DNA from: Candidatus Obscuribacterales bacterium
GTDB taxonomy: Bacteria; Cyanobacteriota; Vampirovibrionia; Obscuribacterales; Obscuribacteraceae
Reading direction: 5' to 3'
DNA: 64,000 nt
Assembly (NCBI GenBank): GCA_965228855.1
Contig: CBDDIJ010000003.1
Coordinates: 3,072,001 to 3,136,000 of the forward strand
In this document: positions 1 through 64,000 of the stretch, one piece after another
Numbering within the stretch: position 1 is the stretch's first letter
Layout: each line of letters begins with the position of its first letter
Notes under the pieces: model-generated
Seen by the model: the letters and a program-made list of their open reading frames with translations, nothing else
The model's database searches: none
Told to the model about the DNA's origin: nothing
Program-made: the position numbers and the translations under genes

Positions 1-1356
1 AGCACCGGCGTCGCTTATCTCCTCGCGGTGGGATTCGCAAATGATTCCTACGACGGAAGCCTTGTTAATTCTGCCGACTCCGTGGTTGCAAGACTGAGAT
101 ACGAAGATGGCAAGGTTATTGCGGATTTACCGGAAGCCGCCCAGGAAATTCTTCGACATCATAACCTGGACAAGTTTTACTATCAGGTTGTGTCGACAAC
201 AGGCGCAAGAATCACAGGAGATGCCCTTCTTCCTGGTCCGTACACCCGACTCGATGCAAAAGAACCCGTTTTCAGATACGCCACATTGAACGGTGAAGAA
301 CTGCGCGTTGCTCGAGTACGTGCGGATATCGCCGGTTTTCCGGAAGGACAGGTTCTGGTTCAAGTAGCAGAAACGCTTCACAGCCGACATAGACTCGCAA
401 ATCAAATCCTGCTCAGCATCATCATCCCGCAGATCTTTCTGATACTGGTAGGTGGAGCAGCTGTCGCGCAAAACGTCTCCAACAGTTTTAAACCACTATC
501 AGCACTGCAGGAAGCTATCGCGAACAGAACTCAAAAAGACCTTTCTCCTGTTTCAGAAGAGAATATTCCATCAGAAGTGCGCCCACTGGTGACCGCTATC
601 AATGAGCTTTTGTCGCGCCTTCGCAACGATCTGGAAACCCAGAATCGTTTCGTAGCAAATGCCGCCCATCAGTTCCGCACTCCACTTGCCGGTTTAAAAA
701 CATACATCTACTATGCCAAGAAACTACTCTCCGGCGAGGACGAGGCAGTTGATCCGGAGATGAGACGCAAACAAATAGATACGGTTCTCGATCAAATCGA
801 TTCCGGAACCGATAGGATGACGCATCTGGCGAACAAGCTTCTCGCTCTGGCCAAGACGGATCCGGCGATCAGCACCTCGCGTTTTGAAGCAGTCGATCTA
901 AACTTCATAGTCTCGGAGATAACTTCCGAATTAATTGGAGAAGCGCTTAAAAAGAACCTTGACCTTGAGTTCATGGGATCTGAAGTTCCCGCGATTATCA
1001 AAGGTGACCCACTCAATTTGACCGAGCTAGCGGAAAATCTGATTGAGAACGCCGTTCTTTATACAGAGCCCGGCGGCAAGGTTCTTGTCACTATCGTTAA
1101 CTCCGGACATATTCTTCTTGCGGTACAAGACAATGGTCCTGGAATTCCAGCAGAAGAGCGCGCTCGTGTGTTTGAGCGCTTCTACCGGGCTCTGGGAACC
1201 GACGTGCCAGGAAGCGGACTGGGATTGCCGATAGTCAAAGAAATAGCCACCGCTCACAATGCCGAAGTCTTAATAACCACCGGTCCGAGCGGCTCGGGCA
1301 CGACAGTTGCAGTAACGTTTCCAGCAATGGATGAAAGCGATCGCTCCACAAACTGA
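1..1356 (+). CDS. Two-component sensor histidine kinase, TctE/QseC-like (5'-truncated by window)
   Basis: Frame open from base 1; 2CSK_N-like ANDSYDGSL, TM segment, HAMP, H-box FVANAAHQFRTPL, N-box NLIENAVLY, G boxes DNGPGI and GSGLGL. Confidence 0.92.
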   Translation, partial: STGVAYLLAVGFANDSYDGSLVNSADSVVARLRYEDGKVIADLPEAAQEILRHHNLDKFYYQVVSTTGARITGDALLPGPYTRLDAKEPVFRYATLNGEELRVARVRADIAGFPEGQVLVQVAETLHSRHRLANQILLSIIIPQIFLILVGGAAVAQNVSNSFKPLSALQEAIANRTQKDLSPVSEENIPSEVRPLVTAINELLSRLRNDLETQNRFVANAAHQFRTPLAGLKTYIYYAKKLLSGEDEAVDPEMRRKQIDTVLDQIDSGTDRMTHLANKLLALAKTDPAISTSRFEAVDLNFIVSEITSELIGEALKKNLDLEFMGSEVPAIIKGDPLNLTELAENLIENAVLYTEPGGKVLVTIVNSGHILLAVQDNGPGIPAEERARVFERFYRALGTDVPGSGLGLPIVKEIATAHNAEVLITTGPSGSGTTVAVTFPAMDESDRSTN

Positions 1357-1563
1357 GGTTGAAACTAGCTTTTAGAAGAAAGCTGGAATAATTGACGCAC
1401 CAAGCGAAGCGAGAAACGCAACTACCATTATCCAGGTGATGGTCTTAGTGTGTCTTCTGAAAAAATCGCTGTTCATAGCTAATCTGCCCGCACGGACGGT
1501 TGACAACAATAAACAAAGATTACCATAGACCTTAAAGCAAAACGTTGGACCGCGCTAAGCATC

Positions 1564-3573
1564 TCATTGTTCGTTCACATCGTACTCTCCGCCCTCTTCC
1601 GCGACCAGCGGAACCGGTGGATGAAGCGTGTTATAGATGCTCGCGGCCACATTTTTTGGAAGGCCGACCACCTTTTCCAGGTCCTCGAGCGACGCCTGGC
1701 GAATCTTCGACATGGTGCCGAAGTGGTTTAACAGAAGTTTGCGCCGCGCCTGCCCGACCCCCTTCAGGTCGTCGAGTTCGGACTTCAGAGAACGCTTCGC
1801 TCTGCGCTTTCTATGGAACGTGACGGCAAATCGATGAGCCTCATTTCGCACTCTTTGAAGCAGGAACAAAGCCTCACTTCGCCGGGAGAGCAGCACAGGA
1901 TCTGAGCGATGCGGAAAGAAAACCTCTTCGTGCCTCTTTGCTAAACCTACTATATCGAATTGCTTCATATCCAGACCGCGCGGAATCAGCTCGTCGAGGG
2001 CCTCCAGCGCGGCACCCAGTTGCCCCTTGCCGCCATCTATAATGATCAAGTCTGGGAACGCGCGACCTTCTTCGAGAATGCGAGAATAGCGCCTACCAAC
2101 AACTTCTTTCATCGAAGCGAAGTCGTTCGGCTCACCCTCGACTGATTTTATTTTGAACGTTCTATAGTCGCTCTTCTTTGGCATCCCTCGCTCGAATACG
2201 ACCATACTCGCGACGTTGTCCGTTCCCGAAATATTCGATATATCAAAACACTCGATGCGTTTTGGCAAATGACTGATACCAAGCTCTTCTTTTAGACGCG
2301 TCAAAACACTCTCAGTGCGTCCATCAGCGTCTTCGTCAATAGTAGAGATTTCCAACTCAAGGTTTTGCTGAGCATTTTTCCTTGCCATTTCAATCAAATT
2401 CATTTTCGGACCGCCGCGTTGTGGAACCAAAAGTTTCACAATGCGCTGAGCTTTTGCGCTGAGCAGCTCCTGAAGGGCATTCACATCTTCGAGTTCGTGC
2501 TGGACGAGAACTTCACCGGGAACGTAAACGTCCTCGCACTGCGCATAATACTGATCGACAAACGACTGAAACGCCTCATCCCAACCCGTTTTATCCGTGA
2601 GCGGAAGACAAACCGTTTCAGACGACACCAACTTCCCTTCACGCACGCGCATGATGCAGGCAGCCAACATTTTCTCTGTATGCGCCTCGGCGATGACATC
2701 ACTGCTCACTTTTCTGCTTTCAAAAAACACTTGCTGTTTTTCGATTACAGTTTCCAATGCCTTTAAACGGTCTCGAATCTTCGCGGCTTGCTCGAACTCC
2801 AGGTCTTCCGATGCCGACTGCATCTCCTGCGTGAGTTGTTGAACAACTTCAGTTTGTCGACCGGAAAGAAACAATTCCACCTGCTTAACCATAGCATCGT
2901 AAACTTGCTCTTCAACCAGGTTTCGGCAAGGCGCAAGACATAAACCAATGTAGTAGTTCATACAAGGTCTATCTTTGAACAAAGGCTTCTTTCGCTGTCG
3001 CATCGGAAAGACCTTGCGTAAGACGCGCACGGTTTCCCACATCTGACCGGTTTCAACATAAGGACCGAAGACTCTGTTTTTCGGATGAGTCTTCCGGTAA
3101 CTCACCGGATCACGCACCATAATCAACCGCGGGAAAGGAACATCGTACGTGATGGCGAGCCAGGGATATCGCCTGTCGTCCTTGAGCGCGATATTGTATT
3201 TCGGCATGTGCTGCCGGATCAGCGTCGCCTCCAGCAACAGCGCTTCCTTTTCCGAATGCGTGAGAATGGTGTCAATTCTCGAAACCTTCGGCATCATCAC
3301 ATACAGCTTAGGTCGCTCGCGCCATGACGCCTGGTTCCAATATGATTTCACGCGTGACTTTAGCGAAAGTGCCTTGCCGATGTAAACGATTGAGTTTGAG
3401 CTGTCCTTGAACAAATAGACGCCAGGCTGATCCGCAAGCATTGATAGCTGCAGTTTCAATTCGTCTGAGATATCGAGGTCGCCCATGTCTTGAGTCGTTG
3501 CTGACCGTTTAATTTTCTGCCCGAGTCGCTTGTAAGGGTCTTTGCGATTTTTCATTTTGGAAACTGGCGTCAT
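1564..3573 (-). CDS. uvrC: Excinuclease ABC subunit C
   Basis: GIY-YIG motif PGVYLF..YIGKA..RVKSY, UVR domain LEFEQAAKIRD, RNase H-like IECFDISN and IDGGKGQL, C-terminal HhH. Confidence 0.98.
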   Translation of the reverse strand: MTPVSKMKNRKDPYKRLGQKIKRSATTQDMGDLDISDELKLQLSMLADQPGVYLFKDSSNSIVYIGKALSLKSRVKSYWNQASWRERPKLYVMMPKVSRIDTILTHSEKEALLLEATLIRQHMPKYNIALKDDRRYPWLAITYDVPFPRLIMVRDPVSYRKTHPKNRVFGPYVETGQMWETVRVLRKVFPMRQRKKPLFKDRPCMNYYIGLCLAPCRNLVEEQVYDAMVKQVELFLSGRQTEVVQQLTQEMQSASEDLEFEQAAKIRDRLKALETVIEKQQVFFESRKVSSDVIAEAHTEKMLAACIMRVREGKLVSSETVCLPLTDKTGWDEAFQSFVDQYYAQCEDVYVPGEVLVQHELEDVNALQELLSAKAQRIVKLLVPQRGGPKMNLIEMARKNAQQNLELEISTIDEDADGRTESVLTRLKEELGISHLPKRIECFDISNISGTDNVASMVVFERGMPKKSDYRTFKIKSVEGEPNDFASMKEVVGRRYSRILEEGRAFPDLIIIDGGKGQLGAALEALDELIPRGLDMKQFDIVGLAKRHEEVFFPHRSDPVLLSRRSEALFLLQRVRNEAHRFAVTFHRKRRAKRSLKSELDDLKGVGQARRKLLLNHFGTMSKIRQASLEDLEKVVGLPKNVAASIYNTLHPPVPLVAEEGGEYDVNEQ

Positions 3574-3734
3574 TCGGACTGCGGACAGCCCACGACAAAC
3601 TATCGCTGTTCACATCATATTCAGATTTTACTAGGCTCGGAACCTTTAGCAATTAAAGATTCATTGTTCTTTCAAGGCTGGACGTTTAACTGGCTCGGCG
3701 CGACCCTCAAAGACGGCTCTGTACTGAAAACGAT

Positions 3735-5240
3735 TTACATGAACGGTTTCATGTCCAGCGGAAAATCTTTGTCTTGCATTGCCGCCGCGAACACCGCGTC
3801 ATCTTTCTTCTTCTCTGATTTCGAGAAATCGATTCCCGGCATAGCTATGAGAAGCGCCTCTGTCAATGTTTCCACACCAATAACTTCCATCTGTTTAGAC
3901 CGAATATTAATCGGCAGATTGCACTTAGGCACAATTGCTCGTTTGAAACCCAGACGAGCCGCCTCTTTCACGCGATGCTCCAGCATCACGACAGGACGAA
4001 CTTCGCCTGTCAATCCAACTTCGCCAATAAAAATTGTAGACGAATCCACGGATCGATCCAGAAGCGAAGTAGCGATGGCAACGCCTACGCCAAGATCACC
4101 GGCTGGATCATCGATGTCGATGCCGCCGACGATGTTGACGTAAATGTCGGCGCGAGCAAGACCTAGACCGACCTTCTTTTCGAGAACAGCAATCAGCTGC
4201 AGAAGCCTGTTGCTATCCCATCCATTCGCCAACCGACGAGGCGCAGAATAAGTAGTGACGCTAACCAGGGCTTGAACTTCCAACAGCAATGTCCGGCTAC
4301 CTTCGCCGGTCGCGATTACGGCCGTACCGGAAGGCGCTTGTCTGGATCCCATTTTGTTTAAGCGGTCACCAAGCAGAAACTCGCTTGGATTGCCGACCTC
4401 GTTCAATCCACCTTCCGTCATCGAGAAGATCGCAATCTCTGAAGTGGAACCGAATCTGTTTTTGTTCGGTCGCAAAATTCGCAATTGGCGAGTGCGATCG
4501 CCCTCGAAGTGAAGCACGACATCGACCATGTGTTCCAGGATTCGAGGTCCTGCGATCGAACCCTCTTTGGTTACATGCCCGACCAGAATGGTGGCAATAT
4601 TCGCTGCCTTAGCGGAGTTGATTATGATTTGCGCAGACTCCCGAACCTGGCTCACTGAGCCAGCCGCACTCGTTATGTCTCTATGAAAAATCGACTGGAT
4701 ACTATCGATGATCGCGACACCGTTGGAGAACTCTTGCATCGTCTCCGAAATTTTCACCGAGTCCTGTTGCGTGTCGACATGAACGCGCGAATCCTGCATG
4801 TTGAGCCGACTCGCACGCAACTTAACTTGCATCGCGGATTCCTCGCCGGCAACATAGAGAACCTCCTTCTCTGCGCTGACGTGTCGAGCAACCTGCAACA
4901 GTAGGGTCGACTTTCCGATACCAGGATCACCGGCGAGAAGAATCACTGCTCCGGGAACGAAACCGCCGCCGAGCACCTCATCCAATCCAGGGATCCCGGT
5001 GAATATACGTTCGGAGTGCGACGCCTTAAGATCTTGTAAGAGGGTTGGTTTAGTCGATTCCTGACCGTCGGATGACAAAACCGAGCGAGTCACGTTTTTC
5101 GAGAAAGCGCTCTGGCTGTCGAGCGAGGAAACCTCCTCGACCATGGAACCCCAGCTGCCGCATTCCGTGCAACGCCCCAGGAATCCGGATGTTTGAAAAC
5201 CGCATCCCTGACAGGTCCAGCGAGATCGCGCCTTGGCCAT
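3735..5240 (-). CDS. radA: DNA repair protein RadA/Sms
   Basis: C4 zinc finger CQGC..CTEC, Walker A GDPGIGKST, KNRFG motif, Lon-like C-terminus; ATG at 5240 preceded by GGAGG. Confidence 0.97.
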   Translation of the reverse strand: MAKARSRWTCQGCGFQTSGFLGRCTECGSWGSMVEEVSSLDSQSAFSKNVTRSVLSSDGQESTKPTLLQDLKASHSERIFTGIPGLDEVLGGGFVPGAVILLAGDPGIGKSTLLLQVARHVSAEKEVLYVAGEESAMQVKLRASRLNMQDSRVHVDTQQDSVKISETMQEFSNGVAIIDSIQSIFHRDITSAAGSVSQVRESAQIIINSAKAANIATILVGHVTKEGSIAGPRILEHMVDVVLHFEGDRTRQLRILRPNKNRFGSTSEIAIFSMTEGGLNEVGNPSEFLLGDRLNKMGSRQAPSGTAVIATGEGSRTLLLEVQALVSVTTYSAPRRLANGWDSNRLLQLIAVLEKKVGLGLARADIYVNIVGGIDIDDPAGDLGVGVAIATSLLDRSVDSSTIFIGEVGLTGEVRPVVMLEHRVKEAARLGFKRAIVPKCNLPINIRSKQMEVIGVETLTEALLIAMPGIDFSKSEKKKDDAVFAAAMQDKDFPLDMKPFM

Positions 5241-5455
5241 AAACACCTCCGTATGGTGCCACCATTTTAGCCGGTGTTGCGGATCGTTCCGTTACAGTGA
5301 TGTCATTCTAAATTCGGACATAGCGCGCATATATACTCGAAACTGAAGGGAAGCGGAATGGAAACGGAATGATTAATGCGTTGTGTTAGAAACCTAGCCG
5401 TTTCCGAAAGCGTTCGTTTGCTATAAAGGAAGCGTAAGAAAGGGAGCCTCTTTGC

Positions 5456-6271
5456 ATGCACTTTCAGTCGCCTGGCGCGTTCGTTATAAACGTCGGCTTC
5501 GTAACCATCCGCTGGTATGGTTTGCTCATCGCGACCGGATTTGTGATAGCCGCTATCATGGCGCACCATCTGGCGCGCCGATGGAAACTAGATCCGGAGC
5601 AAGTGACGAACCTCTGTCTCATTTCGTTCATCGGTGGCATCATCGGGGGACGTCTCTACTTCGTCGCTTTGAACTGGTCTAGCTTCTGGTCACAGCCACT
5701 CGAAATATTTGCGATGTGGCACGGAGGAATGTCAATTCATGGTGGTATCATCGGCGGTTTCTTAACCGCTGCAATTTATAGTCGCATCGCTAAACTTCCT
5801 GTGCTTCGCTGCTTCGATCTCGGCGGCTGCGTCATGCCTCTGGCGCAAGCAATCGGCCGCTGGGGAAACTTCTTCAATTCCGAGGCCTTCGGACAACCGG
5901 TGCCGGACAACTTTCCGTTGAAACTCTTTATTCCTAGAGAATCGAGACCCTATCAGTATTTCAATCACGAGTATTTCCATCCGACCTTTCTGTACGAATC
6001 GATTTGGAACCTGCTCATCTTTCTGTTTCTCTATCACTTCGCATCGAAGAAACTCTACAAATACCCGGGTCTCACGTTTCTCCTCTACATCGATCTGTAC
6101 TCCCTGGGCCGCTTGATGATCGAACCAATCCGCGTCGACAGCATCATGGCCGGCGAAACCCCAGTCCCAATCATAGCCAGCGCCGCCAGCCTAATCATCG
6201 CGAGCATCCTGTTTCTTGCTCTCCTCGCCTACTACAAGAAAAAAGGCATCACCGTCCCCATCCCGGACTAA
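5456..6271 (+). CDS. lgt: Prolipoprotein diacylglyceryl transferase
   Basis: IRWYGL, GGRLYFV, GGMSIHGG, QAIGRWGNFFNSEAFG, HPTFLYES. Confidence 0.97.
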   Translation: MHFQSPGAFVINVGFVTIRWYGLLIATGFVIAAIMAHHLARRWKLDPEQVTNLCLISFIGGIIGGRLYFVALNWSSFWSQPLEIFAMWHGGMSIHGGIIGGFLTAAIYSRIAKLPVLRCFDLGGCVMPLAQAIGRWGNFFNSEAFGQPVPDNFPLKLFIPRESRPYQYFNHEYFHPTFLYESIWNLLIFLFLYHFASKKLYKYPGLTFLLYIDLYSLGRLMIEPIRVDSIMAGETPVPIIASAASLIIASILFLALLAYYKKKGITVPIPD

Positions 6272-6277
6272 GTCCCT

Positions 6278-7008
6278 CCCTACTATAACCGACGGTAGCA
6301 CCAGTTACCAAAGACTGGCTCAACGCAGGCATTTCCAGCCCTCGCCCCGAGACGGATTATTTTAAAGCTAGCCTTTGGCTACGACAGATAGACGCTTTTC
6401 GCGAACACGATCTATCTACTATAATCGACGGTAGTACCAGTTACCAAAAACTGGCTCAGCGCAGGCATTTCCAGTCCTCGTCCCAAGAGGGCGTATTCAA
6501 AAACTAGCGTTTGGCTACGACAGATAGACGCTTTTCGCGAAATCCGGCATCGCACGATAGCCAAAAATCATCCCTACTATAGAGCCCAGCAGGCTTATTC
6601 CTCAGAAAGGCTCATCTCCACGCGCTTCTCCGCCTTCACTACAAATGGCCAGTGCCCAAAGATAGCGTTTGGCTACGACAGATAGACGCTTTTCGCGAAA
6701 TCCGGCATCGCTGGATAGCCAAACACCCCCCAACATCCCTACTATAGAGCCAAGCAGGCTCAATCCGCAGAAAGGCTCCCCTCCGCGCGCTTCTCCGCCT
6801 TCATTACAAATGGCCAGTGCCCAAAGACAGCCTTTGGCTACGAGAGATAGACGCTTTTCGCGAAATCCGGCATCGCTGGATAGCCAAAAACAACTTTCTG
6901 ACTAGTCCTTCTCGATGGTACCGTTGAAAACCTTCCCGACGACGCGTTCTACGGTCGGAGGTCATCCTAACTCGTATAGTAGGGTGCCCGGGGGCATCGC
7001 TGGATAGG
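6278..7008. repeat. Composite intergenic repeat array (REP/BIME-like): four units in AABB order sharing a 56-bp core with terminal inverted repeats
   Basis: Core TTTGGCTACGACAGATAGACGCTTTTCGCGAAATCCGGCATCGCTGGATAGCCAAA at 6510-6565, 6668-6723 and 6833-6888 (few mismatches), truncated at 6374-6405, fragment at 6993-7007; each unit starts with (CC)CTACTATA at 6278, 6416, 6572, 6737; inverted TATAGTAGGG at 6975. Confidence 0.9.
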
Positions 7009-7024
7009 CCCGAGCAAGAAGCGC

Positions 7025-10000
7025 TTAGCGTTTCTTGCCTGGCGCGGCTGGGGCGACACGCTTCAAGCCATCTTTGACGGCTGCAGCGTTCGCGCCTGCG
7101 GGCTGCAATTGCAAGTACTTCGTATAGTCCTTGCGAGCAGCTTCGTTTTGCTTCAGGTCCTCGTAGATCAAGCCGCGATAGTAGTAGGCATCGGCAAGAG
7201 TCGCATTCTTGTTGATTGCCGCGGTGTATTCCTGCAACGCACCAGTATTGTCGTTATTGGCTTGCAGAGCCGTTCCGAGGTTGAGGTGGGTGCTGGCGTC
7301 GTCGTTGATCTTGAGAGCAGCGCGGTAGTCAGCGATAGCTCCGGCGAGATCGTACTTACCGTCAGGCAATGCTGTCGTCTGCTTCTTGATAGCGCTGTCG
7401 ATGAGCGGTTGAGCTTGGAACGCCCGCAGGTTAGTTGCAGCTTCTTTGTAAGCCTTCTCTTGCGGAGCAAGCGAGATAGCTTTGTCGTAATCAGCCAGAG
7501 CGGATGCGATATCGTTCTTACTCTCGTCGTTACGAGCTTGATAGCAAGTACCACGCGCGTAGTAGTAGGCTGCTTCGCTGGGCGATGCTGTAATAGCTTT
7601 GCCGTAGGCCGCCAGCGCATCGTCGTATTTTTGTTCGCCCTGCAACTTGATCGCATCGTTGTATGCTTGTTGCGTTTCCGCCGTTTGCGCTTGTTGCGCA
7701 GCGGTCTGAATCTTCTGCAGATTCGTCGGGTTTGCCTTGATGTCTTTCAAGCGCTGTTCAGCCTGGGCTCGGAATCCACCACTGGGCGATACCTGGATGT
7801 ATTGCGTGTAGTGCATGAGCGCATTACTTGCATTGCCGTCGTTCTCATCCAGCACACCCAGGAAATACAGGTTGTCGGCTTTCGCTTTGCCGCCAATCTT
7901 GTAGCCCTGCTCGTAACCGTTTCGCGCCTTAGCAAAGTCGCCGAGATTCTGATAGCTAGCGCCCAAGAATGTCCAGGCGTCAGCATTGTTGGGAGTAATC
8001 TTCAAGGCTGCGTCATACTTTTGAGCCGCAGTTTGGAAGTCGCTCGCCGCATATGCTTTGTTAGCTTCGTCAATTAGCGGCGCAGCATCGGCCTCAGTCA
8101 AACCTGTCAGCAAGTCATTAATTTGCTTAATCTGGTCTTTGTTTTTAGTGAGCGCAAGCGCCTTTTGATAGTAGGTCTTCGCATTTGCGTTGTCGCCTTT
8201 ACCCTGGTAAGCAGTTCCTATCGCGAACGGATAAGCGAACTCTGTTGGAACAGCTGCAGCAGCTTTCTGATACTCAGCAATTGCTTCGTCGAACTTCGAG
8301 TCTTTCTGCAACTGCATACCAGCGTTGTAGGAGTCCTCTGCAATCTTTGCGTTTGCAAGTTCACCCTGCGTAGCCAATTTCTGCGTGTCCGTTACGTTCT
8401 TCTTCAGCGCATCCCAGCGTGATTTAGCCGCAGTGTAATACGCACCACCGGTGCCGGCAGCCTTGATGTATCTGTCGTACAGCTCGAATGCAGATTGACC
8501 CTTGCCAAAGTTTTCGTCAATCACACCCATGAGATACAAGTTACCGACTTCATTCTTAGAGTCAGTGTCGAAGCCTTTCTTATAAGCATCTCTTGCTTTT
8601 TCAAACTGGTCTGTTTGCTGATACGCACTACCAAGGTTCGTCCACAACTTACCATTCTCTGGTATCAGCTGTAGTGCCTGCAAATACATTGAAATCGCGC
8701 CTGCGTTATCGCCATCTTGCTGCTTCTTAACAGCGGCATCAACAATTGGCTGCGCTTTATCCTGGTTCGCAGACTGAATTGCCTCGTCCATGATTTTGTT
8801 GTCGCCTTTCGCGTTCAGCGACTTCGCTTTCTGATACTGCGCGATAGCCTCATCGTACTTGTCCATCGCTTGCAACAGTGTACCTAAACCATAGACGAAG
8901 TCCGGGTTATTCGGCATGTTCTGAATTGCTGTTTGATAGAGCGGAAGCGCCTGGTCGTATTGGTTTTGCTTCTGCAATGCGACTGCCTTTTGGAAAGCAT
9001 CAAACGCGGCTGTTTCCTTCGCGCGATCTTCTTCTGATTTGATCTTGATCGTGGCGGTTATATCTTTGCGAAGAGCAGCAATTCTCTCGTTAGCCTCTTT
9101 TACGTAGGTGCCGTTAGGCGCCTTCTGAATGTAGGTAGAGTAATCCGTTAACGCTTTCGTTCCGTTTCCATTGTTCTCATCAATGGTGCCGATGAAGTAG
9201 AGAACATCCACACGACCTTTCGGATCGAGGTCATATGCTTTCTGATACGACTGCTCGGCGCGGTTGTAATCGAGATAAGAATACTGAGCGGCACCAAGGT
9301 TGTACCAAACCTCATCATTCTTATCGCGGATCTTCAAATATTCTTGGTACGCAGGAATTGCTTCGGCGTATTTTTTCTCTTTGTGCAACGCGAGAGCTTT
9401 GTCGAGAAGCGGCTGCGCCTTCAAGTCCATCGCCTCATCGTACGCGTCGGCGTAACTCTGGTTCTTCTGATCCAGCGACTTGGCAGCGGCGTATTCGCGC
9501 AGCGCAGAGTCTAGATCTTTCTTGGCTTGATACGCGGCACCAAGGTTGAAGTGAACACCCGCATCTTTGTTGTCGATCTTCAGCAACTCGAGATACGCTG
9601 CAATCGCCTCGTCGTATCGACCCGCTTTGAACGCGTCGTTACCAGATTTTCCGAGCGCGTCGATACGCTGATCTTGTTGCGCATCGGTTGCAGTCTGAAT
9701 ACCTTTAATAGCGTCGGCGTTATCCTTTTTGAAGTTGAGCGCTTGCTTGTAGGCTTTGATCGCGTTCGGATAATCCTTCATCGCCTGGTAAACCGTACCC
9801 AGGTTGACCCAGATGGTGTCATCGTTAGGAGACAACTTCAACGCCATCAAGTACTGATCCAGCGCTTGTTTAAACTTGCCACCAGTCTGATACTCGTAAC
9901 CCAAGTTGATCAAATTGTCGACTTGAGCTTTCTTCTTAGCGTCATCGAGCTTAGCAAGAAGCGCTTGAGCAGTAGGGTTTTGTGTCCCCTTGGATAAACG

Positions 10001-10852
10001 GATCGCAGCGAGATATTCTTCCTTCGCTTGATCGAAATCACCTTTATATTGGAACGCTTGTCCCAAACCGACGTGGTTATCCGGCGAAAGCGGATTGGCT
10101 TTGACAGCCTCTCCCCAGGCAGCGACGAGCGCATCGAGCACATCGGGATCGGTCGAGTTCAACTTCAGAGCTCTACCGAGGGCACCAATGGCGGTGGCAA
10201 CATCATTCTTTGCCATGTAGGCACGCGCCAGTTTCACTTCCAGAATAGCAGAATCCTTGATGCGAATTCCGTTCTGATACTCAGTGATCGCCTTATCGTA
10301 TTTTTGAATGAAACTGTAGATATCGCCTAGCTTTTCACGAACTCCCGGATCGTCTTTGATTAGCAAAGCCGCCTGGTATTCAACAATCGGTCCCGCCCAA
10401 TCTTGTGGCGAACGCACCTGCTTTCTCGCGTCGTCACCGAGGTCGACGCGATCCTGGAAGCTGTTTGGATCACGATTCAAACTCGAGATAACGATGCCCA
10501 AGTTTTTCTTTGTGACCAGGTTGGTCGGATCGAGGTAAAAGGCTTTGTGGAAATACTTGATTGCCTCGGCATAGTTCTTGTTTTGAGCGAGTCCCAAACC
10601 ATAGTTGTTGTAGGCGATACCCAGATTGGAGCTTGCTTTTTTGTAAGCAGGGTCAAGCTTCACCGCGGCTTCAAGTTTTTGAAACGCCAATGGATAGTTC
10701 TTCGCCTCAAGCGCGCGCACGCCCTGGTTGTTCAAATCAACGGCGCCCGGGTCGCCTTGATAGTCCTGCGCACCCGCTACAGTAGCCAATTGAGAACTGA
10801 GAAGGGATGCAAGCGCAAGAGCCAGTGCCTGTTTTTTCTGATTTCCGTGCAT
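7025..10852 (-). CDS. Very large secreted TPR-repeat protein (1275 aa)
   Basis: Sec signal peptide KKQALALALASLLSSQLATVAGA; continuous TPR consensus (NLG.AY, A...Y..AL..P) to the C-terminus. Confidence 0.9.
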   Translation of the reverse strand: MHGNQKKQALALALASLLSSQLATVAGAQDYQGDPGAVDLNNQGVRALEAKNYPLAFQKLEAAVKLDPAYKKASSNLGIAYNNYGLGLAQNKNYAEAIKYFHKAFYLDPTNLVTKKNLGIVISSLNRDPNSFQDRVDLGDDARKQVRSPQDWAGPIVEYQAALLIKDDPGVREKLGDIYSFIQKYDKAITEYQNGIRIKDSAILEVKLARAYMAKNDVATAIGALGRALKLNSTDPDVLDALVAAWGEAVKANPLSPDNHVGLGQAFQYKGDFDQAKEEYLAAIRLSKGTQNPTAQALLAKLDDAKKKAQVDNLINLGYEYQTGGKFKQALDQYLMALKLSPNDDTIWVNLGTVYQAMKDYPNAIKAYKQALNFKKDNADAIKGIQTATDAQQDQRIDALGKSGNDAFKAGRYDEAIAAYLELLKIDNKDAGVHFNLGAAYQAKKDLDSALREYAAAKSLDQKNQSYADAYDEAMDLKAQPLLDKALALHKEKKYAEAIPAYQEYLKIRDKNDEVWYNLGAAQYSYLDYNRAEQSYQKAYDLDPKGRVDVLYFIGTIDENNGNGTKALTDYSTYIQKAPNGTYVKEANERIAALRKDITATIKIKSEEDRAKETAAFDAFQKAVALQKQNQYDQALPLYQTAIQNMPNNPDFVYGLGTLLQAMDKYDEAIAQYQKAKSLNAKGDNKIMDEAIQSANQDKAQPIVDAAVKKQQDGDNAGAISMYLQALQLIPENGKLWTNLGSAYQQTDQFEKARDAYKKGFDTDSKNEVGNLYLMGVIDENFGKGQSAFELYDRYIKAAGTGGAYYTAAKSRWDALKKNVTDTQKLATQGELANAKIAEDSYNAGMQLQKDSKFDEAIAEYQKAAAAVPTEFAYPFAIGTAYQGKGDNANAKTYYQKALALTKNKDQIKQINDLLTGLTEADAAPLIDEANKAYAASDFQTAAQKYDAALKITPNNADAWTFLGASYQNLGDFAKARNGYEQGYKIGGKAKADNLYFLGVLDENDGNASNALMHYTQYIQVSPSGGFRAQAEQRLKDIKANPTNLQKIQTAAQQAQTAETQQAYNDAIKLQGEQKYDDALAAYGKAITASPSEAAYYYARGTCYQARNDESKNDIASALADYDKAISLAPQEKAYKEAATNLRAFQAQPLIDSAIKKQTTALPDGKYDLAGAIADYRAALKINDDASTHLNLGTALQANNDNTGALQEYTAAINKNATLADAYYYRGLIYEDLKQNEAARKDYTKYLQLQPAGANAAAVKDGLKRVAPAAPGKKR

Positions 10853-11109
10853 CGTAAACCGGTTACCACCTATCGAAACTGCCTATTACTCATGACATTT
10901 AGTAAGAAATTCACCTATGGATTCTAAAGGATTCAGCAAGAACATAAATGGGCTTTCTCCTAGAAAGATGAAAGTGTTTATAAACCGAAGTTGTCAGAAG
11001 TCCGCACACCCCGTCAACCAGGCTGTGCGTCTGGTCGCAACCAGCATGTCAAGGACAGACGGTCCTGCCCCAACTTTGTTTCTTCTCAAAAACCTTTCGC
11101 GAGCTTCGT

Positions 11110-11700
11110 TTAATAGTGCGGTTCGATCAAACCGAAGTTGCCGTCGCGACGGTGATAAAGCGTGCTGACCTTGCCGGTTTCCGCATTGATGAACATGAAG
11201 AACTCGTGCTCGAGCAAATCGATATGTTTGCAAGCCTCATCAGGCATCATGGTTTCAAGCTTGATCTGATTGGAGCGCACAATCTTGGGACCAACGATCT
11301 CGATTGAGAAGTCCTGTTCTTCTCCTTCTCCGGCACCTTCATTCTCCAGCTCCTCCTCGGTGACGACTCGGAGATGGCGATCCTTGCTCTTCTGATGACC
11401 TTTGGTTGAATATCGCGTCTTGTATTTGCGCAGCTGGCGCTCGATTTTGTCAGCAACAAAGTCGATTGAAGCGTACATGTTTTCCGTCGATTCCGCGCCT
11501 CGGATAGTCTGTCCATTCAATTGCACAGTCACTTCGGCAGTCTGACTCTTGGCAATAGATGGATTCTTCGCAACGCTCAGCATCGCCTTACAGTGGATCT
11601 CATGGTCGAAGTGCTTCTGCGCGCGCTGAAGCTTATCGATCACGTAGTCCTTAAGTGCGGACGTAACTTCAATGTTGCGACCAGTAACCGTGACTTGCAT
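11110..11700 (-). CDS. hpf: Ribosome hibernation promoting factor, long form (HPF/RaiA/LrtA)
   Basis: MQVTVTGRNIEVTSALKDYV, NMYASID..ADKIERQLRKYK, C-terminal S30AE_C domain (FFMFINAETG..YHRRDGNFGLIEP); ATG 11700 with GGAGG. Confidence 0.96.
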   Translation of the reverse strand: MQVTVTGRNIEVTSALKDYVIDKLQRAQKHFDHEIHCKAMLSVAKNPSIAKSQTAEVTVQLNGQTIRGAESTENMYASIDFVADKIERQLRKYKTRYSTKGHQKSKDRHLRVVTEEELENEGAGEGEEQDFSIEIVGPKIVRSNQIKLETMMPDEACKHIDLLEHEFFMFINAETGKVSTLYHRRDGNFGLIEPHY

Positions 11701-11744
11701 GGGCAATCCTCCCTGGAGAACTGGGGTTTGTCAGGAAACACCAA

Positions 11745-11797
11745 CGCCTCCCGATCGAATCATCTCGAATGAAACGAGACTTCGATCGCGGAGGGCG
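11745..11797 (-). promoter_or_regulatory. Long imperfect hairpin in the hpf 5' leader
   Basis: CGCCTCCCGATCGAA..TCTCG pairs with CGAGA..TTCGATCGCGGAGGGCG, about 45-97 nt upstream of the hpf start. Confidence 0.5.
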
Positions 11798-12071
11798 CGA
11801 ATAACTTTGAATCCGGTAGTTTGGTAGTTTGTTTTATTGGTTGAAAACATCAAACGCCTTTCGAAGGAAACCCTCTTGAATAGCGAGGCTCCCTGCAAAA
11901 GAAAACGGCAGCAAATGAGTTATCGTGTACGAAACTCATCTATATTCATGCTAAATATCATACGCCTCTTTCAAGGATCGCGATAGCCTTGCAAGTGCAG
12001 AAACAGAAAAATTTTCCGCAGTGCTCAGAAAGAAGACAGAGCTTGCCTCCAGCAAGGTCGCCCGCGATTAT

Positions 12072-13433
12072 CTAGCGAAAATCGTGCTCAGCGCTCAAGA
12101 TAATGTGCGCCGCATCCATGTATGTGAGCACCTGTTTGGTCGGCGGACTTGCCGGTTCAGCCATAGCCGGCAATGAGAACCAGTCTCCGCGCTTTTGAGC
12201 GCGCAGAAGATTCACCGGTTTCTGACCGTCCAGTTTCACACCTGCCTTCTGCGCCCGGCTCTTCGCCTCAATCAGATTGGCAACCAGAGCGTAGGCTTCA
12301 CGATGCTCCATGTCCTCGCCTTCATAACGCGGCTTCGACGCGAAGCCTTGCTTGTGTTGGTCGGGGACCAGACCATAATCCATCAGGAGACGAACAGCTT
12401 CAGCCTCTTGCATATTAGTTCGCCCGGTCAACTTATGAGCGAGTATGTGATAGAACTCGCCTCTCGGCATCGCCTTTGCAGGATCAAGAACCGGGCGCGG
12501 CATCGCTCCACTCTTAATCAGCTCGCGAAAAGCGGCAAGACGATATCTGGAATTAACCGGGAAGTACTCATGGTACTGAGTCAGACATTGAAACTGCTCT
12601 TCGGTCATCTGATGAAACGGATAGAGACTGGCGCTGGTGACAGCCGTATCATGACAGGCTTTCATGAAATCCTTGATCTCAGGAGCGTGCGTCTTCATAC
12701 CGTCGCCGATAATGTGAATCTCAACATCCTGACGCCCACAAAGCTCGCGCACTTTTTTAATGGTGTCACGCGTGTAGGAATAAGCTTCCAGCTTCGCGTA
12801 TTTGCTGTTCCAATAATTCATCGGAGCAATAACATCGTAGTATTTGTCGAGCATTTTCCACGGAATGTTCGCGACTTGCGTGGCTTTGTTCAAAGGACTA
12901 AAAACAACTGCAATCATCGGATAGCTCTGTCCGAGTTCCGCTCGCAAAGCCTTGCTGATGCGCTCGACCTTCGCCGGATTCAAATCCTTCTCCATATTCG
13001 GCGCAATCGCGTCAAACGACTGTCCGGTTTTAGTGCGGAATCTTGCGGCATCAACCAACTTCTGAGCATCGGCTTCAGGATTGGCGAGTTCGAGAAAAGA
13101 CCAGGCAATCACACGGATTTTATAGTGGTGGCATCCATCGATCAAAGCGCTTAAAACTTCCGGTTGACGAATCGACTCGGTGTTGCTGCGCGAGGTTTGA
13201 ACAAACAGATTTCGAACGCCGGAATTGTGCAACTTAAGACAATAGGCATCGACGTTGTTAACCGGATAGCTCCAGATGTTCATCCAAACACCCGGTCCAT
13301 CGGCTAAACCGACCGGCGCGGCCGGACCGGCTGACGTGTGAGTAGTTCTATCCGCAGCGGCAGCCGGCGACGCTTGGGTCGCGAAAACAGTGGACGCTGC
13401 GAGAAGGGTCGAAACCCACCACTTACTCTTCAT
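12072..13433 (-). CDS. Secreted protein with putative glycoside-hydrolase-like TIM barrel and SLH-like C-terminus
   Basis: Signal peptide from ATG 13433 (MKSKWWVSTLLAASTVFA); barrel-like motifs GVWMNIW, LFVQTS, IRVIAW, DVIAPMNYW; MPRGEF and MEHREAYALV resemble SLH. Confidence 0.55.
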   Translation of the reverse strand: MKSKWWVSTLLAASTVFATQASPAAAADRTTHTSAGPAAPVGLADGPGVWMNIWSYPVNNVDAYCLKLHNSGVRNLFVQTSRSNTESIRQPEVLSALIDGCHHYKIRVIAWSFLELANPEADAQKLVDAARFRTKTGQSFDAIAPNMEKDLNPAKVERISKALRAELGQSYPMIAVVFSPLNKATQVANIPWKMLDKYYDVIAPMNYWNSKYAKLEAYSYTRDTIKKVRELCGRQDVEIHIIGDGMKTHAPEIKDFMKACHDTAVTSASLYPFHQMTEEQFQCLTQYHEYFPVNSRYRLAAFRELIKSGAMPRPVLDPAKAMPRGEFYHILAHKLTGRTNMQEAEAVRLLMDYGLVPDQHKQGFASKPRYEGEDMEHREAYALVANLIEAKSRAQKAGVKLDGQKPVNLLRAQKRGDWFSLPAMAEPASPPTKQVLTYMDAAHIILSAEHDFR

Positions 13434-13745
13434 TTGCACCAGACTTCCTAGTAAAACCCGCTCAATATCACTATTTAAACCGCGTTTTCTCAAATGATCA
13501 AGAGTCATATAAAATTATCTTCCCCACAAAAACGGCTGTTCATGCGGTTTACATATTAATTCGCAGATTAATTCGAATCTTTCGAACGATATAGGATCAC
13601 CCCACCGGTGGTGCGACCAAATGCCTCCATGTGCCCGCCCATGAAGGGTTCAACCGCCATCCAACATAGTAGTTTTAATGTTCTGGTGATATGCTTATAG
13701 GGGATTTCTGCAGACAGCCATCAGAAGAATCAGGACGATTGAAAT

Positions 13746-14324
13746 ATGCGGATGAAGGACGAGCACATTCAGAAAAAGCTTGTGGAGCTGGAAGCAGCAA
13801 TTCTGAAAGAATCGAAAGCCGATATCGTCACGCCTGAAGGCAAACAACAGACACGGCTCGTGACACCAGCAGAAGGGTCAAGCGAGTTGCAAACCTTACG
13901 CTCGCAATCCGAGTTGGACCCTGTACAGAAGTCGGACTTGCAGTTCTTCGGCGGCATTGGCTTGCTCCTCGTCGGATTGTTTCTCCTTTTCAATCATGTC
14001 CGCGTCACAAGCGGCTACGCCTCACTCTGGGGATGGTCCGGCAACAACATCGGCTATTTGATGTTGCCGTTTCTTCTGGGTGTCGGCTGGATTTTTTACA
14101 ATGCGAAAAGCGTTTGGGGATGGCTTATTTCGGCAGTAAGCCTGGTAATGATAGTATTCTCGATTATCAGCGGTCTGCGAATATGGTTTGCGCCTATATC
14201 AATGATTGATTTGATGATCATGCTCGTCCCATTCGCCATCGGTGCAGCCTGGGTGCTCAAAGGTATGGGCGGGCCAAAAGGCATTGACGAAGCCATACGC
14301 AAACAAATCGGTCGCAGCAAATAA
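13746..14324 (+). CDS. Conserved hypothetical 4-TM membrane protein
   Basis: Hydrophilic N-terminus followed by four hydrophobic helices (FFGGIGLLLVGLFLL; LPFLLGVGWIFYN; GWLISAVSL; DLMIMLV). Confidence 0.75.
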   Translation: MRMKDEHIQKKLVELEAAILKESKADIVTPEGKQQTRLVTPAEGSSELQTLRSQSELDPVQKSDLQFFGGIGLLLVGLFLLFNHVRVTSGYASLWGWSGNNIGYLMLPFLLGVGWIFYNAKSVWGWLISAVSLVMIVFSIISGLRIWFAPISMIDLMIMLVPFAIGAAWVLKGMGGPKGIDEAIRKQIGRSK

Positions 14325-14327
14325 TTG

Positions 14328-14942
14328 ATGCAAAGGCTCTTTGTAGGCACATTCCTTTCCGACGATGGAATCGAACGGCTGGCGAAACTATCAGCAGACA
14401 ATAGAAGTTTAGGTGAAACCTGGAACGCGAAAATCCGCTGGACAAAAGGCGATAAGCTGCACATAACCTGGGTATTTCTAGGCGACGTCGACTCCGAGGC
14501 GATACCGGATGTGATATCAGCACTAAGAGGCGCTATCAGTTCCTTTACTTTGAAACAAAAACCGCTAACGCTACTCTACGACAGAATCGAGCTCTGGCCG
14601 AATGAAAAACAGGCTAGACTAGCGGTTCTCTCGCCAAGCTCAACACCGGATGACGTTTTTAAACTGGACGATGCAATTAAACGTGCTGTTGGAAAATTCA
14701 TCTCGCCGTCTCAGAAGCAACACGAGTTTAAAAACTTTCGACCGCACCTCACCCTTCTCCGGTTTGCCGATGGACAGCGCCGCCGCTCTCCAATACCAAA
14801 AACTACAGACTTCGAGAACGCAGACTCGCTAATGCCGATCGAACACGAAATCAGCGACGTTCATCTAATAGAAAGTACGACTCAGACAGATGCCCATCAG
14901 TACAAAAGTCTAGCAAGGTTTCAATTCAACCTGGATGGATAA
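14328..14942 (+). CDS. thpR: RNA 2',3'-cyclic phosphodiesterase (2H family)
   Basis: MQRLFVG start and two HxT motifs (LHITWVFLG, FRPHLTLLR). Confidence 0.9.
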   Translation: MQRLFVGTFLSDDGIERLAKLSADNRSLGETWNAKIRWTKGDKLHITWVFLGDVDSEAIPDVISALRGAISSFTLKQKPLTLLYDRIELWPNEKQARLAVLSPSSTPDDVFKLDDAIKRAVGKFISPSQKQHEFKNFRPHLTLLRFADGQRRRSPIPKTTDFENADSLMPIEHEISDVHLIESTTQTDAHQYKSLARFQFNLDG

Positions 14943-14970
14943 ACAGAAAATCCGGGATAGAAAACGATTG

Positions 14971-16353
14971 CTATGGGCGCGGCGCCGACAACTCACCAGC
15001 ATGCTCCGGTCCAACCTCGATCGGTCCACGCAATGGAGGCAGCCCTTGTGGCGCTGTGGATGGAACGATTACCGATGGCACCACCTCTGTTGGTGACTTT
15101 GGCCCACTCTGCGGTTTCACTTCAAACATCACCACAGGCGCCTTCACGGGCGGTACTGGAGCATTAGCAGCCGGCTGAGAGGAACCCGGTTCTTCGTTCT
15201 TCGGCTCACCGGGTGGTGGCGTATATGGTACTCCTTGAATTACGACTGGTTTACGTTCTGGTGTCGCTGATGGTGTCGGATTGGCTGGTAGCGGTTTTCC
15301 CTGAACGGTTAGATGAGGCTGCAAAATAGTTTCAGGCGGCGGCTCCGCTACCGCAGGAGTTTCCTTATAGTCGCCCCAACTCCTGGATTGCTTGTCCATT
15401 GAATTCAGTTTGTAAGCAATTGCCTCGTTGCGATGACGGTCCTTAGTCCATAGAAACGTCTTCCAGTCGAAGTGCACGGGGTCTGTGTGATCGCCTTGCT
15501 GAGCGTACCTGTGCGTGATGATATTTTCGCTCTGCACGCCGTAGCGATCTTGCAGGTAGGTGACCAGTCGAATCACTGATTGCAGTTGTGCATCAGGATA
15601 TTCCTGGCTTCCAGTGTGATTCATCTCAATGCCGATACTGTTGTCGTTGTTGATACCTGGAAGCGTTTTCAGAATATTGATGTGAACCGTTGCTAGATCC
15701 GGATCGACGGATTGAATGATAGAGCCATCACGGTCGACCACGTATTGCGCACCAGGATGCCGGCGCCCCATAGAACTCCAGCTTTCAATCACTCGAACGC
15801 CGCTCACCGGAACGCCAGTTTCAGTCGAATGCATAATGATGTACTTTACCGGCTCGCGACGCCAGAAGATCCCGCCGCGCAGCGGATGGTGCTTCACCAC
15901 CCCGGCCCTTACCAGTGTACGAGCTGGATACTTGTCAGCGATACCGCGCGCAAAAGCGCTCTTCACTTCGTAGGCTTGATCCTCATCGAGCGGAGAAGCA
16001 TCGAAATCAGGTGCCTTCATCATGAACATCTCGACGGGGTAAGCATAGCGCGGTTTATGCGCGACGTGGTGGTGATGATGGGCCGCGTGATGCTTGCTAT
16101 GCTTGCTGTGCTTACCATGCTTGCTGTGAGCAACTTCGTGACGCCCGCCGGATCTCCCGCGCGAAGATGAGGTTCGCGAGGATTTCGATGAAGAGCGCGA
16201 AGATTTCGAAGATTTGGCGTGAGAAGATGATTTACTCGCGGCGCTTTTCTTGCGAGCCTCAGACGGTAAATCCAGGCTGAATCCGAGTGCCACCACTAGT
16301 AGCACTATCAGAAAGACGAGTCTCTGGATATACGATCGGCAACGTCCGGACAC
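14971..16353 (-). CDS. N-acetylmuramoyl-L-alanine amidase (Amidase_2/PGRP family) with S/K/H-rich N-terminal linker and Pro-rich tail
   Basis: YIIMHST, AQYVVDRDG, NSIGIEM, IITHR, HTDP; N-terminal signal/anchor. Confidence 0.85.
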   Translation of the reverse strand: MSGRCRSYIQRLVFLIVLLVVALGFSLDLPSEARKKSAASKSSSHAKSSKSSRSSSKSSRTSSSRGRSGGRHEVAHSKHGKHSKHSKHHAAHHHHHVAHKPRYAYPVEMFMMKAPDFDASPLDEDQAYEVKSAFARGIADKYPARTLVRAGVVKHHPLRGGIFWRREPVKYIIMHSTETGVPVSGVRVIESWSSMGRRHPGAQYVVDRDGSIIQSVDPDLATVHINILKTLPGINNDNSIGIEMNHTGSQEYPDAQLQSVIRLVTYLQDRYGVQSENIITHRYAQQGDHTDPVHFDWKTFLWTKDRHRNEAIAYKLNSMDKQSRSWGDYKETPAVAEPPPETILQPHLTVQGKPLPANPTPSATPERKPVVIQGVPYTPPPGEPKNEEPGSSQPAANAPVPPVKAPVVMFEVKPQSGPKSPTEVVPSVIVPSTAPQGLPPLRGPIEVGPEHAGELSAPRP

Positions 16354-16485
16354 CTGCGCCCTCCAAACCTAGTATTTGCCAGGAAAGTACCACGATTGCA
16401 CACTCCTTGCAATCCATTTTATTCTGCCTGAGAACAATTTGCACGGTCAGTCTATACAACGGACGCCAAGAGCATATCTAACGCA

Positions 16486-17700
16486 TTAGTCGATCCAGCC
16501 GCCACCAAGGATGACATCATCGGCTTCGTCGTAAACGCCCAGGACCTGCCCCGGCGTAATCGCGGGTTGCGGTTCATCAAAGACGACGCGAACGCGGTTG
16601 CCTTCCATCGGATAGATGGTCGCTTCTTCCGTCGGGCTGTTATAGCGGATCTTCGCGCGCGCGAGGAATGTGCCAACCGGAGCGGTCGGCATAATCCAGT
16701 TAACGTCGCTTGCTGTCAGTTCCTTTCGCAGCAATGCTTCTTTGGGACCGGCATAGACGACTCTTGTATCAGGGTCGACGTTGGTCACGTACAGCGGCTC
16801 GGGATGAGCAATTCCAAGCCCCTTGCGCTGACCAATAGTGTAATTGTGCGTGCCTTTGTGATAACCCAAAATTTCCAGGGTTTCGCAATGGATGATGGGA
16901 CCTGGCTTCTCCACGATGAAATTGGCAAGATACTGCTGCGGCGTGGTGCCAATTGGAATGAAACACAAATCCTGACTATCAGGTCGATTTGCTGTAGCCA
17001 ACTTCTGCGAATTGGCGATATTGCGTATTTCGTCCTTCGTGTAGTCACCGAGCGGCAGAAGCGTGGCGTCAAGCTGCTCCATCGTCAGACCCCAGAGAAC
17101 ATACGACTGATCTTTCTTCGGATCACGAGCCCGGCCGAGGCGCTTACCATCAGGTGTTTGAATAACGCGAGCATAATGTCCGGTCGCAACATAAGTAGCG
17201 TCCAAATGTTTACGCCCATAGTTCAACAACGCGCCCCATTTGATCACGGTGTTGCAAACACTGCATGGCAGCGGCGTTCTACCTTTCGAATAGGATTGAT
17301 GGAATTGGTCGATCACTTCGGATTTAAACAGCTCGCGCAAATCCACGGCATGATGCTCAATGCCGAGCTGTTCGCAAACCCGCGCGGCGTCAACCATACC
17401 CGTATCGCAACAGCGACTGCCTGATTTGATCAGCCAGCCCGTTACACCGATGATATCGTAGCCCTGTTCCATAAGAAGGTAAGCGGTCGCGCTCGAATCG
17501 ACGCCTCCGCTCATACAAACGGCGACACGCGTTTTATTCTTCGGCACAGGCGAAGCTTTTTTCTTACCGGCTTGTTTGGCGATTCTTTCAACATCCTCAG
17601 GAGTTGGCATCGGCTGCGCCACCACGGGACAAACAGCCCCTTCCTGCTCGTCGTCACGAACCGGCGCATCCAGTACAAGTTGTTTATCCTTGTCGCTCAT
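16486..17700 (-). CDS. mnmA: tRNA-specific 2-thiouridylase
   Basis: MSGGVDSS PP-loop, PCSVCN, ATGHYAR, KDQSY, DSQDLCF, YTIGQRKGLG, AITPGQ. Confidence 0.97.
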   Translation of the reverse strand: MSDKDKQLVLDAPVRDDEQEGAVCPVVAQPMPTPEDVERIAKQAGKKKASPVPKNKTRVAVCMSGGVDSSATAYLLMEQGYDIIGVTGWLIKSGSRCCDTGMVDAARVCEQLGIEHHAVDLRELFKSEVIDQFHQSYSKGRTPLPCSVCNTVIKWGALLNYGRKHLDATYVATGHYARVIQTPDGKRLGRARDPKKDQSYVLWGLTMEQLDATLLPLGDYTKDEIRNIANSQKLATANRPDSQDLCFIPIGTTPQQYLANFIVEKPGPIIHCETLEILGYHKGTHNYTIGQRKGLGIAHPEPLYVTNVDPDTRVVYAGPKEALLRKELTASDVNWIMPTAPVGTFLARAKIRYNSPTEEATIYPMEGNRVRVVFDEPQPAITPGQVLGVYDEADDVILGGGWID

Positions 17701-17839
17701 AGGTCTTCCCTTCGCCCGAGCCGCTACTCGAGGTGTTTAGAACAAGAAACGCCAGGCGAAGCCTGACGGAATATTGATTCTACTACAAACCACGCTTATT
17801 TTTATTGACAACCATGCGTTTGTAAACCGCCGCCAACCA

Positions 17840-19324
17840 CTAAATACTCAGCAGGTTGAGCCGCAACTTAGCCTTCGATATGTTTAAACCGCTCGGCGCG
17901 CTATCAATGTAGCTTTGATACTCTTGCTTAGCCTCTTTCTGCTTGTTCAGCTTCTCGAGGCAGATTGCCCGGTTGTAATGAAACACCGGATACTTGCCCA
18001 TCGACTGAGCGATTGCAAGTTTGTACTCCTGGTCGGCGTTGGCAAATTGGCCTTTTTGCTTAAACACAATCGCCCGCAGGTTGTGCACCAGAGGACATAC
18101 GGAGTTCTGAGCCCGAGCAGACGCAATCGCCTTGACGCACTCTTTGTCGCAGGACACAAAATCCCCTTTGGCGCGGTAAGCCTGGGCGAGGTTGTAATTC
18201 GCCTGATAGAGCTTGCCTTTGCTGAACTTAATCGCGTTTTTGTAAGCAGCGATCGCCTCATCATACTTGGAGGGACCTATCTGCGACAGACTTAAACCGT
18301 AGTTATTCCATAGTATGGGATCCTTCGAAGATCCGCCTTTCAAGAGCTTCTCGAACTCTTTCACGACATTGCCCATGCGCTGCTCGATTATTCCAGCCGT
18401 TCCCATTTTCTGATCAAACAGGCTTGCAGAGCTGGACATGCCGGCTGCAAAATTTGTCTTACCAAGCATCGGCGGCCCGGCGTCCGCGGAGGCCAGGGTA
18501 TTATTTACGGGAGGAACGGCTGCCGGAGCGCTCATTGCAACCGTGGTCGTCTCAGGTCCCCTGCGCATCTGCTCTTTCAAACGAGCGATTTTTTCGCGTG
18601 TATCATCGGCATAATCTTTGCGATCTTCGTACTTGAGCGAATCTTCGTACGCCTTGATTGCCTCCGGATACTTCTCGCGAGCCGCTTCGAGCAGTCCAAG
18701 ATGGTAGTAGGCAAGCGCATAATCCGGCTTCAACTTGATCGCGTATTTAATCTCACGCTCAGCGTCATTGAACTTTTTCAAACAAAAGTAGGTCGCCCCA
18801 AGCCCGTTGTGAGCCGCGGGAAAGTCCGGGCGTAAATCAATCGACTTGATGTAGTGCTCTCTGGCTTTCTCGTAATTTTTCTGGTCCCGCAATACGTTGG
18901 CATAGTTGTATTGAATTTCTGCGTCCTTGCCCTGCGAGAGGTCCAGCGCCAAACGGTACAGACCGGTAGCCTTATCTAGCTTGCGTTGTTGGTGGCGGAC
19001 GGCTCCGAGATTTGTAATCGAGGGGACGAAACCGGGCTCGAGTTCAATCGCATTCATATAAGCCTCGGCGGCTTTGTCGAGATTTCCTTCCCTATAGTAG
19101 GTCAGCCCGATATTGTTCCAGGCCTCGTGACACTTGGGCTCCAGCTCCGTTGCTCGAACGAAGTTCTGCCGAGCCTCGGCCAGCTTGCCTTCACGCAGTA
19201 AAGCCGTCCCCCGGCCCAATTGCTCGGCGACCTCGGGAGTGTACGACGACTCATCCGCGTACGCCGCCGGTACAGCGGCGGAAAGCGTGACCACTAACGA
19301 TAGAGTTAGGAAAAGTTTTAACAA
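17840..19324 (-). CDS. Secreted TPR-repeat protein
   Basis: Signal peptide (AAYA|D); two TPR blocks separated by a P/A/S linker. Confidence 0.85.
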   Translation of the reverse strand: MLKLFLTLSLVVTLSAAVPAAYADESSYTPEVAEQLGRGTALLREGKLAEARQNFVRATELEPKCHEAWNNIGLTYYREGNLDKAAEAYMNAIELEPGFVPSITNLGAVRHQQRKLDKATGLYRLALDLSQGKDAEIQYNYANVLRDQKNYEKAREHYIKSIDLRPDFPAAHNGLGATYFCLKKFNDAEREIKYAIKLKPDYALAYYHLGLLEAAREKYPEAIKAYEDSLKYEDRKDYADDTREKIARLKEQMRRGPETTTVAMSAPAAVPPVNNTLASADAGPPMLGKTNFAAGMSSSASLFDQKMGTAGIIEQRMGNVVKEFEKLLKGGSSKDPILWNNYGLSLSQIGPSKYDEAIAAYKNAIKFSKGKLYQANYNLAQAYRAKGDFVSCDKECVKAIASARAQNSVCPLVHNLRAIVFKQKGQFANADQEYKLAIAQSMGKYPVFHYNRAICLEKLNKQKEAKQEYQSYIDSAPSGLNISKAKLRLNLLSI

Positions 19325-19511
19325 AAGGTAGAGGTTCCGAATTCAGTACTGATTCTATTAGTAAATTGTATATGAGAAAAGTAGGCGGTTTTGCAATAGG
19401 AAATATCCTGACCTCTGACGTGGTCCTCTTGCATGGCCTTGTGTTACCATTAGAAATTCGCCCAAATTAGCGCCAGATGACGATCTTGCTGGACGGCGGG
19501 CAAAGAATACC

Positions 19512-22500
19512 ATGGCAATAATCCCAGAAACGACCCAAATTGCGACGGACAAAGACGCCCCGCAGAACAATGCTCGGAAACCCAGTATGCGTGACAATCC
19601 ACTAGCCAATGCGCTGCACCAAGTTTTTATCAACAGTCCTAACTATGCGCGTCTGTTAGCAAGGACAGCAAAACAGGCGCAGACGGAGTTGAATCTGGCA
19701 GGTCTGACCGATTCTGCCAAAACGCTCGTTATGACTGTGCTCCAGCACGAGATTCGCCGCCCGATGTTTCTCGTGGTCGCCGACAACCATTCCGGTGCGT
19801 TTTTCCACCAGGAATTAAACAATTTGAGCCGGTACCCGGTTTTTCTTTATCCGTCGTCAGAAGTGTCACCGTACGAACAGGTGCTGTCGAGCCCTGACAA
19901 CGTAGCTTCGCAACTCGAAGTCCTGCAGAACGTTTCACAACAGCAGCAACCGTATGTGGTGGTGGTGACTGCGCGCGCATTGATGCAGCGAGTGCTCGCA
20001 CCGGACGTGCTGGCGAAAAACACTCTCGAGTTGAAAGCCGGCGATGCATACGACACAACAGCTCTGGCGAACAAGCTGGCCAGGCTCGGCTACACTCGCG
20101 AAGCCATGGTTACGTTGCGCGGTGAGTTTAGCATCCGAGGCGATATCATCGACATCTTCCCGTCGAGCGGCTCACCAGTTCGAATCGAGCTATTCGGTGA
20201 CGAGGTTGAATCGGTCCGCGTATTTAATATCGACAATCAACGTTCTGTAGAACCGCGTAATTCCGTAATCATTCCACCGAGATGGTGGATTATTCTGGAC
20301 AGCGATGAGGAAGAGAGATCGAAACTTGTGGCTCGGCTTCGCGAAGTCACGAACGAACGTATTAAAGAACTGGATGATTCGCGTGCGGATACATTGCGCT
20401 CGGTCATGGAAAACGACCTGGTTAGTCTGGCTTCAGGAGCCTATCCGGAGTCAGTTGAATACTATGCTCCTTACGTTCACGAGCAATTCGCGACTCTGTT
20501 CGACTACCTTCCCCAAGATGCTTTGATTGCATTTGATGAATGGGATTCAATCGAACAAAGCTTGCGAAGCTACGAAGAGAAACTGCAAAAGGCTTACGAC
20601 GAGGGTTTGGAAACTGGTCGACTGTTGCCGCTCCCGCGACCATTGCACATGCCTGCAGATCAAGTTCTCCTCTCATCAAAGTCGAATCAAAGAGTGTTTC
20701 TCTCCAGTCTGCCCGTCTTCGAAGAAAGCGAGAAGATGGCTGTCGTCGAATTTCAAGCGAAACCAGTCGATAAGTTCGGCAATCAGATGAACGTGCTCAT
20801 CCAAAAGATCAAAGACTGGCAACGTGAAGGAAAGCGGGTCGTCATCTCGACTGAGCAGCCTCAGCGTCTCATGGGTATCATGAAGGAATGGGACTGCTCA
20901 TCGAAATACGTGCCTGGTCCAAACGACGCTACCGTCATACGTGGCACCACAGACAGTGCCGCAAACATTAGTGATGAAACCGCACCGGCTTCCGATGTGG
21001 CCCTGAAAGAATCAGTTATGATGCGCCATCTGGAAGCATTGAAATCTGGTGACAATGCTGTCTGGGTAACTCGTCACGGTTTCATTCACGGTTTTACCCT
21101 CGAAGCCGAGGGCTTGGTTTCAATCACAGACGGCGAGATGTTCGGGTTGAAACGCAAACCGACAGTGTACAGGCGCCCGGTCGCGGAGAAAAACTACGAA
21201 CGTTTCACATCCGTTGCCGATCTCAAAATTGACGATTATGTAGTTCACTTGAAGCAGGGAATCGGTCAATTCGTCGGCGTTCAGCGAATCGTGGTCGACA
21301 ACCAGCATCGCGAGTATCTGACCATTCAATACTCCGGTGACGACAGGCTGTACGTACCCGTTGATCAGATAAACATGTTGTCGCGATACCGTGGCGCAGG
21401 AGAACACAAGCCGCGCCTATCGCGTCTGGGCGGCGCTGAATGGGAATCGACGAAGAAGCGTGTGAAACGATCGGTGAAGCAAATCGCCGAAGATCTCGTC
21501 AATCTTTACGCCATGCGTGCGAAGCAAGAAGGCTTCCAGTGCGTACCGGACACCCCCTGGCAGTACGAGATGGAAGAAGCGTTTCCTTTTGAAGAAACTC
21601 CGGACCAGTGGCAGGCAATCGTTGATGTAAAAAACGATCTGGAGTCGGCAAAACCGATGGATCGATTGGTTTGCGGAGACGTGGGTTTTGGAAAAACCGA
21701 AGTAGCAATTCGCGGTATTTTCAAAACAGTGATGTCCGGCCGGCAAGCTGCAATTCTGGTGCCAACGACAATTCTCGCGCAGCAGCACTTCAATAATATT
21801 GCAGAGCGCTTTGCGGCGTTTCCAATCAGAGTCGGCTTGTTGAGCCGTTTCCGCAGCGCTAAAGAACAGCGCGATGTTGTTCGCAGACTGGCGACCGGCG
21901 AATGCGATGTGGTTGTTGGAACGCACCGCATGCTTCAAAAAGACATAGCGTTCAAAGATCTCGGCTTGGTTGTAATCGACGAAGAGCACAGATTCGGTGT
22001 CGGTCACAAAGAGAAGTTGAAACAATTACGCGTGATGGTCGACGTGCTCACAATGTCAGCGACACCTATTCCGAGAACGCTTCACATGGCGCTCTCCGGA
22101 GCTCGCGATATGTCGCTGATCCACACGCCTCCCATCAATAGATCTCCAGTTAAAACATTTGTCGGCGAGTTTAAGCTACCACTTGTTCGCACCGCGATCC
22201 TTCACGAGATGGAACGTGGCGGACAGATCTACTTCCTGCATAATCGTGTGGAAACGATCGAGCAGATGGTTTATGAACTGAAGCAGCTCGTTCCCGAAGC
22301 GCGCATCATCTACGGTCACGGACAGATGGGCGAGCGTGAGTTGGAAAACGTTATGCTCTCGTTCATGGCGCACGAATTCGACATACTGGTTTGCACCACG
22401 ATTATCGAATCCGGTCTCGACATTCCGAATACAAACACGATCATTATCAATGAAGCCGATCGCTTTGGTCTGGCTCAGTTGTATCAGTTGAGAGGTCGCG

Positions 22501-23261
22501 TCGGCCGGTCCGACGTTCAAGCCTATTGCTACTGCTTATACAAACCGCAGAAAGTAATTACAGAACTAGCTCAAAGTCGCTTAAAGGCAATTCGCGAATT
22601 CACATCGCTTGGATCCGGCTATCAGATTGCCTTGCGCGATATGGAAATCCGCGGCGTTGGAAACATTCTGGGCGGAGAACAGCATGGACACATGGTTTCC
22701 GTTGGATTCGATCTTTATTGCAAACTGTTGGAAGAATCAGTTTCAGAACTGAAAGGTGCTAATGTTTCAAGAGAATCGGACAGCCAGATCGATATCAACG
22801 TAACCGCATACATTCCTGAAACGTACATTCAAGACAACCAGCAAAGACTGCTTGAATACAAGCGACTCGCCGATGTAAGAAATGAGCACGAGCTGGTGCG
22901 CTTGATGGAAGAATGGAAGGATCGTTTTGGAACGGTTCCGGTGGAAGCAGTTCAACTAACCAAAGTAATCAAGCTGCGGTTGTTGGCGACCCAGGCAGGT
23001 GTCTCTCACATCAAGCCTGACATGCAATCCGGACTGCGGCTATCCGTCGCATATAGACTGCAACAGTGGCTGCCTATTCAAAATAACTTGCCGAAACACC
23101 TCGCGCGAGTGACAACTTATAAACCTGGTATCGCCGGTGGTCAAGGTTCAAGTCCGTACATCATAGTGAAGGCGGATGGTACGGCACCCGAAGACCAACT
23201 CAATTTGCTAGAAGAACTGCTTAGTGCTATGGTTGCAAATTGTCAGCCAAACGCCGTTTAA
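19512..23261 (+). CDS. mfd: Transcription-repair coupling factor
   Basis: UvrB-homology GEFSIRGDIID, CarD-like RID, GDVGFGKT, DEEH, QLRGRVGR, TRCF C-terminus; start may be at the downstream M. Confidence 0.98.
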   Translation: MAIIPETTQIATDKDAPQNNARKPSMRDNPLANALHQVFINSPNYARLLARTAKQAQTELNLAGLTDSAKTLVMTVLQHEIRRPMFLVVADNHSGAFFHQELNNLSRYPVFLYPSSEVSPYEQVLSSPDNVASQLEVLQNVSQQQQPYVVVVTARALMQRVLAPDVLAKNTLELKAGDAYDTTALANKLARLGYTREAMVTLRGEFSIRGDIIDIFPSSGSPVRIELFGDEVESVRVFNIDNQRSVEPRNSVIIPPRWWIILDSDEEERSKLVARLREVTNERIKELDDSRADTLRSVMENDLVSLASGAYPESVEYYAPYVHEQFATLFDYLPQDALIAFDEWDSIEQSLRSYEEKLQKAYDEGLETGRLLPLPRPLHMPADQVLLSSKSNQRVFLSSLPVFEESEKMAVVEFQAKPVDKFGNQMNVLIQKIKDWQREGKRVVISTEQPQRLMGIMKEWDCSSKYVPGPNDATVIRGTTDSAANISDETAPASDVALKESVMMRHLEALKSGDNAVWVTRHGFIHGFTLEAEGLVSITDGEMFGLKRKPTVYRRPVAEKNYERFTSVADLKIDDYVVHLKQGIGQFVGVQRIVVDNQHREYLTIQYSGDDRLYVPVDQINMLSRYRGAGEHKPRLSRLGGAEWESTKKRVKRSVKQIAEDLVNLYAMRAKQEGFQCVPDTPWQYEMEEAFPFEETPDQWQAIVDVKNDLESAKPMDRLVCGDVGFGKTEVAIRGIFKTVMSGRQAAILVPTTILAQQHFNNIAERFAAFPIRVGLLSRFRSAKEQRDVVRRLATGECDVVVGTHRMLQKDIAFKDLGLVVIDEEHRFGVGHKEKLKQLRVMVDVLTMSATPIPRTLHMALSGARDMSLIHTPPINRSPVKTFVGEFKLPLVRTAILHEMERGGQIYFLHNRVETIEQMVYELKQLVPEARIIYGHGQMGERELENVMLSFMAHEFDILVCTTIIESGLDIPNTNTIIINEADRFGLAQLYQLRGRVGRSDVQAYCYCLYKPQKVITELAQSRLKAIREFTSLGSGYQIALRDMEIRGVGNILGGEQHGHMVSVGFDLYCKLLEESVSELKGANVSRESDSQIDINVTAYIPETYIQDNQQRLLEYKRLADVRNEHELVRLMEEWKDRFGTVPVEAVQLTKVIKLRLLATQAGVSHIKPDMQSGLRLSVAYRLQQWLPIQNNLPKHLARVTTYKPGIAGGQGSSPYIIVKADGTAPEDQLNLLEELLSAMVANCQPNAV

Positions 23262-23275
23262 AGTGAGGACAAAAA

Positions 23276-24826
23276 TTGAAAACTGTATTTCGTCTTTCGA
23301 TTCTGGCACTGAGTCTCACATTGCTACCGACGGCCTGCGGAAAACGAGAGCCGGAGCTTCCGAAAGCCGACGGCGATAAGGCGACTACAACCACAGACGC
23401 GACTAAAACTCCAGCTGCCACCAGTGGCGACACCACTGCAAATGGCGCTCCAACCACAAAAATCCAGGAAGAAAACCTGAAAACGCTTGAGACACTGAAC
23501 TCCGTAACGAGCCTCGCGGAAATTATCAAGAAGAACAACATCCCGGGACAGACCGTGATATGTACAGTCGGTGGTGACAGCGTAAATGTCTCCGATTACA
23601 AACATATTCTCAAAGCTAAACAAGATCAGATCAGACAGGTCCTGCAACAAGATCCTTCGCAAAGACTTCCACTTCTCGAACATGCGAATAAAGAAAACGT
23701 CCAGCTCACAGCAGAAGAGAAGAAAAATCTTTTAGAGCAGGCGCACAACACCCTCGGCAAGAATCTACCGGCGCTTCTGAAGCAGAACAAATTGACCGAA
23801 GCTCAATTCGAATCGCAGATGATGGAGATGGGTCGCGCGTTGAAAACCGCAACGCGAGCGATTGAGAAGAAATTGATCAACGAACTGATCAATCAGGCGA
23901 TACTCGTTGATGCCGCAAGAAATGCCGGCATGGCAAAGACCGCATTCAATCGCTACATCGAATTCAAACACTCACCTGCATACGATCAAGTTACCAGTTT
24001 CACAGACCTGACTCCGGATCAGCTTCGAGACAAAATTATCGAAGAATACCTCTCCGAAGCGATGCAAAAGAAGATTGTCGAGGCGCATGCGCTACCGGAT
24101 TCGAAAGTACTTGAGCTTTATAATTCGCAGAAGGAACAGTTCAAACATCCTGCTCGCGTGAAGTGGAGCCAGATCGTCATTGCGGCGCCATCGCAGGACA
24201 TGGGCGCTATGGAAAGCATCCGCTCTCAAGTGAAAAGGCAGTTCCCGGATCTGTCCGGTGCAGCCCTGGAAGCTAAGGTAAAAGAAACGGAAGAGTTCCA
24301 ACACAAAAAAGCAGTCGACATCCTCAACGAAATCAAAGCGGGCAAAGACTTCGCTGCCGAGGCAAACGAGAAGACAGATGATCTTCCCGCCAAAGCGTCA
24401 GCCAAGGGCGGCGACATGGGATATGTCGACATTGACGAAATCAAAAAGAATGAACTGCTTTCCAAAGTTGGCGACGCTTTACAAAAATTGAAAGTCGGAG
24501 AGGTTTGTCAGGAACCGATTCAATCACTGTTTGGCTGGCACATTGTGAAGTTGACAGGCAAACAAGACGCCGGCACAGCATCATTCGCGGAAGTCAAGGA
24601 CGAACTTAAACAAGCTCTCGCTCAGCAGCAAGCAGGCATGGCTGTTGGAATGTGGATAATGGAAAAGCGTAAGACCGTGCCGATTCGCATCACGCCAGAG
24701 TTTCAGAAATATCTTGACGCAACGTCAGGAGCGGTTAAAGCGGCGACATCAAGTCAACCAGCACCGGCTGCAACAAGCGCGGCTTCGGCACCGACATCCA
24801 AGCCTGCAACGTCTAAACCAAACTAA
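23276..24826 (+). CDS. PrsA/SurA-like parvulin peptidyl-prolyl isomerase lipoprotein
   Basis: Lipobox-like LPTAC; SurA-N-like helices; parvulin motifs KGGDMGYV and SLFGWHIVKL; directly follows mfd. Confidence 0.85.
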   Translation: MKTVFRLSILALSLTLLPTACGKREPELPKADGDKATTTTDATKTPAATSGDTTANGAPTTKIQEENLKTLETLNSVTSLAEIIKKNNIPGQTVICTVGGDSVNVSDYKHILKAKQDQIRQVLQQDPSQRLPLLEHANKENVQLTAEEKKNLLEQAHNTLGKNLPALLKQNKLTEAQFESQMMEMGRALKTATRAIEKKLINELINQAILVDAARNAGMAKTAFNRYIEFKHSPAYDQVTSFTDLTPDQLRDKIIEEYLSEAMQKKIVEAHALPDSKVLELYNSQKEQFKHPARVKWSQIVIAAPSQDMGAMESIRSQVKRQFPDLSGAALEAKVKETEEFQHKKAVDILNEIKAGKDFAAEANEKTDDLPAKASAKGGDMGYVDIDEIKKNELLSKVGDALQKLKVGEVCQEPIQSLFGWHIVKLTGKQDAGTASFAEVKDELKQALAQQQAGMAVGMWIMEKRKTVPIRITPEFQKYLDATSGAVKAATSSQPAPAATSAASAPTSKPATSKPN

Positions 24827-24897
24827 TAGCCTCTCAGCAACTACGAATTACCCTTCAATCTGAGATAATGGCTCCAACGATGACCGGAGGAGCTTAG

Positions 24898-25758
24898 ATG
24901 ATCTTGAAAACCACCAACAACTCAAGACGAGCATTTTTTACTACACTCACTGTATTAACGATCGCTCTGCAAGGGTTCACCGTATGTGGTGCCGAAGCAG
25001 CATCAAAAAAGAAGCAAGAAAAAGCCCCCGCAGTCAGCTCAACGACTGAGGACCTCGTAGAAGCGGGCGTGCGCGATCTATCGTTTAAGAAAACGACAGA
25101 AGCCCTGGCAAACTTCGATAAGGCTATCAAAGAAAATCCGAATTACGCTCTCAGCTACGGCAACAGAGCAAATGCTTACATCGCCCAAGGTAAGTACAAA
25201 GAAGCGATCGCTGATTGCGACAAAGCAATCTCACTTGACCCTTCACTCGCAATTGCGTACGTAAACAGATCGTGGGTCTATAACCTTACTCGTCAATACC
25301 AGAAATCGGTTGCCGATTGCGACAAAGCTATCAGCCTGGCACCGAATATGGTGATTGCGTACACGAACCGGTCTCATGCTTATAACAAACTCGGAAAGCA
25401 CAAAGAGGCTCTCGAGGACTGCAATAAGGTCATTGGAATCAATAAAGAGTTTGCACCGGCGTATGTAAACCGCGCTCACACTTATATCGGTATGGGAGAG
25501 TTCAACAAAGCAGTGGCCGATTGCGACACCGCAATCAAATTGAAAGGCGATTACACCAAGGCTTATTTAAACCGTGGTCATGCCTACCGCGAACTCGGCG
25601 AACTGGACAAAGCGTTAGCTGATCTCGACAAAGCAATTTCGCAACATGATGGTCTTGGTGCTGCCTACTACAACCGTTCCAAGGTCTATCAAATGAAAGC
25701 AGCGAAGGACATGGAGAAGGCCAAGAAATTCGGTTTCCTCATGAAAGACGCCGACTAA
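24898..25758 (+). CDS. Secreted TPR-repeat protein
   Basis: Signal peptide; regular 34-aa repeats AY.NR..AY...G....A.ADCDKAI. Confidence 0.9.
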   Translation: MILKTTNNSRRAFFTTLTVLTIALQGFTVCGAEAASKKKQEKAPAVSSTTEDLVEAGVRDLSFKKTTEALANFDKAIKENPNYALSYGNRANAYIAQGKYKEAIADCDKAISLDPSLAIAYVNRSWVYNLTRQYQKSVADCDKAISLAPNMVIAYTNRSHAYNKLGKHKEALEDCNKVIGINKEFAPAYVNRAHTYIGMGEFNKAVADCDTAIKLKGDYTKAYLNRGHAYRELGELDKALADLDKAISQHDGLGAAYYNRSKVYQMKAAKDMEKAKKFGFLMKDAD

Positions 25759-25779
25759 GTTACCGAACTCAGATTGTTT

Positions 25780-25816
25780 AAAACGCGTTTCGCCCATCAA
25801 AAGCGAAACGCGTTTT
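25780..25816. terminator. Probable bidirectional intrinsic terminator
   Basis: Perfect 14-bp inverted repeat AAAACGCGTTTCGC / GCGAAACGCGTTTT between convergent genes. Confidence 0.75.
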
Positions 25817-25961
25817 CTCTTGAGTGAAATCTAGCGCGACATCGCCTGACGCACAAAAATTCGACGCACCAACATTCTCACTGCCAATACGGCACTAAAT
25901 CGGCGTTGGAAGTACGTCAAGAATTGAACGAAGTTTGCGTTTTTAAAGTGGTTTTGAACGA

Positions 25962-26339
25962 TTAGCGTCCGTAGTATTGGACGTAACGGCCCGTGTTGGC
26001 GACGGAATTCTCGCTGCCGCCCCAGACCGCAGAGGAAGAGGAGCCTGTGTCGTATACGCCACCGGATTGCGAACTTGCTTCCGATTGCAACACTCCGCCG
26101 GAATCTGACTCAGCACCTGTGTCCATAGGACCACCTGATTCCGAATTGCCCCATTGATAGCCACCGGACTCGGTTGAACCGGCAGAGCCCACGCCGCCGG
26201 ATGCAGAGTCGCCGCCGCCGACCATAATAAAACCGGCTTCCGAATCTGCCATCGCCACGTTAGTCAACGATAGACTCGCTACCGCCGCCAGTGCCATCGA
26301 AAAAAATAGTGTTTTCAAACTTTTGCTAGTTTGTCTCAT
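25962..26339 (-). CDS. Small secreted Gly/Ser-rich repeat protein
   Basis: GGAG RBS before ATG 26339; signal peptide ending AMA|D; mature part built from xSxSGG repeats. Confidence 0.7.
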   Translation of the reverse strand: MRQTSKSLKTLFFSMALAAVASLSLTNVAMADSEAGFIMVGGGDSASGGVGSAGSTESGGYQWGNSESGGPMDTGAESDSGGVLQSEASSQSGGVYDTGSSSSAVWGGSENSVANTGRYVQYYGR

Positions 26340-26562
26340 CGTTTTCACTCCACGTCTTTTTCCAAGAACACCAACTTCAGGGCAAGGCAGAATTTGGTTT
26401 ACGCAACCATCCTACCAGACAATTTCACCGTATTCATCCGCTTGAAAGGTTCGAATCCCTCTTAACAACAGTCGTGTTTATGTACCTTCTATACTTCCAG
26501 AGCCAGCGAAGAACCGCAATTATTCCTTAATATGGTATGTTTCCTGTGTCACGAGCGAGAGA

Positions 26563-27774
26563 GTGGCTAACAAAATGGGTGTCGCAGATACTAAGAGAAT
26601 CCGCCTCGGAATACTGATGATCGACGCGGGGCTTATAACGCGGGACGAACTGGAAGAGTGCCTGCGAATGTCACGCGAGACTGGCTTGCCGGTAGGCCGA
26701 ATGCTGCTGGTTGCCGCCAAGACCTCTGAGACGGTTTTACAGGCTGCGGTGCAGGCTCAATCATTGCTCAAGGATGGTCTCATCGACCTGGACACCGCCT
26801 ATAAAGCTTTGCGTATCGTCAAAGACGAGAAAAAATCCTTCGACAATGCGCTTAAACAGCTCAACGTCATAGTAGAAGAGGTGAAAATCAACAAGCTCGG
26901 CCAGCTTCTCCTCTCCTCGAATTTCTGTACGGAAGAACAGCTGGAAGAGGCTCTTGCCGGAAGCGCGTCGACAGGTTTGCCGTTTGGACGCATGCTCGTT
27001 TTGAACGGTGTGATCAACGAGTCGCAACTGGCCGCCACCCTCAACGCACAAATTCTAATCCGCGACGACAAAATCACAAAAGATCAAGCCGTAGAAGGGT
27101 TAAAACAAGCGCGCCGCCGTCAAATCGCCGTTGAAGTTCCGCTTATGGAAAAGGGCTTTTACAGAGTGCAAACTCGAGACGCGATCCGGCTTGGTGAACT
27201 CCTTTCACTCGCCGGTCTGATATCAGAGTCGCAGCTATTGAACGCGGTCGAACTCGGTTTGATCTCTCAAAAACCGCTCGGTCAGGTTTTAATCGAAACC
27301 AATCTTGTGAGCGAAGAAATTTTGAAGGTCGCGCTCCAGCTTCAAGACCTGGTTATGAAAGGGACGCTACGCCCGCTACAAGCTTCGCAAGTTCTTGTCC
27401 AGGTCAAGGAAACAGGCAAGTCCATTCCGGAAGCGGTCGCCTTGATTGAGCGTGGTGCCGCATCCGATACCATCGATATTACGCTGAAAGACTTCTTGAT
27501 GACATCAAAGACTGTCACCACCGATGATATCGCCACGGCATTCGAGGTTTCTGTTAACAACAACCAGATACTTGGACGCATGCTGCTTCTCTCCGGTATC
27601 ATCGATGAATCGACGCTACAAGCCGCAATGCGACTGGTCTTTCTCGTCAAAGGCGGAATTCTGAATATCGAGCAAGCGCAAAAGGCGTTCGACTACAGCA
27701 CACGTCATCGTGCCACCATAGATGAAGCGCTGCAGGAATTGAACATCCAGCACACGCCGCCGGCTCAGGCTTAG
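26563..27774 (+). CDS. Stand-alone multi-MshEN (c-di-GMP-binding type) protein
   Basis: RLGILMIDAGLITRDEL, KLGQLL..EQLEEAL, RLGELLSLAGLISESQL, ILGRMLLLSGIIDESTL; no ATPase motifs. Confidence 0.8.
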   Translation: MANKMGVADTKRIRLGILMIDAGLITRDELEECLRMSRETGLPVGRMLLVAAKTSETVLQAAVQAQSLLKDGLIDLDTAYKALRIVKDEKKSFDNALKQLNVIVEEVKINKLGQLLLSSNFCTEEQLEEALAGSASTGLPFGRMLVLNGVINESQLAATLNAQILIRDDKITKDQAVEGLKQARRRQIAVEVPLMEKGFYRVQTRDAIRLGELLSLAGLISESQLLNAVELGLISQKPLGQVLIETNLVSEEILKVALQLQDLVMKGTLRPLQASQVLVQVKETGKSIPEAVALIERGAASDTIDITLKDFLMTSKTVTTDDIATAFEVSVNNNQILGRMLLLSGIIDESTLQAAMRLVFLVKGGILNIEQAQKAFDYSTRHRATIDEALQELNIQHTPPAQA

Positions 27775-27878
27775 TCACCACGCCGGATCATTCAGTTTCG
27801 CATACTCAACTTTTGTATTGCAGACTCAGGTTTAACGAACAACGTTAAACCGGCTCGACGGTCCACAGTCGAAACAAC

Positions 27879-28520
27879 CTAGCGCGCGCTGACGAAAGGA
27901 TTCTGGCGCTTCTCGCTCCAGATGGTCGTATCCGGACCGTGCCCTGCAATAACTCTTGTGCTGTCATCAAGTTTATACAATCGATTCGAGATCGAATCGA
28001 CGATTTCCTCGAATGAGCCGCCCCAGAGATCGGTGCGCCCGACGCCATGTTTGAACAGCGTATCACCGGCGAACAAAACACTATCTTTATCGGCGACCGA
28101 GTAGCATAAACTTCCAGGTGTATGACCGGGTGTGTGAATCACGGAAGCTTTCAGGTTTCCGAATTTGACGTCTTCTTCGTCACTCAAGTAGTGATCGACC
28201 GGCAAAGGTTCTGTTGCTGAAAAACCGAACATGCTGCACTGTTTCAAAAGATTGTCGTACAGCCACTGATCTCCTTTGTGCAAGCAGATCTTGGCGCCGG
28301 TTCTCTCTTTCATTTCCCGACTACCGATTATGTGATCGAAGTGCGCGTGAGTATGCAGCAGGTATTTAACCTTCAGACCATGTTTTTCAGCGATCTCGAT
28401 AATCTCATCGACATCACCGCCCGGGTCTATAACGGCGGCTTCGCCGGTTTCCTTGCAGCCGATAATCGAGCAGTTGCACTGCAAGGGTCCGGCTTGAAAC
28501 GTTTCAAGAACGAGTGACAT
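27879..28520 (-). CDS. MBL-fold metallo-hydrolase (glyoxalase II/YcbL-like)
   Basis: THAHFDH, HTPGHTPGS, GDTLF, GHG. Confidence 0.92.
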   Translation of the reverse strand: MSLVLETFQAGPLQCNCSIIGCKETGEAAVIDPGGDVDEIIEIAEKHGLKVKYLLHTHAHFDHIIGSREMKERTGAKICLHKGDQWLYDNLLKQCSMFGFSATEPLPVDHYLSDEEDVKFGNLKASVIHTPGHTPGSLCYSVADKDSVLFAGDTLFKHGVGRTDLWGGSFEEIVDSISNRLYKLDDSTRVIAGHGPDTTIWSEKRQNPFVSAR

Positions 28521-29510
28521 CTATTCGAACATCTCGCTAACCGAGGAATCATCATGGATACGCGCGATTGCTTCTCCAAGCAAGCGAGCAACAGAGAGCA
28601 TCACAATTTTATCGGAGATGTTTTCGCGCTCGTGCGGAATCGAGTTTGTGACGATCAGTTTCTTGATGCAAGACTTGTCGAGACGCTCATTGGCAGGACC
28701 GGAAAGAACGGCATGAGTTGCGCAAGCGTACACTTCGCGGGCGCCCTCTTTCATCAGGAGCTCGGCTCCTTTGACGAGTGTTCCTGCTGTGTCGACCATA
28801 TCGTCGACCATGATTGCGACTTTGCCTTTGACGTCACCGACCACCGACATGACTTCGGCGACATTGTGTTTCTCGGGACTTCTGCGTTTGTCGATAATGG
28901 CGATCGGCGCATCGTCGAGTTTTTTCGCGAATGCTCTTGTACGTGACACACCGCCGACATCGGGGCTCACAAGAACAATATCTTCGAGGTCCATGGTGCG
29001 GATGTAGTCGAGGAGTACTGGGCTGGCGTACAGGTGGTCGACAAGAATATTGAAGAAGCCCATGATCTGAGGGGCGTGAAGGTCGAGCGCGACGACACGC
29101 TGAGCACCTGAGGTGGTGAGCAGATCGGCGATTAGTTTAGCCGTGATTGCTTCGCGACCGGCCGCTTTACGATCCTGCCTGCCATAACCGTAATAGGGCA
29201 TCACAACTGTTATGCGTCCCGCCGAAGCGCGCTTCAGAGCGTCCAGCAGAATCAAAAGCTCCATCAGGTTCTCATTGACCGGCGTGCAAGTCGGCTGAAT
29301 TACGAAACAATCCAGTCCGCGCACGCTCTCTTGAACCTGCACATAAATTTCACCGTCTGAGAATGGGGAAATTTTGATAGGCGAGACATGAAGTCCCATG
29401 TACTCCGCCACTTCCTTGGCCAGCTCTGGGTTGGCTGTCCCAGCGAGAATGCGAAGTTCGGTCTTTCCACCTGCTAACAATCGCTGCCGTGCGGGCATTT
29501 GTGCAACCAA
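28521..29510 (-). CDS. prs: Ribose-phosphate pyrophosphokinase
   Basis: FSDGE, PYYGYGRQDRK, DLHAPQI, VSPDVGG, DDMVDTAGT; start probably TTG 29510 (GGAGG 8 nt upstream) or ATG 29498. Confidence 0.97.
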   Translation of the reverse strand: MVAQMPARQRLLAGGKTELRILAGTANPELAKEVAEYMGLHVSPIKISPFSDGEIYVQVQESVRGLDCFVIQPTCTPVNENLMELLILLDALKRASAGRITVVMPYYGYGRQDRKAAGREAITAKLIADLLTTSGAQRVVALDLHAPQIMGFFNILVDHLYASPVLLDYIRTMDLEDIVLVSPDVGGVSRTRAFAKKLDDAPIAIIDKRRSPEKHNVAEVMSVVGDVKGKVAIMVDDMVDTAGTLVKGAELLMKEGAREVYACATHAVLSGPANERLDKSCIKKLIVTNSIPHERENISDKIVMLSVARLLGEAIARIHDDSSVSEMFE

Positions 29511-29594
29511 GAGCCTGTCCTCCAAGCAATTCCAGCGTAATTGTAGTGGAGAATTCGGTTTAGATAAACTATTGATCAAATGTTTAACTACATA

Positions 29595-30893
29595 TCAGGC
29601 GTTCGTGAATGGCAGATCGCCGCTCAGGGAGAGGCTTAACGCCCCTTCAAGAGAGCACTTAACATGCATATATGAGAGACCGCCCTGCACGTATGCGGCA
29701 AACGGTGGACGCAACGGCCCATCAGCGGAGAATTCGATAGTCGAGCCTTCAACGAAGGTGCCTCCCGCCATGATGATTTGATCCTGGTAACCAGGCATAT
29801 TTGCCGGTTCGGGGTCGACATGGGCATTGACCGGCGAAAACCGTTGTATTGCCTTGCAGAAGTTAATCAGCTTTTCTTTGCCGCCGAACTCAATCGACTG
29901 GATGATATCGAACCTTTCTTCGTCGGGAGCAGGACTGACCTTGAAGCCCAGGTCGCGGAACACGGATGCAGTGAGGGCTACGCCTTTCAGTGCCGACGAA
30001 ACGACTGACGGCGCGAGAAAAAGACCCTGAAAAATCATTCGCCCCTGATTGAAGCTGTGACCCATATGACCGCCCACTCCGGGCGCGGTCAGTCTGTTTA
30101 GAGCCGATTCGACAGCGGATCTTTTGCCGGCAATATATCCACCGGCTACACATAGACCACCACCAGGATTTTTGATCAAACTGCCCGCGACTAAATCCGC
30201 TCCGACATTGGTCGGCTCGTCTACCTCGACGAACTCACCGTAGCAGTTGTCGACCATAATAAGCCCGTCTTTGTCTATGGAACGAACGGCATCAATCATC
30301 TTCTTCAGGTCACGATTGGAATATGTGCGCCGCGACATACTGTATCCTCGCGACTTTTGCAGATAATAGATGCGAGCCGGCGCGTGCGGTTTTATCGCAT
30401 TAATAAGAGCGGCTCTGACAGCAGTCTCCGAGCAACCAGTGCCTGAGTCGTCCAACAAAGGACCAAGATCGATCTGTTCGTACTTGGCGCCCAGTTTTGT
30501 TAAACTACCGGGCTCGTCACCCGTGATTCCCAGTACCTCTTCGAGGGAATCGTAAGGCGCGCCGGTGAGACATAGAAGTTTCTCAGAGCTCGAAATGTTT
30601 CCGAGAATGGCGCAGGCGAGCGCATGCGTTCCACTGACGAATTGCATCCGCAGGCACGCGGCTTCGGCGCCGAAGATGTGAGCAACAATTTCGTCGAGAG
30701 CATCGCGACCGGCATTGTCTATTCCGTAACCGGTTTTCTCAGCGAAAAACTCCTCGGTAACGCGCGCTTCGCGAAAAGCTTTCAGAACCTTGTGCTGATT
30801 TGCCAGCGCCGCATCGTCGATGGCTTTGAAAACGTCTTTGAGCCGTTCTTCTCCGGCGTCGATCAAATCACGTGCGTTCAGGGTTGTTGTCAT
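29595..30893 (-). CDS. PLP-dependent methionine gamma-lyase/aluminium-resistance family protein (YnbB-like)
   Basis: QFVSGTHA, DNCYGEFVE, AGSLIKNPGGG, MAGGTFVEGSTIEFSADGP. Confidence 0.92.
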   Translation of the reverse strand: MTTTLNARDLIDAGEERLKDVFKAIDDAALANQHKVLKAFREARVTEEFFAEKTGYGIDNAGRDALDEIVAHIFGAEAACLRMQFVSGTHALACAILGNISSSEKLLCLTGAPYDSLEEVLGITGDEPGSLTKLGAKYEQIDLGPLLDDSGTGCSETAVRAALINAIKPHAPARIYYLQKSRGYSMSRRTYSNRDLKKMIDAVRSIDKDGLIMVDNCYGEFVEVDEPTNVGADLVAGSLIKNPGGGLCVAGGYIAGKRSAVESALNRLTAPGVGGHMGHSFNQGRMIFQGLFLAPSVVSSALKGVALTASVFRDLGFKVSPAPDEERFDIIQSIEFGGKEKLINFCKAIQRFSPVNAHVDPEPANMPGYQDQIIMAGGTFVEGSTIEFSADGPLRPPFAAYVQGGLSYMHVKCSLEGALSLSLSGDLPFTNA

Positions 30894-30975
30894 CGCTGTC
30901 TCTTTTATGAAATCTGCGCGTTCAATTGAACTAATTTCAGCGTCGCTACGTCAATAAAAATATAGAGATGTAATT

Positions 30976-31839
30976 TTGTTCAGGAGGTCGGTCGTGAATA
31001 AGACGTTGTCCGCCGTCCGCAATCTGTTTGTGGATAAACCGATTGCGCTTTTCAAGTACCTCGACGTTTCCTCTTATTTCTGCGAGGAGAAGTGCCGCGC
31101 ATGTGGCAGATCGGTTCTCGAAGAACCGTTCAATTCTGAACATTCGGAGAGTAAATTCGAGCCTCGCTCGAACCGCTGTTGTCTGTGTCATGAGTGCCAT
31201 GCAAAATTCTTGCGAAACCGGCAGTCACTGTGGTGGCTTCCTGTTGATGGGGAGAAAACAGGTGCTGAGGTTTTTAACCGAAAAATCGGCAACACCACAT
31301 TCGACACCACTCAACTCCTACCGGTCGCCACAGCTGCAATGTACGAGGGGGTAATGCAAAAGCTTATAAGGAAACTAAAGTACGATGACGACCGGCTGGT
31401 TGTCAGAGACATCAACGTTCCCATGCAGCAAGCGTTTCTAAAACTGCAGAGTGAAGTCGATGCGTTTCGAGATGGACGTAACTTGCTGATTGTTCCAATC
31501 CCTCTGCATAAGAGTCGAGAGCGCAAACGCGGCTACAACCAGGCAAAATTACTGGCGAAAGGCGTGGCTGACAGTAATAAACTTTCAGTCAATTGTGATG
31601 TTCTAAAACGAGTGAAGAAGACCAAACCACAGTTCGGATTGAATAAACAGGACCGATTAGCAAACATCGACGGAGCATTTTCACTTGGAAGAACCGACGT
31701 GACGGGCAAATCAATTATTCTCATAGATGATGTCTTCACTTCAGGCGCGACCCTGACTTTGTGCGCAAAACTACTCACCACAGGTGGTGCCAGTAACGTC
31801 GCCGCCATAGCAGCGGCTCGGGCCCCGTATGATCGCTAG
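30976..31839 (+). CDS. comF: ComF family phosphoribosyltransferase-like protein
   Basis: CxxC..CxxC zinc ribbon, VPIPLH..RGYNQA, LIDDVFTSGATL; start codon uncertain. Confidence 0.9.
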   Translation: MFRRSVVNKTLSAVRNLFVDKPIALFKYLDVSSYFCEEKCRACGRSVLEEPFNSEHSESKFEPRSNRCCLCHECHAKFLRNRQSLWWLPVDGEKTGAEVFNRKIGNTTFDTTQLLPVATAAMYEGVMQKLIRKLKYDDDRLVVRDINVPMQQAFLKLQSEVDAFRDGRNLLIVPIPLHKSRERKRGYNQAKLLAKGVADSNKLSVNCDVLKRVKKTKPQFGLNKQDRLANIDGAFSLGRTDVTGKSIILIDDVFTSGATLTLCAKLLTTGGASNVAAIAAARAPYDR

Positions 31840-31968
31840 TTCAGTTTCAACGACGAAATGCGTTCGTTTCAGCCGTTTGTGAACGCTCTATCACGTGCGC
31901 AATGGTTGAAACACTTGAGTAATGTTTTGCAATCAAAAGCCTAATAAGAATAAAGAGGGGCTGCAAAG

Positions 31969-33789
31969 TTGTATGATCAGACTCCTTCAATATATAGGGA
32001 TCTCATGAAACAGGATAAATCAAAGGGCGGACCGGAGAGACGGGTCCGACGGATGAGCAACGAGGAGTCTTCCTCGTACAAGGAAACTCGCAGACGGCGC
32101 GAGGAAGGCGAACCGGAAGGTGGTTCGGAAGAACGCGGCGATTTCCGGCGCGATCGGGAGCCACCGCCGAATAACGTAAATCTCTACCTCAGCCCACGAT
32201 TGATGGACCTGGCGACGGAGCTGGCAGACGAAGCCAGGATGCCTGTCAAACTTTACCTGGTCGAAGCAATCAAGTACGTTCTCCTGGCTCAAGCAGGACG
32301 GATAGACAAGCGCGATAAATATAAAGCAGAATTCGTTTCCGGCGCTCGCATGAAGACGAGCACATGGAGACCGGAAGAGAAGAAAGATGCCGAGCACGAA
32401 CTGGACGAAGCAGGGGACGATGAGGCGAAAGCACAACTTTCAACATCTCCGTCGGGTATCGATGCTCCTGGTGACTTCGGCTCAGATGACGAATCGGTCT
32501 CGGATGCAGTAGTCGATTCCGAAGACGAAGAATTCGACGAAAGCGATGCTGACGACGATGAGGATTCGAGTGAGCACTTGAAGGAACGACCAGAAGGCGA
32601 AGAAGAAGAAGAAGAAGAAGAAGAAGACGACGACGACGACGACGATGATGACGAAGACGACGAAGAAGATGATGACGAAGACGACGAAGAAGAAGATGGT
32701 GAGTTCGAGCGAGCACGCGCTGCTGCAATAGCGAAGCGAGAAGCAGCCAAAGAGGAAGCTCGTCGAACCACTGGGGACGATTCGTCTTCCAAGAGACCAC
32801 GTAAACGCGATGATGAAAACGAAACCCGTGGACGTGGTCGCTATGGCGACGAAGGCGGTCGCAGTGGTGGAGGAGAAGGCGGACGTGGACGTTCCGGCGG
32901 CGGCGGATATGCAGCTGGCGGACGTGGTCGCACGAGCACGGGCGAGGGCCGCGGTCGTTCTTCCGGTGGCGGATATGGCGACGGCGGTGGTCGCGGTCGT
33001 TCCGAAGGCGGCTACGGACGAGGTCGCGCAGAATCCGGTGAAGGCGGCGGTGCGCGTGGACGTTCCAGCAGCAGCGGCGGCGGATACGGTGGCGGCGCAG
33101 GTCGTGGTCGTTCCGGCAGCAGCGGCGGCGGATACGGTGGCGGCGCAGGTCGCGGTCGTTCCGGCGATGGTGAAGGCGGAGGTGCTCGCGGACGTTCCGG
33201 CGGCAGTGGCGGCGGATACGGTGGCGGCGCTGGTCGCGGGCGTTCCGGCGATGGTGAAGGCGGCGGTGCTCGCGGACGTTCCGGCGGCAGCGGCGGCGGA
33301 TACGGTGGCGGCGCAGGTCGCGGACGTTCCGGAAGCGGTGAAGGTGCCGGCGCTCGTGGACGTTCCGGCGGCAGCGGCGGCGGATACGGTGGCGGCGCTG
33401 GTCGCGGACGTTCCGGAGGCGGTGAAGGCGGCGGCGCTCGTGGACGTTCCGGCGGCAGCGGCGGCGGATACGCAGGCGGCGCAGGTCGCGGGCGTTCCGG
33501 AGGCGGTGAAGGTGGCGGCGCTCGTGGACGCTCCGGCGGCAGTGGCGGCGGATACGGTGGCGGCGCGGGTCGCGGTCGTTCCGGCGGCGGTGAAGGCGGC
33601 GGCGGCGCTCGTGGGCGTTCCGGCGGCAGCGGTGGCGGATACGGTGGCGGCGCGGGTCGCGGTCGTTCCGGCGGTGGCACTGGTCGCTCCGGTGGTGGCA
33701 CCGGTCGCGGTGGCGCCGGTCGTTCTGGCGGCGGCACCGGGCGTGGTGGCGCATCGGGTGGACGCAAACCAGCAGGCCGCAAGCCATAA
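31969..33789 (+). CDS. Low-complexity protein: predicted RHH domain, acidic D/E tract and RG/GYG repeat tail
   Basis: 606-aa ORF filling the gap between comF and tlpA in the same orientation, with an AGAGGGG RBS; nucleotide differences between repeat units are largely synonymous in this frame. Confidence 0.8.
   Translation: MYDQTPSIYRDLMKQDKSKGGPERRVRRMSNEESSSYKETRRRREEGEPEGGSEERGDFRRDREPPPNNVNLYLSPRLMDLATELADEARMPVKLYLVEAIKYVLLAQAGRIDKRDKYKAEFVSGARMKTSTWRPEEKKDAEHELDEAGDDEAKAQLSTSPSGIDAPGDFGSDDESVSDAVVDSEDEEFDESDADDDEDSSEHLKERPEGEEEEEEEEEDDDDDDDDDEDDEEDDDEDDEEEDGEFERARAAAIAKREAAKEEARRTTGDDSSSKRPRKRDDENETRGRGRYGDEGGRSGGGEGGRGRSGGGGYAAGGRGRTSTGEGRGRSSGGGYGDGGGRGRSEGGYGRGRAESGEGGGARGRSSSSGGGYGGGAGRGRSGSSGGGYGGGAGRGRSGDGEGGGARGRSGGSGGGYGGGAGRGRSGDGEGGGARGRSGGSGGGYGGGAGRGRSGSGEGAGARGRSGGSGGGYGGGAGRGRSGGGEGGGARGRSGGSGGGYAGGAGRGRSGGGEGGGARGRSGGSGGGYGGGAGRGRSGGGEGGGGARGRSGGSGGGYGGGAGRGRSGGGTGRSGGGTGRGGAGRSGGGTGRGGASGGRKPAGRKP
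32599..32697 (+). repeat. Coding trinucleotide run (GAA)9 (GAC)6 and continuing D/E codons
   Basis: Direct reading; encodes EEEEEEEEEDDDDDDDDDEDDEEDDDEDDEEED. Confidence 0.95.
33169..33675 (+). repeat. Six tandem 84-bp coding repeats (GEGGGARGRSGGSGGGYGGGAGRGRSGx)
   Basis: GGTGAA recurs at 33169, 33253, 33337, 33421, 33505 and 33589; degenerate units lie upstream. Confidence 0.95.
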
Positions 33790-33822
33790 CAGAAAACTCG
33801 ATTTAAGCTAACGCAAAAGGAG

Positions 33823-34473
33823 ATGTCTATGAAATGGTCGCACTTGGCAGTCGCCGTACTAGCAGCTGTTTCTCTGAATGCTCAGAACGCATCGGCAGAG
33901 TATCCACCGAAAGTAAAGAAGGAACTCGTGGCCGGTAACGACCTCAGAGGCAAAGAAGCCCCGGTTCTCGAAGTAGAACAATGGGTGAATGGCACCACTC
34001 CTGATATCAAAGGGAAAGTGGTACTGGTCGACTTCTGGGCGACCTGGTGCGGACCTTGCCGGCAGCTGATTCCGGAATTGAACGGTTTCAAAGAAAAATT
34101 CGGCGACGACCTCGTCATCATTGGACTCAGCGACGAGCCTGTGGAGAAACTCAAACCGTTTGTCGAATCAAACAAAGTCGATTACATCATCGGTACCGAT
34201 CCGAAAAAACAAACGAAGAAGGTCCTCAAGGTTCAGGGCATTCCTCACGTGATGATCGTCACGCCGGACAATGTCGTGCGCTGGCAGGGATTTCCGGGAG
34301 AGGAAAACGACCCGTTAACCGAAGACAAAATTGCAGCGATCATCGAGACCAGCAAAGCTGAGAACGCTGACGCTGCAAAATTTGCCATTCATGTGGTCAA
34401 CGAGACGCCTGCAGGTGGCACCAAAGAAGCCTCCGGCGAGTCCAAAGAAAAATCCGAAGAGGCATCAGACTAG
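33823..34473 (+). CDS. Exported TlpA-family thiol-disulfide oxidoreductase
   Basis: Signal peptide, VLVDFWATWCGPC, cis-Pro GIPH. Confidence 0.9.
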   Translation: MSMKWSHLAVAVLAAVSLNAQNASAEYPPKVKKELVAGNDLRGKEAPVLEVEQWVNGTTPDIKGKVVLVDFWATWCGPCRQLIPELNGFKEKFGDDLVIIGLSDEPVEKLKPFVESNKVDYIIGTDPKKQTKKVLKVQGIPHVMIVTPDNVVRWQGFPGEENDPLTEDKIAAIIETSKAENADAAKFAIHVVNETPAGGTKEASGESKEKSEEASD

Positions 34474-34484
34474 TCGAACTGCCA

Positions 34485-35069
34485 CTAACTGTGGTGACTG
34501 CGCGAATTCGCCTTAGCCCTCGGATGCCACTTTCCATGGGCTTTTTTATGATGCTTGCCGGACGTCTTTATCAGTCCGAGTTCGTGCTGAGCCGTCTTGT
34601 ATTCAGGGGACTCAGAAGGAATCAAGTTCAACAGCTTAACCGCTGAGGCGTTGTCGCCATGCGCTCTAGACTGTTTCGACAGACTGAGATAAACGCGGTC
34701 CAGTTTCACAGAATATTCCGGCGAGAGGCCATAGGCATCTTCCAGCTTTTCGAGTTCTGCTCGCGCGACAACCAGATGTCCGCTTTTGAGAGTCTCGTCG
34801 ATTCGAGCTTCGGCACGCTTCTGTGTATCCACTTTACTCGCCTGCGCAGACGCAAAACTAGAAAAGTTTTTCTGAATAATCAAACCAAAGCCGAAAAGAA
34901 TCGCTATGGATCCAAGAACCAAACCGGTGCCGGCAATGGCGAGAACGACGCTGCGCGGAGAAAAGCGCTCCTCGGTGATTGGTCCACTGCCATTACCTCT
35001 GGTGCTAAAACTCCTTTGATGAACGGCGGTCTTCATAAATAACTCCTGCGATACGCAATCCCTTGACAT
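34485..35069 (-). CDS. Hypothetical single-pass membrane protein
   Basis: One TM helix, then a helical domain and a basic His-rich tail; fills the gap without major overlap. Confidence 0.6.
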   Translation of the reverse strand: MSRDCVSQELFMKTAVHQRSFSTRGNGSGPITEERFSPRSVVLAIAGTGLVLGSIAILFGFGLIIQKNFSSFASAQASKVDTQKRAEARIDETLKSGHLVVARAELEKLEDAYGLSPEYSVKLDRVYLSLSKQSRAHGDNASAVKLLNLIPSESPEYKTAQHELGLIKTSGKHHKKAHGKWHPRAKANSRSHHS

Positions 35070-35156
35070 CTATTGGGACCATGATACCGTCTGCGGATGC
35101 AAGATCTCGAAAACTACAAAATCTATTCACAATCCAGAAAGCGGTGTCAGTTTTAG

Positions 35157-35498
35157 CTACTTTTTCGCGTCCTGCTTCGCCCGACTAAGAGCATCGGCTT
35201 CGACAAGAAGACCCTGCCGCTCATAAGTCTTCCAGAGTTCCGACCACTTTAGAATCACGTAGTGCTGCGTCGAATACTTCTTGGCCAGACGAGTAATTTG
35301 CGCGTTTCCACTACGCAAAATCTCAAGCCCGTCAAGACCAGCACATTTGCGACAGAGAACTTCTTTCTCCTCGTCGTTTTTAGTATTGAGCTTTACGATG
35401 TCGTCGACCACGAGCTTCATATCGCAGCCAAAGCAGCGAGACGGTCGGCTCAACGCGAATACGGAATTCGCCGGATTCTTTTTCTCTTGTTCACTCAA
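35157..35498 (-). CDS. Zn-finger protein resembling the N-terminal region of DUF2293-containing proteins
   Basis: CxxC..LCxxCAGLD.L.IL.SGNA.ITR.AKKYS..V.LKWS..YERQGLLVE; abuts the hemL stop. Confidence 0.65.
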   Translation of the reverse strand: MSEQEKKNPANSVFALSRPSRCFGCDMKLVVDDIVKLNTKNDEEKEVLCRKCAGLDGLEILRSGNAQITRLAKKYSTQHYVILKWSELWKTYERQGLLVEADALSRAKQDAKK

Positions 35499-36833
35499 TT
35501 AGGAAACTTCTTTGAAGACCTTATCGAACGCTTCGATTGTCTGATCGATGATGCGCTTTGTGTGCATCGTCGATAAGAAGGCGGCTTCGAATTGCGAAGG
35601 CGGCCAGTAGATACCATGGTTGAGTAACTCTTTCCAAACTTTGGAGAACATCTCAGTATCTGCCTTTTGAGCTTCTTCGAAATTGGTGACTTCACCCTTC
35701 GTGAAAAAGACAGTGATCATGCCGCAAGTCGAAGAGACGTGAACCTTGATGCCGTGCTCTTTGGCAGCATCTCTCACGCCCTGTGCGAGTTTGTCGGTCA
35801 TCTCTTTCATGTCCGCATAGATTTTCTCCGAGCGGAGTGCGCGCAGTTGAGCGAGCCCGGCAGCCATGGCAAGCGGGTTTCCGGAGAGCGTACCGGCTTG
35901 ATAAACCGAACCTTGCGGAGCCACCATTTCCATTACGTCTCTTCTGCCGCCGTAGGCACCGACAGGCAATCCGCCGCCGATGACCTTGCCAAGGCAGGTG
36001 AGATCCGGTTTTACGTTTAGCAGGTTTTGTGCGCCGCCTTTAGCAACGCGGAAGCCTGTCATCACTTCATCAAAAATGAGGAGCGCTTTGTGCTTCGTAC
36101 AAAGCTCGCGAAGTCCTTCTAAAAATCCTTCTTTCGGGTTGAGTAATCCTGAGTTGCCGACGATCGGCTCCACGATTACCGCAGCAATCTCATCCTTGTG
36201 TTCCTGGAACGCTTTGGAGACTGCATCCAGATCATTAAAGGGAAGCGAAATCGTAAGCTTCGAGACCTCTTCCGGTACGCCAGGACTGCTTGCAATTCCG
36301 AGTGTAGCAAGACCGGAACCTGCTTTTACGAGGAAACCGTCTGCATGACCGTGATAGCAGCCGTCGAATTTGATTATCAGGTCGCGCTTCGTAAAGGCAC
36401 GGGCAACACGAATAGCCGACATGCATGCTTCAGTGCCGGAGTTGACCATGCGCACCATTTCGATGGACGGAATCAACTCTGTAATCAATTCGGCCAGTTC
36501 AACTTCTGCTCTGCAAGGAGCACCATAGCTGGTACCATGCTCGAGGCCCTGCTCAATGGCTTCCAGGAGTCTAGGGTGACGATGACCCAAGATCATCGGT
36601 CCCCAGGAGAGCACATAATCAATGTATTCGGTATCATCGACATCGAATAAATACGGACCATCAGCACGAGCCATGAAGACAGGCTCAGAATCAACCGATA
36701 GACACGCGCGCGCAGGAGAATTAACTCCGCCCGGCATCACTTTCTTGGCGCGCTCGAAAAGTCTCTTCGAACGTGTCTCCGCCACCGCCGGCACGGACCC
36801 CTCTTTTTTGTCCTTGGTTGCTGTTTCTGTCAT
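35499..36833 (-). CDS. hemL: Glutamate-1-semialdehyde 2,1-aminomutase
   Basis: PGGVNSP, SWGPMILGH, NSGTEA, FDEVMTGFR, GKVIGGGLPVGA, YQAGTLSGNP; start uncertain (36833 or 36881). Confidence 0.97.
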   Translation of the reverse strand: MTETATKDKKEGSVPAVAETRSKRLFERAKKVMPGGVNSPARACLSVDSEPVFMARADGPYLFDVDDTEYIDYVLSWGPMILGHRHPRLLEAIEQGLEHGTSYGAPCRAEVELAELITELIPSIEMVRMVNSGTEACMSAIRVARAFTKRDLIIKFDGCYHGHADGFLVKAGSGLATLGIASSPGVPEEVSKLTISLPFNDLDAVSKAFQEHKDEIAAVIVEPIVGNSGLLNPKEGFLEGLRELCTKHKALLIFDEVMTGFRVAKGGAQNLLNVKPDLTCLGKVIGGGLPVGAYGGRRDVMEMVAPQGSVYQAGTLSGNPLAMAAGLAQLRALRSEKIYADMKEMTDKLAQGVRDAAKEHGIKVHVSSTCGMITVFFTKGEVTNFEEAQKADTEMFSKVWKELLNHGIYWPPSQFEAAFLSTMHTKRIIDQTIEAFDKVFKEVS

Positions 36834-36987
36834 AAGTTTTTCAATCACCTGCGCGTTTTTGTTTCTTCCCGTAATCGACATTCCCGGTTTAACCGAGAGT
36901 GACGCTCAACCATCCAAAGTTTTTCGAAACCCAATCAGTGTCAACCAAGCTGGGTTTCGCTAAGACGAAGGAAAGTCGTTGACTCGA

Positions 36988-37458
36988 TCAGTCAGCGACC
37001 TTTTCTTTCTGTCCCTTCAATACTCGCTCGATCGCCTGCTCGACCATTTTCACGGCCTTCTCACCCGCTTTGAAATCGCGCATCTTGTGCTCTTCGTCAA
37101 AGAGGTAATAGGCAGGAACGTATTTATTCTCGAAGCGATTTGTGATTTCGTGCCAGTTATCGACAACGCATGGTTGTTTCACTTCCCACTCGTCAATCGC
37201 TTCCTTTACAGACTCGACTTTGGTATCACTTTCCTGTCTTGGCATGTGCACCGAGATAATTTGCAGACCTTGCGGTTTGTAAGTTTCCAACCAGCGGTTG
37301 ATCTCAGGCAAACTCTCCTTGCAAGTGCCGCAACTAATCGACCAGAAGTGGATGAGAACCGGCTTTCCAGCGAGTTGCTCATTTGTTATCGGTTCAGAAT
37401 TGAACCAATCCGTTCCACCTTCGAGCGATGGCAGGGGAGTATCCATTCGAAGCGGCAT
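36988..37458 (-). CDS. ykuV: YkuV/AhpT-like thiol-disulfide oxidoreductase
   Basis: LIHFWSISCGTCKE, SVHMPR, FENKYVPAYYLFD and FKAG..KMVE closely recall B. subtilis YkuV. Confidence 0.8.
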   Translation of the reverse strand: MPLRMDTPLPSLEGGTDWFNSEPITNEQLAGKPVLIHFWSISCGTCKESLPEINRWLETYKPQGLQIISVHMPRQESDTKVESVKEAIDEWEVKQPCVVDNWHEITNRFENKYVPAYYLFDEEHKMRDFKAGEKAVKMVEQAIERVLKGQKEKVAD

Positions 37459-37533
37459 ACGACCTCCTTGATACCGAACATCATCTAACCATTATTGTAT
37501 CGCCGTGAGCGATCAGCATCGTGTCTTTTAATC

Positions 37534-37566
37534 AAAAGAGTCGCTAGCACTTGACCAGCGACTCTT
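37534..37566 (-). terminator. Intrinsic terminator-like hairpin between the peroxiredoxin and ykuV-like genes
   Basis: Minus strand AAGAGTCGCT-N11-AGCGACTCTTTT. Confidence 0.55.
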
Positions 37567-37588
37567 CGAATTCATTGTTTACAACGAA

Positions 37589-38128
37589 CTAAACGGAAAG
37601 GGGCTTTTGACCCGGCTTCCAGTCAGCGCCGCAGAGACCACCGGTCTTGAGTGCTTCAAGAACGCGGAGGGTTTCGTCTACGCTACGGCCGACGTTGAGG
37701 CTGTGAACAACTTGATACTGGAGGTAGCCGTCCGGATCGATGATGAAGAGACCGCGGAGCGAGATGCCCTTGTCTTCGAGCAATACGCCGTAATCGCGGC
37801 ATACATCTTTGGTGATGTCGGAGCCGAGTACGTAATCCAGTTTGCCGAGTCCACCTTTGTCTTCCGAGGTGCTGATCCAAGCGCGGTGGCTATAGACGCT
37901 GTCGGTCGAAACTGCGAGAACTTCTGCGCCAGCAGCTTTGATGTCAGCCAATCTGTCATGGAAGGCTTTCAATTCTGTGGGGCAGACGAAGGTGAAGTCG
38001 AGCGGATAGAAGAAAAGGATGAGCCATTTGCCTTTGTAATCGGCGAGGCTTACGTTTTCTTTCAAAGTTTTGAGGTCCTTGGTGGACGGCATATCAAAGG
38101 GTGGAGCTTTTTTTCCAACTTGCAACAT
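37589..38128 (-). CDS. ahpC: 2-Cys peroxiredoxin (AhpC/TSA; YkuU/AhpA-like)
   Basis: FYPLDFTFVCPTE, GRSVDETLRVL, GGLCGADWKPGQ; ATG 38128 with GGAG. Confidence 0.93.
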   Translation of the reverse strand: MLQVGKKAPPFDMPSTKDLKTLKENVSLADYKGKWLILFFYPLDFTFVCPTELKAFHDRLADIKAAGAEVLAVSTDSVYSHRAWISTSEDKGGLGKLDYVLGSDITKDVCRDYGVLLEDKGISLRGLFIIDPDGYLQYQVVHSLNVGRSVDETLRVLEALKTGGLCGADWKPGQKPLSV

Positions 38129-38363
38129 TAGGCGAACTCCCATTCGTTCGGGTAAGAGTGAACACAAGACCTAGAATGGTACTAAGCTTTGCTGTATTCC
38201 TTAATATGTTTAATGGAAATTGTAGAATTTGCTTAACGCTTATTTGCATCTTGCGTCCGAGTCATCAAGCCGATTAGCTCGCAATGCCCCCAGGAACGCG
38301 ACTCGGAGAAGCGCTTTACCGGCTCATTTTGCAGGAACCAGAAAGTAACCTGATTTCCAAAAG

Positions 38364-38552
38364 CTACTTAGTAATAGGTTTGGTCTTCTCTACCCAGTCA
38401 GAAAGAACGCGCCCGAGATCGTTGAGCGCCACGTATTTGCGAATCAATGGACTCTTAGGATCCCAACCGATTGTCAACAAATGAATAAGGTGCTCGCGAG
38501 GACTGACGCTTGACTTGCTGCGACCAAGTTCGGAATCGTTTTGATCACTCAT
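38364..38552 (-). CDS. Small hypothetical protein (62 aa)
   Basis: AGGAG RBS 8 nt before ATG; sits alone in intergenic space. Confidence 0.55.
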   Translation of the reverse strand: MSDQNDSELGRSKSSVSPREHLIHLLTIGWDPKSPLIRKYVALNDLGRVLSDWVEKTKPITK

Positions 38553-38726
38553 ATTTCACGCTCCTGATATCAAGCACTCGATTGGGCGAGTCGAAACTCT
38601 CGAGATCGAGACTACAACCGCTACAACTCTTAATTTAAACAGTCGAGACCGCATTGCGGATCGCAAACTCTTGTTCAAACGTTTCTCATTTGCTATCAAT
38701 AGTTAAGCAGCGGGCGCAGGGTTTGA

Positions 38727-38756
38727 TTGACCCTACGATTATATATTTGGTAGTAT
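38727..38756 (+). promoter_or_regulatory. Sigma70-type promoter for rplU-rpmA
   Basis: TTGACC-N18-TAGTAT with extended -10 TG. Confidence 0.55.
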
Positions 38757-38901
38757 TCGAATTCGCTCTCTCGCTCTTAGAAACCAAGGACGTGTTTCTG
38801 GGGGGCGTAGAGCTGGCGCTTGGTTGGGCCGCGACTCAGTCGTCGGGCTCCCAGACGAGTATCAACGTCATTCAGTTCGTGTAGAAATTCCGGAGACAGC
38901 A

Positions 38902-39303
38902 ATGTTCGCCATAGTTGAAGCCTGCGGCAGGCAATATAAATTAGAGCCGGGACGCTTCGTCGACATCGACCTCACCAGCGCAAACCAAGGTGATAAACAC
39001 CTGTTTGACAAAGTGTTGATGCTCGTCGACGGCGACGAAACCACAGTCGGTCAGCCCTTCGTTGAAGGCGCCACAGTGACCGGCAGTGTGATTTCGAAAT
39101 TGGTAGAGAACGAGGCTACAGGCAGAATTGACTCATCAGTCAAAGCTTCCAAAGTCATCGTATATCATATGAAGCCCAAAAAAGGCACTCGTAAGAAACA
39201 AGGTCACAGACAGCAATTCACCCGCGTCTGGATCGATTCAATCGAAGTCAACAACAAAGTATTGGCAAAAGCCGAGAAAAAAGAAAAGGCTGAAAGCAAG
39301 TAA
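38902..39303 (+). CDS. rplU: 50S ribosomal protein L21
   Basis: [42 protein letters not shown]. Confidence 0.96.
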
Positions 39304-39358
39304 TAGAGCGCTTGGAGCGCGCGGTGCATTTGCACCGTTACAAGGGAGTTGATTTGTC

Positions 39359-39610
39359 ATGGCACATAAAAAAGGTGCAGGTTCAACAAGAAACGGTCGC
39401 GACAGCCAACCTAAGCGTCTTGGCGTAAAGGTCTTCGGCGGTCAAATCGCGATTCCTGGAAACATTCTCGTCCGTCAACGCGGCACGAAAATTCATCCTG
39501 GTTTCAACGTAAAAATCGGCAGAGATGACACTTTGTACTCGATGATCGAAGGGGTCGTCACGTACGAGATGTCGCGTGGAAAAAAACGCGTCAGCGTCTA
39601 CCCGGCCTAG
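39359..39610 (+). CDS. rpmA: 50S ribosomal protein L27
   Basis: [24 protein letters not shown]. Confidence 0.99.
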
Positions 39611-39631
39611 TTTTTTACCGCGACCGATAGC

Positions 39632-39656
39632 AACCGCCCGCAGCCGCGGGCGGCTT
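39632..39656 (+). terminator. GC-rich hairpin after rpmA
   Basis: CCGCCCGC-AGCC-GCGGGCGG; weak U-tail. Confidence 0.45.
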
Positions 39657-39722
39657 AATGCTGACTAAAAGCGGTTTTCAAACCAAACAGATTATCGAGA
39701 AACGCGCTTGACGCCCACAACT

Positions 39723-41258
39723 ATGGAAGTTCCACCAAAGCCTGTTGACCCCCTGCTCCGGAAGTGGGGACTGGCAGCCGACTGGGAGGACTCCTCGGCA
39801 AGCGCGTTTTCCGGCGTTTCGTACGACTCGCGCTCGGTGCAGCCCGGACACATTTTCTTTTGCATTCACGGCGAAAAAACTGACGGCAACAACTTCATCA
39901 ACGACGCGGTCAAATCAGGCGCCGTTTTAATCGTAAGCGAGAAGCCCAAGCCGAGCGGTTTTACATCGCCTTATCTCGTCGTCAAAGATGTCCGTGAAGC
40001 GATGTCGGAAGCGGCGGATTATCTATACGAGCACCCCAGCACGAAGCTGCGCGTGCTTGGCGTGACTGGGACGAATGGAAAAACATCGACCACTCACATT
40101 ATCGAGCATATTTTGAACGGCACAGGGCGCAAAGCCGGTCTGGTCGGAACCATGGGCGTCCGCTGGGCGGGAGCCGGACACGGCGACGGTTACATTGAAG
40201 CAAAACACACTACGCCGCAAGCAGCAGATCTGCACAGACTGTTTTATCAAATGGTGAATGCAGGCGTTTCTCACGTGGCAATGGAAGTTTCGAGCCATGC
40301 TCTTGCTCTTAAGCGCGTTGACAACTGCCAGTTCGCATCAGCTTGCCTGACGAATATCACCCAGGACCATCTCGATTTCCACAAAACCATGGAGCATTAC
40401 TGGCGGTCCAAACTGCTGTTGTTCAGCTCTTTGAACGCGAGTCCACTCGATCCGAAAAACGCGATCGTCAATATAGACCAGGAGCTGGCGCCGGAATATT
40501 TGAAGGCGGTTTCGGCCAGCGTGAATAAATACACATATGGATTCTCCGAGAAGGCAGATTTTAGAGCCGTCAACGCGCATTTCGACAAGAGTGGAACGGC
40601 GCTCACGGTTTTAACGCCAAACGGTCCGATCGATTTGAAACTTAAACTGGTCGGCAATTTCAACGTGTACAACGTACTTGCCGCACTGACCATTTGCTCG
40701 ACCGAAGGCGTGTCCAATCAGGAATTGAAAGAGTCGCTCGAATCATTCGCCGGCGTCTGCGGGCGCTTCCAGGTCGTATCCGACATGACCAGCCATGAGC
40801 CGCTCTGCATCGTAGACTACGCGCACTCTCCGGATGGTCTGGAGAATGTATTGAACGTGGCGCGCGAACTCGTTCCACCTGATGGGAAGCTTATCGTCGT
40901 CTTCGGCTGTGGCGGAGACCGCGACACTTCAAAACGTCCTCAAATGGGCGCCATTGCCGAGAATCTCGCCGACCAGGTGGTAGTGACTTCAGACAATCCG
41001 CGCTCTGAAGACCCGCAACAAATCATCATTGACATCCTGGCCGGTATCAAGAGAATGAACGAAGACATCGTTGTCGAACCGGACAGAGCCAAGGCAATTC
41101 AGCTTGGCGTCCTCGATGCGTCTGACAAAGATATAGTCGTAGTCGCTGGAAAAGGGCACGAAACCTACCAGATCATCAAGGGACAGACTTTTGATTTTGA
41201 CGACAAAGTCGAAGTCCAGAAGGCTCTTGAGAAACGGCGGGATTCTTCAGCTACCTGA
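39723..41258 (+). CDS. murE: UDP-N-acetylmuramoyl-tripeptide synthetase (DAP ligase)
   Basis: GVTGTNGKTST, MEVSSHAL, DHLDFH, VDYAHSPD, FGCGGDRD, DNPR (meso-DAP specificity motif), AGKGHE. Confidence 0.97.
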   Translation: MEVPPKPVDPLLRKWGLAADWEDSSASAFSGVSYDSRSVQPGHIFFCIHGEKTDGNNFINDAVKSGAVLIVSEKPKPSGFTSPYLVVKDVREAMSEAADYLYEHPSTKLRVLGVTGTNGKTSTTHIIEHILNGTGRKAGLVGTMGVRWAGAGHGDGYIEAKHTTPQAADLHRLFYQMVNAGVSHVAMEVSSHALALKRVDNCQFASACLTNITQDHLDFHKTMEHYWRSKLLLFSSLNASPLDPKNAIVNIDQELAPEYLKAVSASVNKYTYGFSEKADFRAVNAHFDKSGTALTVLTPNGPIDLKLKLVGNFNVYNVLAALTICSTEGVSNQELKESLESFAGVCGRFQVVSDMTSHEPLCIVDYAHSPDGLENVLNVARELVPPDGKLIVVFGCGGDRDTSKRPQMGAIAENLADQVVVTSDNPRSEDPQQIIIDILAGIKRMNEDIVVEPDRAKAIQLGVLDASDKDIVVVAGKGHETYQIIKGQTFDFDDKVEVQKALEKRRDSSAT

Positions 41259-41314
41259 TTTCGGCAAGGCGGTTATAATCTTTGCGGGAGTTGCGAGCCA
41301 AGAAAATTTGACCC

Positions 41315-42148
41315 GTGGGTATTAGTTTTCACGTCACCTCGGTCCGCGAGGGAACCATATTCAACGTAATGCAATTCCTGGCGCTCGAAAAGGTGACAGG
41401 AACGCTCTCAATTCGCTTCGGACGTAACATCCCCGAGGTGAGCATCTACTTCGTCACGGGCAATCTTACGACCGCTGAATTCGGCGCCATAGTCAGTGAC
41501 GACGTAATCGACGTTCTGCTCTGCCAGGAGTTCGCCGTAAAGGAAATTGTGTTTACTCCCGAACGTGTGGCGCAAATTAATGAAGACGCGCTGATTCGAG
41601 GCGCCAACAGTTTATCCGGAATAGTTTTAAACGCATCAAAAGACGTCGATATGTGTGAGGCGCGCAGCCTTATCTACGGCATGATGCCGATGACGGACGG
41701 CAAAGGGCGAAAACCGGAATCGCTGCTGCATGTTCTATACGGTTTCGGCGAGTGGGAGAGCGAGCTCTCGAAAGTGCCCGCAGATGCAAAAGACAAGGCG
41801 GCTCCGCTCAAGCAATGCGTGCTTCTGAGTCGCGCGCTGCGCAAAGGAGCGATTGCCTACCAGACGCCAATCGTGTCTCTCAAAGGCGTCCGCCCGCTAA
41901 TCAATATGTTGAATCCTCTGAGCGAAAACGAAGAAAACAATTTGCGCGGATATTTGCGTAGTTTGCTCCCGCATCAGCGAGCGACGCATCTTTCGATAGA
42001 ACGATTCTACGCATTCGCAAGCGCCATCGAATCAATTGCCCAGCGACGAGGAAAAGAAGTCGGAGATCAGGCGCGCAAGGCAATTCAAGAGCTTATCCAG
42101 CAGACAACGGTTTTGCAAGATAACCCCAAGCCTTCTGCGAAGACGTAG
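41315..42148 (+). CDS. DUF4388/PATAN-like domain protein
   Basis: N-terminal IFNVMQFLALEKVTGTLSI..IYFVTGNL.TAE pattern. Confidence 0.65.
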   Translation: MGISFHVTSVREGTIFNVMQFLALEKVTGTLSIRFGRNIPEVSIYFVTGNLTTAEFGAIVSDDVIDVLLCQEFAVKEIVFTPERVAQINEDALIRGANSLSGIVLNASKDVDMCEARSLIYGMMPMTDGKGRKPESLLHVLYGFGEWESELSKVPADAKDKAAPLKQCVLLSRALRKGAIAYQTPIVSLKGVRPLINMLNPLSENEENNLRGYLRSLLPHQRATHLSIERFYAFASAIESIAQRRGKEVGDQARKAIQELIQQTTVLQDNPKPSAKT

Positions 42149-42517
42149 TCGCCGTCTGACAACATTTGCAGGCGACGGTGCTACACGGTAATCTCTCCCC
42201 CACCTGAGGTCTTTCTCTGGTATCCGTCACCGGCGAAAGCTCTCACTGCTGCGATGTTATGCGCCTGGATGCAGACGGGATAATCCGTGCTCGACGATCA
42301 AATCGCCGATGACGTTCCACGAGTTCATCTCTCGGAACGCCTTTTACCCACGGCCTTCCACATGGCGAGGCTGGCTTGGGAACCTGGATTTGAATGAAGA
42401 CAAATTATGTTTTTCTCGTCGATTTCTAGACATCAGACAGTTCACCACGGGTGGTGTCACATCAGCGTTTCAAGAACATAGCGAAGGCTCCAGAGCTGAC
42501 GAACGCAGCGCAGGTTC

Positions 42518-43234
42518 TTATGCGGGTTGAGTCAGATCTCTTTTGAAGGCTGGTCGGGTTTTCTCAGGTCGAATATGATCGAATTTCAACCCTTTTGCGA
42601 CAGACCACTTCAAAATCTCTTCCGTGGATTTGAGACACTGTCTCGAATTTCTTCTGCTCTCGTGCAAAACAATCACACTGCCGGAGCGCGTCTGTCTGAC
42701 GATTCGTCGCACAACTTCCGATACGCCGACATCGTTCCAGTCCTCTGCGACCGGTCCCCAGTATACGCAGGTAAGATCGCGCTCGGTCAGGGTAGAAGCT
42801 TTGTCGGAATCTATAAGACCGTATGGTGGTCGAAAAACAGTCGGAGCCTCTCCGCACGCATTCTTGATTAAAAGACTGGTGGCGTCTACTTCCTTTTCAA
42901 AAAGCCCTTTCGGAATAAAAAGCGGCGGCAGGTGCTTATACGTGTGATTGCCGATCTGATGCCCGTGCTCGCGTGTCATCTTCACGAGTTCCGGAAACTG
43001 CTCGACATTCGATCCGGTGAAAAAGAAAGTTGCCTTGACGTTATGCTCGTTCAAAATCTGGAGCAGTTTTGGCGTCGTCTCCGGAAACGGGCCATCATCG
43101 AACGTCATGTGGCAGGGCGAATCGACCGAATCCTCCGGATGGTGCCAGTATCCGGACGGCAGGACGGAGCGGCAAGCGCCCGTCATCATATCCATTTTGA
43201 GGTCGAGGAGAGATTTAATCATGCCAAAGCTCAA
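42518..43234 (-). CDS. Polysaccharide deacetylase (NodB/CE4)
   Basis: TFDDGP, ATFF, GNHTYKH, FRPPYG, IVLHE. Confidence 0.92.
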   Translation of the reverse strand: MSFGMIKSLLDLKMDMMTGACRSVLPSGYWHHPEDSVDSPCHMTFDDGPFPETTPKLLQILNEHNVKATFFFTGSNVEQFPELVKMTREHGHQIGNHTYKHLPPLFIPKGLFEKEVDATSLLIKNACGEAPTVFRPPYGLIDSDKASTLTERDLTCVYWGPVAEDWNDVGVSEVVRRIVRQTRSGSVIVLHESRRNSRQCLKSTEEILKWSVAKGLKFDHIRPEKTRPAFKRDLTQPA

Positions 43235-43506
43235 ACGCTACTTTTAAACGTAACACAACTCTAGTCGCAGCGGATCGGGCAAACCGCTCCAATGCGATCA
43301 CTTTCTTCACTGTTGCGTGCGAACGTCCGGTATTAACCTGGGTTTTAACGCTCCTGAGACGTCAAAACTTCTGATCGAAACGCCCATATCGGTCGCCCAT
43401 GGAGCATTGGCGACTTTTCAATATGATAAAGTAGCCTTGCCGTGACACTCAGTCGCGGCGTTACCAATTCGACATTAAACGCTTCGTTTTGACAGGGAGA
43501 TTGTAG

Positions 43507-44793
43507 ATGCTCGACTTCAGACCGCCGCTCGACTCACCGCTGCTGATCGCGATGGTCAAACTCCTGATGCCGTTGTACATGAAGTTGGGTTTGAATGACA
43601 CCACAATTAGTGTCTCGCCTGAAGCACTGGAACGTTTCACAAAACTGAAAGGGAAGAAGGCACTCATTTGCCCCAATCACAGCTTTCGCCACGATCCGCA
43701 GGTGATGTTCGCGTTCTCGAAACTTGTCGAAGAAGACTTCAATTTTATTGCGGCGCGAGAAGTTTTCGATTGGGATCATGGTTTAAACGGTTGGTGGCTG
43801 CAGCATATGGGCGCTTATTCAGTAGTCCGAGGAGCAGTCGATAGAGAGTCGTTTAAGACCACTCGCGAAATTCTCTCGACCGGTAGAAAGAAGCTCGTTT
43901 TGTTTCCGGAAGGCGAAATTTCAAGGCAAAACGACACGCTTCTGCCGCTTGAGTCGGGAGCCGCGCAAATGTCATTCTGGGCGCTCAGCGACATCAAAAA
44001 AGCCAATCCCAATGACACAATACACATCATTCCGATGGCGCTCAAATACACCTATCCATACGATATCGGTTCAAACATCAGAGAGTCTATTGGTCGCCTC
44101 GAGTCGAAGCTGAACCTTTCTCCATTCGCCGAAGAAGAAGGCAAGCTCAAACTCGAAATTGAATCCGCGTCAGACTCTGCTCGCTTCCGAGTTCGGCGCA
44201 TCGCGGAAAAACTTCTTTCCGTGCTCGAAAAGGAGTACAAACAGAAGCCGAACGAAGATGCGACAATGAATCAAAGAGTGGAAACTCTCAGACGCGCGAT
44301 TCTAGCAAAGGTTGCAAAACAGCTTGATATCGAGCTTCCAGCAGGCAATCGCGAACTGGAAAATGTACGAATTCTGCGCAACACCCTCGACGATTACATT
44401 TATCAAACAGACGGCGGCAACTCCAGCGAATACGAAAAGCAAGTCAGAGAGCAGACTTCGGCTAACATCAAGTCGTGCTACAAAGATCTCGATCGAGTGG
44501 TGAATTTTATCGCTATCTACGATGGCTATGTCACGGAGCACATGTCGCAAGAACGATACTCGCACGTACTCGACCGCATGGAACAAGAAGTCTTCGGCGG
44601 CGCGCCGACTCTGCGAGGAGCGCGTCTCATTCTTATAGACGTCGGCGAACCGATCAACCTGGACGATCATCTGGACGTTTACAAGTCGAAGAAGAAAGAA
44701 GCCGTCGCGAAAGTTACCGACGAGATCTTTAGCCAGATTTCATCGATGCTTCATGGTTTGGAAGCGAAGCGGAAGCCGGTATTTCTCAAATAG
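43507..44793 (+). CDS. Lysophospholipid/glycerol acyltransferase, long cyanobacterial-like form
   Basis: NHSFRHD (HX4D), GAYSVVRG, LFPEGE. Confidence 0.85.
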   Translation: MLDFRPPLDSPLLIAMVKLLMPLYMKLGLNDTTISVSPEALERFTKLKGKKALICPNHSFRHDPQVMFAFSKLVEEDFNFIAAREVFDWDHGLNGWWLQHMGAYSVVRGAVDRESFKTTREILSTGRKKLVLFPEGEISRQNDTLLPLESGAAQMSFWALSDIKKANPNDTIHIIPMALKYTYPYDIGSNIRESIGRLESKLNLSPFAEEEGKLKLEIESASDSARFRVRRIAEKLLSVLEKEYKQKPNEDATMNQRVETLRRAILAKVAKQLDIELPAGNRELENVRILRNTLDDYIYQTDGGNSSEYEKQVREQTSANIKSCYKDLDRVVNFIAIYDGYVTEHMSQERYSHVLDRMEQEVFGGAPTLRGARLILIDVGEPINLDDHLDVYKSKKKEAVAKVTDEIFSQISSMLHGLEAKRKPVFLK

Positions 44794-44966
44794 TGGCTGA
44801 ACGGCTCTAATTCCGTTTAAGAAAGCTCGTATTTCGCAAAGATCTGACTGGGGACCACTTGATTAGTGGTATTATTCATTGGCTCTGGTCCTGGAGACCA
44901 AAGTCATTGTCCCGAGCCGGTCTCGGGACGCCATCCGGAGAATCTTTTCAAAGTCGTCGAATAGTT

Positions 44967-46412
44967 ATGCAAAAGCTTGCCCTTGTAGGTCTGGGTGCGT
45001 CCGGTCTCTTCGCGTTAAAAGAATTAGCAGGAGCGCCAGTCGAAGTACACGTTTTCGACGTCGGACCGCAGTACAGCAAAAGATACGCCTGCCCGATCGA
45101 TCAGGGCAAGCTCACGGTCTGCCCGCCCAAGGCATGCAGCTACTGCGCTCCCGGACAGTCAGCCGGAAGCTGGAACGACTTCAAAGTCATCCTCTCAGCA
45201 TCGCCGGTGATCGGTGGACGACTTTATGAGCTCATTGGCGAACAGGAACTGCAGAAACGTCTCGACACGGTGCGTCAAACAATCCTGACGCACGCGCCCG
45301 TCGAAATCCCAGTGGTGAAGCCAAACAAAGATGATCTTGATTGGATCAACAAACGCGCAACGCTCGCCGGAATGACCTACCACTATCAAGAGCTATTGCA
45401 CTGCGGCTCAGACAACGCGCCGGCAATCAACACCAGCATTCTCAACGAAATTATCGAAAAAGGTCCCAACATTGTTTTTCACTGGGACTCGAAAGTCCAG
45501 TCGGTAGCCAGACGTGGAGAGCGTTTCGCCGTCCGTCATGACGGATATCGCAAACCAACAAGTAACGAACAAGAAGACATTTTCGACTACTGCATCCTTT
45601 CGGTCGGCAGAGGCGGAGCACACTGGCTTACGCAACAAGAATTCTACAAAGCGCTGGACATCTATCCAGGTCAGGTAGACATCGGCGTGCGGGTCGAAAC
45701 AAGCTGCTACTTCACCGAAGAGGTGGACAAGCGCTTCTACGAGCCAAAGCTCTATTACATCAGCCGTCACACAGGCGACGTAGTTCGCAACTTCTGCTCT
45801 AACCCTCGAGGGTATGTCACGCCGGAAAACCATCGAGACTACGTACTAGTGAATGGTCACTCGAAGATGTTCGAGAAATCGGAGAACAACAACTTCGCGG
45901 TTCTAGTCTCGAAAACATTCACTCGTCCGTTCAAAGATCCGCAGCTCTATTCACAAACCATCGCTAAAGTCGTCAACATGCTTGCCGGCGGCGGACCACT
46001 CGTGCAGCGCCTGGGCGATTTGCGCGCCGGAAGAAGAACCAAATCGCTCGCTAACAACATGATCAAACCCACTCTGGAAGCCGAGTGCGGAGATATCTCG
46101 CTGGCGTATCCGCACCGAATTCTGACAAGCATCATGGAATATCTCGATGCCCTCGATAAAATTTGTCCTGGCGTAGCGCACGACTCGACGCTATTGTTTG
46201 CCCCTGAGTGCAAGAGCTATCCGGATTCGATTGCTGTGAATAAATCAATGGAAACCAACATCGAAAACTTGTTCATCATCGGCGACAGCAGCAGCTGGAC
46301 GCGCGGTGTCGGACAGGCTACCACGAGCGGTCTACTGGCTGGCGAAGGCGTCAAAAAGAAGCTCAAAGAGTTGGCACCGGCACCAGCTACGGTGGCACAG
46401 GCCGTATCGTAA
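44967..46412 (+). CDS. FAD-dependent oxidoreductase (COG2509-like)
   Basis: LVGLGASGLFA Rossmann motif, VGRGG, VDIGVRVE, RNFCSNPRG, VNGHS, NNNFAVL, METNIENLFIIGD. Confidence 0.85.
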   Translation: MQKLALVGLGASGLFALKELAGAPVEVHVFDVGPQYSKRYACPIDQGKLTVCPPKACSYCAPGQSAGSWNDFKVILSASPVIGGRLYELIGEQELQKRLDTVRQTILTHAPVEIPVVKPNKDDLDWINKRATLAGMTYHYQELLHCGSDNAPAINTSILNEIIEKGPNIVFHWDSKVQSVARRGERFAVRHDGYRKPTSNEQEDIFDYCILSVGRGGAHWLTQQEFYKALDIYPGQVDIGVRVETSCYFTEEVDKRFYEPKLYYISRHTGDVVRNFCSNPRGYVTPENHRDYVLVNGHSKMFEKSENNNFAVLVSKTFTRPFKDPQLYSQTIAKVVNMLAGGGPLVQRLGDLRAGRRTKSLANNMIKPTLEAECGDISLAYPHRILTSIMEYLDALDKICPGVAHDSTLLFAPECKSYPDSIAVNKSMETNIENLFIIGDSSSWTRGVGQATTSGLLAGEGVKKKLKELAPAPATVAQAVS

Positions 46413-46750
46413 CAGTCAATCTCCAGCATGGAGCGATAGTCGTATCGTGCTAGTCAATTTTCAGCACCGAGCAATAGCCGTATCGTGCTAGTCAATTTTC
46501 AGCACCGAGCAATAGTCGTATCGTGCTAGTCAATTTTCAGCACCGAGCAATAGCCGTATCGTGCTAGTCAATTTTCAGCACCGAGCAATAGCCGTATCGT
46601 GCTAGTCAATTTTCAGCACCGAGCAATAGCCGTATCGTGCTAGTCAATTTTCAGCACCGAGCAATAGCCGTATCGTGCTAGTCAATTTTCAGCACCGAGC
46701 AATAGCCGTATCGTGCTAGTCAATTTTCAGCACCGAGCAATAGCCGTATC
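46403..46750 (+). repeat. Tandem array of a 38-bp unit: 8 near-identical copies, 1 degenerate 5' copy and a 6-bp 3' stub; no spacers
   Basis: CGTATCGTGCTAGTCAATTTTCAGCACCGAGCAATAG(C/T) starting at 46441, 46479, 46517, 46555, 46593, 46631, 46669, 46707; degenerate copy at 46403. Confidence 0.97.
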
Positions 46751-47108
46751 AACGCAAGCAAAAGGCGCATCAGGGCGCAGCAGCATCCGCTCAAACAAAA
46801 GGCTCATCAGCGCGGGGCATAGAGCGGAGAAGGCAAAAAGAGAAGGCACAAAGCATCAGCCCTAGGCTCATACTATCCAAATCCCCGTTAGGTAAGCGTT
46901 ATGCCTGTGCGGAATTGAAAAAAACAAAAGATTCCAGTCGAGCATACCATTCGTTCCAGAAGCCCAGCCTTTCACATTCGACGTACGAAGAAATGACTAG
47001 GGACTCGAAGAGGCACTGCAGACTACAACGGTAAAGTATAAAAAAACAGCTGCAAGAACGCGAGTCTAGAGTCCTGAGCAGACAAGCATGATGAGCAAGC
47101 GCGCCTGC

Positions 47109-47215
47109 GGACGGCTCCAGATGGACGGGGACGGCTCCGGATGGACGGAGATGGCTCGGGATGGACGGGGACGGCTCGGGTGGACGGGGACGGCCCGGGA
47201 TGGACGGGGACGGCT
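47109..47215 (+). repeat. G-rich 20-bp tandem repeat, about 5 copies
   Basis: GGACGGCTC(C/G)(A/G)GATGGACGG units at 47109, 47129, 47149, 47169, 47188, 47208. Confidence 0.9.
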
Positions 47216-47327
47216 GCGAAGCAGATCCGAGTTCGATTTAGATGTATTGTATGACTAATCGGAATTTTGGAACAAAAAGAATTCCGATTAGACATGTTGG
47301 TCCCCTAACGAGAGGTTGGGATAGCCA

Positions 47328-47440
47328 GCTCTAGGTCTTCGGGTTCTATGTCTTCGGTTCTAAGTCTTCGGCTCTACGTCTTCGGCTTTACGTCTTCGGC
47401 TTTACGTCTTCGGCTATACGTCTTCGGCTCTACGTCTTCG
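47328..47440 (+). repeat. 14-bp tandem repeat, 8 copies
   Basis: GTCTTC at 47335, 47350, 47364, 47378, 47392, 47406, 47420, 47434; consensus GTCTTCGGCTCTAC. Confidence 0.92.
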
Positions 47441-47467
47441 ACGTCTTGGTGCTCGGCTCAGGAAGAC

Positions 47468-50173
47468 TCAATCGTCGTCGACAAAGCCTAGCTTCGTTGC
47501 TTTTGTTCGCGCTTGCTTTGCCTTGGTTTTCTTACCGAGAGCTTCGTAACAGCGCGCAATGACATCGTAGATATCCGGATATTCAGGGGCAATATCCTGG
47601 CCCTCTAACGCCAGTGCAAGCGCAGCCTCGGCGTCGCCCGAGTCTAACTTGATCCTCGCCATCGTGTCGTACGGAGCAGGATCTTCAGGATCCAATTCCA
47701 GTGCGAGTGTGCAATCTTTCTGCGACTCGGTGAAGTTGCCCATCTTGTAATGCTCCCAGGCGCGGGAGACGTAATACTCAGAGCATGATTCGTCGTATTC
47801 TATGGCTGTATTAAAGTCTTGAAGGGCTTCTTCACGCAGCTTCATTCGGCTGCGCACAAAGCCTCGGCAGTAATATGCATCTGCAAAAGTGTCATCTAAC
47901 GAAATTGCTTCGTCGAGATTTTCAAGCGCTTGCGGAAACCGCTCCATCGCTTGCAGGCACCATGCCCGACTCAAGTACCAGTCCGCTTCCGTTGGCACAA
48001 GCTCAATCGCGCGATTGTACTGGCTGACGGCACTGGCGTAATCCTCAGCTGCCATGTGAGCATAAGCAGCGCCGGCGTATGACTGCGCATGATCGGGATT
48101 TATGTCTAACGCATGAGCGAAGTCATCCAGAGCATTGCCTAACTCGCCTTTCTGAGTATAGATCGCGCCCCGGTTGTAGTAGTGACCTTCTTCCTCCGGC
48201 TCCAAACTGATCACAGCTGTTGCGTCAGCCAGCGCCTTATCCCATTCTCCGATAGCTTCATAAGAAGCGGCACGAGCTTGCAATAAAACAGAATTCATCG
48301 GTTCGCGCTTCAAACCTTTTTCGAATTGCAAAACCGCTTTTTCGTGCAGTCCAAGATCCTGATAGAGAGCGCCCCTTCTTGCAAAGCTTTCCGTGGGGTC
48401 GACTAAACTTAATTGGCTGAGATTGACCTGTTTGATCGACTCCGGTTCTTTCCAATCAACATCCGGATACTGGACAGGCTGCTCTCCGCGCAGCCAGGCT
48501 TCCTCAGCTTTGACTCGTTCAACGCGACCCTCGTCAAACCGAGATAGTTTATCCAATGCTTCGCTTTTCAGATCATACGCCGCAGCAAATGATGGAAGCA
48601 GTTTCAACGCCTCATCAGCCGCTTGAATCGCGTCTTCGTACTCACTGAGTTTGAATAAAACGCGCGAGCGCAACTCGAACAATGTCGGTCGTGTCGGTGC
48701 GATCGATTCTACGCGGCTCAGCTGTTCAAGAGCCGATGCATGATCGCCTAACTTGTCGAACTCCCATGCACGTGCTTCGAGATACTCGGCTTTGTCCGGA
48801 GCCATGAGCACCAACCTGCTATAGTCGCTCAATGCACGCTCATGTTCACCCATGTGACTGAGGATGTGACCGCGCTCGTAGTAGGCGTCGAGATAGTTGG
48901 GATTGAGCGCGATAGCACGATTCAGGTCGTTCATCGCAGTTTCGAAATCGCCGATGTGGTGACTGCAAACAGCACGGTAATAATGCAGGTAATCACTCTC
49001 GTTATTTTCTTCCAGCAGGGCATCAAGTTCAACTTTCGCCCGTCCGTAGTCTTGACGAGCAATGTAGAGAACAGCATAGCCCCAGCGTACGCGCAAATCC
49101 TTATCATCGAGATTCTCGGCGCTCTCGAGATCCGCTTCGCCTTGCTCGAAATTGCCCTTATCGATTTGCACAAGAGCTCGACGATAATATGCGTCGATGT
49201 CGTCAGGTTGAGAATCTATTGCCTTTGCGAGATCTGCCAGTGCATTATCCATTTCTCCAAGAGCGCCGTATAAAGCGGCTCTTGCCTTAAGAATGTCGGT
49301 TGTTCCAGCAATCTTGTCGAGTAGTCCGGTCAAAATTTCAAGGTCACGGCGCAACTCTCGCGGACTGATTTTGCTGAAGTCTTCACAAGCAAGAATGTCT
49401 TCGACGTTAACAACACTCGCGCGAATTTGCTCGAGATCGGCTTGGATAGACTCGTCCACCTCACGGTCGGACGGACACAACATCACAAATTGACTGAAAC
49501 TTTCCGGACCGTTCGCTTCGCCTGGCCACTGGAAATCCACAAGCGATTTGAGCGCTTCCGCGTCCTTGTTATCATCGATTGCGACGTAACCGGAAATGTC
49601 GGCTTCGCTTCGAGCCAGCAATAGCTCGACCCAATGTACACGCCGCTCGTTAAGATAACTGGCGATAGAATCCATGCAAAGTGTGATGGGGAGTTCTTTC
49701 TTAATGTACGCGAGCAGCTTATCGGCACCGGAACCTTCAACGCGGTAGGGGCCGAGAAACACATCCCAGGCGATAAATTTACCATCGCATAGTGACGTAA
49801 GTCTGGCAGTGTCTACCGAATCTGCGTCTTTTTTCTTCTCCGCCTTCTCCGACTCGGGACCGAGTGCCGCACGAAATACAGGCCAGATGTGCTCGGCGTA
49901 ACTGCCTACCGCTTCGAGTACTGACTCGTCCTCAGTTTCACCATGTCCGGTCGCAGACAAAGTTATCTTGAGCGAAGATTCCCGCGCGGCCAGGAAAAGC
50001 ACCTTTGATTTGTAATTTCCGCGGATTGAATTGTCGACGTGTTCTACGAAACACGTGATATCGAGAGCGTCTACGCCGGTATGGACAACTCCACCGCTGT
50101 ACTGTGCATCAAGCCCATCTTTGTTGAGGCGCTCAACAAGCGCGTTTGATGCGAGTGTTTCCAGTCGAGTCAT
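47468..50173 (-). CDS. Cytoplasmic TPR-repeat protein with N-terminal globular domain (possibly DUF6348-like)
   Basis: About 270-aa non-repeat N-terminus (WDVFLGP, VHWVELLL) then two long TPR blocks; no signal peptide. Confidence 0.8.
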   Translation of the reverse strand: MTRLETLASNALVERLNKDGLDAQYSGGVVHTGVDALDITCFVEHVDNSIRGNYKSKVLFLAARESSLKITLSATGHGETEDESVLEAVGSYAEHIWPVFRAALGPESEKAEKKKDADSVDTARLTSLCDGKFIAWDVFLGPYRVEGSGADKLLAYIKKELPITLCMDSIASYLNERRVHWVELLLARSEADISGYVAIDDNKDAEALKSLVDFQWPGEANGPESFSQFVMLCPSDREVDESIQADLEQIRASVVNVEDILACEDFSKISPRELRRDLEILTGLLDKIAGTTDILKARAALYGALGEMDNALADLAKAIDSQPDDIDAYYRRALVQIDKGNFEQGEADLESAENLDDKDLRVRWGYAVLYIARQDYGRAKVELDALLEENNESDYLHYYRAVCSHHIGDFETAMNDLNRAIALNPNYLDAYYERGHILSHMGEHERALSDYSRLVLMAPDKAEYLEARAWEFDKLGDHASALEQLSRVESIAPTRPTLFELRSRVLFKLSEYEDAIQAADEALKLLPSFAAAYDLKSEALDKLSRFDEGRVERVKAEEAWLRGEQPVQYPDVDWKEPESIKQVNLSQLSLVDPTESFARRGALYQDLGLHEKAVLQFEKGLKREPMNSVLLQARAASYEAIGEWDKALADATAVISLEPEEEGHYYNRGAIYTQKGELGNALDDFAHALDINPDHAQSYAGAAYAHMAAEDYASAVSQYNRAIELVPTEADWYLSRAWCLQAMERFPQALENLDEAISLDDTFADAYYCRGFVRSRMKLREEALQDFNTAIEYDESCSEYYVSRAWEHYKMGNFTESQKDCTLALELDPEDPAPYDTMARIKLDSGDAEAALALALEGQDIAPEYPDIYDVIARCYEALGKKTKAKQARTKATKLGFVDDD

Positions 50174-50532
50174 CTAAATCCTCTTCATCCCGAACTAATC
50201 GCGAATTTCGGGGAATTACCAATCCCATATTGTACGTTCAGTTGCACATTTGGGGGCGCTTATGGTCCTTTAATTGTAAACTGGACGAGCTTTCAGCGGT
50301 CGTTTTCAAGCCAAATTTTGACCTCAACGGCACGAATCTCATGAATTCAATCCAGTCAATATCGGCGGTGCCGGTTCTTCACGGACTGAAAGAGCCGGTC
50401 TGCTTATTATTAAGCTGAGTTTGATCGCTTGAAACCCGGAGCGCCCTGATTCCAAGGGGACGTTTCAAAAGCTAGCCGATGCATGTGCAGAAGGCAGGTT
50501 GAAACGATCGGCACTGGCGGTTTAATGACGGT

Positions 50533-51243
50533 TTACTGATACGGGGTGAAGAGGAACGACCAAACCGCTCCAAGGATTCCCATCACGACAAATAAAACGA
50601 TTCCGGCTTTCCATAAAGTGGTCCTGCTCGCGAACCGCCTTATCGTCTGAGTCCAGGTCTCGTTTACTGATGAACTATGTCCAAGAGCGACATAAATCAG
50701 AATAGGCCAGCAGAATGGGAGCCACGCAAAAAAATTACCAAAGAGAATCCAATTCCTCTTCGGATGCGAGTCTCTAAACGCTATAAAAGACGGCAAGAAC
50801 GTCCAGAATACTAAAAGCAGAACCCCAAGAATACCGATGGCAGCCACAGCTGCAAGAACGAACCAGAGATAACTTTCTCCGCAGCTTACGGTTATCCAAT
50901 TTATTACGCCAGGAGCGGCCAGACCCAGAATCGGATAGATAATCATCAGAGAGAAAAACAGTTTGGCAATACTGCCTCTTTTCCGAAGAACAGCTGCAAT
51001 TGCGCCCCAGAAGAACTCACCGGCAGCAGTGAAAGCAAGAATTTCAAAACTGTTGGCGATTATGTTTATCAGCGCCTCTAAATTGGCACTATCTCTCGAT
51101 AACTCGCTGGCGGCGCGAGCGGAGTTTACTGACTGCTCCACGTCAAACGAACCGGTGTTCGGTGTCCCAGCGAAAGCCGTCCCGGCTGCAAAACATGCAA
51201 GTGGAATCGCCATAGCAAGAATCCAAACAATTCGCCGGTGCAT
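50533..51243 (-). CDS. Multi-TM membrane protein with C-terminal superinfection immunity (T4 Imm-like) domain
   Basis: FLPSFIAFRDSHPKRNWILFGNFFAWLPFCW matches the Imm pattern FLP.IIA..R.H....I...N....W...W; signal peptide from ATG 51243. Confidence 0.7.
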   Translation of the reverse strand: MHRRIVWILAMAIPLACFAAGTAFAGTPNTGSFDVEQSVNSARAASELSRDSANLEALINIIANSFEILAFTAAGEFFWGAIAAVLRKRGSIAKLFFSLMIIYPILGLAAPGVINWITVSCGESYLWFVLAAVAAIGILGVLLLVFWTFLPSFIAFRDSHPKRNWILFGNFFAWLPFCWPILIYVALGHSSSVNETWTQTIRRFASRTTLWKAGIVLFVVMGILGAVWSFLFTPYQ

Positions 51244-51326
51244 TCGAAAGCCTTCTACAAATCTATAAACCTGATTGCTAATATACACTGAAATTCGCCG
51301 ATCCTGCCCAACAGCCGCCCCCCCCC

Positions 51327-53036
51327 TTACCGACAGAGCGGTTCGAATCCAGCCAGACTTTCCAAAGCTGTTTGAACCTCAACAACGCTCTTGAATCGTT
51401 CACGCTCATCCAACTGCGTACATCGAGCCACGATCGCATCGAGTTCTTCACTCACATGCGATGCGACAGACTTCGGATGAGAAACCGATAGCGGCTCAGG
51501 GTCCAGACCTGTGAGCATGAAGTACAACGTCGCGCCCATGGCATAAATATCGCTAGCCGGCGTCGCCATCCCCCGCAGTTGCTCGGGTGGAACGTACGAC
51601 TGTTTCCCAACAATGGTTCCAGTCATCGTGTTCTCAGCTTGTTGAGCCACGTTGAAATCTACGAGTTTTAAAACGTCATCATCTCCAAGAATCAGATTGT
51701 CCGGCGCAAAGTCCCGATGCACCACGGACGGTTTCTGACCATGAAGATAGTTGAGCACATCGAGCATTTGACTCAAGAGGTTTAAAACGCGCGACTCGGT
51801 CAATGCACCACCAGCGGTGACAATTTGCTTGAGTGATTCACCATGCACCCGTTCCATGACAAGATATCCACGATGGTCTTCAACAAAACAATCGTTCAAC
51901 TTCACGACGCGCTCGTGATCGAGTTTCTTCAGCAAATCCGCTTCATCGAGGAATGAACGGAGCGCGGCTTTACGCGAATTCGAGTCAACATAGAGCGGCA
52001 AAACAAACTCTTTTACAACAAGAGAAAGTTTTTGTCCGGAGTCGGTAGAGTCCGTTTTAATCTTATCTCCAACTTCAGCTATGTAGGCTGTGCCCTGGCC
52101 GCCGACGCCGAGTTGCCCGGCAATCAAATACATTCCGTCGCGCAACTGCTTCCCTTCAGGAAGCGGTTCCAGAGATTCTCGCTTTGACGGGGCGGTCAGC
52201 GCCTGAAGCCACAACTCGGTGTAAGTGCTGGAAGCGGTTGCGGACAAAATTTCCACAACTTCCGGTGGCATCGTATTTGGTGGCGCGTAACGTTCCAAAA
52301 GCTCACCAAGCTTATGACGCGTTTCCAACCTGTCAACGTTCCTGAGATCAATGGTAAACCTGTTTTCATTGGCAGCATTAGCAGGCTCAATCATGCGGTA
52401 AAGCACACGAGGCTGAGAGTAGACAATATCGATTTTTCCGTCAGGCGACTCTGTGCCTCCTTCCCTGCGGAGGCGGATTCCAATTACCTCCGACCATGCG
52501 ACTAGAGGTCCAGCACGCTGCAAGCCGAAAAAGCCCCAGGTGAGGCTTAACCCGGCTTTGCTGAAGCAAAGGCTGGAAGGCGACTTCATCAACTGAAATA
52601 GCAACAGTGCGAACGCACAAATGGAAAGAATACCCACGACCATAAATACAGAATTCGAATTTGAGAAGCTGGTCGCAGTCCAAAGAAAATCGATACAACC
52701 TCTCATTGCATTGTCGAGAGGCGAGTTATTCGCCATAAACGTCACATATTCATTGGCTCTTTTTCCAAAGTCGCTTTCCAGAAACTTTTGCGAAAACTGC
52801 CCTATCATGGGAATTTGCGATAGTAAAAAGAGCGGCAGCCGCACGCAAACATTGAGAATTATCCCTGACGAGAAAAACACAATCAGCGAAACAGAAACAA
52901 TCCAGATCCAGAAGAACTTGCGTTGTCGGAGAGCAAACCGTGATACTACCCACGACACCATACGCTTGCGCGAGTGATTTGGAACGACCAGCTCATCGTT
53001 CTCACCATCTTCTCTCAACTGCAATTCATTTTCCAC
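51327..53036 (-). CDS. Membrane-anchored Hanks-type protein kinase (N-terminal TMs, PH-like domain, C-terminal kinase)
   Basis: LGVGGQGTAY, VVKE, HRDFAPDN, VDFN, GKQSYVPPEQ, SDIYAMG. Confidence 0.9.
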   Translation of the reverse strand: MENELQLREDGENDELVVPNHSRKRMVSWVVSRFALRQRKFFWIWIVSVSLIVFFSSGIILNVCVRLPLFLLSQIPMIGQFSQKFLESDFGKRANEYVTFMANNSPLDNAMRGCIDFLWTATSFSNSNSVFMVVGILSICAFALLLFQLMKSPSSLCFSKAGLSLTWGFFGLQRAGPLVAWSEVIGIRLRREGGTESPDGKIDIVYSQPRVLYRMIEPANAANENRFTIDLRNVDRLETRHKLGELLERYAPPNTMPPEVVEILSATASSTYTELWLQALTAPSKRESLEPLPEGKQLRDGMYLIAGQLGVGGQGTAYIAEVGDKIKTDSTDSGQKLSLVVKEFVLPLYVDSNSRKAALRSFLDEADLLKKLDHERVVKLNDCFVEDHRGYLVMERVHGESLKQIVTAGGALTESRVLNLLSQMLDVLNYLHGQKPSVVHRDFAPDNLILGDDDVLKLVDFNVAQQAENTMTGTIVGKQSYVPPEQLRGMATPASDIYAMGATLYFMLTGLDPEPLSVSHPKSVASHVSEELDAIVARCTQLDERERFKSVVEVQTALESLAGFEPLCR

Positions 53037-53040
53037 GAGT

Positions 53041-54534
53041 CTATTTGCTCACTCCAGCCGCTTGAGTGCGAGCGCTCGAAATCCGCTGAAGACGAGATAG
53101 AAGGTCTTCTGCACTTGTCGGTCGTCCGTCGATTTCCTGAGCGGTACAATCGCTGACCAGTTTATCCAGCGACTCTGAAACGTTTGCATTAATCGACGCC
53201 GGTTTCATAACGCTCATCGCCAGAGGATTCTTTCCGGTTAACAGGAAATATAACGTTCCACCGAAAGAATAGATATCGCTGGATGGCTTCGCCTTGCCGC
53301 GAAACTGCTCCGGCGAGATGAACGCCTGCTTACCGACTACAGTTCCTGTGACTGTTCCTAAAAACTGGTTGGCGGCGCCAAAGTCTATGAGATGAATTTT
53401 GCCATCATCAGCCAGAATCAAATTCTCGGGAGTCAAATCGCGGTGCACTATCGGCGGTTGTTGATGGTGAAGAAACACCAGAATCTCGGCAATCTCCTCT
53501 GCCCATTTCAAAACGATTTCCTCAGTTTGAGGACCTTCAGAATTTACTACCTGGCGGAGGTTTCGCCCAGTGATTCGTTCAAGCAAAAGATAGTGCCGGT
53601 CTTGCTCGACGAAGTAGTCGTAAACGCGAGCAATGCGCGGATGCTCGAGCAGTGAAAGAAATCGCGCTTCTCTCTCAAACATCTCCAGAGCCTTCGCCTT
53701 CATCGACTCATCCTGATTTGCCGGCACCACGGCTTCTTTCAGAATAAGCAGTTCACGTCCACCGCGTTGAACGAGATATACAGCAGCCAGTCCTCCAAAA
53801 GCCAGCTGCCGAACCACTTTCAGCTTGCCATTTTGCAAAGTCGAATCCGGCTCAAGGGGTATAAACACCGTAGCGTGAAAGCGATTTGTCAATTCGCTCT
53901 CCCACACTTCAGTGTAACTGAGCTTGCCCGTCTCACGACTGGCATTGCCAACCCAGTCCCTGAGCTCCACTATGTTCATCGCTACCGCGTCCCTTTTTGC
54001 AAAGACTTCGCAGGCAAGCAAAAACTTTTCCAATTCTCCTTTTTCAAAACCTTTTACGCCAACGTCGACAAAGCCACTCATATCCAGGTTTACGCGCTCT
54101 CCCGATGCAAACTCTAAAACGATATCGCCGTACAATTCATCAGACTTTTCATCGTACTTTTTCAATTCGATTCGCTCGACTTCAGACCACAGTCGACGTC
54201 GCCGAAAGCGCAGATAGGGACTCATGAAAAGTGGGAAGGTTATGCCGTCTTTCGAGATCCATATTTGATCGTCGGCCGCGACACCGGTAATCCACAAGAG
54301 AAATACCATGGCTGAAACAGCCATCGCCAGCGCAGCCGCAATGTACAAAACGCCGTCCAAAACCGGCGCTCCGATGGCTAGCTCGAAAAAAAGAAAAAGT
54401 GTATACACGCTCAATCCAAAAACGGTAAGCCCCAGAGGCACCGTCAGCAGTGGCACAACGCCGGACCACGCGGCAAAGCCGATCTTAAGTACCGGCGGCT
54501 TATATCGCACAATTCGGGCTAGTTCATCAGACAT
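53041..54534 (-). CDS. Membrane-anchored Hanks-type protein kinase (paralogous architecture)
   Basis: LAFGGLAAVY, ILKE, HRDLTPEN, IDFG, GKQAFISPEQ, SDIYSFG. Confidence 0.92.
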   Translation of the reverse strand: MSDELARIVRYKPPVLKIGFAAWSGVVPLLTVPLGLTVFGLSVYTLFLFFELAIGAPVLDGVLYIAAALAMAVSAMVFLLWITGVAADDQIWISKDGITFPLFMSPYLRFRRRRLWSEVERIELKKYDEKSDELYGDIVLEFASGERVNLDMSGFVDVGVKGFEKGELEKFLLACEVFAKRDAVAMNIVELRDWVGNASRETGKLSYTEVWESELTNRFHATVFIPLEPDSTLQNGKLKVVRQLAFGGLAAVYLVQRGGRELLILKEAVVPANQDESMKAKALEMFEREARFLSLLEHPRIARVYDYFVEQDRHYLLLERITGRNLRQVVNSEGPQTEEIVLKWAEEIAEILVFLHHQQPPIVHRDLTPENLILADDGKIHLIDFGAANQFLGTVTGTVVGKQAFISPEQFRGKAKPSSDIYSFGGTLYFLLTGKNPLAMSVMKPASINANVSESLDKLVSDCTAQEIDGRPTSAEDLLSRLQRISSARTQAAGVSK

Positions 54535-54553
54535 GGCGTTATCGCACCGCTAA

Positions 54554-55915
54554 CTAGTCCTGCCAGAGCAAGTCGGTATCATCCTCATCGTCGCTGGACA
54601 TCTTTTTCTGCAGCGACGCGTAGCGAGCCATAAGTGATGCCACTTCCGGATGTTCGGACCCAAGAGCCTTCTCACTCAAGCCCAAGCCCCAGCGGTATAA
54701 GCGATCGGCTTCCTCGAAGTTCTGCTGATCCTCGTACAGCTCAGCCAAACTTTGAAGCGACTTTGCCACACTCGGGTGCTCAGGTCCAAGATTCTCCTGC
54801 ACTATAGATAGTGCGCGCCAGTAATGCTGCTCCGCTTCGTTGTACTTTTGTTGATCGCGGTAAACCTCGGCAAGTGAGTTGAGAACCTCAGCAACGTGCA
54901 TGTGTTTCGGACCCCAATCTTTGGTTCGAATTTCAAGCAACGTTTTATACAACGGTTCAGCTTGATCGTATCGACACTGGATGTGGAACAACAAAGCCAA
55001 ATTTCCCAGAGTTTGTGCGGTACTTGGATGCTCCAGCCCGAGAACTGTTTGACGAATTTTAAGAGCACGCCAGTGAATTTTTTCTGCTTTTGCAAAATCG
55101 CCCATCATGCGATAGAGCTCGGCTTGATAGTTCAAAAGTGTCGCAACACTCGGATGATCTGCGCCCCACTCCTCTTCACACAGCTTCAATGCTCGAATGT
55201 AAAGCGGCTCGGCCTTTGCATGATCGCCGTCGGCATGATGCAGCAAGGCGAGATTCTGCAATAAGGGACCGATGCTTGGATCGTCGGGACCGACCACCAA
55301 CTCCCTGACCGAAATCGACTTTCGGAAAAGCGGCTCGGCTTGATCGAATTTGCCGTGCGCGCGATAGAAATCAGCCAGGTTTTCCAGAGTCATTCCGAGG
55401 GCAAGCTTGTCGCAGTCCTCATGCGCTTCGTAGATGGTCAACGCCCTTCTGAAATAAGGCTCAACCTCCGAAAATTTTCCTTGCGAGCGAAATACTTTGC
55501 CCAGCTTATCGAGAACAGGTGCCAGTTGCAGGTCGTTTACACCAAAACAGGTTTCCTTTACCGATAACGCCAGCTTATACGCCTCTTCAGCCTTGCGGTA
55601 CGCGGCCTGCACCCAGTAAAGATCGCCAAGTTTCACATAAATCTCTCCGAAGCTTGGATGCTCGGACAAATCTACAATCGTTGAATCCGATAGCTTCTGG
55701 CTCGGATGTTCACCGCTTTCGCTGTCGTCGGCAATCAGCATTTGCGAGTCGGCAAGGTCATGCAAAGTTCCCTCTGCAAATTCTTTGCGAGCCTCTATCA
55801 AAGCCTTCTGGTAGAGCTTTTCGGCATCCTCGTAACGCCCGAGCTCGAAAGCTCGGTTGCCTGCCTCAAGATAATTTTTCCAAGTAACGCTGTCGGTGGC
55901 TTGTTCCATAGACAT
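54554..55915 (-). CDS. Kinesin-light-chain-type (42-aa) TPR protein
   Basis: Repeats LG.EHP.VA..L..LA.LY..QG.Y..AE.LY.RAL.I; start uncertain (55915 or 55909). Confidence 0.9.
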   Translation of the reverse strand: MSMEQATDSVTWKNYLEAGNRAFELGRYEDAEKLYQKALIEARKEFAEGTLHDLADSQMLIADDSESGEHPSQKLSDSTIVDLSEHPSFGEIYVKLGDLYWVQAAYRKAEEAYKLALSVKETCFGVNDLQLAPVLDKLGKVFRSQGKFSEVEPYFRRALTIYEAHEDCDKLALGMTLENLADFYRAHGKFDQAEPLFRKSISVRELVVGPDDPSIGPLLQNLALLHHADGDHAKAEPLYIRALKLCEEEWGADHPSVATLLNYQAELYRMMGDFAKAEKIHWRALKIRQTVLGLEHPSTAQTLGNLALLFHIQCRYDQAEPLYKTLLEIRTKDWGPKHMHVAEVLNSLAEVYRDQQKYNEAEQHYWRALSIVQENLGPEHPSVAKSLQSLAELYEDQQNFEEADRLYRWGLGLSEKALGSEHPEVASLMARYASLQKKMSSDDEDDTDLLWQD

Positions 55916-56119
55916 ACGAGAATACACCCTTGACCTCTGTGCGGAGCGGACCTGGGACTCACACAATGGATAGTTATCTAATTCCCTTTATATGCGAACT
56001 TTCCACGGGGCGGCAAACAGTTACTTAACTGACCGTGACTGCCGCAGCTCGGCAAGGACGCAGGATAAGCTGTTTTCATGACTTGCTACCGCTTCAAAGC
56101 ACTTGACGAGGGTTTCCGC

Positions 56120-57097
56120 ATGTTGTTCAAGAGCAAAGTTAAACCGAGCGGCGAAAGAAAGCGCCCGACAGTCAGGTCGGTCGGAATTGAGCTTGTGAAA
56201 CTCAGCCTTCTCGCCGCAATCATCAGCCCCGCCAATTTTTTCCTGACAAATCTGTTGCTGTTTCATCCCGAGAAGGATACCCAGGCGAATCCGCAAGAGT
56301 TAAGCGCCATTAAGAGCAGGTACAACACTAATTGGACGGACGAAACCTTCAAAGCCCAGGATGGAACCAAGCTTCATGGCTGGTACGTTCTAGTTCCCAA
56401 CGCGAAGAAAACCTTTCTCGTCTCTCATGGCAATGCCGGGAATCTTGCGTACAGACTGAAAATCATCAACGCAATCGCCGCAAGCGGCAATTCAGTGTTT
56501 GCCTACGATTATCGTGGTTATGGCAAGAGCGAGGGAGAACCGACTTGCGAAGGCATTGCGGAGGACGGTCTCGGCGCTTACGATTTCCTGGTCAAAGACA
56601 AATCGGTCAAGCCGGAAGACATAGTTTTATACGGCGAATCACTCGGTTGCGCGGTATCCACAATAGTCAGTCAAAATCGCCCAGTTAGCGGTATTGTTTT
56701 GCAATCAGGCTTCAGCACAATTCTGGAAGCAGCCCGTGACCGCCTTCCCTGGTTCAAACTCTATCCGGACGAAACCTTTCCGCAGCGCTTTCTCGATAAC
56801 GTCACCGCTTATAAACAGAAACACCCTCCACTGCTGATCGTTCACGGCATGAAAGATTGGATCCTGCCGTCCAGGTATTCGCAGGAAATCTTTGACGAAG
56901 CCATCGAACCCAAGAAGTTGGTTCTTCTTCCCAACGCATCGCACAATAATGTATTCGAAGCCGACGGCGAAATCGTTGATGGAGCGCTAAGGGACTTCGT
57001 CAATTCTTTGATATCGCAGACAGTGGCTCATAACAAAGCCCTGGAACAACAAATTCCCGCGGTTTGCGCGACCGGAATCGCCACTCCAGGCAAGTGA
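56120..57097 (+). CDS. Alpha/beta hydrolase (ABHD13/Bem46-like)
   Basis: LHGWY, HGNAGN, DYRGYGKSEG, GESLG, LIVHG.KD, ASHNN. Confidence 0.9.
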   Translation: MLFKSKVKPSGERKRPTVRSVGIELVKLSLLAAIISPANFFLTNLLLFHPEKDTQANPQELSAIKSRYNTNWTDETFKAQDGTKLHGWYVLVPNAKKTFLVSHGNAGNLAYRLKIINAIAASGNSVFAYDYRGYGKSEGEPTCEGIAEDGLGAYDFLVKDKSVKPEDIVLYGESLGCAVSTIVSQNRPVSGIVLQSGFSTILEAARDRLPWFKLYPDETFPQRFLDNVTAYKQKHPPLLIVHGMKDWILPSRYSQEIFDEAIEPKKLVLLPNASHNNVFEADGEIVDGALRDFVNSLISQTVAHNKALEQQIPAVCATGIATPGK

Positions 57098-57185
57098 TTA
57101 GCTTACCCGAGGCAATAATTAAGATTTGAACTCCTGGTAATGAGCCCCCGGAAGCCCGTGCTATGCTTGTCAAAAGGAGGCAGGG

Positions 57186-57371
57186 ATGGGCGAACTGGAA
57201 AAGACAGCTACCGAAAAGCCACATGTGAAGCATGACTGGACTTTCTTCTTTTTCATTGCCATCACGTCGCTTCTGATCGCTGCCGCGATCGCATGGGTTT
57301 CAGTGAAATCCGGAATGGTCAGCGCTGAAAATGACATAGATACAACGGTCGTCAATTCACCGGTGCGTTAG
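57186..57371 (+). CDS. Small single-TM protein (61 aa)
   Basis: Strong AAAGGAGG RBS; one hydrophobic helix WTFFFFIAITSLLIAAAIAWVSV. Confidence 0.65.
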   Translation: MGELEKTATEKPHVKHDWTFFFFIAITSLLIAAAIAWVSVKSGMVSAENDIDTTVVNSPVR

Positions 57372-57411
57372 TCATAAGACCAAAGAATTTTTGCCACCGT
57401 ATTCGGTGCGA

Positions 57412-58257
57412 TTAAACTTCGACGAATTCAGGATGAACGGGCTCATCATAAAGCCCTCGTTCATTAGCCATCTCGAAAAGCTTATTAATCGCGGCGCGAC
57501 CATTAACACCGTGATCTACAGACAGTTTATTGACATACATGTGGACAAATTTGTCAGCGAGATCGGTCGGCAAATCGCGTGAGAAGGTCAAGGCATACTC
57601 GAGTGCCTGTTCTCGATTCTCCAACGCATACTCGATAGCGCGGCGAATCAATACAGTCACCTCTTCAATCATTTCCTTACCGAGATCCTTACGAATCACA
57701 TTTCCGCCCAGCGGAAGCGGTAGTCCGGTTTGTTCGTGCCACCACTCACCAAGATTGACGATTTTTTTCAAACCTTCCGCCTGATACGTCAACTGTCCTT
57801 CGTGAATCAGAAGCCCAGCATCATAATTGCCTGCTTGCACTTCCTCGATGATCTGGTTGAACGGGACTTCGAATACATTCAAACCGGGCTGGTACAAACG
57901 CAACGTCAAATAGGCGGTCGTCATCTCTCCAGGAATTGCGATACGGGCTTTCAGAAGCTCTTCCCTGGTCAGTTCTTTCGGCGCGACCAGCACCGGTCCA
58001 TAATTCTCGCCCATGCTCGCGCCGCACGGCATAAGCATGTATTTGTCTTTCACATGCGGGTACGCGGCAAACGAAATCGCGGTGACTTCGTAACGACCGG
58101 TCATTGCCTCTTTATTGAGTGATTGAATGTCGTTGAATGCCTGATTGACCTTCAGTCCATTGGTGTCCAACAGACCTTTTGCCAGCGCGTAGAACATGAA
58201 CGCGTCGTCGGAATCAGGACTGTGAGCGACTGTAATCTCTCTAGCTTGGACAACCAT
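57412..58257 (-). CDS. mqnD: 1,4-dihydroxy-6-naphthoate synthase (futalosine menaquinone pathway)
   Basis: AHSPDSDDAFMFYAL, GASMGENYGP, LLIHEGQLTY, GEWW..TGLPLPLGG, MYVN. Confidence 0.9.
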   Translation of the reverse strand: MVVQAREITVAHSPDSDDAFMFYALAKGLLDTNGLKVNQAFNDIQSLNKEAMTGRYEVTAISFAAYPHVKDKYMLMPCGASMGENYGPVLVAPKELTREELLKARIAIPGEMTTAYLTLRLYQPGLNVFEVPFNQIIEEVQAGNYDAGLLIHEGQLTYQAEGLKKIVNLGEWWHEQTGLPLPLGGNVIRKDLGKEMIEEVTVLIRRAIEYALENREQALEYALTFSRDLPTDLADKFVHMYVNKLSVDHGVNGRAAINKLFEMANERGLYDEPVHPEFVEV

Positions 58258-58450
58258 TAGAAATTCCTCGGGTCGGGACCGCGATTGGTGATTTGTCGCA
58301 TAAGTTTATTAGATCCAGGGTCAAAACTGCCTGTAAATCAATAAAGTGTGAATATTCGTTCTTATACTGCGAACCCGGACGCAGCGGTTTAAACCTTGTG
58401 CAACACTCAAGGAAACCGGCTTCGGAGCAATTTCCAGGCGTTTCGGAGCA

Positions 58451-60982
<2,532 letters not shown>

Positions 60983-60991
60983 TTAGTAAAT

Positions 60992-62248
60992 TCACTCGTT
61001 CAAAAGATTATCGTGCAATTCGCCCCCGACACGGAGACTGGCTTGCAATGCCATTATAGGCTCGACGAGAACAGGACGCAAAACGGTTTCCGGCTCATAG
61101 ACAATTTTGCAGAGAATATCGTATACCGCAGGATCCAGCTGCTTAAGATATTCACGACTGGGTTTGACGCTAAACGCTGCGACGCACTCAGCCCAGTACT
61201 CATGGTGCGTCGAGCGTGCATAACCGGAGATAAAAATCCGTTTGTCTATATGATGCTGAGGAACGAGCTCGGCAGCGCCAGGGTATTCTTCCGGCAGCGG
61301 ATGCAACTTGTCGCAACGCTTCTTCTGCTCGCGATACAGGTCTTTAATGCGCTCCTGAGTAGCTTGAGACAGTACAAATTCGAGCTGATGCCCGAATTCA
61401 TGTGCGACTACCAGATTTACACGAACTTCGAGCATTTCTTTGATGCGAGTGTAAACGGCGGCAAACACACCATGCTTGTAGTAGTAGTCAATGTCGCGGT
61501 CAAATTCTTCTTTGTCCAGAGTGACGTTGCCTGTGCGCACGCCTGTCTGTCCGGCGGCTCCGTGTTTCACATTGCCCAGCGCACAGTTGCCCTCGGTTGT
61601 GCGCACTACCTGAAGTAGACCACTGGAGGCCCATAGCTTTAAATTCTCGAACAGATACTTCTTTTGCGTCCCGTTCAATCCATCGAAATCCATGAAGTAG
61701 CGAATCATCTCCGCTTCTCCATAAGGTCTGTCCTTACGAAAGAGCGGTCGGTGCCACTCATGTTTCATCGAATCGCCGCTACTCTTTTTGCCTTCGATGA
61801 TCGTGCCCAATTGATTGGACTCGTCCAGCTTGCGCTTCGGCACGCGATTGCGATGATCGCGCAGAAAGATAGTGCCATCATCGTCTATCTCGCCGACCAG
61901 TCCGTGATCCGGCGCCGCAATCCGGCCATTAACGACGTGATAAAGCACACCGTTGAATTTCATAGAACCTGACGGACCGCCTTCACCCGCCGGCAGTACC
62001 AATTCCAGCCCCTGCGAGTCTATTCCGCGAAACACGCATCCTGGAAGTGTTTCAATAGGACGAAGCTTTGAATGAGCGCCGAGGACGCCGCTGGTGTTTT
62101 GCAGGTAACCGTCGTCGTACAGCACTCCTACCGGATTGCCGTCATGGTATATGCGACCGAAGTCGACAACGAGCATCTGTCCGTCCATCTCCAGAAACCC
62201 GCTTGGACCCCGTATTGCGCTTTTCTCAGCGGAAGGTTTTGCCGACAT
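60992..62248 (-). CDS. Zincin metalloprotease of anthrax-lethal-factor-like type with duplicated N-terminal beta domain
   Basis: VAHEFGHQLE, ISGYARS..HEYWAEC, YLKQLDPAVYD; no signal peptide. Confidence 0.7.
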   Translation of the reverse strand: MSAKPSAEKSAIRGPSGFLEMDGQMLVVDFGRIYHDGNPVGVLYDDGYLQNTSGVLGAHSKLRPIETLPGCVFRGIDSQGLELVLPAGEGGPSGSMKFNGVLYHVVNGRIAAPDHGLVGEIDDDGTIFLRDHRNRVPKRKLDESNQLGTIIEGKKSSGDSMKHEWHRPLFRKDRPYGEAEMIRYFMDFDGLNGTQKKYLFENLKLWASSGLLQVVRTTEGNCALGNVKHGAAGQTGVRTGNVTLDKEEFDRDIDYYYKHGVFAAVYTRIKEMLEVRVNLVVAHEFGHQLEFVLSQATQERIKDLYREQKKRCDKLHPLPEEYPGAAELVPQHHIDKRIFISGYARSTHHEYWAECVAAFSVKPSREYLKQLDPAVYDILCKIVYEPETVLRPVLVEPIMALQASLRVGGELHDNLLNE

Positions 62249-62415
62249 TAGCTCTGACAGAGACCTTGAACCTCAAAATTACCTCTCTAATTGCATTCTA
62301 GAACGAAAGTGATACGGATATGTACCCTTTCTGCAATTATCATGCGCTTTTTGGGGATGAAACCGATTATCTGGGTTTCCCAACCGCGCCCATCAGTTTT
62401 TAGACTGTAAACGGT

Positions 62416-63066
62416 CTAAACAGCCGCTTTAGCAGACTTCCAGTCGGCGAGGAATTTCTCGAGCCCGGCATCCGTCAGCGGATGGGAGACAAGCTGTTTA
62501 AAGACTTTGAACGGCATCGTGCAAGCGTCGGCGCCGCCCAGAGCCGCTTGTTGAACGTGCATCGGCGTGCGGATGCTGGCTGCCAGAACCTGAGTGTCGA
62601 GAGCCTGGATGTGATACATCTCGGCGATTTGCGAGACCAGGTCGGAGCCATCCTGGTTGATGTCATCAAGTCGTCCGACGAACGGGCTGACGAAGTATGC
62701 ACCCGCACGAGCGGCGAGAAGAGCCTGATTGACCGAGAAGCAAAGTGTGACGTTGACCTTGATTCCGTCCTTGCTCATTTGTTTGCAAGCGCCCAATCCA
62801 GCAGGCGTCAGCGGGACTTTGACGACGACATTTTCCGCCCAGGTTGCAATGTCGCGACCTTCCTTCAGCATGCCTTCGAGATCCTCGGAGACGCACTCCG
62901 CACTGACTGGACCGCTCACGATCTTGCAGATCTCCTGGACAAGTTTCTTAAAATCCCGTTTTTCCTTCACCACGAGCGATGGATTGGTGGTGATACCGTC
63001 AAGAACGCCCCAGGCTGCGATTTCCTGAATCTCATCCAGGTTGGCCGTATCCAAAAATAGCTGCAC
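62416..63066 (-). CDS. tal: Transaldolase, small TalC/FSA-like family
   Basis: [38 protein letters not shown] (Phe and Glu indicate transaldolase rather than FSA). Confidence 0.93.
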
Positions 63067-63186
63067 AATAAACCTTCCTTTTGCAAAGCGCGTGTTAAAT
63101 GCAAATCAAAACTCTACGATTCAAAAGTATAGCGAAGTGCTATGGGTAAGATGAACATGCAAGGTTGTAATTAGAAGGTAGTCTTA

Positions 63187-64000
63187 GTGACGAGTGCCCG
63201 AAATAACAGCGTGAACTCTTTTCAAGTTCTCTGCGCCGCAGTGCTGGGCATCGGCATAGGTATCGGCGTCACATGGCATCTCGACCACCAGGGTATCCGA
63301 AGCAGAGTTGCGCCCGCAGTTAAGGCTCAGCTAAAGAAGCTTTCACCTCAAAATCTTTCCAGGGTTGCTCAGTCGGTCAGCCCATTTCCGCGAATGGAAG
63401 GACGCACCAATGTTTTGCTCATGGGCGTCGACTCCAATGGTCGAAAGGCCAAGCGCTTCCTTAATACGCGCTCCGACACCATGATTCTTGCGAGCCTCGA
63501 CCCGGAAACTCACAAAGTAGGTCTGATCTCAATTCCGCGCGACAGTCGTGTTCGCATCGCCGATCACAAAGGTCTCGACAAAATCAACTCGGCGCATGCT
63601 CTGGGCGGGCCAGAACTGGCGAAGAAAACAGTTGAGCAGTTGCTCGGCATAACAGTAGACCACTATGTTGTCATTGACACCCAGGGTCTGAAGAGCGTTT
63701 GTGAAATCATCGGACCGATTGAAGTAAAAGTCGAGAAACGAATGCGATACCGCGATCGCGCATCGGGTCTCAACATTGATCTGGAACCAGGTCTGCAAAA
63801 GTTGTCAGCCGCACAAGTCGAAGAATACGTCCGCTTCCGCCACGATCAGAAAGGCGACCTCGGTCGGATCGATCGTCAGCAGTGGTTTTTGCGCCAGGCT
63901 TCGCATAAATTCAAAGAGCCGTCAGTGGTCTTGAAATTGCCTGACATCATTAAGTTCGCGAACGAATACATCGTGACAGATTTGAGCATCAACGACATGG
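63187..64000 (+). CDS. LytR-CpsA-Psr (LCP) family protein (3'-truncated; missing from the ORF track)
   Basis: Manual translation from GTG 63187: TM helix, NVLLMGVDS, RSDTMIL, SIPRDSRV, DKINSAHALGG, YVRFRHD, GDLGRIDRQQ. Confidence 0.93.
   Translation, partial: MTSARNNSVNSFQVLCAAVLGIGIGIGVTWHLDHQGIRSRVAPAVKAQLKKLSPQNLSRVAQSVSPFPRMEGRTNVLLMGVDSNGRKAKRFLNTRSDTMILASLDPETHKVGLISIPRDSRVRIADHKGLDKINSAHALGGPELAKKTVEQLLGITVDHYVVIDTQGLKSVCEIIGPIEVKVEKRMRYRDRASGLNIDLEPGLQKLSAAQVEEYVRFRHDQKGDLGRIDRQQWFLRQASHKFKEPSVVLKLPDIIKFANEYIVTDLSINDM

Follow-up and report, generated by a model that had tools for sequence, protein, structure and literature searches.

Proteins of the ribbon-helix-helix (RHH) superfamily, among them Arc, CopG, PutA-RHH, AmrZ and the CopG/BrnA-type antitoxins, consist of a strand followed by two helices, usually span 45-100 residues and form homodimers through antiparallel strands. 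In type II antitoxins (CopG/BrnA, RelB, ParD), a cognate toxin gene lies alongside. A very different layout is that of nucleolin and FUS, in which an acidic tract is combined with an RG-rich tail and Tyr and Arg stickers are set in Gly/Ser spacers. The available description of CarD, a bacterial regulator of Myxococcus, reports a folded N-terminal domain joined to a disordered, DNA-binding C-terminal region. At the nucleoid, CdbA of Myxococcus xanthus is an essential RHH nucleoid-associated protein, described in the accessible part of its report without a long tail, whose strand residue K8 is needed for the binding of both DNA and c-di-GMP (PMC7156744). On the RNA side, RhlE and type II RhlB carry at either end fast-evolving disordered regions (IDRs) that, as far as the available texts go, bind RNA and phase-separate (PMC11260450, PMC13462270), and G3BP1 is built, according to the accessible portion of its source, of a dimerisation domain, an acidic IDR and an RG-rich IDR, in this order (PMC7181197). 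In the literature covered, bacterial RNA condensates are built by RNA enzymes with disordered tails, such as RNase E and DEAD-box helicases.

Here, a stretch of 64,000 nucleotides from a Candidatus Obscuribacterales bacterium (the window) was analysed, in which a single gene joins an RHH segment to a long low-complexity tail (Table 1). Its product is an RHH superfamily member by fold and stands outside the nucleolin, FUS, G3BP, CarD and antitoxin families and probably outside that of CdbA. Both modules are known and their combination is undescribed in the literature covered; the literature listings, in which subscription journals are thinly represented, describe neither the family itself nor any RHH joined to a tail of this kind. 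The window protein has no Pfam or NCBIfam family, in agreement with an earlier note on this DNA that had not recognised the architecture from any described bacterial family. Members of the family are about 210-680 aa long and differ from the usual RHH proteins in their long disordered tail, an EF..W extension, an acidic core and the lack of a toxin neighbour.

Table 1. Coordinates of the RHH-tail gene and its elements in the window
Feature	Position	Strand	Basis or remark
Open reading frame, 606 aa	31969..33789	+	counted from TTG
RHH-tail protein gene, 594 aa (probable start)	32005..33789	+	AGGGA 4 nt upstream of ATG; in-frame purifying selection
Conserved upstream element GTAATGWTTT, possible regulatory site	31919..31928	+	alignment of upstream regions
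-10-like hexamer TATGAT, probable own promoter	31972..31977	+	27 nt before ATG
N-terminal basic motif RRVRRMSxEExSSYKExRRRR, predicted helix	32038..32100	+	regex, alignment A4, AF2
RHH domain (strand NVNLYLSP, helix A, helix B), predicted homodimer	32173..32301	+	profile, fold, dimer model
Family-specific extension KYxxEF..TW, C-terminal to RHH	32302..32367	+	alignments; low model confidence
Acidic linker	32374..32706	+	net -51 over aa 151-240
Longest D/E run	32599..32697	+	aa 211-243, inside acidic linker
G/R/S/Y tail, 320 aa, net +36	32827..33786	+	composition and repeat analysis
Six 28-aa units	33037..33120 and 33169..33588	+	
29-aa unit	33589..33675	+	

Translation of the frame is sustained by its pattern of substitution. 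Against the nearest genome, G007, pN/pS amounts to 0.016/0.087 for the N-terminus plus RHH and to 0.017/0.137 for the tail, the tail ratios lie at 0.12-0.19 in three further close pairs, and third codon positions make up 13 of the 19 variable columns when the six 28-aa units are compared. Codon usage is ribosomal-protein-like, at the 98.6th percentile among 2,337 ORFs, because the repeats drive the figure; the non-repeat part stands at the 84th percentile. The true start is probably the ATG at 32005, since in the alignment homologues begin at this ATG, with MK[HQ]DKSKGG or MT[HQ][ED]N, and since the TTG overlaps a conserved TATGAT/TATCAT hexamer. Such -10-like hexamers (at least 5/6 matches to TATAAT) precede the ATG by 20-45 nt in 23 of 41 homologues, with 4.4 expected from shuffles, in a count that leaves out five of the 46 homologues because of uncertain starts and in which kin are not independent. 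A two-hexamer promoter scan upstream of the gene found no promoter. Further upstream, GTAATG-x-TTT is invariant in all eight aligned genus-level upstream regions, three of which have a different upstream sequence, and the GTAATGWTTT element shows no genome-wide enrichment (27 versus 19 in the control).

The ordered segment NVNLYLSPRLMDLATELADEARMPVKLYLVEAIKYVLL, at about 32173-32286, is predicted to form an RHH homodimer, as regards both the fold and the dimerisation that the earlier note had proposed. Alignments A1 and A3 display two helices preceded by an N-terminal strand in which hydrophobic residues alternate, the top match of a profile search of the PDB is Arc, and the matches of the fold searches are almost all RHH proteins. 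In the AF2 model, an extended N-terminus precedes helices at residues 13-25 and 30-48, with pLDDT above 90 over residues 11-40. The homodimer model scores 0.52, compared with 0.00 for the best control, and its contacts (8-8, 7-9, 10-7 and 11-7, plus helix B-helix B) predict an antiparallel two-stranded sheet. CdbA gave no PDB profile match at E<=10 and matched at fold level only, tied with many RHH proteins. Its strand, in the part of the report available, reads K8/S10/Y12 and ends in P14, whereas the present family has N/N/Y ending in S-P, with Asn at the K8 position in most members. Furthermore, 42 of 46 homologues have an RHH core with a negative net charge, the exposed strand face is polar (N/[NSHQ]/[YFH...]), and just 6 of the 46 show, judged by eye from the alignments, a basic residue where the strand would face the DNA. 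This segment had been taken for the sole ordered-looking part of the protein, a statement that has to be revised in view of two other conserved elements. The N-terminal basic motif is matched by a regular expression in 31 of 32 homologues with a C-terminal tail and is modelled by AF2 as a helix over residues 11-25 (pLDDT 66-79, pTM 0.45), and a KYxxEF..W-type extension with an invariant Glu is common to all forms, C- and N-tailed, its last residues being modelled at pLDDT 53-56.

The composition of the tail agrees largely with what had been noted earlier. The longest D/E run is of exactly 33 residues, and the tail (aa 287-606) does extend over some 320 aa of mainly G/R/S with spaced Tyr: it contains 54% G, 16% R, 12% S, 12 Tyr placed mostly every 28 residues and zero Gln. 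The six 28-aa units are likewise confirmed, with the 29-aa unit besides. The likeness to RG/RGG tails drawn earlier holds for RG (25 in the protein, with GRGRS as the recurring motif) and fails for RGG, of which there are only two; 22 RGR and no RGRP are found in the tail. When the genome is read in six frames, 13,915 ORFs reach 120 aa, and among them this protein ranks first for G/R/S/Y tracts, with 336 aa against 121 for the runner-up, and for D/E runs, with 33 residues against 18. The window protein resembles nucleolin and FUS in combining an acidic tract with an RG-rich tail and in its Tyr and Arg within Gly/Ser spacers. Nevertheless, a Pfam search reveals neither an RRM nor a zinc finger, and, unlike FUS/FET proteins, there is no Gln-rich prion-like region and no SYGQ, so that the FUS-like layout suggested earlier is not borne out. 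The nucleolin analogy is weak as well because only 2 of 46 homologues, those of G000 and G007, share the D/E run and RGG is rare, with three or more in 2 of 46.

As for its distribution, the family was detected by profile, with a single match in each genome, in 59 of the 104 genomes of its own family Obscuribacteraceae, covering 22 of 37 genera and, among high-quality genomes, 25 of 38. It was found in none of 145 genomes of the same class but of other families. A wider profile gave no convincing extra member in Obscuribacteraceae (two weak matches, E 0.02-0.04) and, over 301 genomes of the phylum, 16 weak matches confined to the RHH core. Five of the six weak-match ORFs tested encode small RHH proteins that resemble CopG_antitoxin without reaching the Pfam cut-off, and there is a hint of an antitoxin-type origin of the family. 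Among 1.84 billion representatives, 38 matches were obtained, 37 of which belong to the family by eye, and no further folded domain is present in these 37. The small CopG_antitoxin-like RHH genes of family f6 genomes (L092-L097, L099, L101, L102) deserve a separate mention: they are mostly preceded by a conserved 100-aa ORF, without Pfam match in the two tested, and RHH gene and ORF may possibly constitute an undescribed toxin-antitoxin pair.

Homologues were analysed in 46 of the 59 matches, representing 22 genera. The tail filter, which requires a basic, aromatic, Gly-rich sequence of 60 aa or more that is free of aliphatic residues, is passed by 41 of the 46; of the five failures, three are cut by contig ends and two (L013 and L052) are complete. 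The tail is C-terminal in 32 proteins from 16 genera and N-terminal in 14 proteins from 6 genera, and its repeat units are unrelated between homologues, as illustrated by GGESGYKRRTE, YGRKRSDEGGGSS and KPFRSRSEGGEG. Judged from its sequences, the family conserves the chemistry of the tail, not its sequence or side. A milder acidic block is found in 17 of the 46 homologues, from 7 genera, so that the expectation that homologues would keep the charged tails is correct for the basic, aromatic tail and incorrect for the acidic part. In all 17, with the caveat that kin are not independent, the block is located between the RHH and the aromatic tail, whichever side the latter occupies, which reproduces the dimer-acidic-RG order of G3BP1. 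However, the two proteins are unrelated by homology, an RHH takes the place of NTF2, no RRM is detected by Pfam and the acidic block is optional. Ten of the 46 homologues (L003, L005-L007, L009, L012, L014, L016, L027 and L041) end at a contig edge inside the tail, and hence assemblies and databases often contain tailed genes in truncated form.

In 8 of 25 loci the gene lies convergent with a PHO4/DUF47 operon, and both tail forms are represented there, with N tails in genera g54 and g50 and C tails in g10, g14 and g22, which argues that the C-tail and N-tail forms are orthologous. The tree needs four changes of tail side, and a single N-side clade is not rejected (AU p=0.30). The gene is dispensable, because it is absent from 45 of the 104 family genomes, including all 15 of genus g21, and because another gene lies downstream in all four non-matching genomes with an orthologous PHO4 gene; CdbA, on the contrary, is essential in Myxococcus xanthus according to the part of the source available. 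In the window, its neighbours are what we take to be a ComF-like phosphoribosyltransferase and a thioredoxin-like protein, both retained solely in close relatives. Neither a toxin or ParA neighbour (flanks up to 6 kb) nor a small neighbour gene is conserved in the 25 loci, and searches of plasmids, phages and viral contigs gave no match to the family. The RHH-tail gene is a stand-alone, single-copy gene without a partner gene. Elsewhere in the window, positions 46401-46750 contain a 38-bp tandem array (9.2 copies, 96% identical, without spacers) directly after an oxidoreductase-like ORF, more arrays with 20-bp and 14-bp units lie at 47109-47440, and intergenic tandem repeats of 136 and 165 bp are found at 6280-6890. 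An 843-aa ORF (58451-60982, -) starts like a signal peptide, has an extended low-complexity region rich in Y/G/Q/P and carries C-terminally HELGH, presumably a metallopeptidase-like motif.

Application of the tail filter to this genome retained 13 of 9,470 ORFs. Three of them encode RNA enzymes, namely two DEAD-box helicases, one of them of the DbpA type, and a SpoU rRNA methylase, and the other ten do not, the RHH-tail protein, a primase, a YHYH protein and unannotated ORFs being among them. The two tailed DEAD-box helicases are both encoded on contig C2, and contamination of the genome amounts to 5.8%. One (L080, G000:C2:2449395-2451533, -) has a 207-aa C-terminal tail of YGEKPRYGDKPS repeats, and its YGEKPR repeats are much like some RHH-family tails. 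This DEAD-box tail has Tyr-Gly-Lys/Arg repeats similar to those of the RHH-tail family. Like the tails of RhlE and RhlB, those of the family are fast-evolving terminal IDRs that occur at either end of the protein; they are fused to a predicted DNA-binding dimer instead of an RNA enzyme. On the same contig, a PcrA/UvrD helicase (L083, G000:C2:2088537-2091512, -) bears a 121-aa G/R/Y/N-rich insert before its tudor domain.

The reading that we favour, at somewhat less than an even chance, is that of a DNA-anchored RHH dimer with RNA-binding, clustering tails, an accessory protein that would tether RNA to the nucleoid or scaffold a condensate. The homodimer would sit on the chromosome, where its strand pair may bind DNA with relaxed specificity, and would display two long disordered tails rich in Arg, Gly and aromatic residues. 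By analogy with the tails of RNA helicases, these would bind RNA without sequence preference and would cluster it in cells, and the acidic linker, where present, might damp them as in G3BP. Against this stand the optional nature of the acidic block, the two complete homologues that have no tail by the filter, the dispensability of the family, the ten of 13 ORFs retained by the tail filter that do not encode RNA enzymes and the position of both DEAD-box helicases on contig C2 of a genome with contamination, and, with respect to DNA anchoring, the acidic core and the scarcity of basic residues on the exposed strand. Indeed, this core and the variable, mostly non-basic strand face would fit an RHH that has lost DNA binding and serves only as the dimerisation hub of a G3BP-like cytoplasmic scaffold of RNA condensates, as would the module order shared with the accessible description of G3BP1 (PMC7181197) and the resemblance of the tails to those of RNA enzymes. 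Yet strand position N69 is nearly invariant in alignment A1, genus g50 retains the canonical R-x-T-x-Y strand and basic flanks could make up for the missing charge, and we consider a mere hub unlikely. Polar strand faces of the Arc type are, moreover, compatible with DNA binding. A function on DNA only, with the RHH placed at many sites like CdbA and the basic tail compacting DNA in the manner of HMGA or histone H1, has precedents in CdbA (PMC7156744) and, for a bacterial HMGA-type tail, in CarD, as far as the available sources describe them, and would be in line with the 22 RGR of the window protein. Such a role is nonetheless improbable: the window protein has no CarD/TRCF domain and no RGRP AT-hook, RGR is not conserved (three or more in 12 of 46 homologues), RGRP is found two or more times in 1 of 46, the regularly spaced Tyr/Phe (at least five in 43 of 46) would suit RNA stickers better, and the genome already encodes five HU/IHF genes.

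That the protein is a conventional RHH transcription factor with sequence specificity, its disordered arms either recruiting a partner of the RNA polymerase or ribosome type or being tolerated expansions, is suggested by the upstream element conserved within the genus, by the resemblance of the N-terminal helix and the EF..W extension to partner-binding motifs and by the regulatory role of most RHH proteins stated in the available part of PMC7156744. This is quite improbable, given that the DNA-facing strand residue varies among orthologues (Y/F/H/N/S/G/A/W) and that no regulated neighbour is conserved in the 25 loci; as for the arms, the tail is under purifying selection and is therefore not a neutral expansion. 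Even though the closest outside matches are small CopG_antitoxin-like RHH proteins, the idea of a type II antitoxin or a partition adaptor, or else of a repeat artefact, is very hard to maintain and is largely refuted by the absence of conserved toxin or ParA neighbours and of mobile-element matches and by selection acting in frame.

A bolder version of the DNA-anchored dimer with RNA-binding tails, and one that we regard as doubtful, would be that Obscuribacteraceae independently built a scaffold of the FUS/G3BP type from an antitoxin-like RHH dimer, anchored to the chromosome, with tails that nucleate RNA-rich droplets at defined loci and an optional acidic switch for autoinhibition; candidate loci may be those of nascent rRNA or mRNA. 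If the DNA-anchored reading were true, the chromosome would be joined directly to RNA condensates by a dedicated scaffold that has a DNA-binding fold and is no enzyme. The family also constitutes a natural experiment, in which one locus and one 70-residue domain are combined with dozens of unrelated end repeats that keep only their chemistry, and therefore the rules of stickers and spacers and the idea of an acidic switch become testable with bacterial proteins. The layout recalls that of eukaryotic granule proteins, found here in uncultured relatives of cyanobacteria.
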